64,000 nucleotides of DNA from an uncultured Nitrospiraceae bacterium (GCA_963811165.1 CAWEQH010000010.1:640001-704000); one strand, 5' to 3'. Positions 1 to 64,000 are shown, counted from the first letter of the stretch. Program-made: numbers and translations. Notes: generated from the letters alone by a model not told the origin.

Positions 1-774
1 GGAAACAGCTCAAAGGACCGGCCGGCAGAACAGTTTATTGTATTTTCGCAGAGCCACGATCAAGTCGGAAACAGGATGGCGGGGGACAGGTTGAGCGGGA
101 CCCTTTCTCTCGAAGAACTGAAACTTGTTGCGGGAGCGGTAATATTTTCGGCTTTCACGCCCCTCATTTTTATGGGGGAGGAATATGGTGAAACCTCGCC
201 TTTTTGCTATTTCACCAGTCACTCCGACCCTGATCTTTCCCGGGCGGTGAAGGAGGGCAGGAAAAAGGAGTTCGCCGCCTTCGGATGGAAGGGCAACGTC
301 CCGGATCCGCAGGACGAAAAGACCTTCCTTGATTCGAAGCTCGACACCGATCTTTCAGAAAGAGGGACTTACAAGCTGCTTTATGAGTTTTACAGGGAGC
401 TGATAAGACTGCGAAAAGAGATCCCCGCACTAAGGAACCGCGTAAAGGAAAACAGGGAAGTAAGGGGTCTCGAAGGCCACGATGCGTTATATATCATAAG
501 TCGGGTTAATAATGACGAGGCCTTCTGTCTCTATAATTTCGGCGACAACATCCTCAACGCCTGTTTTGCGCTGCCGGAGGGGAGGTGGAAAAAGGTGATC
601 GAATCTTCAGCCGCAAGATGGGGCGGAACCGGAGGCCGCGCGCCGGGAGATATAGGACTCAATGAAGGCAAAACATCTCTGAGCATCGCCCCATACAGTT
701 TCGTCCTGTACCGGGTATTTTTAAAAAAGGGATTAGATGGAGCGTTATCTAGGCCTGGGGCACCTGTAGTTTGA
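1..774 (+). CDS. treZ: Malto-oligosyltrehalose trehalohydrolase (GH13), 5'-truncated by window edge
   Basis: Frame is open from base 1: FIVFSQSHDQVGNR, LIFMGEEYGETSPFCYFTSH and AVKEGRKKEF..FGW..VPDPQ motifs typical of TreZ; treY is nearby. Confidence 0.92.
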   Translation, partial: GNSSKDRPAEQFIVFSQSHDQVGNRMAGDRLSGTLSLEELKLVAGAVIFSAFTPLIFMGEEYGETSPFCYFTSHSDPDLSRAVKEGRKKEFAAFGWKGNVPDPQDEKTFLDSKLDTDLSERGTYKLLYEFYRELIRLRKEIPALRNRVKENREVRGLEGHDALYIISRVNNDEAFCLYNFGDNILNACFALPEGRWKKVIESSAARWGGTGGRAPGDIGLNEGKTSLSIAPYSFVLYRVFLKKGLDGALSRPGAPVV

Positions 775-3181
775 AATTCTCGGACACTTCCGTGCAATTG
801 CGTATCCATTCCTGAGCTTTTTTGTCGCCCAGACCGGCTTTCTCCTTGAAGTCGGCCCATTTTGTGTGGAGGATTTTGTAGCAGATGTTCTGGATTTGCC
901 ACAGATTGATCTCAAACGGCAATGTCCGGACCAGTTTTGCGGCATTATTCAATCTCTCCATGCAGGAAAGGTCCTCACATTGATCGAGGGCTTGCTGGGC
1001 GAGACGCTCAATGTTGATTTTCAGTAGCAATCCCAGGGCAGCCTCATCCAGGGTTGCGCCGGCCAAACGAGCTTCTTCCAGAAGGGGTCTCACTACCTGG
1101 GGATCAAGTCCATCCCCTTGAAGTACTCCACGAAGTTTGGCATTCAGGCACAGGTCCGCTGCGACAGAAAGGACTTTTGGTCGTGGCGTGCCGGACCCGG
1201 TCAGAAAGCGAATCAAGGGAGCATGGTGTTCGTAAATCGAGCTATATAAAGCTTCGGCCTCTCTCAGGGTCGGCTCCATGATCATGTTCAGGACTTTTCG
1301 CCGCTCATCGGCAAACAACGATGTCAGAGAATACGTAGACGCCCCGAAGTATTGACCAATTAAAAGTATGGTCTTCGGGAAGTCAGCTACGGCAAAAGCA
1401 TCTGAAACATTTTTTACGAGGGCCTCATATTTCTGCGCTCCCTGATATTCACCGGTGCCGCAGGAGATACTGTGGTCACCAAGATGTAAAACGCCAAAGC
1501 ACAAGCTTGCGGATATGCGTGTAATTTTTGAAGTGACCTTTGCGCGCCCGATTGCGAGCTTTGTGCTGCCTGCCTGGAAACTTCGGTAATCCTCCATGGC
1601 GGCAGAATACGAATAAATCGAGTTTCGTTCACCCTCGATCTGGAACAGAGAGCTTATGGCATAGTGAGCACCCACAGCGGTCAATCCAAGCATGGCAGGC
1701 CTGACGAATACTTCATAAATTCTGCGGCCGTCACCGTGTTCAGGTATATTGCTCTTTGCAACCTCAAGATGTTCGAGAAAGTCAGGTTCATAGATATCGT
1801 GAAAAAGCTGGTCGGCCAACTGAAGGACCCTGCCCGCATATTGTATGACCTGGACCGTTTCAATCCCGGAAAGGTCGTCAAAAAACCAACCACAACTTGT
1901 GTACATGAGCATTGCGTGGCGTTGGAGCTCCATGAGCTTCAGGACCGTCATCTCGTCCTCATAGCTTAATGGGCGGGCCGCGTGGCGGCTCAAAAAAGCA
2001 CTGACCCGCTCGGGTGCCCGATCAACAATAATGTCGATGTAGTCGTCCCGGGCCGCCCACGGATCGGACAGAAATTGTCCGGCCAATTGTTCATAGGCCG
2101 GGGTAACGGTATCTCGCAGCCAGTCCAGCGCCGCACGCAGGGGGGCCCGCCAGGCCTGGTTCCAACCCGGGTGGCCTCCGCTGTTACACCCGCAATCCGA
2201 CCGCCAACGCTCTATTCCGTGAGCGCAGCTCCACGAGCTGTTTTCAAAGATTTTCACTTCGTGCGTCGGTGGATGGTCCGCCAGATACCCGCCATAATTC
2301 GTCAACTGCGCAAGTCCGTTGGACTCAATGTAATGGAGCGCGTGAGCGAGGGCCATGTCGCCGCCGCGATGGTGATGGCCGTAGCTTTCGCCATCCGTTG
2401 CGATGTGGACGAGGCGTGGAGAGGAATGGCCGTCGGGGAACGCGGACAAAAGCCTCTTGGCGAATGTCTCTCCGCTGTTTAGAAGTCCTTCAAATGCCAG
2501 AGCATGTGAAATGGAGCCGTCGTAGAAGAACAGGTTCATAACGCCGCCTGAAGGCAGCGATACCCTGTAAGCCATTCCTGGATCGATTCTCCCGCCGCTG
2601 ACATCTTGCCATTTATCACTGCCAAGGACCCGGACCTTCCGCGCCTGACTGGGGGAAAGTATGACAAATGCGATATCGTGTTGTGACATTATGTCCAGGG
2701 TTTCCAGATCTACCGCCGTCTCCGGAAGCCACAACCCTTCCGGCTTATGTCCAAAGCGATACTCAAAATCCTTTATTCCCCAAATAATCTGGGTCTTCTT
2801 GTCGCGGCTGTTGGCCAGCGGCAGGATCATGTGATTGTAAGCTTGGGCCATTGCTGAGCCATGACCCGAGAATTTCTCTACACTCCGCCTGTCAGCCTCC
2901 AGAATTGCCTCATAGGCTTCGGCGGCATACTTCTGCATCCAGAGCAGGACAGTCGGACCAAAGTTGAAGCTTATGTTGACATAATTGTTCACGAGTTGGA
3001 CGATTCGTCCTTCCGTGTCCCAGATTCTCGACACTGCGTTTGCAGCGTAGCATTCGGCTGAAATCCGCTCGTTCCAGTCGTGGTACGGGAACGCAGAATC
3101 CTGGATCTCAATCGCCTCCAGCCAGGGGCTTTCCCTGGGGGGTTGATAAAAATGCCCATGGATACAAATAAACCGGTCCAT
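749..3181 (-). CDS. GH57-family glycoside hydrolase with DUF3536 domain
   Basis: ICIHGHFYQPPRESPW, GLWLPETAVD and HIATDGESYGHH GH57 motifs; start placed at MDRFICI (3181) behind an AAGGAG RBS rather than ORF start 3223. Confidence 0.88.
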   Translation of the reverse strand: MDRFICIHGHFYQPPRESPWLEAIEIQDSAFPYHDWNERISAECYAANAVSRIWDTEGRIVQLVNNYVNISFNFGPTVLLWMQKYAAEAYEAILEADRRSVEKFSGHGSAMAQAYNHMILPLANSRDKKTQIIWGIKDFEYRFGHKPEGLWLPETAVDLETLDIMSQHDIAFVILSPSQARKVRVLGSDKWQDVSGGRIDPGMAYRVSLPSGGVMNLFFYDGSISHALAFEGLLNSGETFAKRLLSAFPDGHSSPRLVHIATDGESYGHHHRGGDMALAHALHYIESNGLAQLTNYGGYLADHPPTHEVKIFENSSWSCAHGIERWRSDCGCNSGGHPGWNQAWRAPLRAALDWLRDTVTPAYEQLAGQFLSDPWAARDDYIDIIVDRAPERVSAFLSRHAARPLSYEDEMTVLKLMELQRHAMLMYTSCGWFFDDLSGIETVQVIQYAGRVLQLADQLFHDIYEPDFLEHLEVAKSNIPEHGDGRRIYEVFVRPAMLGLTAVGAHYAISSLFQIEGERNSIYSYSAAMEDYRSFQAGSTKLAIGRAKVTSKITRISASLCFGVLHLGDHSISCGTGEYQGAQKYEALVKNVSDAFAVADFPKTILLIGQYFGASTYSLTSLFADERRKVLNMIMEPTLREAEALYSSIYEHHAPLIRFLTGSGTPRPKVLSVAADLCLNAKLRGVLQGDGLDPQVVRPLLEEARLAGATLDEAALGLLLKINIERLAQQALDQCEDLSCMERLNNAAKLVRTLPFEINLWQIQNICYKILHTKWADFKEKAGLGDKKAQEWIRNCTEVSENFKLQVPQA

Positions 3182-3218
3182 CAACAGCACTCCTTTGGCG
3201 AAACACTCTTTCACTAAA

Positions 3219-3246
3219 AGCATATCAAAATACCGGATACTGTCAA
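3219..3246 (-). promoter_or_regulatory. Putative sigma70 promoter of GH57 gene
   Basis: TTGACA-16nt-TATGCT on minus strand. Confidence 0.45.
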
Positions 3247-3500
3247 CGCGACACTATTTTTGAGGTTTCATAGGCTTCTCACCTAACTCGAAGTAACGTT
3301 GAAAATCGTCCGGGCCGGTGGACAATAATCCCCGTAACGCCGTTTTGTCAGGGAACTGGTGAGATTGTCACAACAATCAAGACATGATAAGATTTGAAAA
3401 AAGGAGAGTGATAGAGGAATGGAAGAAACAATCGCCCCCTTCGAATTTAAGCACGACATCAGCATCCACCATCTTTCGACCATATTGCCGGAAGGGTAGC

Positions 3501-6494
3501 ATGGAGGATACAGACAAGTCCTTTCCCAGGATACCTGTTTCGACCTACAGGCTTCAGTTCAATCACACCTTCGGATTCAATGATGCCCGGGGGATAGTCT
3601 CCTATCTCCACGATCTCGGCATTAGCGATGTCTACGCATCTCCCTACTTCAAGGCACGGAAGGGAAGCCTTCACGGATATGATATCGTTGACCCCTCTGC
3701 ACTGAACCCGGAAATTGGAACAGAAAAAGAATATGATGCATTTGCAGGGGAAATGGACAAATATAGAATGGGACAGGTTCTCGATATCGTTCCTAACCAC
3801 ATGAGTTGCGAAAGTGAAAACCCCTGGTGGATGGACCTCCTCGAAAATGGAAGGACTTCTCCCTATGCTGTCTTCTTCGACGTAGACTGGAATCCGGCTG
3901 TGAAAAAGCTCTCCGGCAAACTTCACATCCCTCTTCTTGGAGACCAGTATGGTAAGGTACTTGAAAGTCAGGAACTGAAGTTAATGTTTGACGAAGGCGC
4001 ATTCTTCATCTGTTATCAGGAACAGAAGTTTCCCATATCGCCTGAGACTTACATTTTTTTACTCCAGCACCGCCTCGAAGACCTTCAGAACCTAATCACC
4101 GATAATGGTCCTCATCTGACCGAACTCTTGAGCATAGTCACCGCCCTCAAGCACCTGCCTCCGGCCACAGAGAAAGATAGGGAAAAAATCGAGGAACGAT
4201 ATCGCGAAAAGGAGATCATCAAGAAGCGTCTTTTAACGCTGTACCGTGAAAGCGCCGAAATAAGGGACTTCATTGACGCAAATGTGGATATATTTAACGG
4301 CAAGAAGGGCGACCCGAGGAGCTTCAATCTTCTGGATGGACTCCTCGCTGAACAGGTATGGAGGCTCTCACATTGGCGAGTCGCAAATGAAGAGATTAAT
4401 TACCGCAGGTTTTTTGACGTAAATAACCTAGCCGCGGTGAGGACCGAAGACCCGGCCGTCTTTAAGGAATCCCACAAACTGATATTCAGGCTTGTCGAAA
4501 AAAAAAGGGTCACCGGATTAAGGGTCGACCACCCGGACGGCCTGTACAACCCTTCAGAATATTTTGAAAAGCTTCAACGTGAATGTTTCAGCCGACTCGT
4601 CTTCGCTGAAGTCTCGGAAGATGATGATCATGAACAGTCTGATGTGGTCCCGGAAGTGTTGAGGCGATATGAGAGGCTATTGTCGGCAGACCCGCAGTAC
4701 AAGCCCTTCTATATAGTCGGAGAAAAAATCCTCACAAAGGGCGAAAAAATGCCTGAGGACTGGCCTATTTTCGGAACGACGGGTTATGTTTTTTTGAATT
4801 CTCTAAACGGAATCTTCATAGACACGAAAAATGCAAAGATGTTCGATAACCTCTACGCAAAGTTCTCGGGGACCAAAAATCATTTTGCCGATGTGGTGTA
4901 TGAAACGAAGAAGCTCGTGATGCAAGTAGCCATGTCAGGCGAGATAAACACCCTCGGAAATTACCTGAACAACATCTCTGAAAAGAACAGGCATACCCGG
5001 GATTTAACACTGAACAGCCTAACCGGGGCAATAACCGAAGTCATCGCCTTTTTTCCGGTCTACAGGACGTATATAAATTCATCGACCGTTAAAGACAGAG
5101 ACCGTCAGTACATAGAGGCGGCGATTTCCAAGGCTAAAAGAAAAAATCCCGCTATCAGCGCATTCATATTCGATTTTCTCGGAGATGTCCTTTTGCTCAA
5201 ATTCCCTGAAGACTTTAGCGAAGAAGATAAGAAAGAGTGGTTCGATTTCGCGATGAAGTTCCAGCAGCTTACAGCGCCTGTCATGGCAAAGGGGGTCGAA
5301 GATACAGCCTTTTACGTGTATAACCGCCTCGTTTCGCTTAATGAGGTCGGCGGAAGCCCTGACAGGTTCGGTCTGTCCCTGGAGGCATTTCATGGACAGA
5401 ATCTGGACAGGCTCAAGTTCTGGCCCCACGCCCTTATCACGACTTCCACCCATGACACAAAACGGAGCGAAGATGTAAGGGCAAGGATAAATGTCCTCTC
5501 AGAGATCCCTGACAAATGGAGAGAATGTCTCACCAGGTGGAGTTACCTCAACAAGAAAAAAAAGACTGTCGTTGAAGGACGGGATATACCGGACCGTAAT
5601 GAAGAGTGTCTTATTTACCAGACACTCATTGGCGCCTGGCCGCTTGGCCGTCCCGATGAGACCGAATACGATGTCTTCAAAAAGAGGGTCAAAGAATATA
5701 TCATAAAAGCGCTAAGGGAGGCTAAAGTCAATACTAGCTGGATAAATTCAAACGTAGCTTATGAAGATGGCGTGACCTCTTTTATCGATGCCATTTTGGC
5801 GATTAGTGCCGGCAACAAATTTCTTGAGGAGTTCGAACCTTTCCAAAAGACGATTTCCTCTTTCGGCATGTTGAATTCCTTATCGCAGACATTGCTAAAA
5901 ATAACTTGCCCGGGCGTTCCTGATTTCTATCAGGGGACTGAGATATGGGATTTCAGTCTTTGTGATCCGGATAACCGGAGGCCTGTCGATTTCGACCGCA
6001 GGAGGACAATGCTTACCTCTCTGAAAGAAAACATGGCAAAGTACGGACCGGATTTAAAAGTAGTATTGAAAGAACTCATCGAGAAGTGGGAAGACGGGTC
6101 CGTAAAACTTTATGTCACATCTAGGGCACTGACGTATCGGGGAGAGAACCATATGCTCTTTATGGAAGGAGCCTATATGCCGCTCACGGCAGAGGGAGAA
6201 TTAAAAGATCAGGTCTGCGGATTTGCGCGACAAAGAGACAATAAGACTGTTCTTGTTATTGTTCCTAGGTTTATGACTCAAGTCTCGCATTTTACCGTTG
6301 AAGTTCCATTTGGAGAAAAAGTGTGGGGGAAGACCGGGATTCTGCTGCCGGATGAAATCTCGGGCAATATCTTTACAAATGTTCTCACAGGAGAAAAGGT
6401 GAAAGCGGTTCGCCGAGCTGAAAACAGGGTATTGGCCTTGGCCGATGTCTTCTCCTGTTTCCCGGTGGCAATGCTCGTGGGAGAAGGACTGTAA
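3501..6494 (+). CDS. treY: Malto-oligosyltrehalose synthase
   Basis: PVSTYRLQF, GSLHGYDIVD, DIVPNHM, INYRRFFDV, GLRVDHPDGL and STHDTKRSEDVRARI motifs; likely start 3501 (ORF opens at 3384). Confidence 0.95.
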   Translation: MEDTDKSFPRIPVSTYRLQFNHTFGFNDARGIVSYLHDLGISDVYASPYFKARKGSLHGYDIVDPSALNPEIGTEKEYDAFAGEMDKYRMGQVLDIVPNHMSCESENPWWMDLLENGRTSPYAVFFDVDWNPAVKKLSGKLHIPLLGDQYGKVLESQELKLMFDEGAFFICYQEQKFPISPETYIFLLQHRLEDLQNLITDNGPHLTELLSIVTALKHLPPATEKDREKIEERYREKEIIKKRLLTLYRESAEIRDFIDANVDIFNGKKGDPRSFNLLDGLLAEQVWRLSHWRVANEEINYRRFFDVNNLAAVRTEDPAVFKESHKLIFRLVEKKRVTGLRVDHPDGLYNPSEYFEKLQRECFSRLVFAEVSEDDDHEQSDVVPEVLRRYERLLSADPQYKPFYIVGEKILTKGEKMPEDWPIFGTTGYVFLNSLNGIFIDTKNAKMFDNLYAKFSGTKNHFADVVYETKKLVMQVAMSGEINTLGNYLNNISEKNRHTRDLTLNSLTGAITEVIAFFPVYRTYINSSTVKDRDRQYIEAAISKAKRKNPAISAFIFDFLGDVLLLKFPEDFSEEDKKEWFDFAMKFQQLTAPVMAKGVEDTAFYVYNRLVSLNEVGGSPDRFGLSLEAFHGQNLDRLKFWPHALITTSTHDTKRSEDVRARINVLSEIPDKWRECLTRWSYLNKKKKTVVEGRDIPDRNEECLIYQTLIGAWPLGRPDETEYDVFKKRVKEYIIKALREAKVNTSWINSNVAYEDGVTSFIDAILAISAGNKFLEEFEPFQKTISSFGMLNSLSQTLLKITCPGVPDFYQGTEIWDFSLCDPDNRRPVDFDRRRTMLTSLKENMAKYGPDLKVVLKELIEKWEDGSVKLYVTSRALTYRGENHMLFMEGAYMPLTAEGELKDQVCGFARQRDNKTVLVIVPRFMTQVSHFTVEVPFGEKVWGKTGILLPDEISGNIFTNVLTGEKVKAVRRAENRVLALADVFSCFPVAMLVGEGL

Positions 6495-6538
6495 GCACTT
6501 CTGCTACCGGGGAGTTTTTGCACAGACTCCTGACTACA

Positions 6539-6904
6539 TCACTTGTTCCCACCCTCTTGTTCAACAGATTCCGCCACAAAAACCACCAATTTCTCGTCAC
6601 CGACCTGAAACGCCTCATCTATCCTTCCTTTTGCACTGACTGAGGACTTCACTTCAGGCAACGCTTTTTTGGTAAGCACAATAATTTCACCTGTCTTATC
6701 TTTAAGCCTGAAGAATTTCATCGTGGTAAAAAAGGCCGTCCGGTCTGTAACTTCCCCCTCAATAGTGACCTCTTTCCCTTCATATTCCTTCGGATTACTC
6801 AGGATCGACTCTATCTTGGTATGATGGGTTCGGTTGAAGTAATACCACGCCCCACCGCCTATCACGAGTACTAACAAAACGGAGATGACTATTTTCCTCA
6901 TCAT
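6539..6904 (-). CDS. Membrane-anchored OB-fold-like hypothetical protein
   Basis: N-terminal TM helix, then I..NPKEYEGKEVTIEGEV...LKDKTGEI OB-fold-like pattern; has its own promoter. Confidence 0.6.
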   Translation of the reverse strand: MMRKIVISVLLVLVIGGGAWYYFNRTHHTKIESILSNPKEYEGKEVTIEGEVTDRTAFFTTMKFFRLKDKTGEIIVLTKKALPEVKSSVSAKGRIDEAFQVGDEKLVVFVAESVEQEGGNK

Positions 6905-6961
6905 GATCTTATCCTCTATTGTTCATAGAAATTCGCAGAGTGGTACCGGAATTCATACTTC

Positions 6962-6990
6962 ATGTTAGTGATGCAATTCCCCTTTGTCAA
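6962..6990 (-). promoter_or_regulatory. Putative sigma70 promoter
   Basis: TTGACA-17nt-TAACAT on minus strand upstream of 6904. Confidence 0.5.
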
Positions 6991-7040
6991 CAAAAATCCA
7001 ACGGGCGCGTGACAGGTGTCTCATGGTATGAAAAAAAGCA

Positions 7041-8495
7041 CTAGGCGGACGCGGCGCTCTTCCTTTTCTTAAACAGGTCTCTTTTTGTCCAGAGCCAAAA
7101 GAGGCTCTTCATGCTTTTAAACGCGGCCGCAAAGTCATGGGGGTTTCTCAGCTCAAAGAGCCTTTTTGCGATGAAAGAAGGCCTCGAATAAAACCTCCGG
7201 AATGCGATCTGCCTGAGTGTAAGTATCTCATCCTTCGTCATTGTGTGGGGGATGAACGCCGCGCCCTGATAGGTATAATCCCTTAGTTCTTCGGATATCG
7301 TACCGTATTTATCGAGGTTGTCGTAAAGGTAAGTCCCCGGGAAAGGCGTGATGGCGTGAAAGTTGGCGATGTCCGGATTGAGGTCCAGGGCGAATTCTAT
7401 GGTCTGGAGCCCTTCTTCGAAGGTCTCGCCGGGGATGCCGAACATAAAGGGCGTACTCACCCTGAGCCCAACCTCCTGAGCGGCCTTTACCGCCTTTCTG
7501 ATCTGTTCCGGCGTCGTCCCCTTACGGATTGTATTTAGGTTCTTCTGCACGCCGCTTTCGGCGCCGAACAGTATTGCCCAGCATCCGGCGTCCCTAAACG
7601 CCTGCAAGAGGGGCTTGTCGACCTGGTTGACACACGCAGAGGCGAACCAGGTGAAATCGAACTTCCGCGCCTTGATCTCGGAGGCCAGGGTCATGGCCCT
7701 GTCGTAATCCGCGGCCAGCGTATCGTCTATGAACTTGATCTCCCTGTATCCCTGTTTAAGACAATGTTCGATCTCCTGAAGAACGTTCTCTACACCCCGG
7801 TATCTGACCCCGAGCTTACGGTCTTTGTCAATCTGAAAGCAGTAGATACACCTTCTGTTACAGCCCCTCGACGTCATCAGTACGGCAACCGGCTTTCTTC
7901 GGTACGTAGCAGGAGGGGGGATATAGAGGTTTGCATCGCCAAGGAGTTCCCTCGCCGGAAAAGGAAGGATATCGAGGTCGGTAATCAGCGGCCTAGGCTC
8001 GTTCTTGACGATCTTCCCTCCTGAACAAAAGACAACACCCTGCACCCCTTCGAGGTCCTTGCCGGCATCAAGTCTTTCAACAATTTCAAGGGAAGTAAAC
8101 TCGCCCTCACCCGTCACGATCGCATCGAAAAGGTCCCCGGCGTCTTCGAGACATTTCTCCTGCACGGCGATAGGGTAAGGCCCTCCCGCACAGAGGAATA
8201 TGTGCCTCCCGTATATCGCCCTTAGCTCCGATGCGGTCTTCTTCGCCTTCTCCCACCCGAAGGTAGTCGAGTAAATACCGATGAAGGAAGGGCCGAATTC
8301 GCGGGTCTGCCTCATAAGTTCCTCATGGTCCATAAAAGCGCCGTTGAGGAATTTCACTTCATGCCCCGCCCTCTTAAGCACTGCTGCCACGTAAAGCGTC
8401 CCCAGCGGCTGCCAGTAATTAATCTGCGAGCTCGCCGTCTTTGACGAGAAGATATCTTCCGGCACCCACGACGGTATGACCAGGGCGCATCTCAT
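7041..8495 (-). CDS. Cobalamin-binding radical SAM protein (class B methyltransferase-like)
   Basis: PLGTLYVAA..GHEV B12-binding domain, GEGE, SRGCNRRCIYC (CxxxCxxC), FGAESG, GIPGET. Confidence 0.88.
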   Translation of the reverse strand: MRCALVIPSWVPEDIFSSKTASSQINYWQPLGTLYVAAVLKRAGHEVKFLNGAFMDHEELMRQTREFGPSFIGIYSTTFGWEKAKKTASELRAIYGRHIFLCAGGPYPIAVQEKCLEDAGDLFDAIVTGEGEFTSLEIVERLDAGKDLEGVQGVVFCSGGKIVKNEPRPLITDLDILPFPARELLGDANLYIPPPATYRRKPVAVLMTSRGCNRRCIYCFQIDKDRKLGVRYRGVENVLQEIEHCLKQGYREIKFIDDTLAADYDRAMTLASEIKARKFDFTWFASACVNQVDKPLLQAFRDAGCWAILFGAESGVQKNLNTIRKGTTPEQIRKAVKAAQEVGLRVSTPFMFGIPGETFEEGLQTIEFALDLNPDIANFHAITPFPGTYLYDNLDKYGTISEELRDYTYQGAAFIPHTMTKDEILTLRQIAFRRFYSRPSFIAKRLFELRNPHDFAAAFKSMKSLFWLWTKRDLFKKRKSAASA

Positions 8496-9917
8496 TTCGC
8501 GTTCCCTGCAAAGACGAGTCTTGCGGCGCCATCCTCTTCCATAGCAAAGTCGTTTCCTTTCCCCAAAATCTTCTCTGCGGTCGTAATGCCGGATTCTATT
8601 GCGTGGTCCATATTGTAATACCTGAACATCCCCGCCCTGCCGGCCATATGGAGGTTTTCGAACCGGCCGAGATAGTCGTAGAGTTCATCGCAGAGTTCCC
8701 GATACCCGACCTCAAAGAGAGGATAAGCCTTAGGGGTCCTGACCACGACACTGCCGATTACCTCGCGAGCACTGATAAAACCCAGGCGCTCCATGTTTTC
8801 TACCGCGATATTCGTGAGCGCGCCGTCATCAGCGTTCCATGTCGCATCCCCTGCAAAACTGAAGAATTCCGTTACAAGGAGCGTTTTCCCCTCGGGCGAC
8901 ATCTGATTGCTCCAGTTCGTCGGCTCATGGATCCTGCCGAAGGGGATGCTCTGTTCCGGTATGTATATCCACGTCTGGTCAGTCACCCTTTTCCTGTCGA
9001 CCATTAGAGCGACCACCACAAGGTCCCTGAATTTAAGTTTCGAAGCCGCATCGAGTATATGCCCGGGAGGAGCTGGATCGAGCATCCGTACCAGATTGGT
9101 CAGCGGCATGCTGGAGACAAATTCGCCGCCGCGAAGGACAGCGGCCCCTCTGTGGGTTATCACTTCCGCGCTCTCAATCCTTGAGCCCAAGTGATGCAGA
9201 CGCGCAACCCTTGTACCCGTCTGCACGTCACCTGCCTTCTCTATCTCTTCCTTCAGTCGTTCCGATATCCGGCCGATCCCGAGCTTCGGGTATATGAACC
9301 TGTCTGCGAGGGTAGGAAGGTCTTTCCCGCTGAACTTGAAAAAGGCATTCTTGACGGCCTTCGCAAGAGAAAGTCCTTTGATCCGCTGAGCCACCCACTC
9401 GGCGCTTATCCTGCTGCAGTCGATGCCCCAGACCTTCTCACTGTATTCCTTGAAGTAGATTGTAAACATCGTCCTGCCGAAATTACTCACCACCCAGTCC
9501 TCAAGAGAAACGTTCTCCGAAGTCTTTATCAGCCCCCTCGCCTTTTCAGCGCCGTAATCGGCCATTATCCTGAGCGTTGTCGGAATACCCAGGCCGAACA
9601 TGGCATTCATAGGTTTAAGGGGATAGTCGAAATATTTTCCACGCAGGTATATCTTGCTCGTACGGTTGACCCAGATCAGTTCCTCGCCCATCAGTCCTCT
9701 GACGAACTCATCGACGGTCCTGTCCTTCGTAAAAAACCTGTGCCCTCCCAGATCGAAACGGAACCCGTCCTTTTCGAATCGTCTTTGAAAGGCCCCCCAC
9801 CACCGGGTCACTTTCGAAAACTGTTACCCTCCGGCCGGCCCTCGTCAGTACACATCCGGCCGAGAGGCCTGTAAGACCTCCCCCGAGGATCAATATATCA
9901 TTTGCAGGACGGTTCAT
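8492..9917 (-). pseudogene. FAD-dependent oxidoreductase (HemY/UDP-galactopyranose mutase-like), split by a 1-nt frameshift near 9777
   Basis: N-terminal ILILGGGLTGLSAG..VFES..VGGLSKT in one frame (ATG 9917, AAGGAG RBS); the rest (EKDGFRFDLGGHRFF...GRAGMFRYYNMDH) is in another frame; removing one T restores one ORF. Confidence 0.8.
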
Positions 9918-9942
9918 GCTCTCCTTGGCAGCAGGGCCCTTT

Positions 9943-10173
9943 TCATCTGCAGCCGCAGCAGCCGCCCGATATTCGCACAACATGCAGCCCGTCTCTTTCT
10001 TCCATTTCAGCCAGGCAACCCGACATCCTCAGAAAGGCCTTCACCTGCACGAAATCGCACTCCCTGTCAACTAACAGTTCTATAGATACGTCGTGGCCGG
10101 GCTGCGTCTTCAGCGCATCCCTCAGCACAAGAAACAGTTCCCGCGTCCGCAGCCGCCTTCCATCGATCACCAT
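9943..10173 (-). CDS. TusA/SirA-like small protein with C-terminal CCGC
   Basis: 76 aa, MVIDGR.L start and IELLVD strand resemble the TusA fold; lacks CPxP, ends GGCCGCR; next to yeeE. Confidence 0.55.
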   Translation of the reverse strand: MVIDGRRLRTRELFLVLRDALKTQPGHDVSIELLVDRECDFVQVKAFLRMSGCLAEMEERDGLHVVRISGGCCGCR

Positions 10174-10253
10174 AGTATTAGTCTAAAGGTGTTCACATCT
10201 TTTTTTCCAGCGGGCAGCTCAGAATACTTCATCGCACGAGCGTCCTTCCCAAC

Positions 10254-10296
10254 AAAAAAACCTGAGAGAACGGTTATGCACCGCCCTCTCAGGTTT
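10254..10296 (-). terminator. Rho-independent terminator after yeeE
   Basis: AAACCTGAGAGGGCGGT-gcata-ACCGTTCTCTCAGGTTT followed by T run on minus strand. Confidence 0.7.
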
Positions 10297-10316
10297 GGTC
10301 ACCCGTAAAAAAACCG

Positions 10317-11387
10317 TTATTCTTCGCCCATCGGCTTGATGAACTTGAAATACACCATCGTCCAGTTCCCGAGGATAATAAAGATCGTGGCCGCGATGCT
10401 GCCGATCGAGAGGGTCGAGAACCCGGTAAGCGCCTGCCCGACGTTACATCCTCCCGCGCAGACTGCGCCAAAACCCATCATGACACTTCCGCCCAAGACG
10501 GTAAGCATCTCGGTTGCCGGAGGTATCTTCCATTTGAATTCCTTGAGAATCCGCGCGCTAATGTAGGCGCCCAACGGCACGCCGATAATATAAAACTCGG
10601 CCCATGTCACCTTAAACGGCCCCAAATCGTACATCGGGAAAAAGCGCGACTTTGCGTCGCCGGTAAGTAGCGTGAAGAAGACTTCACCCGTCGGAGTAGT
10701 AAAATTCAGGCCTCGGGCGAACCCCGGAGAGCCCCAATGCTCTGAAGCCCAAAAGGTGACCACCCCTAATATTCCCATCAGCACCGCCGCTACCGACCAG
10801 AAAAAACCCTTCTGCTTTCCTAAGTTAAAAGGCTTGCCCATTAAGACAAAGATCGAAAGAAGACCGCAGAGCACCGCGATAATGATCCACTTTGTGGCAG
10901 ATGCGTCTCCGATTATGGTCATCAGGGTCATCCCCGGCGGCCCTACCTGAACGCTCCTCATTGCATCATTTATCGGCTTCAACACCCCGTTCGACGTAGC
11001 ACCGATGCCGAGAAAGAACCCAAGTACTGCAACCCATGAAGCCATCTGTCCTTCGCCGACTCTATAGATAATGCCGCTGCCGCAGCCGCCCGCAAGGACG
11101 ATGCCGAGACCGAATATAAAGCCGCCCACTATGTTCGCCACAGGATAAAACGACTGGGCTTTCAGGTGGATGATACCCATGTCATTCAGCGCATTCGACC
11201 CGATGATCATGATTATCAGCGCAAGCAGATAAGCCCGGAACATCGTGAAGTCCTTGATGAAGATTGTGTCTCTGAAGGCGGTGTTCATACAGAACCTGCC
11301 TCGCTGGAGCACAAACCCGATCAGGCCCCCGACAACCAGGCCCGAGATGATGAACCCTAAAGTAACACTTTCTGCGACAGTTTCCAT
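10317..11387 (-). CDS. YeeE/YedE family thiosulfate/sulfur compound transporter
   Basis: Multi-TM protein with the three conserved Cys motifs QRGRFC, LAGGCGSG and AGGCNVG. Confidence 0.9.
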   Translation of the reverse strand: METVAESVTLGFIISGLVVGGLIGFVLQRGRFCMNTAFRDTIFIKDFTMFRAYLLALIIMIIGSNALNDMGIIHLKAQSFYPVANIVGGFIFGLGIVLAGGCGSGIIYRVGEGQMASWVAVLGFFLGIGATSNGVLKPINDAMRSVQVGPPGMTLMTIIGDASATKWIIIAVLCGLLSIFVLMGKPFNLGKQKGFFWSVAAVLMGILGVVTFWASEHWGSPGFARGLNFTTPTGEVFFTLLTGDAKSRFFPMYDLGPFKVTWAEFYIIGVPLGAYISARILKEFKWKIPPATEMLTVLGGSVMMGFGAVCAGGCNVGQALTGFSTLSIGSIAATIFIILGNWTMVYFKFIKPMGEE

Positions 11388-11410
11388 GTTCTCCCCCTAC
11401 GTTTTTGATG

Positions 11411-11440
11411 AAAATAGCACATCGCAGATTTCTTTGTCAA
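11411..11440 (-). promoter_or_regulatory. Putative sigma70 promoter of yeeE
   Basis: TTGACA-18nt-TATTTT with extended TGn on minus strand. Confidence 0.5.
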
Positions 11441-11597
11441 TGCACAATACCGCCCAATGATGAGTTCTTAAATTGCTAAATTATGCATTAATATTTTCCC
11501 TAAAGTTGTAATTTTAGGAGTAAAAAAATAACTTGACAACTTTCCCTTCTGACGGAGTATTATGAGCTGAAGTGAACGACCTGCATAACGGGACCAC

Positions 11598-11978
11598 ATG
11601 ACAGAAGGCGACGAAAGCAGACCGAAAATTCTTCTTATTGACAATGAAGACAGTATCAGGTCTGCCTTTGAAAGCGTTCTCACTCAAGAGGGATATACGG
11701 TAGTTATCACAAGAAGCCGTGAAGAGGCACTCGCACGGATTGATGAGGCCGAGTTTGACTTAATCTACATTGTCACAGAACTCGACACCGATAGCGGGAT
11801 CGACATCCTGCGCGAAATAAGAAAAAAGAATCTGCCGGTAAGCGTGCTTATGTTGACCGGCGACCCAAATGCAGCAAGTGCAAGAGAGGCCTTTGAACTG
11901 GGCGTAGTCGGCCACATTTCGAAACCCATAAGTCAAGAAAAACTCCTGCGCCTCACCAAAATAGCGTTGCGGGCATGA
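11598..11978 (+). CDS. Stand-alone receiver-domain protein (atypical)
   Basis: KILLIDNED, MLTG and ISKP receiver motifs; phosphoacceptor position appears to be Val. Confidence 0.8.
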   Translation: MTEGDESRPKILLIDNEDSIRSAFESVLTQEGYTVVITRSREEALARIDEAEFDLIYIVTELDTDSGIDILREIRKKNLPVSVLMLTGDPNAASAREAFELGVVGHISKPISQEKLLRLTKIALRA

Positions 11979-12033
11979 CACCTCATTTCCGGACAGTAAT
12001 GCCGCCCTAGAAATTATTAAACGCACCCCAGGC

Positions 12034-13773
12034 CTACTGACCGCCCTGTAAAGCCCTCAAGGCATCCCTTTCATAGATCCTTACGCTCGTCCTGTAGCGG
12101 AATATCCCTTCGTACTTATCGAACGCCGCTATTGGGCGGTAACCCGCTGTCCGTCTTTCGATCTCGGAAGACAGCGGATCGTTTGCGCTCTCTGAGATTA
12201 CCGCCACGACAGTATCGTCATCGCGATAGTCCCGGCCGCGGTAATAAGAAGGGTTCTTAAATTCGAGCGTAAACCTAAGTGAAGAATTCTTGATCTTTTC
12301 GCGCTCGTCTCCGGCCAGAATACCGCTGCCGTTATATATAATTTTTTTCTGCGTAAAGAGATCCAGTATGGGTACCGACACCTCGGGGTTCACCGCGGGC
12401 TCCTGAGGGGCCAGGGTAAAGACCTCAACGTTTCGCTCCGGGAGGGAATCAAGGAACCTTCCGGATTCCTGCAGATTCACCGCGCTCAGCCTCTGCATAA
12501 AGGGAAGGTACGCAAAGAGGGCAACGGCAAAAGATGAGGTAACTATGCAGGCAGCGAGAAATTTTCTCATATCCGCGCGTTTCATCTCACACAGTCCGTA
12601 CGACGCCGCAAGTGACAGCATGGGCAACACCATTATGATGTAGCGTATCCTTCTGATCTGCATCAAAAGAACAAGGCCTACCAACCAGACCACCACAACA
12701 TACCTTATGTCTCTTTTCTTCAGGGCGGCATAGACCGAGTACAACGCCGCCAGGGAAATTAAGGGGTGTATCTGGAAGAAAAAGGTGGAGACAAAACTTT
12801 CTCCCCAGCGCTTGAGGCCCGGTTTCTGATAGGTAATCAGGAGCTTTATCTGGTCCGAAATTACGCCGGACTTGTACATCACTACGGGACCTATCAGCAG
12901 CGAGGCAAGAAGGATGATATACGACGCCCGCAAAATCAGAATGGTCGTCTGCTGCCTCGCTGTCTCCGGCCTCGAACGTTCCTGCGCAAGATTGACCGCT
13001 ACCGTCACAGGCAAGATAGAAAGCATAAGCCACGCCGAGTATTTAGAGAAAAAAGCGAGGAATATTGCAAAGGCCGAGATGGCGATCATCGTCCCCCCGC
13101 TTTTCAGCGCCTTCATCACCGTGACGACCGCCGAGAGGAGGAAGAACATCGTGGCGATATCGACAAGCAAAAGAGGTACCTCCGTATAGAGATAAGGCAT
13201 GCCAAGGAGAAATAATCCTCCATAAAATCCGACTTCCTCGTCCCATAGCTCCCTGCCTATAAGATAGGTAAGTACCGTGCTCAGCGAAAAGAGGACGGTA
13301 GTAAAAATCTGCGCATATACCCTTACCTCGCCGAAAAATCTGAAGACGAGCCCGTACAGAAAAGGCACCAGGGGCATATCGGTCCAGGCAGAGATGCCTT
13401 TGCCCCACTCCGTAAGGAAATACCTTATCCCATAGAGCTCGAGATATTTTGCCTGCGTAAAATATCTCGACGCATCGACAATCACTTCGGGCTCAGGCCA
13501 AAACAGCGATGCCGCGACAAATGAGGTGAGAAAAAGGACTACGACCCGATTTCCGAGACGGACGGTAACTGTTGCGAGAAAGTACGAAAGGACGCATCCT
13601 GCTGAGACGGCAAGAAAAACGCCCCAAGCTCCGCGGTCCTGAAAACACCATTGCCAGCTTGAAAGCCTGTTGTCGTCAAGGGTCCTTGCGTAATAAAGGG
13701 CAAGGTACGCCAGAGGCGTAAGCAGAGATACGGCAAGGACACCTAAGTTCCGATGCTTATCGCGACTCGCCAT
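12034..13773 (-). CDS. GT-C fold membrane glycosyltransferase (ArnT/PMT_2, GT39-like)
   Basis: About 12 TM segments; DASRY, DMPLVPFLYG, LLVD and FFSKY motifs; C-terminal periplasmic domain. Confidence 0.75.
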   Translation of the reverse strand: MASRDKHRNLGVLAVSLLTPLAYLALYYARTLDDNRLSSWQWCFQDRGAWGVFLAVSAGCVLSYFLATVTVRLGNRVVVLFLTSFVAASLFWPEPEVIVDASRYFTQAKYLELYGIRYFLTEWGKGISAWTDMPLVPFLYGLVFRFFGEVRVYAQIFTTVLFSLSTVLTYLIGRELWDEEVGFYGGLFLLGMPYLYTEVPLLLVDIATMFFLLSAVVTVMKALKSGGTMIAISAFAIFLAFFSKYSAWLMLSILPVTVAVNLAQERSRPETARQQTTILILRASYIILLASLLIGPVVMYKSGVISDQIKLLITYQKPGLKRWGESFVSTFFFQIHPLISLAALYSVYAALKKRDIRYVVVVWLVGLVLLMQIRRIRYIIMVLPMLSLAASYGLCEMKRADMRKFLAACIVTSSFAVALFAYLPFMQRLSAVNLQESGRFLDSLPERNVEVFTLAPQEPAVNPEVSVPILDLFTQKKIIYNGSGILAGDEREKIKNSSLRFTLEFKNPSYYRGRDYRDDDTVVAVISESANDPLSSEIERRTAGYRPIAAFDKYEGIFRYRTSVRIYERDALRALQGGQ

Positions 13774-13779
13774 GTTTTA

Positions 13780-13807
13780 AAAAAATAAGGGCGTCGACGA
13801 CGCCCCC
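13780..13807 (-). terminator. Rho-independent terminator after dsrE/dsrH-like pair
   Basis: GGGCGTC-gtc-GACGCCC followed by TTATTTTTTT on minus strand. Confidence 0.55.
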
Positions 13808-13914
13808 GATTTCAAGAAACACTGCTTCTTCAGTAATGACTTTAGTGCCTCCTTTTTCGTGATGGGACAGGTCTTTCCATCAGGTCCTGATCCACCCGGA
13901 TTTACTTCCCCTTA

Positions 13915-14085
13915 TTACCAGGATATCACCTTGTCATACGAGAATATATCATCGACGATGCTTTCGTAGGACACCACGCCCTTCGACAGGTCTACGACCT
14001 TGACGTCATGTTCCTTCGACTGCGTGCTGATTATCTGATCGGACAACTTCGTCGGTCCATCCTTGAGCAAATGGAGAATCTTCAC
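13915..14085 (-). CDS. Small DsrH/TusB-like protein, 56 aa (not in ORF track)
   Basis: GGAGG RBS, GTG start, MKILHLLKDGPTKLSDQIISTQSKEHDVKVVDLSKGVVSYESIVDDIFSYDKVISW; the C-terminal SY..IVD.IF..DKVISW matches the DsrH/TusB tail; directly downstream of DsrE-like gene. Confidence 0.75.
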   Translation of the reverse strand: MKILHLLKDGPTKLSDQIISTQSKEHDVKVVDLSKGVVSYESIVDDIFSYDKVISW

Positions 14086-14122
14086 AACAATTCCTCCCTA
14101 TTATCTCGCTAACTATTTGCGT

Positions 14123-14425
14123 CTATAAAACGATAACCCTGTCTGCATCGTGGTTCATGACAGCGTTATGGTACTGGCTGCCGCAGACTATCTCAGAGGG
14201 CAGTCCTTCGGTCGCAACATCCAGCCCCTTGGCACTATGGTTGCAAAAGCTCATGCCGACGCCCTTTGTCCTGCATAGTTCCGCGAACTCGGGAGCGCCG
14301 AGCAGTTTTGTGCCGTCGTCCATGTTGAACATAAGGACTTCGTGCCCCTTCGCAAGGGCTGCTTTCACGATGCCTATCACATGATTGAGATGTCTATTGG
14401 TGTTTACAAAGATGCCGAGTTTCAT
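14123..14425 (-). CDS. DsrE/TusD-like sulfur relay protein
   Basis: MKLGIFVN..AALAKGHEV.MF.MDDG..L, conserved Cys in SFCNHSA, ends ADRVIVL; AGGAGG RBS. Confidence 0.8.
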   Translation of the reverse strand: MKLGIFVNTNRHLNHVIGIVKAALAKGHEVLMFNMDDGTKLLGAPEFAELCRTKGVGMSFCNHSAKGLDVATEGLPSEIVCGSQYHNAVMNHDADRVIVL

Positions 14426-14629
14426 CCGTCTACCTCCTTGCTACTGACCATATTTGTCCCCGACAAACTTCTTTGTCCTCAGAAAATGCCTGATTCCCCG
14501 TTTCAGGTTTATACATAACATAAACGGAAGATAAAGTAAATTGGAAAAATACGAGGGAAATATGAGGGATGCAGTTTATGAATTGCACGGTATCGTAAGT
14601 ACTTGAGATACGTCCACGGCGTCCGTGAT

Positions 14630-15646
14630 TTACTTCAAAGCTTCAAGCAACTCCCTCACCCTTTTACCGACCCCTGCGGCGGTAACTTCCTTCATGCACT
14701 TCAAATCCACACATTTTTTCTTAAAACAGGGCGAACAGGCGGCGCCGCTCCTTACAATCACATGCGAACTTCCATAAGGGCCTGTCCTCTCAGGACTCGT
14801 CGGTCCGAATATGGCGACCACCGGCACGCCTAAGGCGGCGGCGATATGCATCGGACCTGAATCGTTCGAAACAGCGAGCCTCGCCCCCCTCATTATTTCG
14901 ATCAGTTCTGTAAGACTTGTTTTGCCGGCTACCGATACCGCCTTCCCCAGAGAAGACGCCACGACCTTCTCGGCAATCCCCTTATCCGCCCCGCTTCCGA
15001 CCACCACCGACCGGACCGGAACCAGCGAAGCCACTTTACCGAAATTCTCTGCGGGCCAGATCTTGGTCGTCCACCTTGCCCCCGGGACAAAAACTATATA
15101 CTCCTTGAGGTCACTCTTGAAAGCCTTCACCCACGAGTCGCTGTCCTTAGTGAGAGGGAATGGGAAGACGGCGCCATCCGCTTCACAACCCAGCGCAGTT
15201 GCGATCTTTAGGTACCTGTCGACTGCATGCAGGTCTTTCCCTCCCCGTACCGTCGCGGTATAAAAAAACCTGCTGCCTTCTCTGGCCTCTGTAAAACCGA
15301 TCCTTGCAGGAGCGCGGGAAGCCAGCGTGATGAGGCCGCTGCGCAGTAGGCCCTGAAGGTCCACCACCAGATCGTATTGTTCCTCCCTTATTTCTTTAAA
15401 AAGCCTCCTCACCTCCCGAACAGTGTCGACGGCCCGCGAAATCCTCTTCCAGAGATCCTTGTTAATGACGATAAGCTTGTTGATCATAGGATTCCCATCG
15501 AGCAGCCCCTCAAGCCCCTTCGCAATAACCCAGTGAATTTCCGAATTTGGGAAACATGACTTCACCGCACTAAGGAAAGGGAGACTATGCACCACATCGC
15601 CCAGGGAACTGGGCTTGACGATCAGAATTTTTCTTGGGGTTTTCAC
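14630..15646 (-). CDS. waaC: LPS heptosyltransferase (GT9), WaaC-like
   Basis: KILIVKPSSLGDVVH, DLQGLLRS, SNDSGPMHIAAA and FGPT motifs; start uncertain (ORF extends to 15682). Confidence 0.75.
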   Translation of the reverse strand: MKTPRKILIVKPSSLGDVVHSLPFLSAVKSCFPNSEIHWVIAKGLEGLLDGNPMINKLIVINKDLWKRISRAVDTVREVRRLFKEIREEQYDLVVDLQGLLRSGLITLASRAPARIGFTEAREGSRFFYTATVRGGKDLHAVDRYLKIATALGCEADGAVFPFPLTKDSDSWVKAFKSDLKEYIVFVPGARWTTKIWPAENFGKVASLVPVRSVVVGSGADKGIAEKVVASSLGKAVSVAGKTSLTELIEIMRGARLAVSNDSGPMHIAAALGVPVVAIFGPTSPERTGPYGSSHVIVRSGAACSPCFKKKCVDLKCMKEVTAAGVGKRVRELLEALK

Positions 15647-15719
15647 CAGCGATATGGTATGAGCTGCCGCTGCACCTAACACGATACGTAGTATACCATT
15701 TTCCGGCCCTGCTGACGGC

Positions 15720-17270
15720 CTAACCGCCTCTCACTCCAAGGATAAAACCCGCGGCCGCTTCCAGATCTTCCGCGACAAAATCCGCATAAGGAGAAGTTTC
15801 ATCCTTTCCGGTTTTTACAAGAATTGCCTTCGCGCCGACCGATCTGGCAAGAAGTAGATCCGTCTCTTTATCGCCTACTACGTAGGATGCCCTCAGGTCG
15901 ATGTGATGCTCCGCCCTGGCCCGATAGAGAAGCCCGGGCTCCGGCTTTCTGCAGGAACAATGTTCATCGGGGTGGTGGGGGCAGTAATAAAAGTCTTCGA
16001 ACCCGTATGAGTCCATAAAGAGCCTGTTCACCTTTCGTACAAACTCCTCTTCCACGACTCCCCTTGCCACCCCCGACTGGTTTGAAACGCCGATCAGGGA
16101 GAACCCTTTTTCCTTAAGCCTCTCAAGGACATCAATCTTGCCGAAAATTTGAAGGTCTTCCATTCTGTTAAGAAAATGGGCATCCCTGCAAAGTGTGCCG
16201 TCCCTGTCGAAAAATACCGCCCTGCGAGAGCTAATCGAACTTCTGGCTGCCTCGAATACCTCGTCGGCAGGAATAAGGTCCATGCACTTCAAATCCCCGC
16301 GGCTGCAGCTCCTCTCATAGCAAGGGGCACACTCGATATCTTTTCTGACTACCCTGCTCCCCTCGCCGACAGGGCCGGTATGATCAGCTGAGGTCGAGCC
16401 GAAAACAGCGACCAGCGGCGTGCCTACGGCATATCCTATATGCATCGGACCCGAATCGTTGGTCACCAGAAGGTCGCACTCCGAGATCAGGGCAGCCAGT
16501 TGGCGGAGGTTCATCTTCCCGGCTACAGACAAGACACGCTCTTCATATGACGCGCCGGAAACCGAACCACTCACCGTTTTGCATATCTCATCCGAAATAG
16601 ACGTCTCCGCAGGTCCCCCCAAAACCAGCACGCTCCCGCCGAGGTCATGGATGACCCTTATTGCCACCTCGGCGAATTTTTCAGGATGCCATCTCTTCGA
16701 AGACCCGTACGCCGCCCCGGGGTTGAACGCGACAACCGGCCGTTTCAGATCCCTCAACATTTCTCTTGCCCCGACCCTTTCTTCGAGCTGAAGATAAATC
16801 CAGGGCAGGGATTTCGTTGCAGGCAGTCCGGCCGTCTCAAGGAGGTTGAGGTAATAATCGACATGGTGCAGACGTTTAGTCCGGGCATCAAAAGGTACGG
16901 CCTTCGTAAGAAGAAACCCCCTCATGTCCCTGCCGTAGCCGATCCTTTCGGGGATTCCCGCAAGAGCCGTGATGACGGCGGCATCGAACGCGTTTTGAAG
17001 AAGAAGCGCCGCACAGAAACCCTGTCTCCTGAGTTTTTTTGAGAGTTTGATCCTTCCCGAAAGGCCATGATATTCGTCCGAATAGAGCATTATCTCGTCT
17101 ATATTAGGGTCCTTCTCAAACAAGGGAGCGACCCATGGTTTTACGAGCAGCGTTATCTTCGAAGACCGGTTGGCAAGTCGGAGCGCCCTTAATGCGGGCA
17201 TCGTCATTACCGCATCGCCGATCCAGTTCACACCTCTCACCAGTATGTTATCGCAGTCGCTCAGTGACAT
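15720..17270 (-). CDS. waaF: Heptosyltransferase II fused to D,D-heptose-1,7-bisphosphate phosphatase (WaaF-GmhB)
   Basis: ILVRGVNWIGDAVM, NPGAAYGSSKRW and TNDSGPMH in the N-terminal part; C-terminal FFDRDGTL, SNQSG, CPHHPDEHCSCRKPEPG, VGDK. Confidence 0.9.
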   Translation of the reverse strand: MSLSDCDNILVRGVNWIGDAVMTMPALRALRLANRSSKITLLVKPWVAPLFEKDPNIDEIMLYSDEYHGLSGRIKLSKKLRRQGFCAALLLQNAFDAAVITALAGIPERIGYGRDMRGFLLTKAVPFDARTKRLHHVDYYLNLLETAGLPATKSLPWIYLQLEERVGAREMLRDLKRPVVAFNPGAAYGSSKRWHPEKFAEVAIRVIHDLGGSVLVLGGPAETSISDEICKTVSGSVSGASYEERVLSVAGKMNLRQLAALISECDLLVTNDSGPMHIGYAVGTPLVAVFGSTSADHTGPVGEGSRVVRKDIECAPCYERSCSRGDLKCMDLIPADEVFEAARSSISSRRAVFFDRDGTLCRDAHFLNRMEDLQIFGKIDVLERLKEKGFSLIGVSNQSGVARGVVEEEFVRKVNRLFMDSYGFEDFYYCPHHPDEHCSCRKPEPGLLYRARAEHHIDLRASYVVGDKETDLLLARSVGAKAILVKTGKDETSPYADFVAEDLEAAAGFILGVRGG

Positions 17271-17371
17271 TGAGAATTTTAACCTATATTTTGACTTAAA
17301 GTCAGACAGGAAGAAGGGGTTGCACCTGAAATGACGGAGATTTCAAGTTCTTCCCCGCGTGAGCATAAGAA

Positions 17372-17692
17372 TCACCGCTCTTTTTTGGAGAGAACATCAT
17401 CAATCCATGAGATCGCCGCGGATACAGTCGGAAACCCGATCGTACTCGTAAGCAGAAGGAGGGTATGGTACAGTTCCTCCGGCTTTGCCCCGGCCTCAAG
17501 CGCCCTCCTCGCATGGGAATGTACTGCGCCCTCCGACCGCACAGCCGCCGCCCCGGCAAGCTGTATGAGCTGGGACATTCTTTCATCGAGCGGTCCTGAG
17601 CCCTTCGCGGCCTTTCCAAGCGCGCTCAGCGCATTGAAATACTTCTTGAACCTTTTCCCTATCCCCACATATTGGTTAGGCAGTCTGGACAT
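17372..17692 (-). CDS. Carboxymuconolactone decarboxylase (CMD/AhpD-like) family protein
   Basis: GPLDER..QLI, HSHARRALEAGA..EEL and TIGFP motifs; no CxxC. Confidence 0.85.
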   Translation of the reverse strand: MSRLPNQYVGIGKRFKKYFNALSALGKAAKGSGPLDERMSQLIQLAGAAAVRSEGAVHSHARRALEAGAKPEELYHTLLLLTSTIGFPTVSAAISWIDDVLSKKER

Positions 17693-17716
17693 GATTTACC
17701 CCCTTCGCCGGTTTGA

Positions 17717-18814
17717 TCAATGTATGTATTCCCTTCTCGACCTGCTGCCAAGAGAGGTAAGGATCTCGTAAGGGATCGTGCCTATCCTTGCAGCAAGGTC
17801 GGCCGCAGTAATCGTTTCTTCTCCCCGGCCGCCCACAATAACGACCTCGTCACCCTCGCATACGCCGCCGATGCCGGTAACATCGAGCATCGTCACATCC
17901 ATGCAGACCCTTCCGACAACAGGCGCCCTCCTGCCGTGCACAAGCATCTCCCCGTTATTCGAAAAAAGGCGGCTGTACCCGTCTGCATATCCGACCGGGA
18001 CAACGGCTATCTTACTGTCGTTTTTTGTAACGAAGGTCCTGCCGTAGCTCACGGGTGTTCCCGTACAAAGACTCCTCACCACAAGCACCCTCGTCTTTAC
18101 CGTCATGAGCGGCCTGAGGCCGAACCCTTCCTGAAACGGGGAATACCCGTAGAGCAGAAGCCCCGGCCGCACCGCATCCATCAGGGCATCTTTAAAGGTA
18201 AGTGCCGCCGCGCTGTTTGCGATATGAGACAGAAGCGGCCTCCCGATTCTTGCGGCGACGGCGCCCCTTATCTCGTTGAACAGCTTCAGCTGGTGGAACG
18301 CGTAGGACCTGTCTGCAAGGTCGGCCTCTGAAAAATGGCTCATCAGCCCCGCAAGTTCTATCCCCTTCAAACCCGAGATCTCGACGGCATCGGATACCGC
18401 CTTTCCGGGGATGAACCCTATCCTCCCCATCCCGGTATCCACCTTCATATGAACACGGATGCTTCTGCCCCTTTTCACTGCCTCAATGCCGAATTGCCGG
18501 GCGGTTTCCTTGTCCTGGACTACCGGGACGAGCCCGTACTCGAAGTACTCTTCTATGTCGGACCGATCGAAAAGGACGATGATCTCCGCATCTATACCGG
18601 ATTCCCGGAGCAGTTTCGCCTCACCCGTATAGGCTACCGCAAGGTGAGTAACTCCCAGGCCGACTAGTCTCCTGGCGATCTCGACCGATCCATGCCCATA
18701 AGCATCGGCCTTTACAACGGCAATAACAGGTCTTTCATCGATGATCTTTCTGACTGTTTCGAGGTTGTGGTGAAGCGCGGAAAGGTCGATCTCGGCTACT
18801 GGCCCTCTATTCAC
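17717..18814 (-). CDS. alr: Alanine racemase
   Basis: [14 protein letters not shown]-lysine motif, [26 protein letters not shown]. Confidence 0.97.
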
Positions 18815-19019
18815 CCTTACCCTTTTCTCCGTCTCCTTTGTCCTTCGTCACCTCTTTTTTGGGCGTGACGTCTATCTCGTCGGGCTCTGATGTTGCCTTC
18901 TTGAAGTTCTTTATCGCCTGGCCGACACCCCTGCCGATCTCAGGCAACCTGTTGGCCCCAAAGAGGACGAGAATTATGATGAGGATGACGATAAGCTCGG
19001 GCATTCCCAGACCAAACAT
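18807..19019 (-). CDS. tatA: Twin-arginine translocase subunit TatA/E
   Basis: [32 protein letters not shown]. Confidence 0.95.
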
Positions 19020-19192
19020 ATATGACCTCCTGTCGTCTGTGCAGCACTATCTTTACTTATGTGAGCCGCGGATCCCCGCCGCGACGGCCCTGGACACACT
19101 ATTACCTGGCTGATTCATAGACACCATGATAGTTTATTAAAAAACAACCATTAATACAATACCTAAGGGCCGCGTGCCGAAAGAATTTTTCC

Positions 19193-19222
19193 TTGCTCAA
19201 ACAGTCTCTGTTCTGGTATAAC
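19193..19222 (+). promoter_or_regulatory. Putative sigma70 promoter of 6S RNA
   Basis: TTGCTC-18nt-TATAAC with extended -10 TG. Confidence 0.55.
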
Positions 19223-19241
19223 TAAATATAGGGTATTTGAG

Positions 19242-19424
19242 GTAATTACCTGCCCTGTAAGTGATATATGAAAAAGTTGGTCCGGCAAATTAGATCTTTT
19301 GGGAGCCTGCGTAAGGTGTCGGTGTGCATGTTGACCAGGTGTCAAAAGCCTAAAGCCACCTTTACGGCACCCACCTATCCAATAGGCGGATCTGATTCTT
19401 CATGTACACGGCAGGGCGGGATAC
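19242..19424 (+). ncRNA. ssrS: 6S RNA
   Basis: About 180 nt; closing stem CCTGCCCTG..ATGAA pairs with TTCATG..CAGGGCGGG; internal GGGAGC, AAGCC and CGGCACCCACCT motifs of 6S RNAs; sits upstream of the rny locus as is typical. Confidence 0.8.
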
Positions 19425-19625
19425 TAATATTTTTGATGAAGCTGGCGGCTATGGTTTTCGCACTTTTGGGTGGAAGCACCAGGGGAAAAAGAAAATACAA
19501 CACATCCGGGTCCTCCTTTGTGGGCCATTTCATAGATTCACAGAAACAATTTTCATTTATATTCGGCCCTTTCCCAACACCAAAAGTCATGCGTAAATCA
19601 TAGTCCCGGTCGAGGACTATGATAC

Positions 19626-20900
19626 TTGGAACTTTTTAAGACCCAAAGAAGGATTTCTCCCCTTGCGTGGCGAATGCAGCCTGAGGATTTCGATGATTTC
19701 CTCGGCCAGTCCCATCTGCTTGCCGTTCAGAAACCGCTCAGGAGACTCATAGAGGAAGACAAGATCGTCTCACTGATATTGTACGGTCCGCCCGGAACCG
19801 GGAAAACCGCTCTTGCCCATATCATCGCAAAAAAGACCAGGGCCGAATTCATCTCGATAAACGCCGTCACCGCCGGCATAAAGGAGATACGGGAGGCGGT
19901 CTCCTCGATAAGGTCTGAAAAAACGATACTCTTTGTAGACGAGATCCACCGCTTCAATAAGATACAACAAGACGCCCTCCTCCCCTATATCGAAACAGGC
20001 GAATTAACGCTTATCGGCGCATCTACCCAAAACCCCTTCTTTGCACTTGTCCCGGCACTTTCTTCGCGGTCCGTGATCTTTCAGTTCCGTCCGATACCTA
20101 AAGACGACCTGAAAAGGCTTGTGACAAGGGCACTTTCAGATGCGAAGGGGCTCGGCGACCATCACGCCTCCATTGAAGACGAGGCGATCGACTTTATCGC
20201 TTCCGTAAGTGAGGGTGATGCGAGAAGGGCGCTGAATATCCTTGAGCTCGCCTTCCTTTCGTCAGGCGGGAGAGAAGGCGGACGAGTCATAACCCTCGGT
20301 CATGTCAAAGAGGTCTTAGAGAACAAGACGCTCTACTATGACGAAGACGACCACTACGATACTATTTCCGCCTTCATAAAAAGCATGAGGGGGTCCGACC
20401 CCGACGCAACGGTCTACTGGATGGCAAAGATGATCGAATCAGGAGAAGACCCGCTCTTCATTGCAAGGAGAATCGTGATCTGCGCCTCGGAAGACGTCGG
20501 CAATGCAGACCCGCAGGCGCTCGTCGTTGCGGTCTCCGCCATGCACGCACTGGAGCGGATCGGAATGCCGGAAGGCAGAATCCCTCTGTCACAGGCGGCC
20601 ATCTACATCGCTACGGCCCCCAAGAGCAATGCCTCATATGCCGCGTTAGAAAAGGCGAGTGAGGAGATAAGGACCCAACCCGTGCAGCCTGTCCCCGACC
20701 ACCTTAAGGATTCCCACTATACCGGGGCAAAGCGGCTTGGCGCAGGAAAAGGATACCTGTACCCTCATAGCTTCGACGGACATTACATTACACAGGATTA
20801 TATGCGTATCCATAAATCTTTTTATACCCCTTCCTCGGAAGGATATGAAGAGGTCATTAAATCACGGCTGCAAAAAAGGAGGAGCACTACTGATGATTAA
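19626..20900 (+). CDS. rarA: Replication-associated recombination protein A (MgsA)
   Basis: [58 protein letters not shown]. Confidence 0.95.
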
Positions 20901-22455
20901 TATGGTTTATCTGCTTGCCTCTATCGGCGCTGGAATCGTGATCGGCCTGATCTTGAGTCTTTTTTACAGAAACGCCCTCAAGTCTCAGAGGGATTCCATC
21001 GATACCGAAAAAAGGAAGATAGTAGAGGTGGCACTCAAGGAGGCTGAATCAATCAAGAAAGAAGCGTCTCTGGAGGCCAAGGACATCGTCTACCAGTCAA
21101 AGACCGATGCTGAGAAAGAATTGCGGGAAAGACGTTCAGAACTGGGTCATCTTGAAAAGAGGCTCAGACAGAAAGAAGAGACGATCGAGAGAAAATTCGA
21201 TCAAGTAGACAAGCGTGAACACGAACTCTCCAAGCGGGAAAAAGAATATAACGGGAAAGAACGCGCGATCCAGGAAAAAGAGAACAAGTACAACACCCTT
21301 CTGAAGGATCAGACCATCGTCCTCGAAAGGATTTCAGGGTCCACCTCGGAAGAAGCCAAACAGGAACTCCTCAGGCGCACCGAAGAAGACAGCCGCTTTG
21401 AGATTGCAAAACTCGTCAAGAGGATCGAGGACGAGGCGAGGGAGGGTGCGGAGAAAAAGGCAAAGGAGATCATGGGCGCTGCGATACAGAGGTATGCCAG
21501 CGATTATGTTGCGGATGCCACCGTGACAGCGGTAAGTCTCCCCAACGATGAGATGAAAGGCAGGATCATCGGCAGGGAAGGAAGGAACATCAGGGCACTT
21601 GAGGCGGCCACAGGGGTGGACCTCATTGTGGACGATACGCCGGAGATGGTAACACTTTCGGCCTTCGACCCTGTCCGTCGGGAGATCGCGCGGCTGTCGC
21701 TTGAACGCCTGATAGCCGACGGGCGCATCCATCCGACGAGGATAGAAGAGATTGTTGAAAAGGTAAAAAGAGAAGTTGAGATCAATATCAGGGAAGAAGG
21801 TGAAAAGGCCGTCTTTGACCTCGGGCTTTCCGGCATCCATCCGGAGCTCGTGAAGACCTTGGGCAGGCTGAAATACAGGACTTCTTACGGTCAAAACGTG
21901 CTGCAGCACTCCCGCGAGGTGGCCTACTTCGCCGGGATGATGGCCGGAGAAATCGGCGTTGACGCCAAACTGGCCAAGAGGGCAGGCCTTCTCCATGATA
22001 TCGGAAAGGCCATCGACCACGAGATCGAGGGGACCCATCAGGAGATCGGCGCGAACCTCGCCAGGAAGCATAGTGAAAACAACAAAGTCGTAAATGCCAT
22101 CCTGGTACATCACGGCGAAGGCGACCCGATTACGGTCGAGGCCTCCCTTGTTGCGGCCGCGGACGCCCTTTCGGCAGCAAGACCCGGCGTGCGAAGGGAA
22201 AGTATCGAACACTATTTGAAGAGGCTCGAGGCGCTTGAAAAGATGGCTCTTTCTTTTAAGGGCGTCGATAAGTGTTACGCGATCCAGGCGGGAAGGGAGA
22301 TAAGGATCATCGTGAAACCGGAAGACATCAACGATGAGATGTCGTCCATGATCGCCAGGGACCTCTCTAAAAAAATCGAGGCCGAAATGTCTTATCCGGG
22401 CCAGATAAAGGTGACCGTCATAAGAGAAGCGAGATACGTTGAATACGCAAAATAA
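20893..22455 (+). CDS. rny: Ribonuclease Y
   Basis: N-terminal TM and coiled coil, KH motif [16 protein letters not shown] motif [17 protein letters not shown]; start at ATG 20893. Confidence 0.97.
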
Positions 22456-22492
22456 GAAAAAGGGGGAACATAGTCTGTCTATTGAATAAGTT

Positions 22493-22565
22493 TTTGTCAT
22501 CCTCGGGCTTGACCGGGGATCCAGAATATTGGAACATGGACCGCCGCTTTCGCGGGAATGACAAA
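22493..22565. repeat. REP-like nested palindrome (GTCAT...ATGAC family)
   Basis: TTTGTCATCCTCGGGCTTGACCGGGGATCCA...TGGACCGCCGCTTTCGCGGGAATGACAAA; related copies at 43298, 52305 and 61817. Confidence 0.75.
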
Positions 22566-22594
22566 TTTAGTTAATAGATAGATTCTACTAATGC

Positions 22595-23377
22595 ATGAAA
22601 GTCCTTTTTATCGGTGATATCGTCGGGAAAGGCGGCAGGACGGCCGTCAAGGCACTGCTGCCGAACCTCGTCGACAAATATAAAATCGATCTTGTCATCG
22701 CAAACGGCGAGAATATTGCCGCAGGATTCGGCCTCACGGAGTCGCTGGTCGAAGAGCTTTTCAAGACCGGGGTCCATATCGTAACTACGGGCAACCACGT
22801 CTGGGACAAGAAAGAATTCATTCATTATATATCCAAAGACAACAGGGTCCTGCGCCCCCTGAACTATCCGCCCGGCGTGCCCGGGAGCGGCAGCGTAGCC
22901 ATCACGCTCCAAAACGGGCTGAAGGTAGGGGTGATAAACATCTCGGGAAGGGTTTTTATGACCGGTATGGACTGCCCTTTCAGGACGGGCCAGGCTGAGA
23001 TCGAAAGAATTTCGAAGGAGACCGATATCATTATCATCGATTTCCACGCGGAGGCGACTTCGGAGAAAATCGCCTTCGGATATTTCGTCGACGGAAAGGT
23101 GAGCGCCGTGATCGGCACCCATACCCATGTGCAGACCGCTGATGAAAAGATCCTCCCCAACGGGACGGCATATATCACCGACGTAGGCATGACCGGCCCG
23201 GGCCATTCGGTTATCGGGATGGAGATCAACCAGATCATCCAGAGGTTCCTCACAAGCATGCCGGCCAGGTTCGAGACAGCCCAGGGCGATATCATCCTTT
23301 CTGCCGTTGCGATAGAGATCAACAGCAATACCGGCAGGGCCACGGGGATCCAGAGAGTCCAGATAACGTACCCGTAG
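22595..23377 (+). CDS. ymdB: YmdB/TIGR00282 family metallophosphoesterase
   Basis: FIGDIVG, NGEN, TGNH, DFHAEATSEK and GTHTHVQTAD motifs; follows rny. Confidence 0.93.
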   Translation: MKVLFIGDIVGKGGRTAVKALLPNLVDKYKIDLVIANGENIAAGFGLTESLVEELFKTGVHIVTTGNHVWDKKEFIHYISKDNRVLRPLNYPPGVPGSGSVAITLQNGLKVGVINISGRVFMTGMDCPFRTGQAEIERISKETDIIIIDFHAEATSEKIAFGYFVDGKVSAVIGTHTHVQTADEKILPNGTAYITDVGMTGPGHSVIGMEINQIIQRFLTSMPARFETAQGDIILSAVAIEINSNTGRATGIQRVQITYP

Positions 23378-23645
23378 CACTCCGTGGCTCCTCTGTATAA
23401 TCTCACTTCCCTACAACTTTAACTACTCTGCCTACTCGGCCTTTTATCGATAACATCGACTTAATGATGCTTTACTTAATGATACTTTCAGGAACCCGAA
23501 ACTCTATCGAGGTTACAACTGGAATAAAAGGGATTAAGAGATTTAATGATAAGTTCACAGTTTCTTCATTTGGCAACTATATACTTAATACTGATGGTTT
23601 TCTGCATCTTAGCAGAAAGAAAATTAGCAAAGAGAAAAAGGAGAG

Positions 23646-24227
23646 ATGAATCTTATGAAAAGGACTACTTTAGTATTAATGTTAACTTGTTTGCTTGCTT
23701 TTGCCGGCAGCGCTCAGGCTATGATGGGCAGCGGCGGCACTGGAACTACGACTGGTGGCACCACAACAACTACCGGCAGCACGGCAATGATGGGAACTTT
23801 TATGCAGATGCCGACAGCCCGGCAGATGTTTGATTATGGCTCCACAACTTCCCCGGTGATGGGGACAGACATTTCCACTGCAATGCCTATAGGTGTCGGT
23901 CCTGTTGCTATGGGCGGCAATATGATTACCATCCATACAGCGATCGGCCAGTTCTCAAATCCGATGGATGTGTACCTCACACTGTATGCACCAGCGGATA
24001 ATCCATTCAATATCTACATGATGCATCCGGACGGGACTATAAAACCTGTATCTGAGGGTATTGAGCCGTGGATGACAGGCGTCACTTCTATAGATCAGAC
24101 GCCAGTTAATAATATGCCTACTGCAGGGCTTCAAAAAGGAACATATACGGTTGGCCTTATGGCCACACCCTCGGGCGGGAATATGTCAACCTACTATATG
24201 TGGACGACACATTTTGTAGTTCAATAA
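23646..24227 (+). CDS. Secreted Met/Thr/Gly-rich hypothetical protein
   Basis: AGGAG RBS, signal peptide ending AQA, 22 Met in 193 aa, has its own terminator. Confidence 0.75.
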   Translation: MNLMKRTTLVLMLTCLLAFAGSAQAMMGSGGTGTTTGGTTTTTGSTAMMGTFMQMPTARQMFDYGSTTSPVMGTDISTAMPIGVGPVAMGGNMITIHTAIGQFSNPMDVYLTLYAPADNPFNIYMMHPDGTIKPVSEGIEPWMTGVTSIDQTPVNNMPTAGLQKGTYTVGLMATPSGGNMSTYYMWTTHFVVQ

Positions 24228-24247
24228 ACTCAGCGTAACAAATTTAC

Positions 24248-24287
24248 CAAAGGGTGCGGAGACTATTTCCGTGCCCTTTGTTTTTTC
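24248..24287 (+). terminator. Rho-independent terminator
   Basis: CAAAGGGTGCGGA-gactatt-TCCGTGCCCTTTG followed by T run. Confidence 0.7.
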
Positions 24288-24506
24288 CTTCCTCCCGTCC
24301 TTAAACGGAGTCAGTAGGTTCTTCCAATAGTGTTTTATTTCGGATGAAGTCCTTCCCGCTGTCACCATTTTAGTATGCGTGAAGCTGGATGAACGTATTT
24401 GGGGAGGCCGATAATTTCGGTATGAAAGTTGTCATTCACTGAGGAGGGGATCTGATTGCCCCTATCCTCCCTGGTCCTGTCTTTCCCCGTACTCCATATC
24501 GTACTT

Positions 24507-24863
24507 TTATGATTGCGAACGTTGATCGGACTTTCCTGTTATGTTCTCGATAAATTCTTTAATTGCAGTTCTCTGTTTGTTATCCAAATCATGGAATGCA
24601 GCGCCAATTCCGATTCCTTGTTGACAGTGCTTGACTAGCGCCTTCAATGTCACTTGTTCCCCTTTTAACGGGATGCTGATCTCAATCACACTATCCCGGC
24701 TGAAATACAGAAGCGTGTCAATAAACAGGCCTCCTTCACTTATATCCGTAATGGTACTTGACACTACGCCGCCCAACTGAACCTCTTTCATGAGAGAGAT
24801 TCTGTTATGTGCTCTGGTATTTTTTTTGGGCAAAGCGTCCATTGCATTAACTATGCTGTCCAA
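24507..24863 (-). CDS. PilZ domain protein
   Basis: RAHNR (RxxxR) and DISEGG (DxSxxG) motifs. Confidence 0.85.
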   Translation of the reverse strand: MDSIVNAMDALPKKNTRAHNRISLMKEVQLGGVVSSTITDISEGGLFIDTLLYFSRDSVIEISIPLKGEQVTLKALVKHCQQGIGIGAAFHDLDNKQRTAIKEFIENITGKSDQRSQS

Positions 24864-25065
24864 TCAGTATACAATATAACGCCCCTTACTAAAAGGGGGA
24901 TGATATCCGGCAGATTTTTTCCCCATATGAAAATCATCATAACATGTCGTCAGTTCTTGAAAAGATACAAACTGGCAACAACGATCCCCTCGAGTAACTG
25001 ATCGGGTTGGCGCCATGCGCTTGAATGAGATGTTCGGGAAGAAGGCAAGATTTGCCGGACCTTTG

Positions 25066-25506
25066 TCACTGACGACCGGGCCGCCACAAAACACTCACGC
25101 CTTGTCCGAGGATGCCTCCTAATGTATCGATTCCGACATCGAAAAGCGACGCCGTCCTTGCGGACACGAAGGATTGATGAAACTCGTCACCGGCCGCATA
25201 AAGCATAACAACTAACACGGAATAAAAAGCCCACCGCCGACCCAGCAATTCTTTTGAGTCGCTTCGAAAAGCGCGAAACAACAAAATGCCTAAAATGAAA
25301 TACTCAGTCACATGCCCAAATTTACGAATTACCCCGTGTATCAAAGCCGCCTTTTCCGGCGTAATGGATGGCATCAGAAAGCGGAGGATAGGTTCAATAA
25401 TCCGTGAAGTATTTTCCGAAGCGAATGTGTCGGTCGACATCCAATAGATAAAACTCATCCAAAGAAGAACCGGGACCCAATATTTTAAATTGCGAATAGG
25501 ACTCAT
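25066..25506 (-). CDS. VanZ-like membrane protein
   Basis: IRKFGHVTEYFILG, YAAGDEFHQSFVSARTASLFDVGID. Confidence 0.9.
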   Translation of the reverse strand: MSPIRNLKYWVPVLLWMSFIYWMSTDTFASENTSRIIEPILRFLMPSITPEKAALIHGVIRKFGHVTEYFILGILLFRAFRSDSKELLGRRWAFYSVLVVMLYAAGDEFHQSFVSARTASLFDVGIDTLGGILGQGVSVLWRPGRQ

Positions 25507-25701
25507 CTTTTATTGAAAAGATATTTATTTTCGTTTATTAGATGGAGCATATTACATTTTAGCAGATTCGACTCACGTGGGCTCAAAGGAAACTTTCTGG
25601 CCGGAGAATCCCGGCGGACTTCCCTGGTCCGGCATTAAAAATATTCCTTGCAAAAACGGGCTTCCCGCAGAAAATATATCTATAGATTCAAGGAGGAAAA
25701 A

Positions 25702-26664
25702 ATGAAGGCTATACGCATATATGAATTCGGGGACCCCGAGGTCATGAGGATTGAAGATGTCGAGGACCCTAAGGCAGGTCATGGGCAGCTGGTTGTCAGG
25801 GTCTACGCCGCGGGAGTCAATCCGGTCGACGCCTATATAAGGTCGGGGCTTTATGCATTCAAACCGGAATTGCCTTACACCCCCGGCATGGATGCGGCAG
25901 GCATCGTCGAAGCCGTCGGCGTCGGGGTGAGACTTTTTAAAATGGGAGACCGGGTCTATATTTCCGGGTCTGTCAGCGGTTCCTATGCCGAAAAGGCGCT
26001 CTGCAATGAGTCTCAGGTGCATCGTCTTACGGAAAGGGTCTCCTTCGCCGAGGGCGCCGCAGTCGGAATCCCTTACGCCGCCGCTTATCACGCCCTATTT
26101 CACCTCGGCCGGGCGACGCCCGGAGAGGTCGTGCTCGTGCATGGCGCAAGCGGGGGAGTCGGCATAGCGGCAGTGCAACTGTCCCGCGCTTTAGGAATGC
26201 ACGTCATAGGAACGGCAGGCACTGAGACTGGCCGTCTGCTCGCACGGGAACAGGGGGCACACCGCGTGTTCGACCATCGCTCATCGGGCTATCTGGAGAA
26301 AATAATGGAATCGACTGACAACAGGGGAGTTGATCTGATCGTCGAGATGCTTGCCAATGTAAACCTCGGAAATGATCTCAGAACACTGGCGCATCGCGGG
26401 CGGGTAATAGTCGTCGGCAGCAGGGGCAAGGTCGAGATCGATCCCAGAGATATAATGCGCCGCGACGCTTCGATTCTGGGTATGATGATATTGCATGCTA
26501 CCGAGGGCGAGCTCAACAGTATCCATGCCGCTATTTCCGCAGGGCTTGAAAACGCCACTCTGCGTCCCGTCGTCGGAAAGGAGCTGCCGCTTTCGGAGGT
26601 CGTCAGGGCGCACCGTGAGATCATGGAGACGGGCGCCCAAGGGAAAATCGTATTGGTCCCCTGA
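25702..26664 (+). CDS. qor: NADPH:quinone reductase (zeta-crystallin-like MDR)
   Basis: AAGGAGG RBS, MKAIRIYEFGDPEV, AGVNPVD, PGMDAAG, HGASGGVG, GKIVL. Confidence 0.88.
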   Translation: MKAIRIYEFGDPEVMRIEDVEDPKAGHGQLVVRVYAAGVNPVDAYIRSGLYAFKPELPYTPGMDAAGIVEAVGVGVRLFKMGDRVYISGSVSGSYAEKALCNESQVHRLTERVSFAEGAAVGIPYAAAYHALFHLGRATPGEVVLVHGASGGVGIAAVQLSRALGMHVIGTAGTETGRLLAREQGAHRVFDHRSSGYLEKIMESTDNRGVDLIVEMLANVNLGNDLRTLAHRGRVIVVGSRGKVEIDPRDIMRRDASILGMMILHATEGELNSIHAAISAGLENATLRPVVGKELPLSEVVRAHREIMETGAQGKIVLVP

Positions 26665-26685
26665 GTGATAAAACAGCAGTGCTAA

Positions 26686-26711
26686 GGGGACACCGGATAT
26701 CCGGTGTCCCC
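26686..26711. repeat. Perfect 26-bp palindrome between convergent genes (possible bidirectional terminator)
   Basis: GGGGACACCGGATATCCGGTGTCCCC. Confidence 0.7.
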
Positions 26712-26745
26712 GCATCTCGTGCAATTATATCGATGAACTTTTTCC

Positions 26746-28362
26746 CTATCTGGGTTCAAGGAAAAGCCTAAGATGGCCGCTCCTGGACGGATGTTTGAGC
26801 TTCCGTATGGCCTTTACCTCTATCTGCCGTATCCTCTCGCGCGTGACGTCGAATTCCTGGCCGAGTTCCTCGAGGGTCCGGGTGGAATCTTCACCTATGC
26901 CGAACCTCCTGCGCAGGATTTTCGCCTCCTTAGGACTAAGGCTATGGAGTACTGCTTCAATCTGCTTCTTAAGGTCGCGATGGATGGCCCTCTGCAAAGG
27001 AGAAGGTGTCGACTTGTCTTCGATGAGGTCTCCGAGATGGCTGTCCTCTTCTTCACCGATAGGCGTCTCCAGGGAGACCGGCTCTTTCGACACCTTCATT
27101 ATGGTTTTGACCTTCGCCAGAGGCATGTTGATCCTGACGGCGATCTCCTCCGGAAGGGGTTCGCAGCCGTGCTCCTGCACCAGCTCTCTGGTCACCCTCG
27201 ATACCCGGGCGATCACCTCGCCCATATGCACCGGTATCCTGATTGTTCTCGATTGGTCGGTAAGCGCCCTTGTGATCGTCTGTCTGACCCACCACGTAGC
27301 GTACGTACTGAACTTATAGCCCCTCTGATACTCGAACTTATCGACGGCCCTCATTAGCCCGATGTTCCCTTCCTGGATAAGATCGGAGAAGCTCAGCCCT
27401 TTGCCCATATATCTTTTGGCGATGCTGATGACGAGTCTCAGATTGGCCTCGACCATCGCCTGTTTCGCGTCGGATATCTCCTCCATACAAGCCGCAAAGA
27501 CCTTGACCACGTTTTTCATACTTGCATGGTCTATGCCCAGCGACCGCTCACATTCGGCTATCTTGTCCAGGTATTCACGATATATCTTTACCAGATGATG
27601 CTTCATATCCGCCTTGCACTGCTTTGACGAGAAGCGTACCGTGCCCTTTGCCGCGTTGTCACATACCGTATACCCTGCGGTCCTCAGCCTCCTGGCCAGG
27701 GAAACGAGTTCCTTGTTGGTGTCCTCTATCCTGCTTATCGCCCTTATCAGTTCCTCATAGAACGTCTGCATGAAACTTTCTTTCAGTCTCAGGCCTCCTA
27801 TCAGCGCAAGCATCTTGTCCCTGGCAGTATTGTTTTTGACTTCTGACAGGGCCTTTGTCTTTGCATTGTTTTTACCGTTATTTTGATTTTTCGACCTACG
27901 GTACAGCCCCCTGATCTCGTCCATTGCGGCCACAAACCGCCGGGTCTCATACATTACCGCATCTTCCGAGCTGCCGGCATTCTGTACAATATCATCAAGA
28001 GCCGTTTCCCCGTTCTTTACGGATTCGCAGATAGCGAGCAGCTTTTCAAGGGCAAAGGGCACCGAAAATATTATCATCATCAGCTTTCCCCGGCCCCTTT
28101 CTATTTTTTTTGCCATCTCTATCTCACCGTCCCTCGTCAGCAGAGGGATGGTTCCCATCTCTTTAAGATACATCTTTAAGGGCTCATAATCACTGTCGAT
28201 TACCGAATCCTGCTTTTCCTCGTCGATTCCGTTTTCATCTTCCTCTTCATTGGCCCATAGGACCTGGCTCTCCTCTTCCTTTTCTCCGTGCTCCATAACT
28301 TCAACGTCTTCCCTCTCAACGTAGTCTTCGGAATATTCAAGCACATCTATCATCTTACCCAT
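26746..28362 (-). CDS. RpoD-like sigma-70 factor lacking a clear region 1.1
   Basis: Region 1.2 [10 protein letters not shown], region 2 [38 protein letters not shown], region 4 [20 protein letters not shown]; start uncertain. Confidence 0.9.
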
Positions 28363-28597
28363 AATAAAATTCCCCTTTCCCGTATCCAGGATTTCTAAAA
28401 ATGCAGTTTGATGTTTCATGATAATGAAAGGAAATCACCAAAAATATCCGTATGAGTCTGTTTTTTTTGTAGGAATTTTAGACGAGTGCTTGTAAGTGTT
28501 TGTCCTACATTGCCGCTATCTCTTCGAAGATAATAGATAATTTGGACCTTTTCTCTCTTCTTTAATAATCGTGGAGATCCAAAAAAAAGTGGCCCGT

Positions 28598-30028
28598 TCA
28601 AATACTGGACATCGCAACGGTAATAATGCGTATCATCGTGGCAGGATAAATCCCAAGCCAAAATAAAATAAACGTGAGGACCGCGATTATCATACCGGCA
28701 GAAAAAGCCACGCGTGGCGGGGAAGGACATATTTTTTCTCCGCCCGCAATAAATTGGACGGCCACGATCCTCAGATAATAGTAAAGACCGGCTGCGCTGT
28801 TGACCGCAAGGACCACGACAAGCGCCCAAAGGGCGGAGCCTGCTCCTGCTGCCATAATATAATATTTGCCGAGAAAACCCGCCGTAAGGGGAATGCCGGC
28901 CAGAGAGAGAAGCATTACGGTAAATACCCCGGCAAGCCACGGATGCCTCCACGCAAGACCGTGATAATCCTCGATCGCGTCAGCATCTCTCTCTTTACCC
29001 GACATTGCCACAATGACCCCGAAGGCGCCGAGCATCGAGACGAAATAGGCCGGAAGATAATAGCTGACGGCCATTACCGACGCTTCCCGGCCGGCAAGGA
29101 AGGCAACGAGGAGATAGCCCTGATGCGCAACCGACGAATAGGCAAGGGTCCGCTTTATATTTTGCTGATAAAGGGCGAGCAGGTTGCCTACGGACATGGA
29201 CGCTGCCGAGATAATGCCGAAAAGAAGAATGAGGACAGGATAATTCCGGATATCCAAATATGTAAAGAAGCGCAGAAGTAAAACGAACATCGCTCCCTTC
29301 GAGACGGTTGCGATGAACGCAGTCACCGGCGCCGGCGCACCTTCATACACATCCGGAGTCCACATATGGAACGGAACGATGGCAAGTTTAAAACCGGCAC
29401 CCACAATGATCAGCACCAAACCGGCCAAGAGCATCGGATCATTCCCCGCCGCTTCGGCCTTCACGGCGATACGCGCAAACTCCATCGTTCCCAGACGGGC
29501 GTAGACAAGCGCCATACCGAAAAGCAGAAAAGACGCCGAGACAGCGGCCAGTATCAGATACTTGATGCCGGCCTCGTTTCCGCGTTCCCGCACTCTAAGA
29601 TACGCGATCAGGGAATAGAGAGAAACGCTCAATATCTCAAGACCGAGGAAAAAAGTGACAAAGCTTCCTGCGAAAACGAGCATTCCTGAACCCAGTGTTG
29701 CCAGGGAGAGCAGCAGATAGAACTCCTCGACATTCCCCTCCCGCCATTTCAGATAGCCATAAGAAAGGGAAGCAACGACAAAACTCGACAACAGGATCAA
29801 CCCCATAAAAAAAACCCCATAGCCGTCGACAATTACCAAAGCCGTTACAGAGTGCGGTATGAGGGGCGCGGCGATGAAAAGTGTGGCAAAGGCCGAGCCG
29901 AGTCCCGCAAGCGTAAGCAGTGCAGTCACCTTGTGGTTTCGGTAAAAAGCAATAATCAGCATCACCGCAATCGCCGTGGCCGCCAGGACTATGATCGGCG
30001 ACAGGGCCGCTATGTCTGTCTTGCTCAT
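28598..30028 (-). CDS. nuoN: NADH-quinone oxidoreductase subunit N
   Basis: EAGIKY, FKLAIVPFHMWTPDVYEGAP, LAYSSVAH; operon position. Confidence 0.95.
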   Translation of the reverse strand: MSKTDIAALSPIIVLAATAIAVMLIIAFYRNHKVTALLTLAGLGSAFATLFIAAPLIPHSVTALVIVDGYGVFFMGLILLSSFVVASLSYGYLKWREGNVEEFYLLLSLATLGSGMLVFAGSFVTFFLGLEILSVSLYSLIAYLRVRERGNEAGIKYLILAAVSASFLLFGMALVYARLGTMEFARIAVKAEAAGNDPMLLAGLVLIIVGAGFKLAIVPFHMWTPDVYEGAPAPVTAFIATVSKGAMFVLLLRFFTYLDIRNYPVLILLFGIISAASMSVGNLLALYQQNIKRTLAYSSVAHQGYLLVAFLAGREASVMAVSYYLPAYFVSMLGAFGVIVAMSGKERDADAIEDYHGLAWRHPWLAGVFTVMLLSLAGIPLTAGFLGKYYIMAAGAGSALWALVVVLAVNSAAGLYYYLRIVAVQFIAGGEKICPSPPRVAFSAGMIIAVLTFILFWLGIYPATMIRIITVAMSSI

Positions 30029-31584
30029 TCCCTCCTCCCCAGTGAAAAAACCCCGGTACGGGCGTAGCCCTCATTGCGTGGCGCACTTCCCTTCGCCTCA
30101 GCAGCTACTGAAGCAGTCCTCAAATTATTGAGGGCCTGCCGCGAGGTATTGAATACTTGCTGCGGAAATAGCCCCAGCCAGATTAGTGCCGCGGCCATCA
30201 CGCTCATCACCGCCGTTTCCCGGATCGTGAGGTCGCGGACCTTCCACTCATTGCCGTTGGGCCCGTGAAAGACGCGTTGTATGAACCGAAGCGCATACAC
30301 CGTGGCACCGACGATGCCCGCTGAGGCGACCACGGTGATAACGACATTGATCCTGTAGGAAGCAAGGAGCACAAGGAACTCCCCAACGAAGTTACCGAGC
30401 CCCGGGAGTCCGAGCGACGCCAACGCAAAAAATAGTGCTGTGGCACCCATTCGGGGTGCGGTCCCCCACAGTCCTCCCATGCGGCCCATTTCGCGCGTAC
30501 CGATTCTCTCCTGAAGCGCCCCGGCTATTATAAAAAGCGCGCCTGTAGCGATCCCGTGACATATGATCTGCATGACGACGCCCTGAAGAGCAATCTCGCT
30601 TCCTACGAAGACGCCCAGGAGCACAAATCCCATGTGGCTCACGCTGGTATATGCGACGAGCCTTTTCAGATCGGTCTGTGCAAAGGCCATGACCGCGCCG
30701 TAGATGATGCCCACGGCAGCGACGACCATGGCGGCGGGGGCAAACTGAGAAACAGCATTTGGAAAGAGAGGCACCACAAACCTCAGAAGTCCGTAGGCCC
30801 CTGTCTTAAGAAGCAGGCCGGCAAGGACCACGCTTCCTGCCGTAGGCGCCTCGGTATGCGCATCGGGAAGCCAGGTGTGAAGAGGCACTACAGGAAGCTT
30901 TACGGCAAAGCCGATAAAGAAGCCCGACATCAGCAACATTTCGGTCACCCGTCCCATCGAAGTCCCAATCAGCGCCGTGTAGTCAAACGTATACAGCCCG
31001 CTTCCGCGGCCGTGCACAAAGTAGAGGCCGAGGATAGCTATCAGCATGATCAGGCCGCCGGCCTGGGTAAACAGAAAGAACTTAAAAGAGGCGTAACGCC
31101 GGTTCTCATGGCCCCAAAGTGAGATAAGGAAATACATCGGCACGAGCATGATCTCCCAAAAGACATAGAACAAAAACAGGTCCATTGCCAAAAAAACGCC
31201 GACGATACCTGCAAGGCTCCATAGAAGGATAAAATGAAAGAACCCTACCCGCTCCTCAATCTCGGTCCATGAGGATGCGACCGCAGCAACACCGAGAAAG
31301 ACGGTCAAAAGGAGAAGGAGGAGACTCAGCCCGTCGACGGCGAGATGGAACCCGGCGCCGATCTGCGGGATCCATTCCCATCTTAGCTCTTCCAACCATG
31401 GACCGTATGAAGTAAGGCCGTCCGCTGCGGCATAGTTGTGCATAAAGATTGTGAGCACTAACCCAAGCATAACCGCCAGGGTCAGCATAGATATCCATCG
31501 GGCCAATAAAGGCCTCTGCCTTCCGAAATACCAGGCTATCGGCCCTCCGGCAAGCGGGACTATGATCAGCCAGACAAGGATCAC
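30025..31584 (-). CDS. nuoM: NADH-quinone oxidoreductase subunit M
   Basis: FYVFWEIMLVPMY, KLPVVPLHTWLPDAH, DLKRLVAYTSVSHMG. Confidence 0.96.
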   Translation of the reverse strand: MILVWLIIVPLAGGPIAWYFGRQRPLLARWISMLTLAVMLGLVLTIFMHNYAAADGLTSYGPWLEELRWEWIPQIGAGFHLAVDGLSLLLLLLTVFLGVAAVASSWTEIEERVGFFHFILLWSLAGIVGVFLAMDLFLFYVFWEIMLVPMYFLISLWGHENRRYASFKFFLFTQAGGLIMLIAILGLYFVHGRGSGLYTFDYTALIGTSMGRVTEMLLMSGFFIGFAVKLPVVPLHTWLPDAHTEAPTAGSVVLAGLLLKTGAYGLLRFVVPLFPNAVSQFAPAAMVVAAVGIIYGAVMAFAQTDLKRLVAYTSVSHMGFVLLGVFVGSEIALQGVVMQIICHGIATGALFIIAGALQERIGTREMGRMGGLWGTAPRMGATALFFALASLGLPGLGNFVGEFLVLLASYRINVVITVVASAGIVGATVYALRFIQRVFHGPNGNEWKVRDLTIRETAVMSVMAAALIWLGLFPQQVFNTSRQALNNLRTASVAAEAKGSAPRNEGYARTGVFSLGRRE

Positions 31585-33476
31585 AGGAACACCACGATAG
31601 CAAGGGCCACCACGGCGCCCAAAGCGATCCCCGCTGCATACATGCGGACCTTTCCGCCTTGAGAGAGACTGAGCATGGTGCTAAGGCTGCGGCCTATCCA
31701 GATAATCCCCAGATAGAAAAGGTCGATAAAATCCTCCTTGTTGATTCGCGCTATCCAGTCAAAGGGTCTGACGATGAAAGTATCGTACACCCAATCGAAC
31801 CCCCAGCCTGAAAACCAGAACCGGTGAAGCAGCCGGCCGGGCAGAACACTTGTCAGTGAGTCGGCGTATCGCGGTTTCCCGAAGAATAAGAAATAGGCAA
31901 GAAATATGCCGAGGAGCGAAACTATAGCTCCGAAGGCCGTTAGCATGATTTCGGCCTCGGAGGCACCTGGCCTTCCCGCGATTGCCGGCAATGCAGTATT
32001 CATGAACCTCGAAAAAATGCCGACATTGCCAAACAGGGAGGGAAGCTCTATGAACCCCGCCAAAAGGGAGAGTACTGCAAGTATCACTGCAGGGACAGTC
32101 ATCATCACGCCGGGTCTTTTGCCGACTTGGGACTTCGCTTCCCCGAAAAAAGTGATGAAGACCATCCGGAAGGTATAAAGAGACGTAATGAACGCCCCGA
32201 GCACCCCTGCCATCCATAGCCAACGGTTCCCCAGAGGGGAAGCCAGCGAATAATAAAGGATAAGGTCTTTGCTGTAGAACCCCGCGGTAATAAAAGGAAG
32301 CGCCGACAGCGAGCAGGCGCCGGCAAGGAAAGTCCAGAAGACAACCGGCAGCTGCGACCGAAGCCCCCCCATCTTAAACATGTCGTGCTCGTTGTCGAGG
32401 CTGAGGATGACCATACCCGCTCCCAGAAAGAGAAGGGCCTTGAAAAAGGCATGAATCATAAAATGAAAGATAGCGGCGGACCAGGCCCCCACCCCGAGCG
32501 CCAGAAACATATATCCTATCTGGCTTATCGTGGAATAGGCCAGCACCCGCTTGAGGTCCCGCTGGGTAAGCGCGCTCAACCCGGCGAGCAAAAGCGTAAG
32601 GGCGCCTATGACCGCCACGGCAGTCTGCACTGCAGGGGCGAGGGTGAAAAGCAGATGGGTCCTTGCGATGAGATACACACCCGCCGTGACCATGGTTGCC
32701 GCATGAATAAGGGCGCTCACCGGCGTAGGGCCTGCCATTGCATCAGGCAGCCATGTCTGAAGGGGAAGCTGCGCGGATTTTCCGAGGGCCCCTCCCAGCA
32801 ATAACGCCGCCGCGGTAACGGCCATTGCCGAGCCCGTGCCCCAACGGCCCGCCGCCAGATACATCACCTCCTGGATCCGAAGGGTCCCCAGATTGGTAGC
32901 AAGCAGGAAGAGGCCTATGCTCATTGCGGTATCGCCGACCCGTGTTACGACAAAGGCCTTCCTCGCTGCAAGGCCGTTTAGAGGGTCCTTATACCAAAAA
33001 CCGATGAGCAGATAGCTGCAGAGTCCGACCCCTTCCCATCCGAGGTAGAGAAACAGCAGATCATCAGCCAGCACCAGGGTGAGCATCGATCCGACAAAGA
33101 GGTTCATGTAGGCAAAGAACCTCCCATAGCCCTCCTCTCCTGCCATAAATTCCGCGGAATAAAGGTGAATAAGAAATCCTACCGACGTTACGACGAGCAC
33201 CATGACAAGCGATAATGCATCGAGGTAGAGGGAAAGTGAGGGAGAAAAACCGCCGACCGACATCCAGGTCCGGAGGTGCTGGACATATGAGTTGGCGGCA
33301 GGTGCAGAACCGATAAAGCCGATGCCGACGGTGACAGCCGCTACAAAGGAGAGCCCGACGGAACCCACGCCGACGACAGCGACCAGCGGGCGCGAAAGCA
33401 GGCGCCCCGCAATCACCAAAATAAGGAATCCTGCAAACGGCAGCGCCGGTATCACCCACAGGAGTTCCCGCATCAT
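31581..33476 (-). CDS. nuoL: NADH-quinone oxidoreductase subunit L
   Basis: [47 protein letters not shown]. Confidence 0.96.
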
Positions 33477-33784
33477 CCCCTCATCCTGGCGGCAGAGTCG
33501 GTGTCGAGCGTCTTTAATTTATGGTACATCTGGAGCGCCAGCGCAAGACCTACGGATACTTCGGCCGCAGCCATCGCAAGTATAAAGATGAACATGACCT
33601 GCCCATCGGGCTCCGCCCATTGTGCGCCGGCCACGACAAAGGCGAGACCCGCAGCGTTTAACATTATCTCTATCGATAACAGGATAAAGATAATATTGCG
33701 CCGTACGAGGACCCCGATAAGCCCCAGCGCGAAAAGGACCGCAGCAAGGATAAGGCCGTGCTCCAGATATACCGTTGCCGTCAT
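33473..33784 (-). CDS. nuoK: NADH-quinone oxidoreductase subunit K
   Basis: [24 protein letters not shown]. Confidence 0.95.
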
Positions 33785-34299
33785 TGTCCGTCTCCTTTGT
33801 CTTTGTTGGAAGCGCTGCGCCTTCCTAAATGATAGGCCCCGACAAGTCCGGCCAGAAGGAGCATCGATGCCAGTTCTACCCCGATCAGGTAAGGCCCCAA
33901 AAGCGCGATGCCCACCTGCTTCGGGCCGACAACCACAGTTCCTCCAAGCCGGCCTGTAGCATAGTTAAGCCCGTAGATCAACTCCGCCAGCAGCACCAGT
34001 GCAAGAGTCCCTGGGCCGATCCATGCCCGAGGCGTGAGGAACTGTCTCTCTTTATCAGCGGCGTCTCCGCCTAAGTTTAAGAGCATGATCACGAAGACAA
34101 ACAAGACCATGATGGCCCCCGCGTAGATGATCACTTCCAGGGCCGCGACAAAAGGCGCACCTAAGACAAAAAAGACGAGCGATACCGCAAGCAGCGAAAC
34201 AATGAAATAGAGAAGCGCATGCACTGCGTTTGACCTCGTGATAGTCATGAAGGTGGATATGACTGCCACGGCGGCGGAAATATAGAAGACCGTATTCAT
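33781..34299 (-). CDS. nuoJ: NADH-quinone oxidoreductase subunit J
   Basis: [33 protein letters not shown]. Confidence 0.95.
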
Positions 34300-34327
34300 A
34301 TCTTCACCCGGTTTGGACCATTCTTAA

Positions 34328-34843
34328 TCATGGCATCAAACCCCTCACGTCCACGGGGGGATCTTCGTTTTCGGCCCCGCCCTTGTCCTTGCCCTTTATC
34401 GCAAGGCCCGCTACCTTATAAAAATTATACTCATGATATTTCCCCGGCCCGCTGATAAGGAGGTCCTCCTTTTCGTATACGAGGTTTTGTCTGTCGAATT
34501 CGGACATCTCGAAGTCGGGGGTGAGCTGGATCGCATACGTCGGACAGGCCTCCTCACAGAACCCGCAGAATATGCAGCGTGAAAAGTTGATGCGGAAGAA
34601 TTCGGGGTAACGTCTGCCGTGTTCGTCCTCTTTGGCCTGTAAAGATATGCAATCCACCGGGCAGGCTACCGCGCAGAGATAACAGGCCACACAGCGTTCT
34701 TCCCCGTCAGGGTCGCGCGAAAGTATGATGCGCCCCCTCCATCTGGGGGGGATACCGGGTTTCTCCTCCGGATAAAGGATCGTCGCCCGCTTACGGAAGG
34801 CGTGGAGAAAAACAAGCCAGATCGTCTTAATGAGACTCAGCAT
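34328..34843 (-). CDS. nuoI: NADH-quinone oxidoreductase subunit I
   Basis: [12 protein letters not shown] and [12 protein letters not shown] (2x[4Fe-4S]). Confidence 0.96.
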
Positions 34844-34852
34844 CCTCTCTCC

Positions 34853-35806
34853 TTATCGTAACGCAAGTAAAATACCTCCCGTGACCAGCAGGTTCAAAAG
34901 AGAAAGCGGCAGAAGCACCTTCCAGCCGTACGCCATAAGCTGGTCGTACCGCGGCCTGGGCAGAGACGCCCTAAGCAGAATAAAAAAACAGATGAATACA
35001 AATGTCTTTATAAGAAACCAGACGACCGGCGGCAGAAAAGGTCCGAGCCATCCCCCGAAAAAGAGCGTCACGATCATGGCCGAAACGAGCGTGATGCCTA
35101 TGTATTCGCCGACAAAGAACATCGCGAATTTCATTCCTGAGTATTCGGAATGAAAACCGGCCACCAGTTCGCTCTCCGCTTCGGGCAGGTCAAAAGGCAG
35201 GCGGTGCGTCTCGGCAATCCCGGCGATAAAAAAGACGACGAACCCGAGCAACTGCGGAATAAAAAACCACATGCCCCTCTGGGCCTCTACAATGCTACGG
35301 AGGTTGAACGACCCGGTGATCATCACCACACCCATAAGCGATAGTCCCATAAATACTTCGTAACTGAGCATCTGAGCAGCGGCCCTCAACCCCCCAAGGA
35401 GCGAATACTTGCTTGCAGACGCCCAGCCGGCCAGTGTCACGCTATATACGCCAAGGGCCGACATCGCAAGAAAAAACAGCAGCCCTATGTTCAGGTCCGC
35501 CACCCCGATTGCAGGCGAGTAGGGGACGACCGCAAAGGGCATCAGGACCGTAACGATAATTACGGAAGGGGCGATGATGAATACGGCCTTATCGGCAAAG
35601 GGCGGTATCCAATCCTCCTTGGTGAAGACCTTCATCATATCGGCAACGACCTGAAGCAGACCGAAGGGGCCCACGCGGTTCGGGCCGTAACGGTCCTGCC
35701 AGAGGGCAAGCAATCTCCGCTCAAGCCATATCAGTCCCGAGGCGATAGTCATAACCACAGACAACACTGCCACAACAGTCACAAGCGGCAATATGATCTC
35801 TTTCAT
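34853..35806 (-). CDS. nuoH: NADH-quinone oxidoreductase subunit H
   Basis: [39 protein letters not shown]. Confidence 0.96.
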
Positions 35807-35807
35807 C

Positions 35808-38537
35808 TTATCCGCTTCCTTTCTTCACCGGGAAGATACGCGCTAAAGATGGCAGATCGATGCCGGTCAGTCCCGGCAGGCCTGAAGGTATCCCCGCAAC
35901 CCCGTCCGGCAAAGAAGAAACGATCCTCAGAGGCAATACGCGTCCAGCCCCCCGGCGAAGAGAGAGTTCCGCCTCATCATCTTCACCCAGGCCGAGCTTT
36001 GCCGCATCACCGGCATTAAGCGCCAGGTATGGCCGGAGTGAAAGCCTTGATATGCCCTCTGCGTGCAGACTGAGTTCTTCCGATCCGAATATATGATAAA
36101 GCGGTACCAGAAGCCACTCACCCTCACTCGGAGAAAAAAAGCCGGGCACGTCGTGAAAATAATTGCCGGCCGCGCCCTCCGGGGGTTCGATCAGGCGTTG
36201 TCCCGGGTCTTCGCCGATCAAAGGTCCTCCGACTTCCTGCTGGAACTTATTGACCGACTGCACGGAGTTCCATCCCGCGGCCCAGAAGCGCGGGATGAGC
36301 GCCGAAGGCGGTATCCCCTCATATCCTTCCATCGAAAAAGAGAAAGGAGAATCATCGTCACCCGGCGGTTTGGGTTCGTGCACGCTTATGTCGGCGGTCA
36401 GGGCGGTCCGACCGCTGTAGCGGTGCGGCTGCCGCGGAATTTTTTCGCCCGAAACGCGGAAGTCCGCCGGGGGAGCAGCATCCTTTACTCGCTCAAATAC
36501 GGGACAGGCGGCGGACAAAGCGGCGGTGATATCATCGATCCTCATCCACTCCCTCGCCTCCGGACGACCCGTCATCGAAAGCATGCTAAGCAGCCACCGC
36601 CAGCTTTCCATAACGTCCGGGTCGGGGACACGGACCGGAAAGAAGCGCTGGGCGCGGCCTTCGTTGTTCACAATGGTGCCACCGGACTCCGCGAAGGTGG
36701 AGGAAGAAAGGACGACCCCGGCACGTGAAGTAGTACTATTTTGCAGGTGATCGATCGCCATGACATGTGTACATTCGCCGAAAAACTTCTCTACGGACTC
36801 TTCGTCAAGGCGGCGAAAGAGGTCGTTTTCGAGGATTATGGCGGTGTCGGCCTTTCCCTCGTAAACCTTTGTCATAGCATCTTCGAGACTTCCGCCTTCC
36901 ATAAGGCCGGTCCCCAAGGTATTACATTCCTCCACGGTAAAACAGAGTCCCGAGGGCCGTCCTTCTTTGCAAAGTGCGGTGGCGATATTGGCGGAGGCCT
37001 GTATCACCGCCTTGCTTTTGCAGCCTGGACCCGAGACGATAAGCGGACGATCGGCGGACCTCAGGGCATCGGCAATCTCTGCAGCCAGGGCCCTAAGATC
37101 ATCCCGCAGGTCCGAAACCGAAGGGGAGTCCGCATTCAATTCATGGGCCACGGCAAATCCGAGCCTTGCGATGTCGTCCGGTGCAGCGCGGAATGCAAAA
37201 ACAGATACTTCCTCAAGTTTAGTCGCACAGGGAGATGCGATGAAGAACGGGCTTTTTTCACTTTGTATCGCCTCGCGCACCGCCGTATCGTTCCACTGAG
37301 GGATATGCATTTTTTTTGCGATCGCCATCGGCTTTTGACGTGCGGCCTGTCGAAGGGCGAGCGCGAGCATGGGAGAGGTGTTCGTGACATCTTCACCTAA
37401 GACAAACACAGCATCGGATTGTGCAACGTCGTGAAGCGAAGGAGAGCGGGCGGGACCCTTGCGGAGAATGTCTGCCATCATCGTAACGAGGTCCATATCT
37501 TTTTCCGATAGTCCACAGAAGAAGTGCTCGGGACCTACCAGCGCACGCAGTGTGAAGTTCGCCTCAAGCGACGCGCGCGGAGAGCCTATGCCGATCACCT
37601 TTGCGCCGAAATAGAGAAGTTTCAAAAGATGCCGAAGGGCTTCCTCTATTGTTACGTCGACGGCTTTGCTGCTTCCCTCATGCCTGATCCGGGGCTGCCT
37701 GATTCTTTCTTCGCTGTTTACGAACTCATAGCCGTAGCGTCCGCGGTCGCAGAGGAAATAGCCGTTGACCTCTCCGTTAAAGCGGTTCTGTATCCTCACT
37801 ATCTTTCCATGGCGTTCGCCCGGGATCGTATTACATCCGATCCCGCAATGCACACAGACAGACGGCGCGGTCTGCAGGTCCCATTTACGCGCATAATGTT
37901 TTTTCAGGGTCTTGTCCGTAAATACGCCGGTGGGGCAGACCTCCACCAGGTTGCCGCTGAATTCGTTCTGCAAAACGCCGTCGTCGTGCCTGCCGAAATA
38001 TACGTGGTTATGGGCCGCAAAGACGTGGAAATCACGGCCGCCGGCATAATCGCGGTAGAACCTTACGCAGCGGTAACACTGGATACACCGGTTCATCTCA
38101 TGGTTGACAAACGGGCCCAGGTACTGGTTCCGGTGCGTCCTTTTCCTGAAGCGGTTCCTTCGGTATGCATGTCCCGTCATCACGGTCATGTCCTGGAGAT
38201 GGCATTCGCCGCCCTCATCGCATACAGGGCAGTCATGCGGGTGGTTGAGCATCAGCCATTCGATCACGCTTGCCCGGAAGGCCCTCACTTCAGGGTCATC
38301 GATGGAGATGCGCGTGCCCTCGGCCGCCGGGGTCATGCAGGACATCACGATCTTTCCGCGCGTATCATTTTCGTCCTTGAACTGTTTCACCGCGCACTGC
38401 CTGCATGAGCCGACAGAATGCATTGCGGGGTGCCAGCAGAAATAGGGGATGTCGAACCCCAGGGAAAGACAGGCATGGAGGAGGTTGTCTCCGTCTTTCA
38501 CCGTATAAGGTTTATTGTCTATGTAGATCGTCGCCAT
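35808..38537 (-). CDS. nuoG: NADH-quinone oxidoreductase subunit G (long, E. coli-type)
   Basis: [37 protein letters not shown]7 motif [12 protein letters not shown]; 909 aa. Confidence 0.96.
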
Positions 38538-38606
38538 ATTCAGTTGTCATTCATCCTAACAAACATTATCCACAAACATATGTTCTCCCCCCTGCTTCTT
38601 CTACGT

Positions 38607-39884
38607 TCATTTCCAGGGACACCTTTTTTCTCTTATATGTTTTTCGAAATCTTCCCTGAATATCTTCAAGGCACTCTGAAGCGGCTCGACCGCGCCAGGG
38701 GCAAAGGCGCAAAACGTGTTCCCCGGTCCGAGCAGACGGCATTGCTCCTCGAGGATATCGAGGTCTTCAGCCCTGCCCTCCCCTCTCTCAATCGCGCCTA
38801 AGAGGTTAGCAATCCACGGCAGTCCTTCACGGCAGGGCGTGCACCATCCGCAGGACTCCCGCGCAAAAAACAGTTCGAGATTATGCACCGCACCGACCGG
38901 GCAGGTCTTGTCGTCGATCACTATCATCGTCCCCGTGCCTAGCCTGCTTCCGGCCTTCTGGACCGAGGCATAATCCATCTTCACATCAAGATGTTCCTCT
39001 GTAAGAAATTCGGTGGATGCGCCGCCCGGAATGACGGCCCTGAACCGGAATCCCTCCTGCATGCCTCCTGCATACTCTTCAAGAAGCTCCCTGATCGTAA
39101 TACCCATCGGCAGTTCCCAGGCGCCGGGTCTCTTCACCCTTCCGCTCGCACCGTATAGCTTCGTGCCGCTGTCGGGGGAGAGGCTGAGAGCTTTGAACCA
39201 CTCGGGACCGTTATGTACGATATGCGGAATATTCGAAAGCGTCTCGACGTTGTTGACGACGGTCGGCTTTCCCCACAGCCCGCACACCTGGGGGAACGGC
39301 GGTTTTGCGCGCGGCACCGGCCGCTTCCCCTCGAGGGCGTTAAGGAGCGCCGTCTCCTCGCCGCATATGTAACGGCCCGCACTCGTATGAAGGTGCATCT
39401 CAAGACTATATTCTGAACCGAGGATGTCCTTGCCGAGATAGTTGTTTTCGTAGAGATCGGATATGGCCCTGGTGAGTATCTCCGCGGCCTTTCTGTATTC
39501 CCATCTCAGAAAAATATATGCCTCATCCGCCTGGATCGCGTAGGCGGCGAGGATCATCCCTTCGATCAGCTGATGCGGGTCCCCTTCAAGAAGCAGCCTG
39601 TCTTTAAAAGTACCCGGCTCCATCTCATCGGCATTTGCGATAAGATACTTCGGCCCCGGCACTCCGGCCCCCATCGGAACGAAACTCCATTTCTGCCCTG
39701 TAGGGAAACCGGCTCCGCCCCTGCCTCGAAGGTTCGAATCGGTGACCACCTTCTGAAGTTCCCCTGGAGACATCTCCCTGAGCGCCTTTCGCAGGGCCCG
39801 ATATCCTCCTGCGTCCTCATACCCTTTAAGATCCAGGGGCCCTCTTGCCTGATCTATATTTTTCGTAAGCGGTCTTTCAGACAC
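38607..39884 (-). CDS. nuoF: NADH-quinone oxidoreductase subunit F
   Basis: GRGGAGFPTG, NADEMEPGTFKDR, YICGEETAL, ESCGWCTPCREG. Confidence 0.97.
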   Translation of the reverse strand: MSERPLTKNIDQARGPLDLKGYEDAGGYRALRKALREMSPGELQKVVTDSNLRGRGGAGFPTGQKWSFVPMGAGVPGPKYLIANADEMEPGTFKDRLLLEGDPHQLIEGMILAAYAIQADEAYIFLRWEYRKAAEILTRAISDLYENNYLGKDILGSEYSLEMHLHTSAGRYICGEETALLNALEGKRPVPRAKPPFPQVCGLWGKPTVVNNVETLSNIPHIVHNGPEWFKALSLSPDSGTKLYGASGRVKRPGAWELPMGITIRELLEEYAGGMQEGFRFRAVIPGGASTEFLTEEHLDVKMDYASVQKAGSRLGTGTMIVIDDKTCPVGAVHNLELFFARESCGWCTPCREGLPWIANLLGAIERGEGRAEDLDILEEQCRLLGPGNTFCAFAPGAVEPLQSALKIFREDFEKHIREKRCPWK

Positions 39885-39888
39885 GTGC

Positions 39889-40350
39889 CTACCTGTATCC
39901 TTCGAGTATCCCGTCTATTTTTTCGGGGGTCAAGTCCAGAAAGAGCTCATCGTCGATCATCATCGCAGGCGCATGATCGCATGCGCCTAAACAGGACACC
40001 GGCAAAAGCGTGAACTGTCCGTCGGCGCTCGTTTCACCGGGCGTGATCCCGAGCCTCTTTTTTAAATGTTCGCGGAGAGTATCGTATCCCATGACCCAAC
40101 AGCTGATGCTGTCGCATATGAGGATAATATGTTTTCCGACAGGTCTTCGGAAAATAAAGCTGTAGAAGGTCGCGACAGCGTCCAGCTCCTCAGGAGTCAT
40201 CCCGAGCAGTACGGCTATCCCGCCGAGCTCATCCGAGACCCAGCCGCGGTGCCTCTGCACGATCTTCAGCGCCTCCACACATGCGGCCTGCTTATGCGTA
40301 AAGTGTTTAAGCTCTTCCTCTATCTCCCTTTTTTCTTCCTCAGTCAGCAC
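39889..40350 (-). CDS. nuoE: NADH-quinone oxidoreductase subunit E
   Basis: VATFY, CDSISC and CLGACD [2Fe-2S] motifs. Confidence 0.95.
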   Translation of the reverse strand: MLTEEEKREIEEELKHFTHKQAACVEALKIVQRHRGWVSDELGGIAVLLGMTPEELDAVATFYSFIFRRPVGKHIILICDSISCWVMGYDTLREHLKKRLGITPGETSADGQFTLLPVSCLGACDHAPAMMIDDELFLDLTPEKIDGILEGYR

Positions 40351-40385
40351 AGTCTATCTCCAGGTAACAAAACCCTTCCTCCCTT

Positions 40386-40440
40386 TAACGCCCCCGCCTT
40401 CGGCACCCCCTCTTAAAATAAGAGGGGGAAGGGGGAGTTA
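40386..40440. repeat. Intergenic palindromic repeat inside nuo operon
   Basis: CCCCCTCTTA-AAA-TAAGAGGGGG hairpin with outer TAAC..GTTA arms. Confidence 0.6.
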
Positions 40441-40455
40441 TGATTACTGCCTCCT

Positions 40456-42204
40456 TCACCTGTCCACATCCGCAAGCACAAAATCTATACTCCCAAGTAT
40501 CGCCAGCAAGTCCGGCACCATCAGGCCGCGGCTGATCATCGGGATCATCTGCAGGTGTGCAAAAGAAGGCGTGCGGATGCGGGTGCGATACGACATTGTA
40601 CTTCCGTCGCTGACAAGATAATATCCGTTATTTCCCTTCGTCGCCTCGATGCCGAAAAAGGCCTCTCCTTCGGGGACGACCGGTCCCCAGCTTACATTCA
40701 GAAAATGGGTAATGAGCGTCTCTATATCATGCATCGTCCTCTCCTTGCGGGGAGGCGTTGCCAGCGGATGTCCGGATTTATAAGGTCCTTCGGGCATATT
40801 CCTCAAGCACTGTCCGATAATCCGGAGGCTCTGACGTATCTCTTCGACACGCACGACCCCCCGATCGTAGCAATCGCCGTTATGCCCGGTCGGTATATCG
40901 AACTCAAACAGTTCATATCCGGAATAAGGCCTCTTCTTCCTGAAGTCCCATTCGAACCCGCAGGCCCTGAGGCCCGGGCCAGTGACCCCCCACTCTATCG
41001 CCTCTTGACGCGTGTAGCTGCCGATACCCTTTGTCCGGGCTTTAAAGATGGCGTTTTGCATCACGATCTTGTCATATTCAGCGAGTTTCGGGGGCAGGTA
41101 ATCGAGGAAATCGCGTACGAGACGGTCCCATCCCTTCGGCAGGTCCTGCGATACGCCGCCTATCCTAAACCAGCTCGGGTGCATACGGCCGCCGCATATC
41201 GCCTCGACCACGTCAAAGACCCTTTCGCGATCGGTGAACATATAAAATACCGGCGACAGCGCCCCGACGTCCTGGGCAAAAGTCCCGTACCAAACGAGAT
41301 GGCTGGCGATGCGGAAAAACTCAGCCATCATGACCCGTATTACCTTCGCCTTTTCCGGCACCTCAATCCCTGCGAGCTTCTCGACCGCCAGCACGTAGGG
41401 AAGATTGTTCATTACCCCGCCCAGATAATCTATACGGTCGGTGTATGGTATGAAGGTATGCCATGACTGCCGTTCCCCCATTTTTTCGGCTGCGCGGTGA
41501 TGATATCCGATGTCGAGCACCGAACCTACGATTTCCTCACCGTCGAGCTCCAGTATGATCCTGAGCAGTCCGTGGGTCCCGGGATGCTGAGGGCCCAGGT
41601 TTAAGAACATAAAATCAGTATCTTCATGTGTCCTCTTCATACCCCAATCCTCAGGGCGGAAGCGGAGCGCCCTTTGTTCTTCCTCCTCCTTTATTTCAGG
41701 CATGCGAAACGGACCCATCTCGGTCGCCCTGGCAGGATGTTCCTTTCTAAGCGGGTGACCCTCCCATGTCGGCGGCATCAATATCCGCCTCAGATGGGGA
41801 TGTCCATCGAAGGAGATGCCGAACATGTCCCATACCTCGCGCTCATACCAGTCGGCCGACGGCCATATACCTGTCACTGTGGGCAGGGAAGGATATTCGC
41901 CCTTTAACGCGACCTTCAGGCGAAGGTCCTCATTTCGTTCGTAAGAGAGGAGATGATATACCAATGTGAAATCACTATCGGGAAGTCCGCTTCGGTGCTG
42001 TCGCACCCTCTCATCGACCGCGGTGAGATCGTAAAGGGTCCTGTATGGATTTTCTATGGCGGTCTTAAGATACCGCAAGATATCTGAGGCCTTGTCCTTT
42101 GATATCCAGAGCGTCGGGATGAAATCGGCCGTTGTCTGCACAGCAACAACTGCATCGCCGAAACGGTTTTGCAACTCATCTACGACCGGCTTATTTGCAC
42201 CCAC
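40456..42204 (-). CDS. nuoCD: NADH-quinone oxidoreductase fused subunit C/D
   Basis: [26 protein letters not shown] (C part) joined to [12 protein letters not shown]...DFVLADVDR (D part). Confidence 0.96.
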
Positions 42205-42210
42205 GTCCGG

Positions 42211-42846
42211 TTACACCTCGTCGGGAGATCTCAGCAAGGTGGCGTTTTGTCTCCCCTCTCTCTTTAGGTCGCGCTGCGACAAACGCGGGGGACACTCTGT
42301 CGACTGCGGCCCCACGGCCCAGCTAAGCGGTCTTCTCTCTTTTCCGACATGCTCGCGAAGAAGAAGAAGCCCCTCCATAAAGGCATCCGGTCTCGGGGGA
42401 CAGCCCGGCACATACACGTCTACCGGCAGGAACTTATCGACCCCTTGCACAACACTGTAGATGTCATACATGCCCCCGGAATTCGCACAGGACCCCATCG
42501 ATATGACCCAGCGCGGCTCCATCATCTGCTCGTAGAGTTGTTTGATCACCGGCGCCATCTTGACAAATACAGTGCCGGCGATGATCATAAGGTCGGCCTC
42601 CCTAGGCGTACCCCTGAGCACCTCTGCGCCGAACCGGGCGATATCATATTTGCTCGTGAGGCTGGCGGCCATCTCCACATAACAACAGGATAGCCCGAAA
42701 TTAAAGGGCCAGATCGAGTTCTTCCTCGACCACGCAAGGAGGTCCTGGAGTCTGCTGAAGATCAGACTTCGAGAGACAGCCTCTTCTGCCGACCCCTTCG
42801 TCCACTTTGCCGGAGAATCACCAGGGTCCGTCAACGACCATTCCAT
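42211..42846 (-). CDS. nuoB: NADH-quinone oxidoreductase subunit B
   Basis: [29 protein letters not shown]. Confidence 0.96.
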
Positions 42847-42856
42847 ATGTATTGCC

Positions 42857-43261
42857 CTATCCCGTCCTTCCCGTTTTCCGTCTTTTTTCGACCCAGTCGA
42901 GGCCGCCTATCTTCCACAGGTATAAAAGCGCTGCAAGCAAGACGCCTATGAAAAAAAGTATTTCGATATACCCCGTCCATCCCGCCTCCCGAAGCGAAAC
43001 GGCCCACGCAAATATAAAGACCGCTTCAACGTCGAAGATCACGAAGAACATCGCAACGAGATAAAACTTGATGTCGAAGCGAACGCGCGCAGTCCCCGTA
43101 GAAGCTACGCCCGACTCATACGGCAGATCAGTGGCCCTCTCCCTATGGCGCTGCCCGAGGAAATAGGAAATCCCGATCATCGCAATAGCAAGGGAAACAA
43201 CAGCCGCAAAATAGACAATAAGCGGCCATAAAGGGGCCCCATCTTTAACCGCTAAATCCAA
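42857..43261 (-). CDS. nuoA: NADH-quinone oxidoreductase subunit A
   Basis: [25 protein letters not shown]. Confidence 0.95.
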
Positions 43262-43297
43262 TTATGTCTCTCCTTAAACATACCATTGCCTTTTTTC

Positions 43298-43372
43298 TGT
43301 CATTCCGGCTTCTCCGGAATCTTTCCGTGCGTGGTTGCCCTTCTTCGGGCGGCCACATGGGGCCGCCCCTAC
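43298..43372. repeat. Composite of a half GTCATTCC palindrome and a GTAG-type REP
   Basis: TGTCATTCCGGCTTCTCCGGAATCT followed (minus strand) by GTAGGGGCGGCCCCATGTGGCCGCCC. Confidence 0.65.
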
Positions 43373-43382
43373 GGGACAGATT

Positions 43383-44321
43383 CTATTTGGCCTTCTTCTT
43401 TTTCATGCCGACTTTCTTAGATTCCCCTTTGACCGCATGACCGCCGAATTCGTTTCTGAGGGCTGCCAGTAGTTTGTCCGAAAAAGATTCCTCCTGCCTG
43501 GAGCGGAACCTGTTGAAAAGTGAAAGCGCAATCACCGGCGACGGCACTGCCGAATCGATTGCCTGTTGAACGGTCCATCGGCCTTCACCGGAATCCTCGA
43601 CGTACCCCTTAATCCCTGATAGGTCCGCATCTTTTCTGAAGGCGTCTTCTGCCAGCTCCAGAAGCCATGACCTGACAACAGAGCCCCTGTTCCAAAGGTG
43701 TGCCACGTCTGCCAGGCTGAGGCCTGCCGCATACTCAGAGGCATGAATGATCTCGAACCCTTCGCCGTATGCCGCCATCATGCCGTATTCGATGCCGTTA
43801 TGCACCATCTTGACGAAATGTCCCGCCCCGGTCGGACCGCAATAGAGGTACCCTTCTTTCGGAGCGAGCGTCTTAAGGATGGGTTCGATACGTCTAAACA
43901 TCCTCCTGTCGCCTCCGGCCATCAGGCAATAGCCCTCCTTAAGTCCCCATATACCGCCGCTGACGCCGATGTCCATATATTGGATCCCCGATTCCCGGAG
44001 CCTCCGGGCATGGCGGATATCGTCTTTATAAAAACTGTTCCCGCCGTCGATGAGAAGGTCCCCGGATGCAAGCAGGCCGTTTAGCCGGTCTATCGTGTCG
44101 TCAACCGGCTTTCCGGCGGGCACCATGATCCAGATTACCCGCGGAGGTTTAAGCGCTTTCACCAACTCTTCGAGCGAATAGGCAGGCCGGGCCTTCGCCT
44201 TCTTTGCTTCGGCTAACTTATCTACCGACTTATTGTACGCAACGACGCTGTGGCCGCCTTTAATCAGCCTCTTCGTCATGTTCATGCCCATTTTTCCAAG
44301 ACCTATCATTCCCACTTGCAT
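43383..44321 (-). CDS. gnd: 6-phosphogluconate dehydrogenase, decarboxylating (short form)
   Basis: GMIGLGKMG, IDGGNS, GVSGG, GAGHFVKMVHNGIEYG, LRNEFGGH; AGGAGG RBS. Confidence 0.94.
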   Translation of the reverse strand: MQVGMIGLGKMGMNMTKRLIKGGHSVVAYNKSVDKLAEAKKAKARPAYSLEELVKALKPPRVIWIMVPAGKPVDDTIDRLNGLLASGDLLIDGGNSFYKDDIRHARRLRESGIQYMDIGVSGGIWGLKEGYCLMAGGDRRMFRRIEPILKTLAPKEGYLYCGPTGAGHFVKMVHNGIEYGMMAAYGEGFEIIHASEYAAGLSLADVAHLWNRGSVVRSWLLELAEDAFRKDADLSGIKGYVEDSGEGRWTVQQAIDSAVPSPVIALSLFNRFRSRQEESFSDKLLAALRNEFGGHAVKGESKKVGMKKKKAK

Positions 44322-44379
44322 ATACTTCACCTCCTTAAAAGCATCGCGTAAAGGTCAGAAAATCCGCGTTGGAAAATAT

Positions 44380-46647
44380 TTAAGGGATATTCTTTTTTAT
44401 TCTGATGCCGCCTTGGATGAGGATCACGACCATATACAGGCCGGCCACAATAAAAAAGAATGTGCGGGGCTGCACGCCGGGGTTAATGATCTGCCCGCGG
44501 TCGACCCCATTCAGCTTCAATATATATGCCTCGAGGTTCGAGATCTCCTCCTGCGTAAGGGAACGGGTATCTCCCCATGCCGGCATGTGAAGCGCAGGAT
44601 GAGGCCCCGAAGGCATCGAGCCGTGCTGGATAATCTTGTCTATATTGGCTGCGAAGACCCTTGGATCGGCATTATACAACTTCCGGTCGATCGGCCCAAG
44701 GGGAGGTACGGTGCCGTCGTCGGACCCGGGGTTCGGGAGACCGCCTTTCCCGGCTACGCCGTGACAAGAGAGGCACTGCTCATTATAGAGGTCGACGCCG
44801 TTTTCGACGCTTCCAATTATGAACGCGGCCCTTCCGACAGGTCCTTCCAGCGCCTTTTCTTCAGAAGGCACCTCTGGGGAACTCGCCCCTCCGGAAGAAA
44901 CAGCGTTTTTCTTCTCCCGCCCCTGTTGCGCAACCGGCCCGCCTTTGCCTGCCCCGGACGATGCGCCGCCCATGAGACTCATCAGATAGGCGACGAGGTT
45001 ATCAAGCTGCTCCTTGCTTAGGCTGGTGAATGCCGGCATGATCGAATTGGGGTTATGGGATTTAGGATTGGTGATCTGGTCCAAGAGCCACTGCCGGTCC
45101 TTGCCCTTAAGGGTATTTCCTGATAGTTCAGGACCGATTGCTCCGCCCTGACCGTTTATCTTATGGCAGCCGGAGCATCCGCTGGATTCAAAGACCGCTT
45201 TCCCCTTTTCAGCTTCCGGAGACTTCCTTTCCGCTCCACCGGAAGACGGCGTTCCCTCGGCAGCCGTTACGCCCCCGCTTAAGCTTAGAAGAAAGGAAGC
45301 GATCTCGTTGACCTCTTCTTTGCTCAAATTGGTAAAGGCGGTCATACTCGTCGTGCGTCCCCCCTTGGGGAAATGCGCCCGGGAATTACGGATCTGTTCT
45401 ATTAGCCATTGTCTGTCCCTTCCTTTGAGGGTATCGCCGGCGAGTTCCGGCCCGACCGACCCGCCATGGCCGTGGACCTTGTGGCAGTTCAGACACCCGC
45501 TCGACCTGAAGAGTTCCTCTCCTTTTTTCACACCGGATGCCGCCTGCGGCGGGGGCATCGTCTGTTTCACCGGCTTTGCCTCTTTTGTTTCAGGGATTTG
45601 TGCAAATCCCGGGCTTAGATAGCCGATGACCGTCAGGGTCAAAACAACACCCGCATAGGCGACCAGACATGCCATCGCAAACGGTCGCCGGAAAGGGTTT
45701 CTCTCGGAGTTCCTGTCTAGGAGGGGGACAATCAGCAAAAGAAGGACGAAGACCGCCGGGACTCCTCCCGCCCCTATAGGCTCCAAGGCCCCAGGAAAGT
45801 ACTTGAGGGCCTGATACAGAAACAGAAAATTCCATTCAGGCTTCGGCACGTAAGAGATATTTAGGGTATCGGCTGCGCCCTTAAAAGGTACCGGGGAAAA
45901 AACCGAGAGCGTTATCAGGCAGAAGACCACTGCCGATGCCGTCACCATATCTTTGAAGATCTGGTCGGGCCACAGGGGACCGGACCGCTTTCTCTTTTCC
46001 TCGTCCCAGGAGCCCCCGACGCCTGAGGTCCTGAAAGAAGCTATATGCGCCCCAACCAGAAGGACCAAAAGAGGAACGAAAACCCCCACGTGGAAAACGA
46101 AGAAACGTGAAAGGGCAAGCTGACCCATCACCTCGCTTCCTCTTAGGATGATCTTCTGCAGATCGCCGACTACCGGCACCTCGCCGGCTATGCTGCTGCC
46201 GACCTCGCCGGCCCAATAGCCCGCCTGATCCCAAATCAGCGGCGCGCCTGTAAAACTTATCGCCATGACCGTCAAGACCAGCCCGATGCCTATGAACCAG
46301 GTCAGGGGGGTTTTCTTATACGCCCCCCATATGTATACGCGCATCATATGCAGGGCGACAAGAAGCACCATCGCCTGGGCCCCCCAGTAGTGAATGTTAT
46401 GGACCAGCCACCCGAAGGGCACCTCGGTCCGAAGATAACTCACGCTGTCATAGGCATGATCAGTGGTAGGAACATAATAAAAGAGCTGGATGACTCCGGA
46501 GGAAGCCTGCAGGATAAAGATCGTGATGAGACTCGTACCCAGCGTATACGCAAAGCTTGCTCCTCCCGGGATCTCCTCATCCAGGAGCAGGTCCCTGAGC
46601 TGGTAATACGGCCAACGGTCTGTAAACCAGGTCCAGAGCCATTTCAT
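44380..46647 (-). CDS. Cytochrome b (bc complex) fused to three c-type heme domains
   Basis: Cyt b His pairs (HYWG..LHM; FH..AH), Qo motif PKPEWNFL, then CLNCH, CSGCH, CLSCH and a C-terminal TM. Confidence 0.9.
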   Translation of the reverse strand: MKWLWTWFTDRWPYYQLRDLLLDEEIPGGASFAYTLGTSLITIFILQASSGVIQLFYYVPTTDHAYDSVSYLRTEVPFGWLVHNIHYWGAQAMVLLVALHMMRVYIWGAYKKTPLTWFIGIGLVLTVMAISFTGAPLIWDQAGYWAGEVGSSIAGEVPVVGDLQKIILRGSEVMGQLALSRFFVFHVGVFVPLLVLLVGAHIASFRTSGVGGSWDEEKRKRSGPLWPDQIFKDMVTASAVVFCLITLSVFSPVPFKGAADTLNISYVPKPEWNFLFLYQALKYFPGALEPIGAGGVPAVFVLLLLIVPLLDRNSERNPFRRPFAMACLVAYAGVVLTLTVIGYLSPGFAQIPETKEAKPVKQTMPPPQAASGVKKGEELFRSSGCLNCHKVHGHGGSVGPELAGDTLKGRDRQWLIEQIRNSRAHFPKGGRTTSMTAFTNLSKEEVNEIASFLLSLSGGVTAAEGTPSSGGAERKSPEAEKGKAVFESSGCSGCHKINGQGGAIGPELSGNTLKGKDRQWLLDQITNPKSHNPNSIMPAFTSLSKEQLDNLVAYLMSLMGGASSGAGKGGPVAQQGREKKNAVSSGGASSPEVPSEEKALEGPVGRAAFIIGSVENGVDLYNEQCLSCHGVAGKGGLPNPGSDDGTVPPLGPIDRKLYNADPRVFAANIDKIIQHGSMPSGPHPALHMPAWGDTRSLTQEEISNLEAYILKLNGVDRGQIINPGVQPRTFFFIVAGLYMVVILIQGGIRIKKNIP

Positions 46648-46653
46648 AAGGCG

Positions 46654-47187
46654 TTACACCCTGACCTTCCCGGAAATACCGACCTTAAAGCGCTCCCATT
46701 CGACGTAGAGTTTGCCGTTGTCGATTTTATACGGAAGGCTATCGAGCGGACGAGGGGCCGGCCCGCCGACCACCTTTCCGTCGATCGTCCAGACACTTCC
46801 GTGGCAGGGACATTCGAAATGCCGGGTTTGAGGGTTCCATTTGAAATGGCACCCAAGATGCGTGCAAATCGGAGAAAAAACCGTCAGTTCCTCGGTAGAG
46901 TGTTTGATGACCCATACCGAGCGGGTGACTTCCTGCTGAAGATAGGCATCCGTAACGCGGACCTGAAAATTCATGTCCTGGGGCTGACCTATCGGCAAGG
47001 AACCGACATCGCCGACTTCCATATAGGAAAGTTTCTGAAGCGGCGCGGAATTGATTACCGCCCTGATAAAAGGGATTCCCGTTACCAGACCGATCATGGC
47101 CGCCAACGTGCCGATCAGCCACTTAAGAAAACTCCGCCGTTCGGCAAGTCCCTGCCCGTTCTTTTCGGAAACCGGACTTTCCTGCAT
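46654..47187 (-). CDS. Rieske [2Fe-2S] subunit of bc complex
   Basis: Tat signal RRSFLK, CTHLGC and CPCHGS boxes, GPAPRPL. Confidence 0.93.
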   Translation of the reverse strand: MQESPVSEKNGQGLAERRSFLKWLIGTLAAMIGLVTGIPFIRAVINSAPLQKLSYMEVGDVGSLPIGQPQDMNFQVRVTDAYLQQEVTRSVWVIKHSTEELTVFSPICTHLGCHFKWNPQTRHFECPCHGSVWTIDGKVVGGPAPRPLDSLPYKIDNGKLYVEWERFKVGISGKVRV

Positions 47188-47202
47188 AGGTTTCCTCCCG
47201 GA

Positions 47203-47664
47203 TTACGCCTTCCCGGGCTCCCTCTTGACCATCAAAATCGAACAGGGCATCTTTCTGAATATCGTATCGTTGATACGGCCGAAGAGGAGATGCTCGAGCT
47301 TGGATTCTTCGTGGCCTGTCATAACAAGCAGGTCGATCTTTTCCTCTTTAACAGCTTTGAGGATCTCCTCTGCCGGCTTCCCCTCCGTAAACAGCTCCTT
47401 CACCGCAACGCCCTTCTTCTTCTCTTCCCTTATGACAGCATCGAGTGTCTTCTTTGCATCACCGATGGCCTTCTTGTATTCGTCTTCGATTACCCCGAGC
47501 TGGACAGGCAGGTTCCATTCGCCCCGGATGAAAGGATCGTAGGTAACGTGGATGACATAGAGTTCGGCCCCATATTGCTGGGCCAAAGATATTCCCTCGT
47601 GGATCGCCTCTCTGCAGTACTCGGGCATCCTGCATGCTACCATGATACGTTTCATATTATGCAT
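47203..47664 (-). CDS. Universal stress protein
   Basis: KRIMVA, AELYVIHV, GKPAEEIL..IDLLVM, PCSILMV. Confidence 0.88.
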   Translation of the reverse strand: MHNMKRIMVACRMPEYCREAIHEGISLAQQYGAELYVIHVTYDPFIRGEWNLPVQLGVIEDEYKKAIGDAKKTLDAVIREEKKKGVAVKELFTEGKPAEEILKAVKEEKIDLLVMTGHEESKLEHLLFGRINDTIFRKMPCSILMVKREPGKA

Positions 47665-47846
47665 AAGTCCCTCCTTTGAATAAATAAAAAGTTATTAATG
47701 CTTTAGGGAAATCTTATCATGATTCAGGGGGATTTCAAAGAAAAAAGTGGACGGTTTCAATCTTGAAAAAAATAATCATATTATCAGAAAAAAAAGGGTC
47801 GGGGCGAAAATAATCATCCTGCATCGCCCCATTTTTTTAACCGGGA

Positions 47847-50800
47847 CTACTGGATGATCAGATTGACGATCGTCACCTTCCCGGCGGTAATAGTTAAGGT
47901 TCCGTCTATGGTCGTGTACCACAAGTTACTGGTAAAGCTTCCGTCGTAGCCCCCTATGATTGTGATATTAATATCCTTCCAAAAGACAAGGTCTTCGGTA
48001 AAGTTGAGCGCCTTGATCTCGATCACACTCCCTTCCGATGCATCATCTAATGCCTCCTGCAGTGTAGGATATTCCGATTCACCTATCTGTACCGGGTCGG
48101 TCGTGCTGGCGGTTACATGGATTGTCTTCGTAACGTGTGACTGTATGCCGGATGCTGTCGTCGTGAGAGTCACGTCATAGTCTCCGGCGGACAAGAAGAG
48201 GTGCGTGGGATTACGCTGTGTACTTGTCGCGGTGTCGCCAAAGTCCCATAGCCACAAAGTGGGGTTATTGGTGGAGGTGTCGGTAAATGCCACGCCGAGC
48301 GGCTCCTCTCCAGACATGGGTATTGCCGTGAAATTCGCATTCGATATGAAGGTCGCCTTCACCGTAAGGTTCGCCGTAACATTCGAGATCGTGAGCGGAT
48401 TGGAGGTCGATGTCGTCGTATTGACACCGTCGTTGATCGACCACTCGACAAAATGATTCCCCGGGTCGGCGTTTGCCGTAACCGCTGTCGTACTACCTCC
48501 ATAGCCGACTGTCTGGTTCGTATTACCCGTCAAATTCCCGTCGCCTTCGACAGAGAAAGTAACTGAAAATGTAAGGAGAGTAAACGTAGCGATGCAGGTC
48601 TTGTCCGCATCCATCGTCACCTGGCCGTCTGAACAGTCGGGGTCCCCTGTCCAGCCTCCGAAGACCGAGCCGGTGACGGCCGAGGGGGTCAGTGTAACAA
48701 CCGTGTCGGCAGCATAGCCGCTACAGTTACTGCCGCAAGATATTCCAGCCGGATCATTCGTGACCGACCCGCTCCCTGTGCCGCTTTTATTCACGATCAA
48801 CGTATGACCGTCGAAGGGGACATAGACCTCTTTTGTCGTCAGCAAAAGCGAAAGCGAAGCTTCCGAAATTCCTCCCTGGGCGTCTGCATTTGCCCGGACA
48901 TAATAGCGTGTATTAAGAGGCGGGGTAAGGCCCGTGATCTCCCATCCGCCCGTGATTCGTGATGCCGGGCCGAGGGAAGTCCAGGTTTCCAGATCGGTCG
49001 ATACGTCGAAAGTCACCTTGCTGACCTCCGTGCCCGATCCGCTTCTGAGTAAGGTGACGCTGGTCCCGTCAGAAGATGCCGAAAGGTCATATGACGCCGT
49101 GGTCGTATTGGTAAGTCGGGCGACATAGTTTCTGGCCACCCCGCCCAATAGTGTAAAATTCCCCACAGCAATGACCTTCCCGTCAGGCTGCACGGCGATT
49201 CCCTGTACTGTATTGTTTGCTCCCGGATTGAAGGAGTCGTCTATGCTTCCGGCGGGGTTGATACGCGCGATCCGGCTTCGGGCCGGCGTCCATACGACCG
49301 AGGTGAAAATTCCACCGATCAGGATCTTGCCGTCGGTCTGAAGGGCGATGGAATAAACAGAGTTATTCATGTCGATGGTAAAATCAGTGTCATTGCCACC
49401 GTCGGAATTCAGACGGGCCAGATTATACTTCGCGACCCCTCCTACGGAATTAAACGTGCCTCCGATAACGATCTTCCCATCGGCCTGCAGGGCCATCGCC
49501 ATAACATCAAGCCCGACTATGTTCGGAACAAAAGACGTGTCGCAGTCGCCATCGGGGTTCAGCCGTGCTATATACTTGCGAGACACACCGCTTGTATTTT
49601 GGAAGTAGCCGCCGATAAGGATCTTGCCGTCGGGCTGAATGATTATGGAATACACGCCGCCATCCACCGTGGCGACAAACGACGTATCGATGCTTCCGTT
49701 AGAGTTCAGCCGTGCGAAGAAATTCTTCGATACCCCTGCAATGGTCGTGAAATTACCGGATACCAGGATTTTTCCGTCGGGCTGCGGCACGACGGCGTAT
49801 ACCAGATCGTTGGGACTCGGATTGAATGTGCCATCGAGACTGCCGTCCGAATTCAGCCGGGCTATTCGGGACTGTGAAACGCCGCCGACAGTAACGAACG
49901 GTCCGCCTATGAGGATTTTACCGTCGGGCTGTACCGCAATCGACCGGACAGCGTTGCCTACATTGGGGTCAGGAAAAGAGTCGTCGAGGCTGCCGTCGGG
50001 GTTCAGCCTGGCAAGCCCGCGCCTGCCATCCCCGGCAATGCTTGTGAAGTAGCCGCCAAGCAAAATCTTGCCGTCCGGCTGCTGAGCGACCGAAACGACA
50101 GCGGCGCCGGCCCCGGGACTGAAAGTGGCATCGAGCGAGCCGTTTTCATGATGGAGCCGTACGACCCCGTTGCGTGAATAGGTATTAACGGTATTAAAGC
50201 TTCCAGCCAGCACGATCTTCCCATCCGACTGCTGCAGGATCGCCTCGGCCGCGCCGCCATTGAATACAGGGATGAACCCGCTATCGAAACTGCCGTCCTG
50301 TCTGAGACGCGCCACGTTCTGCTGCCATATTGAGTTCACATAGTTGAAGGGGCCGCTGATAATTATCTTCCCGTCTGCCTGAATGCAGAGCCGGCTGATG
50401 TAATTGATGTCGATGGTAGCTGTGAACGACGTGTCGATGGTCCCATTTGCGTTTAATCGAGCTATATATGCCTTGGGAGCTCCGCCTACCGTTGTAAAGG
50501 GGCCCCCGATGACGACCTGGCCATTCGGCTGAACCGCCACTGAGTTCGCCTGAAGATTGATATTAGGACCGCTGAAGGAGCTGTCCAAAGTACCATCGGC
50601 CAGGAGCCTCACAACCTTGCTGCCTCCTCCAAGGACTATCCTTCCGTCATCCATAAGTGCGAGGGAGTAAACCCCTCCCACCGCGGGAGGATTGTTGAAT
50701 GAGCTATCGAGAGTACCGTTTGAGTTGAGTCGTGCCATTCCGTTTACGGAAGCGCCCGCAATCTCCCAGAAGCCCCCGCCGATCAGGATCTTTCCGTCAG

Positions 50801-51260
50801 GCTGCTCCTTGAAAGTATATACCATGTAGTTAGGCGCCGGATCGAATGAAGAATCCAGGCTGCCATCTGAGTTCAATCGGGCAAACCCGCTCCGCGGCGT
50901 GCTGTCCACCTGCGTGAAGTACCCGCTGATCAGGACCTTCCCGTCCGCCTGAACAGCCAGGAATCTGACGCCATTATCGAGGTTTGCGCTGAAGGTGCTG
51001 TCGAGACTCCCATCGGGGTTCAGACGGGCAATATAGCTTTTTGGCGTCCCTCCGACTGTGTCGAACATGCCGCCTATCACAATTTGACCGTTCGGCGACA
51101 GCGCGGCATCGAATACCGGGCCACCCGTAACATTCGGATCGAAGCCGTCATTGACGGTGACGGCAAACAGCGGACCGGCAGGCAAAAGACCTGCGATAAT
51201 CATACATAAGGCGGTGACGCACAAGATTGAAGTTTTTCCGATGCCTCTCTCTCTTCTCAT
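47847..51260 (-). CDS. Large secreted protein: 14 delta-60/DUF5122-like repeats, B-repeat-like domains, PKD domain, C-terminal tail domain
   Basis: Signal peptide; repeats of QPDGKILIGG..RLNxDGSLD; PKD motif FTDTS..PT.WLWDFGD..NPTH.F..G.Y.VTLT. Confidence 0.85.
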   Translation of the reverse strand: MRRERGIGKTSILCVTALCMIIAGLLPAGPLFAVTVNDGFDPNVTGGPVFDAALSPNGQIVIGGMFDTVGGTPKSYIARLNPDGSLDSTFSANLDNGVRFLAVQADGKVLISGYFTQVDSTPRSGFARLNSDGSLDSSFDPAPNYMVYTFKEQPDGKILIGGGFWEIAGASVNGMARLNSNGTLDSSFNNPPAVGGVYSLALMDDGRIVLGGGSKVVRLLADGTLDSSFSGPNINLQANSVAVQPNGQVVIGGPFTTVGGAPKAYIARLNANGTIDTSFTATIDINYISRLCIQADGKIIISGPFNYVNSIWQQNVARLRQDGSFDSGFIPVFNGGAAEAILQQSDGKIVLAGSFNTVNTYSRNGVVRLHHENGSLDATFSPGAGAAVVSVAQQPDGKILLGGYFTSIAGDGRRGLARLNPDGSLDDSFPDPNVGNAVRSIAVQPDGKILIGGPFVTVGGVSQSRIARLNSDGSLDGTFNPSPNDLVYAVVPQPDGKILVSGNFTTIAGVSKNFFARLNSNGSIDTSFVATVDGGVYSIIIQPDGKILIGGYFQNTSGVSRKYIARLNPDGDCDTSFVPNIVGLDVMAMALQADGKIVIGGTFNSVGGVAKYNLARLNSDGGNDTDFTIDMNNSVYSIALQTDGKILIGGIFTSVVWTPARSRIARINPAGSIDDSFNPGANNTVQGIAVQPDGKVIAVGNFTLLGGVARNYVARLTNTTTASYDLSASSDGTSVTLLRSGSGTEVSKVTFDVSTDLETWTSLGPASRITGGWEITGLTPPLNTRYYVRANADAQGGISEASLSLLLTTKEVYVPFDGHTLIVNKSGTGSGSVTNDPAGISCGSNCSGYAADTVVTLTPSAVTGSVFGGWTGDPDCSDGQVTMDADKTCIATFTLLTFSVTFSVEGDGNLTGNTNQTVGYGGSTTAVTANADPGNHFVEWSINDGVNTTTSTSNPLTISNVTANLTVKATFISNANFTAIPMSGEEPLGVAFTDTSTNNPTLWLWDFGDTATSTQRNPTHLFLSAGDYDVTLTTTASGIQSHVTKTIHVTASTTDPVQIGESEYPTLQEALDDASEGSVIEIKALNFTEDLVFWKDINITIIGGYDGSFTSNLWYTTIDGTLTITAGKVTIVNLIIQ

Positions 51261-51598
51261 AACAACCCCCTTCCCGGGCTCGGCCGGGACTTTCCAGATC
51301 GCTGCAGTTCTTTTCACCTTCAGCCTTTTTGAGCACCGCGTCAGTAAAGAAAAAAAGCCGAAAGAAAAAGATCCAAGACTTTAACGCGCCTCGTTACTCC
51401 CAGAAAACTCTGCAGACAGAAAGCTGCTCTTTTTTTTATCGTTATCGAGCAGCAGGTGGGGTACATCACTGGCAGGATCGTGTGACTAGAAAAGCTAAGA
51501 CCGGACTTTTTACCCATGACCATTTTCTCCCTTACCGAATCTCTACCGGTTACACTGGGCCAATGGTTCATCGACCAAACTCTATTTACAAAACAGTT

Positions 51599-52078
51599 CT
51601 ACTCCACTATACAAATCGCCATCCCTGAGCCGTTGTTGACGATCTTCGTTGAGACACTGCCCATCAGGAACCGTTTGGAGGCAGATAGTCCGCGCCTCCC
51701 CAGGACGAGTGTCTGATACCCTCCGTCTCTGGCTTCCTCGATGATGCTCTCCGCCACGTCGGTCGAGTCGGAGATGGACTTCTTCTCGATCTGCTCCGGA
51801 CCTATGCCTTGTCCGATCAGCATCTCTACTGCATCCTTAAAAAGAGGTTCCAGCCTCGCCCTCTGGTTGGTAAGCCATGTCTGTATTACCTTATTCCTGG
51901 CCGCCTTCTCTTCATCGCTTAATATATGCCCGTCGTCCCAAAACGGCGCAGGCGGATAAGGAAGGACATGAAGAAGGGTTATCCCAAGGTCCCGATTGCC
52001 CGAAAACTGTTTTCCTGCGTACTCCACCGCCCTCATGGCGCACTCCGAACCGTCTATCGCGATAAGCATCTTATTCAT
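51599..52078 (-). CDS. Universal stress protein
   Basis: KMLIAIDGSE, LLHV, LVLGRRGLS..FLMGSVS; GGAGG RBS. Confidence 0.9.
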   Translation of the reverse strand: MNKMLIAIDGSECAMRAVEYAGKQFSGNRDLGITLLHVLPYPPAPFWDDGHILSDEEKAARNKVIQTWLTNQRARLEPLFKDAVEMLIGQGIGPEQIEKKSISDSTDVAESIIEEARDGGYQTLVLGRRGLSASKRFLMGSVSTKIVNNGSGMAICIVE

Positions 52079-52159
52079 GGCCACGCCTCCTTTGGGTCCC
52101 GTTCCTGATTAAATTGTACGCCTAAGAAGGCCGAAGTCAAGAAACGGCAACAGAAACGA

Positions 52160-52243
52160 CAGTAAATAGTAAGAAGTGAATGGTGAATAGCACTAAGTAG
52201 TAATCCCCGAATACGTGAAAGGTGAATCGCGAATAGCGAATCG
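52160..52243. repeat. Degenerate heptamer tandem repeats (xGTGAAT-like)
   Basis: AGTAAAT AGTAAGA AGTGAAT GGTGAAT ... CGTGAAA GGTGAAT CGCGAAT AGCGAAT. Confidence 0.55.
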
Positions 52244-52267
52244 GGTCGTCACCACTCACTTTTTACT

Positions 52268-52430
52268 AGAACCTATCTCAAAATCAACGATTTGTCGGAA
52301 GTCTGTCATACCGGCGAAAGCCGGTATCCAGTGACTCATCAAGAAACGAATAAAGTCGCTGGATTCCGGGTCAAGCCCGGAATGACGAACAAAGACGTTT
52401 CCGGGAAAAAACAATTTTGAGATAGGTTCT
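52268..52430. mobile_element. MITE-like element, 163 bp
   Basis: Perfect 17-bp TIR AGAACCTATCTCAAAAT / ATTTTGAGATAGGTTCT, flanked by identical 14-bp direct repeats ACTCACTTTTTACT; internal GTCAT..ATGAC palindrome. Confidence 0.75.
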
Positions 52431-52432
52431 AC

Positions 52433-53128
52433 TCACTTTTTACTTTTTATTAATTCCCATTTCCCCTGAGGCGTCCGCACCTTTAAAGCCTTTTTGACGA
52501 TATTCAGGAACTCCGAACGCGGCACCTCTCTGGCGCCCATACTTATGAGATGTCGTGTCGTAACCTGACAGTCGATTATCCGGAATTTCCATCGAATGAG
52601 CTGCTGCACAAGTGTTGCCAGGGCGACCTTTGACGCATCGCTTTTTCTTGTAAACATGGACTCGCCGTAAAAAACACCTCCGAGCGCGACACCGTAAAGC
52701 CCTCCAGCCAGCTCACCGCCCGCCCAGCTTTCGACCGAATGCGCAAACCCTGCGTCATGCAGTCTGCAATATGCACTGATCATGTCCTCCGTGATCCAGG
52801 TCCCGTCTTCATCTTTCCGCCGTGATTCCGCGCAGCCCCTTATCACCATTTCAAATGCGTTATCGAAGGTTATCCGGTATGTCCCCTTTTTGATCGTCTG
52901 CCTCAGGCTCCTCGATACCTTGAGGTCTCCGGGGACAAGTACAAGCCGGGGATCAGGGGACCACCAAAGGATGGGAGAATCATCTGAATACCAGGGGAAT
53001 ATGCCCATCGAGTATGCCAGCAAGAGACGTTCGGGACTGAGGTCACCGCCCACTGCAAGAAGCCCGTCCTCCTCCGCCTGTTCAGGGGAAGGAAAAACTA
53101 TTTCATCAGGCAATCGGAAAACAGGCAT
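52433..53128 (-). CDS. aat: Leucyl/phenylalanyl-tRNA--protein transferase
   Basis: GLLAVGGDLSPERLLLAYSMGIFPW, WWSPDPR, GESMF..DASKVAL. Confidence 0.96.
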   Translation of the reverse strand: MPVFRLPDEIVFPSPEQAEEDGLLAVGGDLSPERLLLAYSMGIFPWYSDDSPILWWSPDPRLVLVPGDLKVSRSLRQTIKKGTYRITFDNAFEMVIRGCAESRRKDEDGTWITEDMISAYCRLHDAGFAHSVESWAGGELAGGLYGVALGGVFYGESMFTRKSDASKVALATLVQQLIRWKFRIIDCQVTTRHLISMGAREVPRSEFLNIVKKALKVRTPQGKWELIKSKK

Positions 53129-55380
53129 CAGGCGGAAAAATCGAACACCAATTTTTCTTCCATGAGCCCGATATGGACGCTCCCGCCTTTCTTAAGCCTG
53201 CCAAACAATACCTCGTCCGAAAGCACGTCCTTTATCTCTGTCTGTATGAGACGGGCGAGAGGTCTGGCGCCGTACATTGTGTCGTGTCCCTTTGATGCAA
53301 GCCAGTCGGTGGCATCGTCCGAAAGGGTAATCTTTACGTTCTTCTGTGTGAGCTGGCCCCGAAGTTCATCGATGAACTTTATCACAACCTGCCTCATGAT
53401 CCCCTGCGTAAGCGGATTGAACGTAATGATGCCGTCGAGCCTGTTCCTGAATTCAGGGCTGAAGAGTTTTGTTATCGCCTCCTTGCTCTTTGACCTGGTG
53501 TCGCTGCTTCTGTCGCCGAACCCTATCACTTCCCGGACAATGTCCTTCGCGCCGGCGTTTGAGGTCATGATGAGTATTACGTTTCTGAAATCCGCCTTTT
53601 TCCCGTTATTGTCCGTGAGAGTGGCGTAGTCCATCACCTGAAGCAATATGCTGAAGATATCAGGATGGGCCTTCTCCACCTCGTCCAGCAAAAGGACGCT
53701 GTAAGGGCTCCTTCGTATCGCCTCCGTAAGAAGGCCGGCCTGGTCAAAACCCACGTATCCCGGCGGAGCCCCTATCAGGCGGGCCACTGTATGCTTCTCC
53801 ATATACTCAGACATATCGAATCTGATAAATTTAACGCCCAGGACGGATGCCATCTGTTTCGACACCTCTGTCTTTCCGACGCCCGTAGGACCAGAAAAGA
53901 GGAAGGAGCCGATCGGCCGTTCAGGCGCGCCCAGGCCGGCGCGGTTCCTCTTTATCGCGGCAGAAAGAGAATGGATCGCGCTGTCCTGCCCGAATACCGC
54001 CCTTTTGAGCTCATCTTCGAGGTTCCTGAGCTTCTCCATGTCCGAAGTCGAGACTGTCCGGGAAGGTATCCTCGCCATCTTCGCCACGATCTTTTCGATC
54101 TCCTTGGTGCCTACGACCTTTTTGTTCTTAAAGGCCGGCGAGAGTTTAAGCACCGCCCCCGCCTCATCGATCACATCTATTGCCTTATCCGGCAGGAATT
54201 TGTCGTTTATGTATTTTGCAGAAAGCTCCCCGGCCGCCCTCAGTGCGCCTTCAGTGAATTTGACCTCGTGGAAGGCCTCGTAATGCGACTTGAGTCCTCC
54301 CAGGATCTCAATCGTTTCCTTAATAGAAGGCTCCTTTATCTCGATCTTCTGAAAACGCCTCGAAAGCGCCCTGTCCTTCTCGAAATAATTCTTGTACTCC
54401 TCGTAGGTGCTGGCACCGATGCAGCGCAGCCTGCCTGAATTGAGGACCGGTTTAAGGATATTGGAGGCGTCCATGGACCCGCCGCTCGTAGCTCCCGCCC
54501 CGACGACCGTATGGATCTCGTCGATAAAAAGTATCGCCCCCGGGATCTTCTCAAGCCTGCCGATAGTAGATTTCAGCCTCGCCTCAAAATCACCCCGGTA
54601 TTTCGTACCGGCAAGGAGCGCGCCCATGTCGAGCGAAAAAATCTGCGCCTCCCTGAGCGACCCGGGCACCTTACCCTCATGGATCTCCTGGGCAAGCCCC
54701 TCGACTATCGCCGTCTTCCCCACCCCGGGCTCACCCACGAAGATGACATTGTTCTTCTTTCTCCTGCTCAGCACCTGGACCGTCCTTTCGAGCTCGGCCT
54801 TTCGGCCGACAAGGGGATCGATCTCGCCGCGGGCGGCCTTTGCGGTAAGGTCCACGGTAAAGCTCTCAAGCGGGTCCTTTTTCCCCTGCCGTTCGGACTC
54901 GGGGCGTACTGACTCCGCATCATCAGGGCCCTCCTCGGCGTCTTGCGACGCCTCATCCATCCCATGCGAGATATAATTCAGTACATCGATACGCTTGATG
55001 CCCTGCGAATGGAGCAGATAGACCGCATGCGAATCTTCCTCAAGCAGCAATGATGCAAGGATATCGCCTGCGTCCGTCTCTTCCTTTGAAGCGGACTCGC
55101 TATGAAGAAGTGCCCTCTGAAATACCTTTTGAAAACCGACTGTCGGCTGGGGAAAAAGTGTCGACCCCTCTGCTGTCTTCGGCACACTTTCGTCGAAATA
55201 TCCGTCGATGGAAGCCTTCAGCTCCGATACGTCCCCCCCGCACGCCGTGATAATATCGGCGCCGAGCTCATCATGAAGCACTGCGTAAAGGATGTGCTCC
55301 ACGGTCAGGTACTCATGACTGCGGGTCTTGGCGTCCCTGATCATCGCCTCTATCGTCAATTCAAATTCCTTGTTAATCAT
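53128..55380 (-). CDS. clpA: ATP-dependent Clp protease ATP-binding subunit ClpA
   Basis: Two AAA+ modules (GEPGVGKT, GPTGVGKT), no middle domain, IGF loop; flanked by clpS and aat. Confidence 0.95.
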   Translation of the reverse strand: MINKEFELTIEAMIRDAKTRSHEYLTVEHILYAVLHDELGADIITACGGDVSELKASIDGYFDESVPKTAEGSTLFPQPTVGFQKVFQRALLHSESASKEETDAGDILASLLLEEDSHAVYLLHSQGIKRIDVLNYISHGMDEASQDAEEGPDDAESVRPESERQGKKDPLESFTVDLTAKAARGEIDPLVGRKAELERTVQVLSRRKKNNVIFVGEPGVGKTAIVEGLAQEIHEGKVPGSLREAQIFSLDMGALLAGTKYRGDFEARLKSTIGRLEKIPGAILFIDEIHTVVGAGATSGGSMDASNILKPVLNSGRLRCIGASTYEEYKNYFEKDRALSRRFQKIEIKEPSIKETIEILGGLKSHYEAFHEVKFTEGALRAAGELSAKYINDKFLPDKAIDVIDEAGAVLKLSPAFKNKKVVGTKEIEKIVAKMARIPSRTVSTSDMEKLRNLEDELKRAVFGQDSAIHSLSAAIKRNRAGLGAPERPIGSFLFSGPTGVGKTEVSKQMASVLGVKFIRFDMSEYMEKHTVARLIGAPPGYVGFDQAGLLTEAIRRSPYSVLLLDEVEKAHPDIFSILLQVMDYATLTDNNGKKADFRNVILIMTSNAGAKDIVREVIGFGDRSSDTRSKSKEAITKLFSPEFRNRLDGIITFNPLTQGIMRQVVIKFIDELRGQLTQKNVKITLSDDATDWLASKGHDTMYGARPLARLIQTEIKDVLSDEVLFGRLKKGGSVHIGLMEEKLVFDFSA

Positions 55381-55691
55381 TCTCTCTCCATTTCACATCT
55401 GAGCGGGTATTCGTTCTCCCTTGCGAGGTCGTGCACCTCGGAGATCTTCGTTTCGGCGATGTCCCTTGCGTACACGCCCGCCAACCCTCTTCCTTTTTTG
55501 TGCACATGAAGCATTATCCTCGTGGCCTCAACAGGGTCCTTGCGAAAAACGTTTTCGAGCACATGGACGACAAAGTCCATTGTCGTATAGTCGTCGTTCA
55601 GGAGGAAGACCTTGTAAAGATGGGGCCTCTCAGACTTCAGCCTCTCCTTTACGTCGACTTGCTCCCCGGGTTTAACCCCGCCGTTTCCCAT
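55377..55691 (-). CDS. clpS: Clp protease adaptor ClpS
   Basis: YKVFLLNDDYTTMDFVV, IMLHVH..G, AETK, YPLRC. Confidence 0.97.
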   Translation of the reverse strand: MGNGGVKPGEQVDVKERLKSERPHLYKVFLLNDDYTTMDFVVHVLENVFRKDPVEATRIMLHVHKKGRGLAGVYARDIAETKISEVHDLARENEYPLRCEMERE

Positions 55692-55794
55692 TCCGGTTCA
55701 ATTCCCTTCAGATGTTCCGTTTATTCCTTTTTTATATTTTACCATATAACGTCTTTGACTAAGATTGTATGGTTAGCAGGATATTAATAGAGTC

Positions 55795-55989
55795 GGGGCG
55801 TCGCCCCGTACCCCAGCTGCCTTTCTTGCCGACCAAGAAATGTAGCCGAAAGAAGTCCGACGAAAATTTTATACGGCTGCGCCGGTTGTCCTCGGTACAT
55901 TTTCGAACTCGCCCCTAACATCGGTGCTCAGACATGGGAAAATGCTTAACCCTGCGGGCGTCTGTGCTCACCTAAATTTTCGAAGGGGG
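55795..55989 (+). repeat. Structured repeat, copy 1 of an inverted pair
   Basis: Shares ordered motifs with the reverse complement of 56041-56241 (GGGGC..CGCCCC, TACCC, AAAATT..ACGG, AACTCGC..GCTCAGACA, CCTAAATTTT..AAGGGG). Confidence 0.65.
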
Positions 55990-56040
55990 TTTAAAGACTA
56001 AAAGCATTTCAAAAGGTAATTGTATTATGTACTAATGGGG

Positions 56041-56241
56041 CCCCTTTTAAAATTTAGGTTTCCGACCGAGGTCAAGCGTAAAAAATTGTAGACTGTCTGA
56101 GCTCCGGATTCCGGAGCGAGTTTCTACAATTTAGTGAGACCGACCAGAGGAAACCGTTAAGAATTTTATCTGGGGTGCGTACTTTTGGGCACTTTTCATT
56201 CGCATCAATGAAAAGCGCCCGGGTATAAGGGGCGGAGCCCC
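56041..56241 (-). repeat. Structured repeat, copy 2 of an inverted pair
   Basis: Same ordered motif series as 55795-55989 on the opposite strand, with different sequence in the stems. Confidence 0.65.
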
Positions 56242-56355
56242 TTTTTCGCCTGCGGAGAAGCTCCGCCCATTCCCTATTGATCGGATGTGCGTTATCATAG
56301 AGCATCAATAATCGAAATCATTCGCCTGATTTAATTAATCATAGAAGGAGATAAC

Positions 56356-57723
56356 TTGACGGACAAAGCGCCTCTTTATAACCTTACGATAGGAAACCTA
56401 TGGGAGAACATCTGGCGCACCTCATGGCCCATGTTCCTCACTATGGTTTTCACCTTTTTGGTCGGATTTACCGATGTCTATGTCGCGGGGTTCATAGGAC
56501 CCGAGGTGCAGGCCGCCGTGGGTTTCGTGAGCCAGTTTTACTTTCTTATTACGATAGTCGCAAACGCGATAAGCATCGGCACGCTGACGCTTGTTTCGAG
56601 GGCAATGGGCGCAGGCGACGATAAAAAGGCGATTGAAATCGCGAGACAGTCCCTGCTTTTCAGCATCGCCGTGGCCGCCGGCATCACCTCCGGCTGCTTC
56701 TTGTTCTACAGGGAGATAATCGCCTTTGCCGGCTTTCCGGAGGGCACAAGGGAAATGGCAGAACGGTTCCTCAGGATATTTGCCCTCTCGCTGGGACCAA
56801 ACTATATCCTGATAATTTCGAATGCGGTCTTCAGGGCGTCAGGCGAGGTGAAGAAACCGCTGTTTACGATGTTCCTTGTAAGCCTCATCAATATCGCAGG
56901 CGATTTCGCGCTCGTCTTCGGCATATTTCCATTTCCTCACATGGGGTACATCGGCATAGCGATCTCGACTGCGGCATCCGTCACCGCCGGAATGGCCGTC
57001 AGTCTTGGACTGTTTACTGTAGGATGGTGGCGTTCTTTTTATTCCCGCCCCTGGACCCTCTCCTACAATGTGGTCTTTAAGATCGCAAGGATCGGCTGGC
57101 CCGCGGCAATGCTTCAGATCGCATGGAATGCAGGCACGATCGTCTTGTATAATATCCTCGGTCGTCTCGGACCGGCGAGCATCCCGGCCCTGGCCTCGAT
57201 CACCAACGGGATGAGGATTGAGGCGATCATTTACCTGCCGGCCTTCGCACTTAATATGGCCGCCTCCGTACTGGTCGGGCAGAACCTTGGCGCAGGCAGG
57301 GCAGACCGTGCTGCGCAGGCGGGATGGAAGATAGCAAAGGCCTGCGTCCTTATTATAAGCCTTATGGCGGTACCTATCTTCATATGGGCCGAACAGTTCG
57401 CCTCCCTGCTTACAAAGAACCAGGCCGTCCTTGCGGAAACGGCCCGTTATCTTCGGTTCAACATGCTCTCTGAACCCTTCATGGCATTGAGTGCAATCCT
57501 GGGAGGAGGCCTTCAGGGGGCCGGAGATACGCGTGGGACGATGTGGGTGATCATTATTTCGATGTGGTTCATCAGACTGCCCCTAGCATATTCGCTGGCG
57601 CTTGTTATGGGCCATGGGGCCACAGGGGTCTGGACCGCCATGATTACGTCCATGGCCTTTCAGGGCATACTCATGTCGCTTCGGTTTCAGCAGGGACACT
57701 GGAAAAAACTCGGGTTCGATTAA
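56356..57723 (+). CDS. MATE family efflux transporter
   Basis: 12 TM; FRASGEVKKP, LVGQNLGAG, LQGAGDTR; AGGAG RBS with TTG start. Confidence 0.92.
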   Translation: MTDKAPLYNLTIGNLWENIWRTSWPMFLTMVFTFLVGFTDVYVAGFIGPEVQAAVGFVSQFYFLITIVANAISIGTLTLVSRAMGAGDDKKAIEIARQSLLFSIAVAAGITSGCFLFYREIIAFAGFPEGTREMAERFLRIFALSLGPNYILIISNAVFRASGEVKKPLFTMFLVSLINIAGDFALVFGIFPFPHMGYIGIAISTAASVTAGMAVSLGLFTVGWWRSFYSRPWTLSYNVVFKIARIGWPAAMLQIAWNAGTIVLYNILGRLGPASIPALASITNGMRIEAIIYLPAFALNMAASVLVGQNLGAGRADRAAQAGWKIAKACVLIISLMAVPIFIWAEQFASLLTKNQAVLAETARYLRFNMLSEPFMALSAILGGGLQGAGDTRGTMWVIIISMWFIRLPLAYSLALVMGHGATGVWTAMITSMAFQGILMSLRFQQGHWKKLGFD

Positions 57724-57736
57724 ACTATAAAGTAAG

Positions 57737-58951
57737 ATGCTGAGACTATTCAATACATACGGAAAAAAGATCGTTCCCTTCCGGCCGGTCAACAATAAAG
57801 TCACCACCGTATTCACCTGCGGCCCCTCGGTCTACCAGCGGTCGCATATCGGCAATTTCAGGACCTTTCTGTTTGAGGACGTACTTGTTCGCTACCTCGA
57901 ATATTCAGGGCACAAAGTGGTCAGGGGGATGACCGTCACAGACATAGAAGACAAGGCGATAGAAGAGGCGGCAAAAAACGGGACGACCGTCAGGCGCCTC
58001 ACCGATGAAAATCTAAAGGTATTCATCGGGGAGATGAAACTCCTTAAGATGAAAAGGCCCGATTTCCTTCCAAGGGCATCGGAGAATATAAAAGAGGCCG
58101 TCGAGATAATCAGGCGGCTTCTTTCACGCAGTATTGCCTACAGGCATGGGGGGAACGTCTATTTCGACCCGACAAAGTTTCGGGGGTTCGGAAGTCTTTA
58201 TGGACTCGACATGACGAAATGGCCCTCTAAGAGAATGAGGTTCCACAAAGATACCTATCCGGGCATGAGGTGGAACCTCGGGGACTTCATCCTCTGGCAC
58301 GGATACAGGCCGGGCGACGGGGACCACTGGGAGACGGCAATAGGCAGGGGAAGACCTTCATGGAACGTGCAGGACCCGAGCATGATAAGTAGATATTTCA
58401 ACGAAACCCTTTCCATCTACTGCGGCGGCATCGACAATCTTGTCCGGCACCATGACTATTCGAAGGCGGTCCTGGAATCGGTGCGGAGATATCCCATGGC
58501 GCGGTTTTGGCTCCACTGTCGTCACCTGCTGGTTGAGGGGCGGAAGATGTCTAAAAGCAGAGGGAACATCGTCTACCCCGAAACCCTGCTTAAACAAGGG
58601 TACAGTCCCGAGGAGATCAGGTTTTTCCTTGTCTGCGGCCATTATCGCAAAGACCTCAACTATTGCGAGCAAAGTATTAAGTCGGCCGTTTCGGCACTAA
58701 GGGAGATAAAGAAAAAGGTTGCAGAAATTCGGAAGAAGGCAGGCGTGTCCCGTCCCGATCAGACGATTACCGGAAAGGTCGAAGAGATTTTCAGCAAAGG
58801 GATGGACAACGACCTCGATGCAGCAGCCGCCTTCGACGGACTTCGCGAGATGCTGTCCCGAGACTATATAGAGCGCTTAAGCCCCAAAGAGGCTTCGGGC
58901 GTCGTCGCCGGCATGAAGGAGATCGACAAGGTCTTCAGGGTCATCTTTTAG
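57737..58951 (+). CDS. Cysteinyl-tRNA synthetase-like paralog (atypical, C-terminally short)
   Basis: LFNT, CGPSVY..HIGNFR, TDIEDK, DFILW and KMSKSRGN present; canonical GRPGWHIEC and FPHHENE motifs altered; 404 aa. Confidence 0.85.
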   Translation: MLRLFNTYGKKIVPFRPVNNKVTTVFTCGPSVYQRSHIGNFRTFLFEDVLVRYLEYSGHKVVRGMTVTDIEDKAIEEAAKNGTTVRRLTDENLKVFIGEMKLLKMKRPDFLPRASENIKEAVEIIRRLLSRSIAYRHGGNVYFDPTKFRGFGSLYGLDMTKWPSKRMRFHKDTYPGMRWNLGDFILWHGYRPGDGDHWETAIGRGRPSWNVQDPSMISRYFNETLSIYCGGIDNLVRHHDYSKAVLESVRRYPMARFWLHCRHLLVEGRKMSKSRGNIVYPETLLKQGYSPEEIRFFLVCGHYRKDLNYCEQSIKSAVSALREIKKKVAEIRKKAGVSRPDQTITGKVEEIFSKGMDNDLDAAAAFDGLREMLSRDYIERLSPKEASGVVAGMKEIDKVFRVIF

Positions 58952-58952
58952 A

Positions 58953-60509
58953 ATGCTTCTCATTTATCCGCCCGTTTCGAAACCGTCCGAACCCCCGGCT
59001 GGCCTGGCAAAACTCTCGGCCGCGCTGAAGGCCCACGGCATTGGGCACAGGGCCGTCGACGCCAATATCGAAGGGCTTCTATGGCTTTTGGGAGAGTCGT
59101 CCTTGCGGCCTAAGGAGGGACTCGATACCTGGACCAGACGGTCAGTTCGCAATCTCCCTAAAAACCTGTCTCTGTTGAAAGACCTCGCCACGTATCGCAC
59201 GTTTGACCGTTATAAACGGGCCGTTAAAGACCTTAACCGCGTCATCGAATTCTCATCGGAAGGGGCGGGCGCAAAGGCAGGCCTTTCGGACTTTCAGCAC
59301 GCAGGGCTTTCGCCTGTAAGAAGCGCTGATCTTATATACGCCGCTTCGCATCCGGAGCAAAACCCGTTTTTTAGATATTTCAGGGACCGTCTCGCAGAGC
59401 TCTTTACGGAGTCTCAGCCCTCTTTTGTCGGGTTCTCGCTTAATTACTTCAGCCAGGCCCTGACAACATTTTCAATGATAGGACTCGTTAAAAAAATGCT
59501 GCCGGGGGCCGCCGTGATACTAGGGGGCGGTCTTGTAACTTCGTGGATGCAGGGGCCTTCCTGGAAGGACCCTTTCCACGGTCTCATAGACCATCTCGTG
59601 GCAGGACCCGGAGAAGAGGCCCTTATTACGATTGCAGGCCAAGGATCAAAGAGCACGCTGCACGTCACTCCGGACTATACGCCCTTTTGCGGCCATGGGT
59701 ATATTTCACCGGGGTTTATTCTCCCCTACAGCGCCTCAAGCGGATGCTACTGGAGGAAGTGCTCCTTCTGTCCTGAGACCGCAGAAGACAATCCTTACTC
59801 GCCCGTACCTGGAGACATGGTAATCTCCGATCTGGAGAGTCTCATACATAAGACAAAGCCTGTCTTGGTCCACCTCCTTGATAACGCGGTAGGCGCATCT
59901 CTTATGAAGTCGCTGCAGAAAAACCCGCCCGGCGTGCCCTGGTATGGATTTGCACGGATCGACCGGCAGCTCACTGACCTTGATTTCTGTATCTCTCTCA
60001 GGCGTTCCGGCTGTGTCATGCTGAAACTCGGCCTGGAATCAGGGGACCAGGCCGTGCTCGACAGGATGCATAAGGGGATCGACCTGGGGACAGCGTCCCT
60101 TGCACTTAAAACACTTAAGAAGGCAGGTATCGGGACTTACGTCTACCTCCTTTTCGGCACCCCGGAAGAGACTGAGGCCGGGGCCGGAAAAACACTCGAT
60201 TTCGTCATAAGACACAAGGGAGAGATAAGTTTCCTGAACCTCGCGATATTCAATATGCCGCTGAGCACTGCTATCTCCGGGGACTTCGAAAGAAGTAGTT
60301 TTTACGAAGGCGACCTATCACTCTATACGGACTTTTCGCACCCGGCAGGCTGGGACCGCAGGTCGGTAAGAAAATTTCTTGAGGACGAATTCAAAAAACA
60401 TACGGCCGTGGCATCCATAATTAAGAAAGACCCGCCGTTTTTTACCTCAAACCATGCGCCATTTTTTCTGCCGTCTGTCGGCTGGGTTATCACAGCTCCG
60501 ACTCCGTAA
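58953..60509 (+). CDS. Cobalamin-binding-domain radical SAM protein
   Basis: VGFS..SQ..ILGG B12-like domain, GPGE, GCYWRKCSFC, LGLESG, LFGTPEET. Confidence 0.85.
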   Translation: MLLIYPPVSKPSEPPAGLAKLSAALKAHGIGHRAVDANIEGLLWLLGESSLRPKEGLDTWTRRSVRNLPKNLSLLKDLATYRTFDRYKRAVKDLNRVIEFSSEGAGAKAGLSDFQHAGLSPVRSADLIYAASHPEQNPFFRYFRDRLAELFTESQPSFVGFSLNYFSQALTTFSMIGLVKKMLPGAAVILGGGLVTSWMQGPSWKDPFHGLIDHLVAGPGEEALITIAGQGSKSTLHVTPDYTPFCGHGYISPGFILPYSASSGCYWRKCSFCPETAEDNPYSPVPGDMVISDLESLIHKTKPVLVHLLDNAVGASLMKSLQKNPPGVPWYGFARIDRQLTDLDFCISLRRSGCVMLKLGLESGDQAVLDRMHKGIDLGTASLALKTLKKAGIGTYVYLLFGTPEETEAGAGKTLDFVIRHKGEISFLNLAIFNMPLSTAISGDFERSSFYEGDLSLYTDFSHPAGWDRRSVRKFLEDEFKKHTAVASIIKKDPPFFTSNHAPFFLPSVGWVITAPTP

Positions 60510-60571
60510 TCCTTCAATCGCGGGGTTACATCTTCACTGTCCCTAACTCCGATATTTGCCGATAGTTGCCA

Positions 60572-60600
60572 TTGACATTGATTCTCTTTTGGCATATATT
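60572..60600 (+). promoter_or_regulatory. Putative sigma70 promoter
   Basis: TTGACA-17nt-TATATT. Confidence 0.6.
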
Positions 60601-60625
60601 TGGTTATTTATAGGTTATAGGTGAG

Positions 60626-60910
60626 ATGATGCAAACGGCATTTACCGCACAAAGAAGACACCAACGACAGCTTCATAAGGAGACCCTGGAGATAATCGTG
60701 CCCTCTCATCCCCAAAATAGGCCCCTCATCGCAATAAGCTCCAACATCAGCGACGGCGGCGTCTGCTTATATACCTTTAAACCCCTTGCAGAAGGAGAAG
60801 AGATAATATTCAAAAGCGCCCTTCCCTTTCCCCACCAAAAGGCGGCGGTCAGATGGGTGAGGCAGTGTAACCCAACTATCTACAAGGCAGGAGTGCAATT
60901 CTCTGCGTGA
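60626..60910 (+). CDS. PilZ domain protein
   Basis: RRHQR and NISDGG motifs, VRW, ends AGVQF. Confidence 0.82.
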   Translation: MMQTAFTAQRRHQRQLHKETLEIIVPSHPQNRPLIAISSNISDGGVCLYTFKPLAEGEEIIFKSALPFPHQKAAVRWVRQCNPTIYKAGVQFSA

Positions 60911-60939
60911 TATGTCCGCAGTGGTAATACACGATCTTT

Positions 60940-61680
60940 TTATCTCTTAAAAAAGCCGTTATTGCGGCTGTCGAAAATCTCCCTTGCCATAAGGTCCTCT
61001 ATAAAAAACTTTATGGTGCCGGCATCTTCTTCGGTAAGTCCCTGGAACTTAATCGCCATCCCCGGCGGCAGGGTCAAAAGATCGCCGAAGAGCTTTTTTG
61101 TATAAATAACGTTCCCTTTCGCCCGGATCTCGCCCCTTTCTCCGAGGTCGCACTTCACCGCCACTTCAGAGCCCACAGGCAACGGGTCCTCTTTGATTAC
61201 ATACATTCCGCCTTCTGAAAGGGTCTCCGTATAAAGCGCATATTCGGTCCCCTGATGAGTGAGCACCACCTTTCCACTAAATGGGGCCCTGAGGTATTTC
61301 CTGCTGGTGCCCTTGCACGCAAAAAAACACCTCTGGAGGGATTTATGCAGTTGGTCGATCTTCAAGGGTTTCGTAAGGTAGTCGTAGCAGCCCAGTTCCC
61401 TGCACTTGTCCATCGTCTCGACATCGGCATCGTAGGAAACCATAATAACCGGCATCTGCGCCGTCTGTCTGTCTTCTCTGATTGCCCGCAAGGCGGTAAG
61501 ACCGTCCATCACCTTCATATGGAGATCGAGAATGGCGAGATCGGTCCTGGAGAGCTTCAAAAGACGCAACACCTCAAGGCCGTTTTCAGCCGGCATGACC
61601 TTGAAGTCGAATCTCTTCAGAAGCAACCCCAGATACATCAGGAAGGTCTTATTATCATCCGCTATAATGATTTTTTTCAT
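60940..61680 (-). CDS. Response regulator with C-terminal PilZ domain
   Basis: REC motifs IADD, LDLHM, YLTKP; PilZ motifs RKYLR, TLSEGG, GMAIKF. Confidence 0.88.
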   Translation of the reverse strand: MKKIIIADDNKTFLMYLGLLLKRFDFKVMPAENGLEVLRLLKLSRTDLAILDLHMKVMDGLTALRAIREDRQTAQMPVIMVSYDADVETMDKCRELGCYDYLTKPLKIDQLHKSLQRCFFACKGTSRKYLRAPFSGKVVLTHQGTEYALYTETLSEGGMYVIKEDPLPVGSEVAVKCDLGERGEIRAKGNVIYTKKLFGDLLTLPPGMAIKFQGLTEEDAGTIKFFIEDLMAREIFDSRNNGFFKR

Positions 61681-61721
61681 CGCAGCTTTCCCCTTTGATC
61701 CCCCTTAAAATAAACTGTCTG

Positions 61722-61750
61722 ATTTTATTATCTGCCCCGACTAATGTCAA
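61722..61750 (-). promoter_or_regulatory. Putative sigma70 promoter
   Basis: TTGACA-17nt-TAAAAT on minus strand. Confidence 0.6.
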
Positions 61751-61816
61751 CAAAATTTCGCAAAAAAATTTCACCGCCTTCGGTAAGGCTCAGTTATGGA
61801 TCAGAAGGCACTGACT

Positions 61817-61962
61817 GTCATTCCGGCAGTGTGTTGAGCCGGAATCCAGTGACGTGGCCTTAAAGTCGCTGGATGCCGGATCAGGTCCGGCATGACCATA
61901 CAAGCAAAGCATGCCCCGGTGAAAACCGGGGTCCCTGGATGCCGGATCAAGTCCGGCATGAC
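61817..61962. repeat. Two tandem REP-like nested palindromes (GTCAT...ATGAC family)
   Basis: GTCATTCCGGC..GCCGGAATCCAGTGAC..GTCGCTGGATGCCGGATCAGGTCCGGCATGAC, then a second unit ending CTGGATGCCGGATCAAGTCCGGCATGAC. Confidence 0.75.
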
Positions 61963-62071
61963 GGCATACATAACATAATCTTACTCGTAACTGAAGCCGT
62001 ACCCGTGTATTCAACTGCTGTGTCTTCATAACCCATATCTGAATGGATACTGCCTTCGTCAATACCACGGG

Positions 62072-63944
62072 CTAACCGCCCGCGGCCTTCAGCTCGCCGA
62101 GTTTTTCCTCAAACTCCCGCGCTTTTTTCCCAAGCTCCCCGGTAAGGGTTTCGAGTTCCTCAAAGAGAACATCTATCGTCCCTTTTGCCTCGTGGACCGA
62201 CTTCGAAAGCCTCCTTATGGATTCGCCGTCTCCTTTTACCGAGGCCTCAACGAGTGCCTGCGTCTCCTTTGTAACGGTATCTTCGAGTTGGATGATCGCC
62301 TGCTCCACCTCATCGATCCTCGCCTGGAGCGGTCCGATAGTCCTTGAGCGGCCGTTGATCAGTTCGGCCTTTATTCTTCTTAGGTCCTTTCTGTTTATCC
62401 CGCTGTCTTTTCCGTTCGGCCCGGACCTTTTTGGAGCGGCCTCTTCTTCCTCGTCCTTCCATCCCTGCCTGTCGAGAAAGTCCTGGTAACTCCCCTCGAA
62501 CGCCTCCACCTTGCCGTCGTCGAAGACCACAAGCCTGGTTGCCAGGGCATGCAGGATCATCTCGCTGTGGGTGACGATCACCACTGCACCGTCGAATGCA
62601 TCTATCGCCTCAAGAAGCGAATCGATCGACTCCATATCAAGATGGTTGGTCGGTTCGTCGAGCAAAAGAAGATTGGCGGGACTCACAAGGAGTTTGGCAA
62701 GAAGCACCCGGCTCTTTTCTCCCCCCGAAAGCACGCCCACTTTTTTAAGGGCGTTGTCTCCTTCGAACATCATCGTCCCGCAGATCGTCCTTGCGGCCTT
62801 GCGGTTATAATCAGGATGCGCGTCCAGGACCTCTGATTCGACCGTCTTTGCCGGATCGAGCCGTTGGATGTTCGTCTGTCCGAAATAGGCCGGCAGGGAC
62901 CTTGGATGTCTTGCTACGGCACCCTTGAGCGGCTGCAGTTCGCCCGCCAGGAGGTTCAGAAGAGTCGTCTTGCCCCTGCCGTTTTTCCCGATCACGGCTA
63001 TCCGGTCCCTTTTCCCGATCTTTAGGTCCAGGCCGCCTATCAGCGGGGGACCGGAGGGGTCAAAGGAAAAAGAGACGCCCTCTGCCTCGATAAGATATTT
63101 GCCCGTAAACGGGGCGGCCGTAAACGCGAAGTCGAGGTCCTTTATCTCCGACATCCTGTCGAGTCTTTCCTTCTTTTGGAGGGCCTTTATCTTCGACTGG
63201 ACCGCCCGCGCCCTCGTTGCCTGCGCCCTGAAGCGGTTTATAAACTGCTCGATGTCTTTTCTCTTCTTTTCCTCATTGACCCTGGTCTGTTCATAGACCT
63301 CCTCCTCCATCAGGATCTGCTGATAGAGCTTGTCGGTCGGCCCGGCGATCTTCCGTATAGCCGGTGCGATGGATGCCCATGGTATGAGTTGTGACACCGT
63401 CCATAAAGTCCCTGTCGTGGGTGATCAGGATCATCTCTCCCTTCCAGGACCTCAGGAACCTGGTGAGCCAGCGTATCGAGACCACGTCGAGGTAGTTGGT
63501 AGGCTCGTCGAGGAGGAGCAGGTTCGGCTCCGACACCAGCAGTTTCGCCAGGTTCAGCCGCACCTGGTAGCCCCCTGAGAGGTCAAGCGGACTGCGGGAG
63601 AAGTCCTCGCCTGAAAACCCGAGCCCCATCAAGATGGTCTCGACTTTGTAAGATTCGTCCCTTCCGTCTTCGAAGGACCTCAGTCCAAGACACCCCTCTT
63701 TCAGGACAGAGTTCTCTGTAAAATTCAGATGCTGTGAGAGATACCCGATCGTATAGTTGTTCGGAATACCGATGACCCCGGAATCCGGTTTCTCAAGGCC
63801 CGTTATCATCCTAAAGAGGGTCGTCTTGCCGTGGCCGTTCCTGCCGACCAGACCGATCCGCTCGCCGGCATTGACCGTAAAGCCGATATCGTCGAAGATG
63901 ACCTGGGTGCCATAGGACTTAGAGAGGTTGCTTACCTGTATCAT
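62072..63944 (-). pseudogene. ABC-F family ATPase split by a 1-nt frameshift near 63359
   Basis: NBD1 ([24 protein letters not shown]) in 63291-63944 and linker plus NBD2 (GKNGRGKTT, LSGGEK, DEPTNHLD) in 62072-63397; removing one base joins GIHRTG to IRKIAG. Confidence 0.85.
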
Positions 63945-64000
63945 AGACCCTGTATTTTAACGGAAGGAAGATGATTAAGTCATGAAGAGCGATTCACTTT

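Follow-up and report, generated by a model that had tools for sequence, protein, structure and literature searches.

Class I synthetase chemistry proceeds through an aminoacyl-AMP, from which the amino acid is then transferred to a nucleophile, and MshC works in this way; GluQ-RS, another synthetase paralog, has no anticodon domain. In one review (PMC9437257) only two paralogs of cysteinyl-tRNA synthetase (CysRS) have a function assigned, MshC and CysRS*. MshC, the Cys:GlcN-Ins ligase of mycothiol synthesis (3C8Z, 8HFM), is derived from CysRS, is ~410 aa long and lacks an anticodon domain, and the 404-aa protein considered here resembles it in all three respects. CysRS* of Desulfobacterales (Mukai et al., PMC5389517) is likewise encoded by a second cysS in related anaerobes, is without an anticodon domain and has changes in CP1.

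The gene analyzed here lies in a window of 64,000 nucleotides from an uncultured Nitrospiraceae bacterium (GCA_963811165.1 CAWEQH010000010.1:640001-704000), where positions 56356-60509 hold three ORFs, all on the + strand and separated by gaps of 13 and 1 bp. An earlier note on this DNA had described three co-directional genes with these gaps, and the ORFs, the gaps and the identities given to the genes are all real. The features of the locus, with the evidence for each in brackets, are as follows.

55793..56266, no strand assigned: dispersed non-coding repeat of ~470 bp, 5' of the operon (long copies, 71-80% identical, on contigs C1, C4, C8 and C10)
56343..56350, + strand: putative Shine-Dalgarno AGAAGGAG, 5 nt 5' of the MATE start codon TTG (sequence)
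56356..57723, + strand: MATE-family efflux transporter gene, 455 aa, TTG start (PF01554 and TIGR00797 above cut-off)
57737..58951, + strand: CysRS paralog gene, 404 aa (profile scores, alignment, structure model)
57818..57820, + strand: C28, zinc ligand, kept in 121/121, then GPS and the ATP motif HIGN, residues 37-40 (alignment)
58202..58306, + strand: rebuilt CP1/acceptor loop, residues 156-190 (alignment, structure model)
58373..58375, + strand: D213 within WNVQD, in 121/121 at the place of C209, a zinc ligand in E. coli CysRS (alignment)
58445..58462, + strand: RHHDYS, residues 237-242, with H234 kept, P233 replaced by R in 121/121 and E238 by T, S or N (alignment)
58544..58558, + strand: KMSKS class I ATP motif, intact (alignment)
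58953..60509, + strand: radical SAM enzyme gene, 518 aa, with a putative cobalamin-binding N-terminal domain (profile scores)
59745..59771, + strand: CX4CX2C cluster motif, C265, C270 and C273 (invariant in 51 aligned homologs)

Because contigs from DNA runs bridge both junctions, the gene order is no assembly artefact. The MATE/paralog junction is spanned by a contig from run X1 (record 3), possibly the source sample, and the paralog/radical SAM junction by contigs from X1 (record 5) and from two runs of other studies, X2 (record 12) and X3 (record 23). The spacing of the three genes suggests that they may be co-transcribed. A scan for promoters and terminators remained at chance level (4 vs 4.1 and 8 vs 6.6, respectively), and positions 50000-64000 of the window contain no Rfam match. 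The dispersed repeat, for which an Rfam search was also without match, is outside the system.

Identity and active site of the CysRS paralog

The 404-aa protein scores 236 bits against PF01406, 288.8 against TIGR00435 (cysS; curated cut-off 340) and 188 against TIGR03447 (MshC; cut-off 485.1), the last two values being below their cut-offs. It consists of a Rossmann fold, a CP domain and a helical bundle, and has a pI of 9.67. The C-terminal anticodon domain is absent, the protein ending at residue 404, which corresponds to position 399 of 466 in the TIGR00435 profile; searches with CysS_C and DALR give no match on the paralog, whereas both match the canonical copy. This canonical copy is found in the same genome in a cysE-cysS frame (G000:C8:197881-199983) scoring 585.5 against TIGR00435. 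The presence of a full-length canonical cysS elsewhere indicates that the 404-aa protein is a paralog, repurposed as the earlier note had proposed, and the alternative that it is the only cysS of the genome is rejected. The structure model (pLDDT 84.9) gives TM values of 0.87 to 8QHP and 0.81 to MshC 8HFN. In a tree without MshC itself, the paralog groups with HIGN-type CysRS relatives, and its sister group (support 85) comprises short CysRS-like proteins in which C209 is retained, two of which bear the name Micrarchaeota. Members of the family occur in several hundred GTDB species genomes, with 590 stretches confirmed, and their distribution is patchy and horizontally spread (28/151, 24/151 and 7/301 genomes). 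One fusion, to DUF488, occurs in genome G568; a search for fusion partners among proteins of 747-2130 aa gave none at E 1e-90, which is weak evidence. A literature search, with subscription literature mostly beyond reach, found no paper on the paralog family or on the MATE-paralog pair.

Residue conservation was counted over 121 sequences of the paralog family, with 106 canonical-type sequences as the comparison set. The ATP-motif residues H37, G39, N40, K270, M271, S272 and K273 are present in 121/121, and HIGN, KMSKS, C28, G29, T68, D69, W209 and H238 show little or no variation, indicating that the paralog is an enzyme under selection. Relative to canonical CysRS the family has C209D, E238S/T/N, H206N, E208Q, P233R and T31S. 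The changed residues are likewise invariant, and the canonical residues T31, H206 and E238 are fixed in 105-106 of the 106 canonical-type sequences. The zinc ligands of CysRS are C28, C209, H234 and E238 (PMC7563103); C28 and H234 are kept in the paralog, C209 is Asp in 121/121, and E238 is T, S or N. The resulting set C28/D213/H238 may still bind a metal. The CP1/acceptor loop contains the invariant residues W162, P163, H170, D172, T173, Y174, G176, W179, N180, G182 and D183 together with newly basic positions R/K166 and K171, and the confidence of the structure model is low at loop residues 167-177. Basic gains in the paralog are located in the CP loop and in helix 311-340, and the median pI of the family is 9.46, compared with 5.93 for the matching region of canonical CysRS. 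The gained R35, R166, K171 and R237, in combination with the lost D34 and E208, could form an anion-binding acceptor site. The earlier note had envisaged activation of a non-cysteine acid, an idea to which the pocket lends no support: C28, G29, T68, D69, W205 and H234 (canonical numbering) on the amino-group and thiol side are kept, and Asp209 also occurs in five full-length CysRS.

The MATE gene and the nature of the acceptor

The MATE protein contains two MatE stretches, scores 170.7 bits with PF01554 and 215.5 with TIGR00797 (cut-off 147.4), and reaches no named equivalog profile. Its gene is located directly 5' of the paralog on the same strand at 52 of 79 informative loci, within ~300 bp at 51 of these, and at 16 of 18 further loci; the MATE-paralog linkage put forward in the earlier note is thus conserved, and it covers several phyla. 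The trees of the two genes, that of the paralog being a quick IQ-TREE result, have matching subclades for the Nitrospirota and Thermodesulfobacteriota members, and among 41 genomes of the window's order a MATE ortholog is found in 18/21 paralog carriers vs 0/20 others. Two carriers (G172 and G287) still keep an unlinked MATE ortholog, and in G727 both genes have +1 insertions. MATE adjacency is missing at 27/79 close paralog loci, and a MATE neighbour is found at 0/4 loci of a distant paralog subfamily (44-47% identity). A MATE ortholog with no paralog is present in G644 and also in three genomes where the contig breaks off at the MATE gene, and at three loci (L007, L066 and L244) the MATE gene is frameshifted while the adjoining paralog is intact. 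Functional coupling of the two genes is considered reasonably likely. Among the recurrent neighbours of the pair there is no conserved acceptor-making gene. The other recurrent neighbours over 81 loci, phosphoglucomutase (10), dienelactone hydrolase (10), thioredoxin (8), NifS/NifU (7-9) and SOD (5), were rejected as conserved partners; those compared with the tree follow single clades or shared blocks. A role as bacillithiol synthase substitute was also rejected, the best bshA score of the genome being 127.9 vs a cut-off of 273.7.

The reading preferred here, although tentative, is a two-gene module in which the paralog and the MATE pump act together and the radical SAM enzyme is independent. 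The CysRS-derived enzyme, with its ATP motifs kept, would likely adenylate cysteine or a close analogue, the activated amino acid would be transferred to a negatively charged small acceptor in place of tRNA, and the MATE pump would likely move the product out. With respect to the acceptor alone, a small molecule is somewhat favored over RNA.

The chief competing reading, possible but less probable, has RNA as the acceptor. The paralog would then still act on RNA, as an anticodon-blind synthetase or as a tRNA-modifying enzyme in the manner of GluQ-RS or CysRS*, perhaps serving as an oxidation-tolerant back-up that lacks one of the zinc cysteines, and the MATE gene would be a neighbour transferred along with it. 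The strongly basic character of the family, to which gains in both CP loop and helix 311-340 contribute, and its grouping with short CysRS-like proteins that have C209 both fit an RNA acceptor, as do the five full-length CysRS with Asp209, the clusters of 394-397-aa CysRS-type proteins in Mycoplasmatota and Nitrososphaerota (automatic names), and the location of MATE-less paralogs near genes for SOD (5 loci) or rubrerythrin-type proteins (3 loci). Charging of tRNA persisted in a CysRS engineered to lack the anticodon domain (PMC5389517). However, the C209D substitution greatly lowered the translation activity of E. coli CysRS (review PMC10655014), and an RNA acceptor leaves both the MATE linkage and the kept unlinked MATE genes unexplained. 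The search for a partner RNA gives no support either: no tRNA-Cys, tRNA-Sec or selC* gene was found near the paralog (60 of 80 loci scanned), and no selB-like cluster is among its recurrent neighbours. The genome of the window does contain a selC*-type tRNA (G000:C4:471037-471126) that has a GCA anticodon and starts with G. In a survey that took the best match per genome only, with 9/40 genomes giving no match, this selC*-type tRNA-Cys(GCA) was found in 13/20 carriers vs 8/20 non-carriers; it does not track the paralog, and the proposal that the paralog is its dedicated enzyme is not supported.

The radical SAM gene and the less probable readings

The third protein exceeds the cut-off of PF04055 (31.5 vs 29.5), and the radical SAM assignment of the earlier note stands; the B12 part of that assignment is weak, because the B12-binding profile PF02310 gives 22.7 bits, under its cut-off of 32.1. 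The profile match to OxsB covers positions 149-299. In the window's order the gene is found in 21/28 paralog genomes vs 13/123 others and, by genus, in 12/16 with the paralog vs 10/63 without, counts in which kin are not independent. In two families (f3 and f11) it is found only in paralog carriers, one genome of the same genus (G694) has neither gene, and seven loci (L001, L002, L003, L051, L158, L159 and L161) retain all three genes or the paralog with the radical SAM gene. These observations, together with the short gaps, are consistent with the single pathway proposed in the earlier note, with its genes usually scattered but united in this family and with the radical SAM enzyme producing or tailoring what the paralog uses or makes, but the wider distribution makes this reading doubtful. 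The radical SAM gene is directly 3' of the paralog at 4/74 loci and 0/18 further loci, all in one family; three of the four cases are one clade that includes the window, and the fourth joins this group on the evidence of its MATE gene. No neighbour is conserved across 34 radical SAM loci. The gene is near-core in Syntrophales (130/151 genomes), where 107/127 paralog-free genomes have it (Fisher p 0.20), and it is present without the paralog in 81/294 genomes of the phylum to which Syntrophales belong (Fisher p 0.10). Seven paralog carriers of the window's order are without it, and as their genomes are smaller (median 2.2 vs 3.1 Mb), genome size confounds the co-occurrence.

The radical SAM enzyme probably acts independently, its gene having entered the operon in one family, and it is likely not an obligatory partner. 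Given its rare adjacency and independent distribution, the third gene is not co-conserved with the other two; of the interpretation in the earlier note, the repurposed paralog and the conserved MATE link hold, whereas the conserved three-gene linkage and the non-cysteine acid are not supported. A fuller scheme for an undescribed cysteine-containing metabolite of sulfur-cycling anaerobes, in which an OxsB-like enzyme supplies or tailors the anionic acceptor, the paralog ligates the amino acid to it without tRNA and a dedicated MATE pump exports the product, the genes being gathered only in the window's family, appears unlikely.

Less probable again is a role of the paralog as dedicated cysteine-persulfide synthase, a natural counterpart of Cys-to-Asp mutants of CysRS, with the MATE pump exporting a sulfur product. 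Persulfide production was kept and translation activity lost in the C28/209D (PMC5660078) and C209D (PMC10655014) mutants. Of the lysines in KIIK (K73 and K76) and KMSK that are associated with persulfide synthase activity (Akaike 2017), K73, K270 and K273 are found in 121/121 sequences. Some paralog copies adjoin redox-stress genes, and many of the hosts belong to groups of sulfur-cycling anaerobes. However, mutation of K76 alone lowered the activity, and this position is Lys in only 33/121 sequences and E in the window copy; the ATP motifs and the rebuilt loop are unneeded for persulfide activity, yet both are conserved; and persulfide formation would already be available from the cell's canonical CysRS. 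MATE pumps are typical detoxifiers, and conjugate-and-export detoxification, with the paralog either activating a toxic analogue of cysteine or coupling cysteine to a xenobiotic and the MATE pump removing the conjugate, so that an acceptor-making gene is unnecessary, would suit the lack of conserved biosynthetic neighbours and the patchy, horizontally spread paralog, but it is scarcely probable in view of the invariant acceptor loop, which suggests a single specific ligand.

Significance and comparison with known systems

In the favored two-gene module of paralog and MATE pump, the paralog would be a third kind of CysRS paralog, with an active site rebuilt alike in every member. Since it is tightly linked to a single MATE subfamily, the module can be tested directly by expressing two genes, and the radical SAM gene is not to be presumed a part of that test. 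If a new thiol or conjugate is made, it would bear on redox-stress buffering or on the disposal of sulfur compounds in sulfate-reducing and syntrophic anaerobes.

With canonical CysRS of the HIGN-type branch (8QHP, 1LI5/1LI7/1U0B and 3SP1) the paralog has in common the fold (TM 0.84-0.87), HIGN, KMSKS, C28, G29, T68, D69, W205, H234, H235 and the helical bundle; it differs in having no anticodon domain, in its basic rebuilt CP loop, in scoring below cut-off and in being accessory beside a canonical cysS. CysRS* is encoded downstream of selC*/selB* and has a PTVS motif, and the paralog has neither; its selC* has UCA and A1:U72, whereas the selC*-type tRNA of the window's genome has GCA and G1. 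GluQ-RS (YadB), a truncated GluRS that acylates the queuosine of tRNA-Asp, is a precedent (PMC9437257) for a paralog acting on RNA beyond normal charging, although it comes from a synthetase family other than that of the window's paralog. The only solved relatives found for the radical SAM protein are OxsB (5UL2), AprD4 (6FD2) and TsrM (6WTE), with E values of 1e-7, 9e-14 and 3e-5, respectively. OxsB has the same CX4CX2C spacing; the window protein is, however, very distant from these cobalamin-dependent radical SAM enzymes, falls under every NCBIfam cut-off and is encoded by a stand-alone gene in most genomes. The pocket of MshC (8HFM) and that of the paralog share HHxYS...ESV in place of HHENE. 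MshC has a second zinc cysteine in WHVEC and an ERGGDP loop, where the paralog has WNVQD and RFHKDTYPG, and MshC provides the model for how the paralog may work.

Gene arrangement and the CysRS-like paralog

The three genes are co-directional, with gaps of 13 bp and then 1 bp between their open reading frames, as the earlier note had described, and contigs from three DNA sequencing studies span one or both of the gene junctions. The features of the window discussed here are the following.

52433–55691, reverse strand: clpS-clpA-aat (Leu/Phe-tRNA-protein transferase) operon, divergent from the MATE gene
55793–56266: dispersed non-coding repeat of ∼470 bp, with 71–80% identical copies on four contigs
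56356–57723, forward strand: MATE transporter (TIGR00797 score 215.5, cut-off 147.4)
57737–58951, forward strand: CysRS-like paralog, below the cut-offs for cysS (288.8/340) and MshC (188/485)
58953–60509, forward strand: radical SAM protein, its B12-domain match weak (22.7/32.1), reaching no named family
∼61780–62050: another repeat family, short and palindromic, dispersed through the genome in many copies

The three gene identities proposed previously thus stand, with the B12 label a weak one. The clpS-clpA-aat operon is no recurrent neighbor of the paralog among the loci compared. The ∼470-bp repeat, MITE-like by resemblance, has a match also upstream of the corresponding operon at another locus (L002).

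Canonical CysRS is encoded elsewhere in the same genome, on contig C8 (G000:C8:197881–199983; TIGR00435 score 585.5, C-terminal domain present), and the middle gene of the trio is therefore a paralog and not the sole cysS, in agreement with the proposal of repurposing. The canonical cysS shares one 700-codon frame with cysE, which forms a serine acetyltransferase-like (hexapeptide) N-terminal part. An alignment of the paralog with its 120 best homologs (60–97% identity) shows no variation among the 121 sequences in the ATP motifs or at C28, G29, T68, D69, W209 (E. coli W205), and H238 (H234). In E. coli numbering, C209 is replaced by D and P233 by R in 121/121, H206 by N and E208 by Q in 120/121, and E238 by T, S, or N in every sequence; the motifs WNxQD and RHHDY are present in 80/80 genome loci. 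T31, H206, and E238 are fixed in 105–106 of 106 canonical-type sequences, a set chosen by the WxxEC motif, so that C209 and E208 are fixed there by selection of the set. The structure model has the CysRS fold (pLDDT 84.9; TM 0.87 to 8QHP and 0.81 to MshC), and because its confidence is low at both rebuilt segments, 167–177 and 231–238, it provides no reliable pocket geometry. Conserved basic residues absent from canonical CysRS have been gained by the family (R35, R63, R/K166, K171, R237, and R250), and its median pI is 9.46 versus 5.93 for the corresponding region of the canonical enzyme. We read these features of the sequences as a predicted acceptor site that binds anions; a small molecule with a phosphate or carboxylate group would fit it, and so would an RNA end.

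In a fast tree of 137 rows, from which all rows with >25% gaps, five rows that were corrupted or odd, and the motif columns had been removed, the family forms one clade (support 99). Its neighbors in the tree (support 85) are four short CysRS-like proteins in which C209 is retained. These four (P0138, P0141, P0148, and P0152; 405–413 aa, very basic, two named Micrarchaeota) are possible intermediates between CysRS and the paralog family. One distant family member, a single case, follows a DUF488 domain (PF22752) in frame in a protein of 538 aa (L099:7607–9223, genome G568). Two other sequences (P0135 and P0178; 768 and 783 aa) presumably join a complete CysRS to a preceding N-terminal domain of cysteine-synthase type, judging by resemblance.

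The MATE gene as partner

At least 590 relatives of the paralog were confirmed in GTDB species genomes. Among the best 80 of these, which lean to close relatives, 52/79 informative loci have a MATE gene immediately upstream in the same orientation, and 27 lack it there. Of 20 further loci, two duplicate earlier ones and 16 of the other 18 have MATE upstream, so that conservation of this linkage is upheld. Records containing the pair bear the names Nitrospirota, Thermodesulfobacteriota/Deltaproteobacteria, or Chloroflexota, and the MATE and paralog trees agree in several subclades. Relatives with names put the window's genome within Thermodesulfovibrionales, close to Candidatus Sulfobium. Across 41 genomes of the window's order, a MATE ortholog is present in 18/21 paralog carriers (unlinked to the paralog in G172 and G287) and in 0/20 non-carriers, the latter being the first 20 listed and not a random draw. 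Exceptions include a subfamily of 44–47% identity with no MATE neighbor in 4/4 loci, genome G644 with MATE and no paralog, and three more such genomes in which the sequence stops at the MATE gene. In three loci an intact paralog stands next to a frameshifted MATE gene; in G727 each of the two genes shows a single inserted base, outside homopolymers, and the neighboring genes compared are intact, reflecting either joint decay or sequencing error.

A two-gene make-and-export module is our tentative reading, somewhat short of probable. At a metal site made up of Cys, Asp, and His, the paralog would activate an amino acid, in all likelihood cysteine or something closely analogous, as the aminoacyl-adenylate and would hand the aminoacyl group to an anionic small acceptor, the product then being exported by MATE. 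The main rival, which we consider rather unlikely, has RNA as the acceptor and MATE as a fellow traveller.

Distribution of the radical SAM gene

Conserved linkage of all three genes, the check named in the earlier note, is not borne out: the radical SAM gene follows the paralog in 4/74 informative and 0/18 further loci. Three of these four loci form one clade with the window (support 99), the MATE gene of the fourth (L051) places that locus in the window's group, and three metagenome contigs with the same arrangement belong to the window's clade. No recurring neighbor of the radical SAM gene was found in 34 other loci. In a 301-genome sample of the phylum of genome G324, radical SAM is present in 85, the paralog in 7, and both in 4; in 151 genomes of its order, Syntrophales, the numbers are 130, 24, and 23, with the two adjacent in none, and at least 107 genomes therefore have a radical SAM enzyme that works in the absence of the paralog. 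The Syntrophales family (e.g., L132–L151) is stand-alone, near-core (130/151), ∼50–60% identical, and has an invariant C-terminal SNHA segment; it is an unstudied enzyme in its own right. The CX4CX2C motif is invariant in the radical SAM enzyme, like OxsB as described in the accessible part of PMC9204698.

That all three genes serve one pathway gains some support in the window's order (151 genomes), where radical SAM is present in 21/28 paralog carriers versus 13/123 others, or by genus in 12/16 versus 10/63, kin not being independent. The seven carriers of the order that lack it have smaller genomes (median 2.2 versus 3.1 Mb). This co-occurrence favors a looser link between the two genes, and shared gain in the same lineages accounts for it as well as a shared pathway does. 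In another 50 carrier genomes, radical SAM is present in 35. Given the rarity of adjacency and the many genomes having radical SAM alone, a three-gene pathway is quite improbable, and radical SAM most probably rides along as a passenger.

Substrate and relation to known systems

The suggestion that the substrate is a non-cysteine acid does not follow from the residue changes, since Asp at 209 is also found in five full-length CysRS sequences (three were scored, all above the cysS cut-off) and since the HHxYS...ESV segment of the paralog is shared with MshC, a cysteine ligase. Conversely, C209D in E. coli CysRS greatly lowers translation activity, according to the portions available of PMC10655014 and PMC7563103. 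A dedicated persulfide synthase would accord with the persulfide activity kept by Cys-to-Asp mutants (PMC5660078, accessible part) and is nevertheless very improbable, K76 being kept in only 33/121 paralogs; a detoxification unit is just as improbable.

The paralog is not CysRS*, the second cysS copy of Desulfobacterales, as it does not lie beside selB*/selC*, and the long-arm tRNA-Cys of the genome has a GCA anticodon and does not track the paralog, in contrast to CysRS* as presented in the available part of PMC5389517. This 90-nt tRNA gene of selC* type (G000:C4:471037–471126) is present in addition to the ordinary tRNA-Cys and tRNA-Sec of the genome; in 21/40 genomes of the order a similar GCA gene is the best match, and the same available text describes the kind for Thermodesulfovibrio. 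A description of the paralog family was not found in literature that included the accessible parts of PMC9437257, PMC8762117, PMC9976931, PMC6282198, PMC4351081, and PMC9774590, a body mostly outside subscription journals. The object itself is a CysRS paralog, widespread and uncharacterised, that is partnered by MATE. By analogy the paralog would work most like MshC, from which it is set apart by its score (188 against 485), the second zinc cysteine, and the loop motif. The paralog and its MATE partner would belong with the known class of synthetase paralogs turned ligase.
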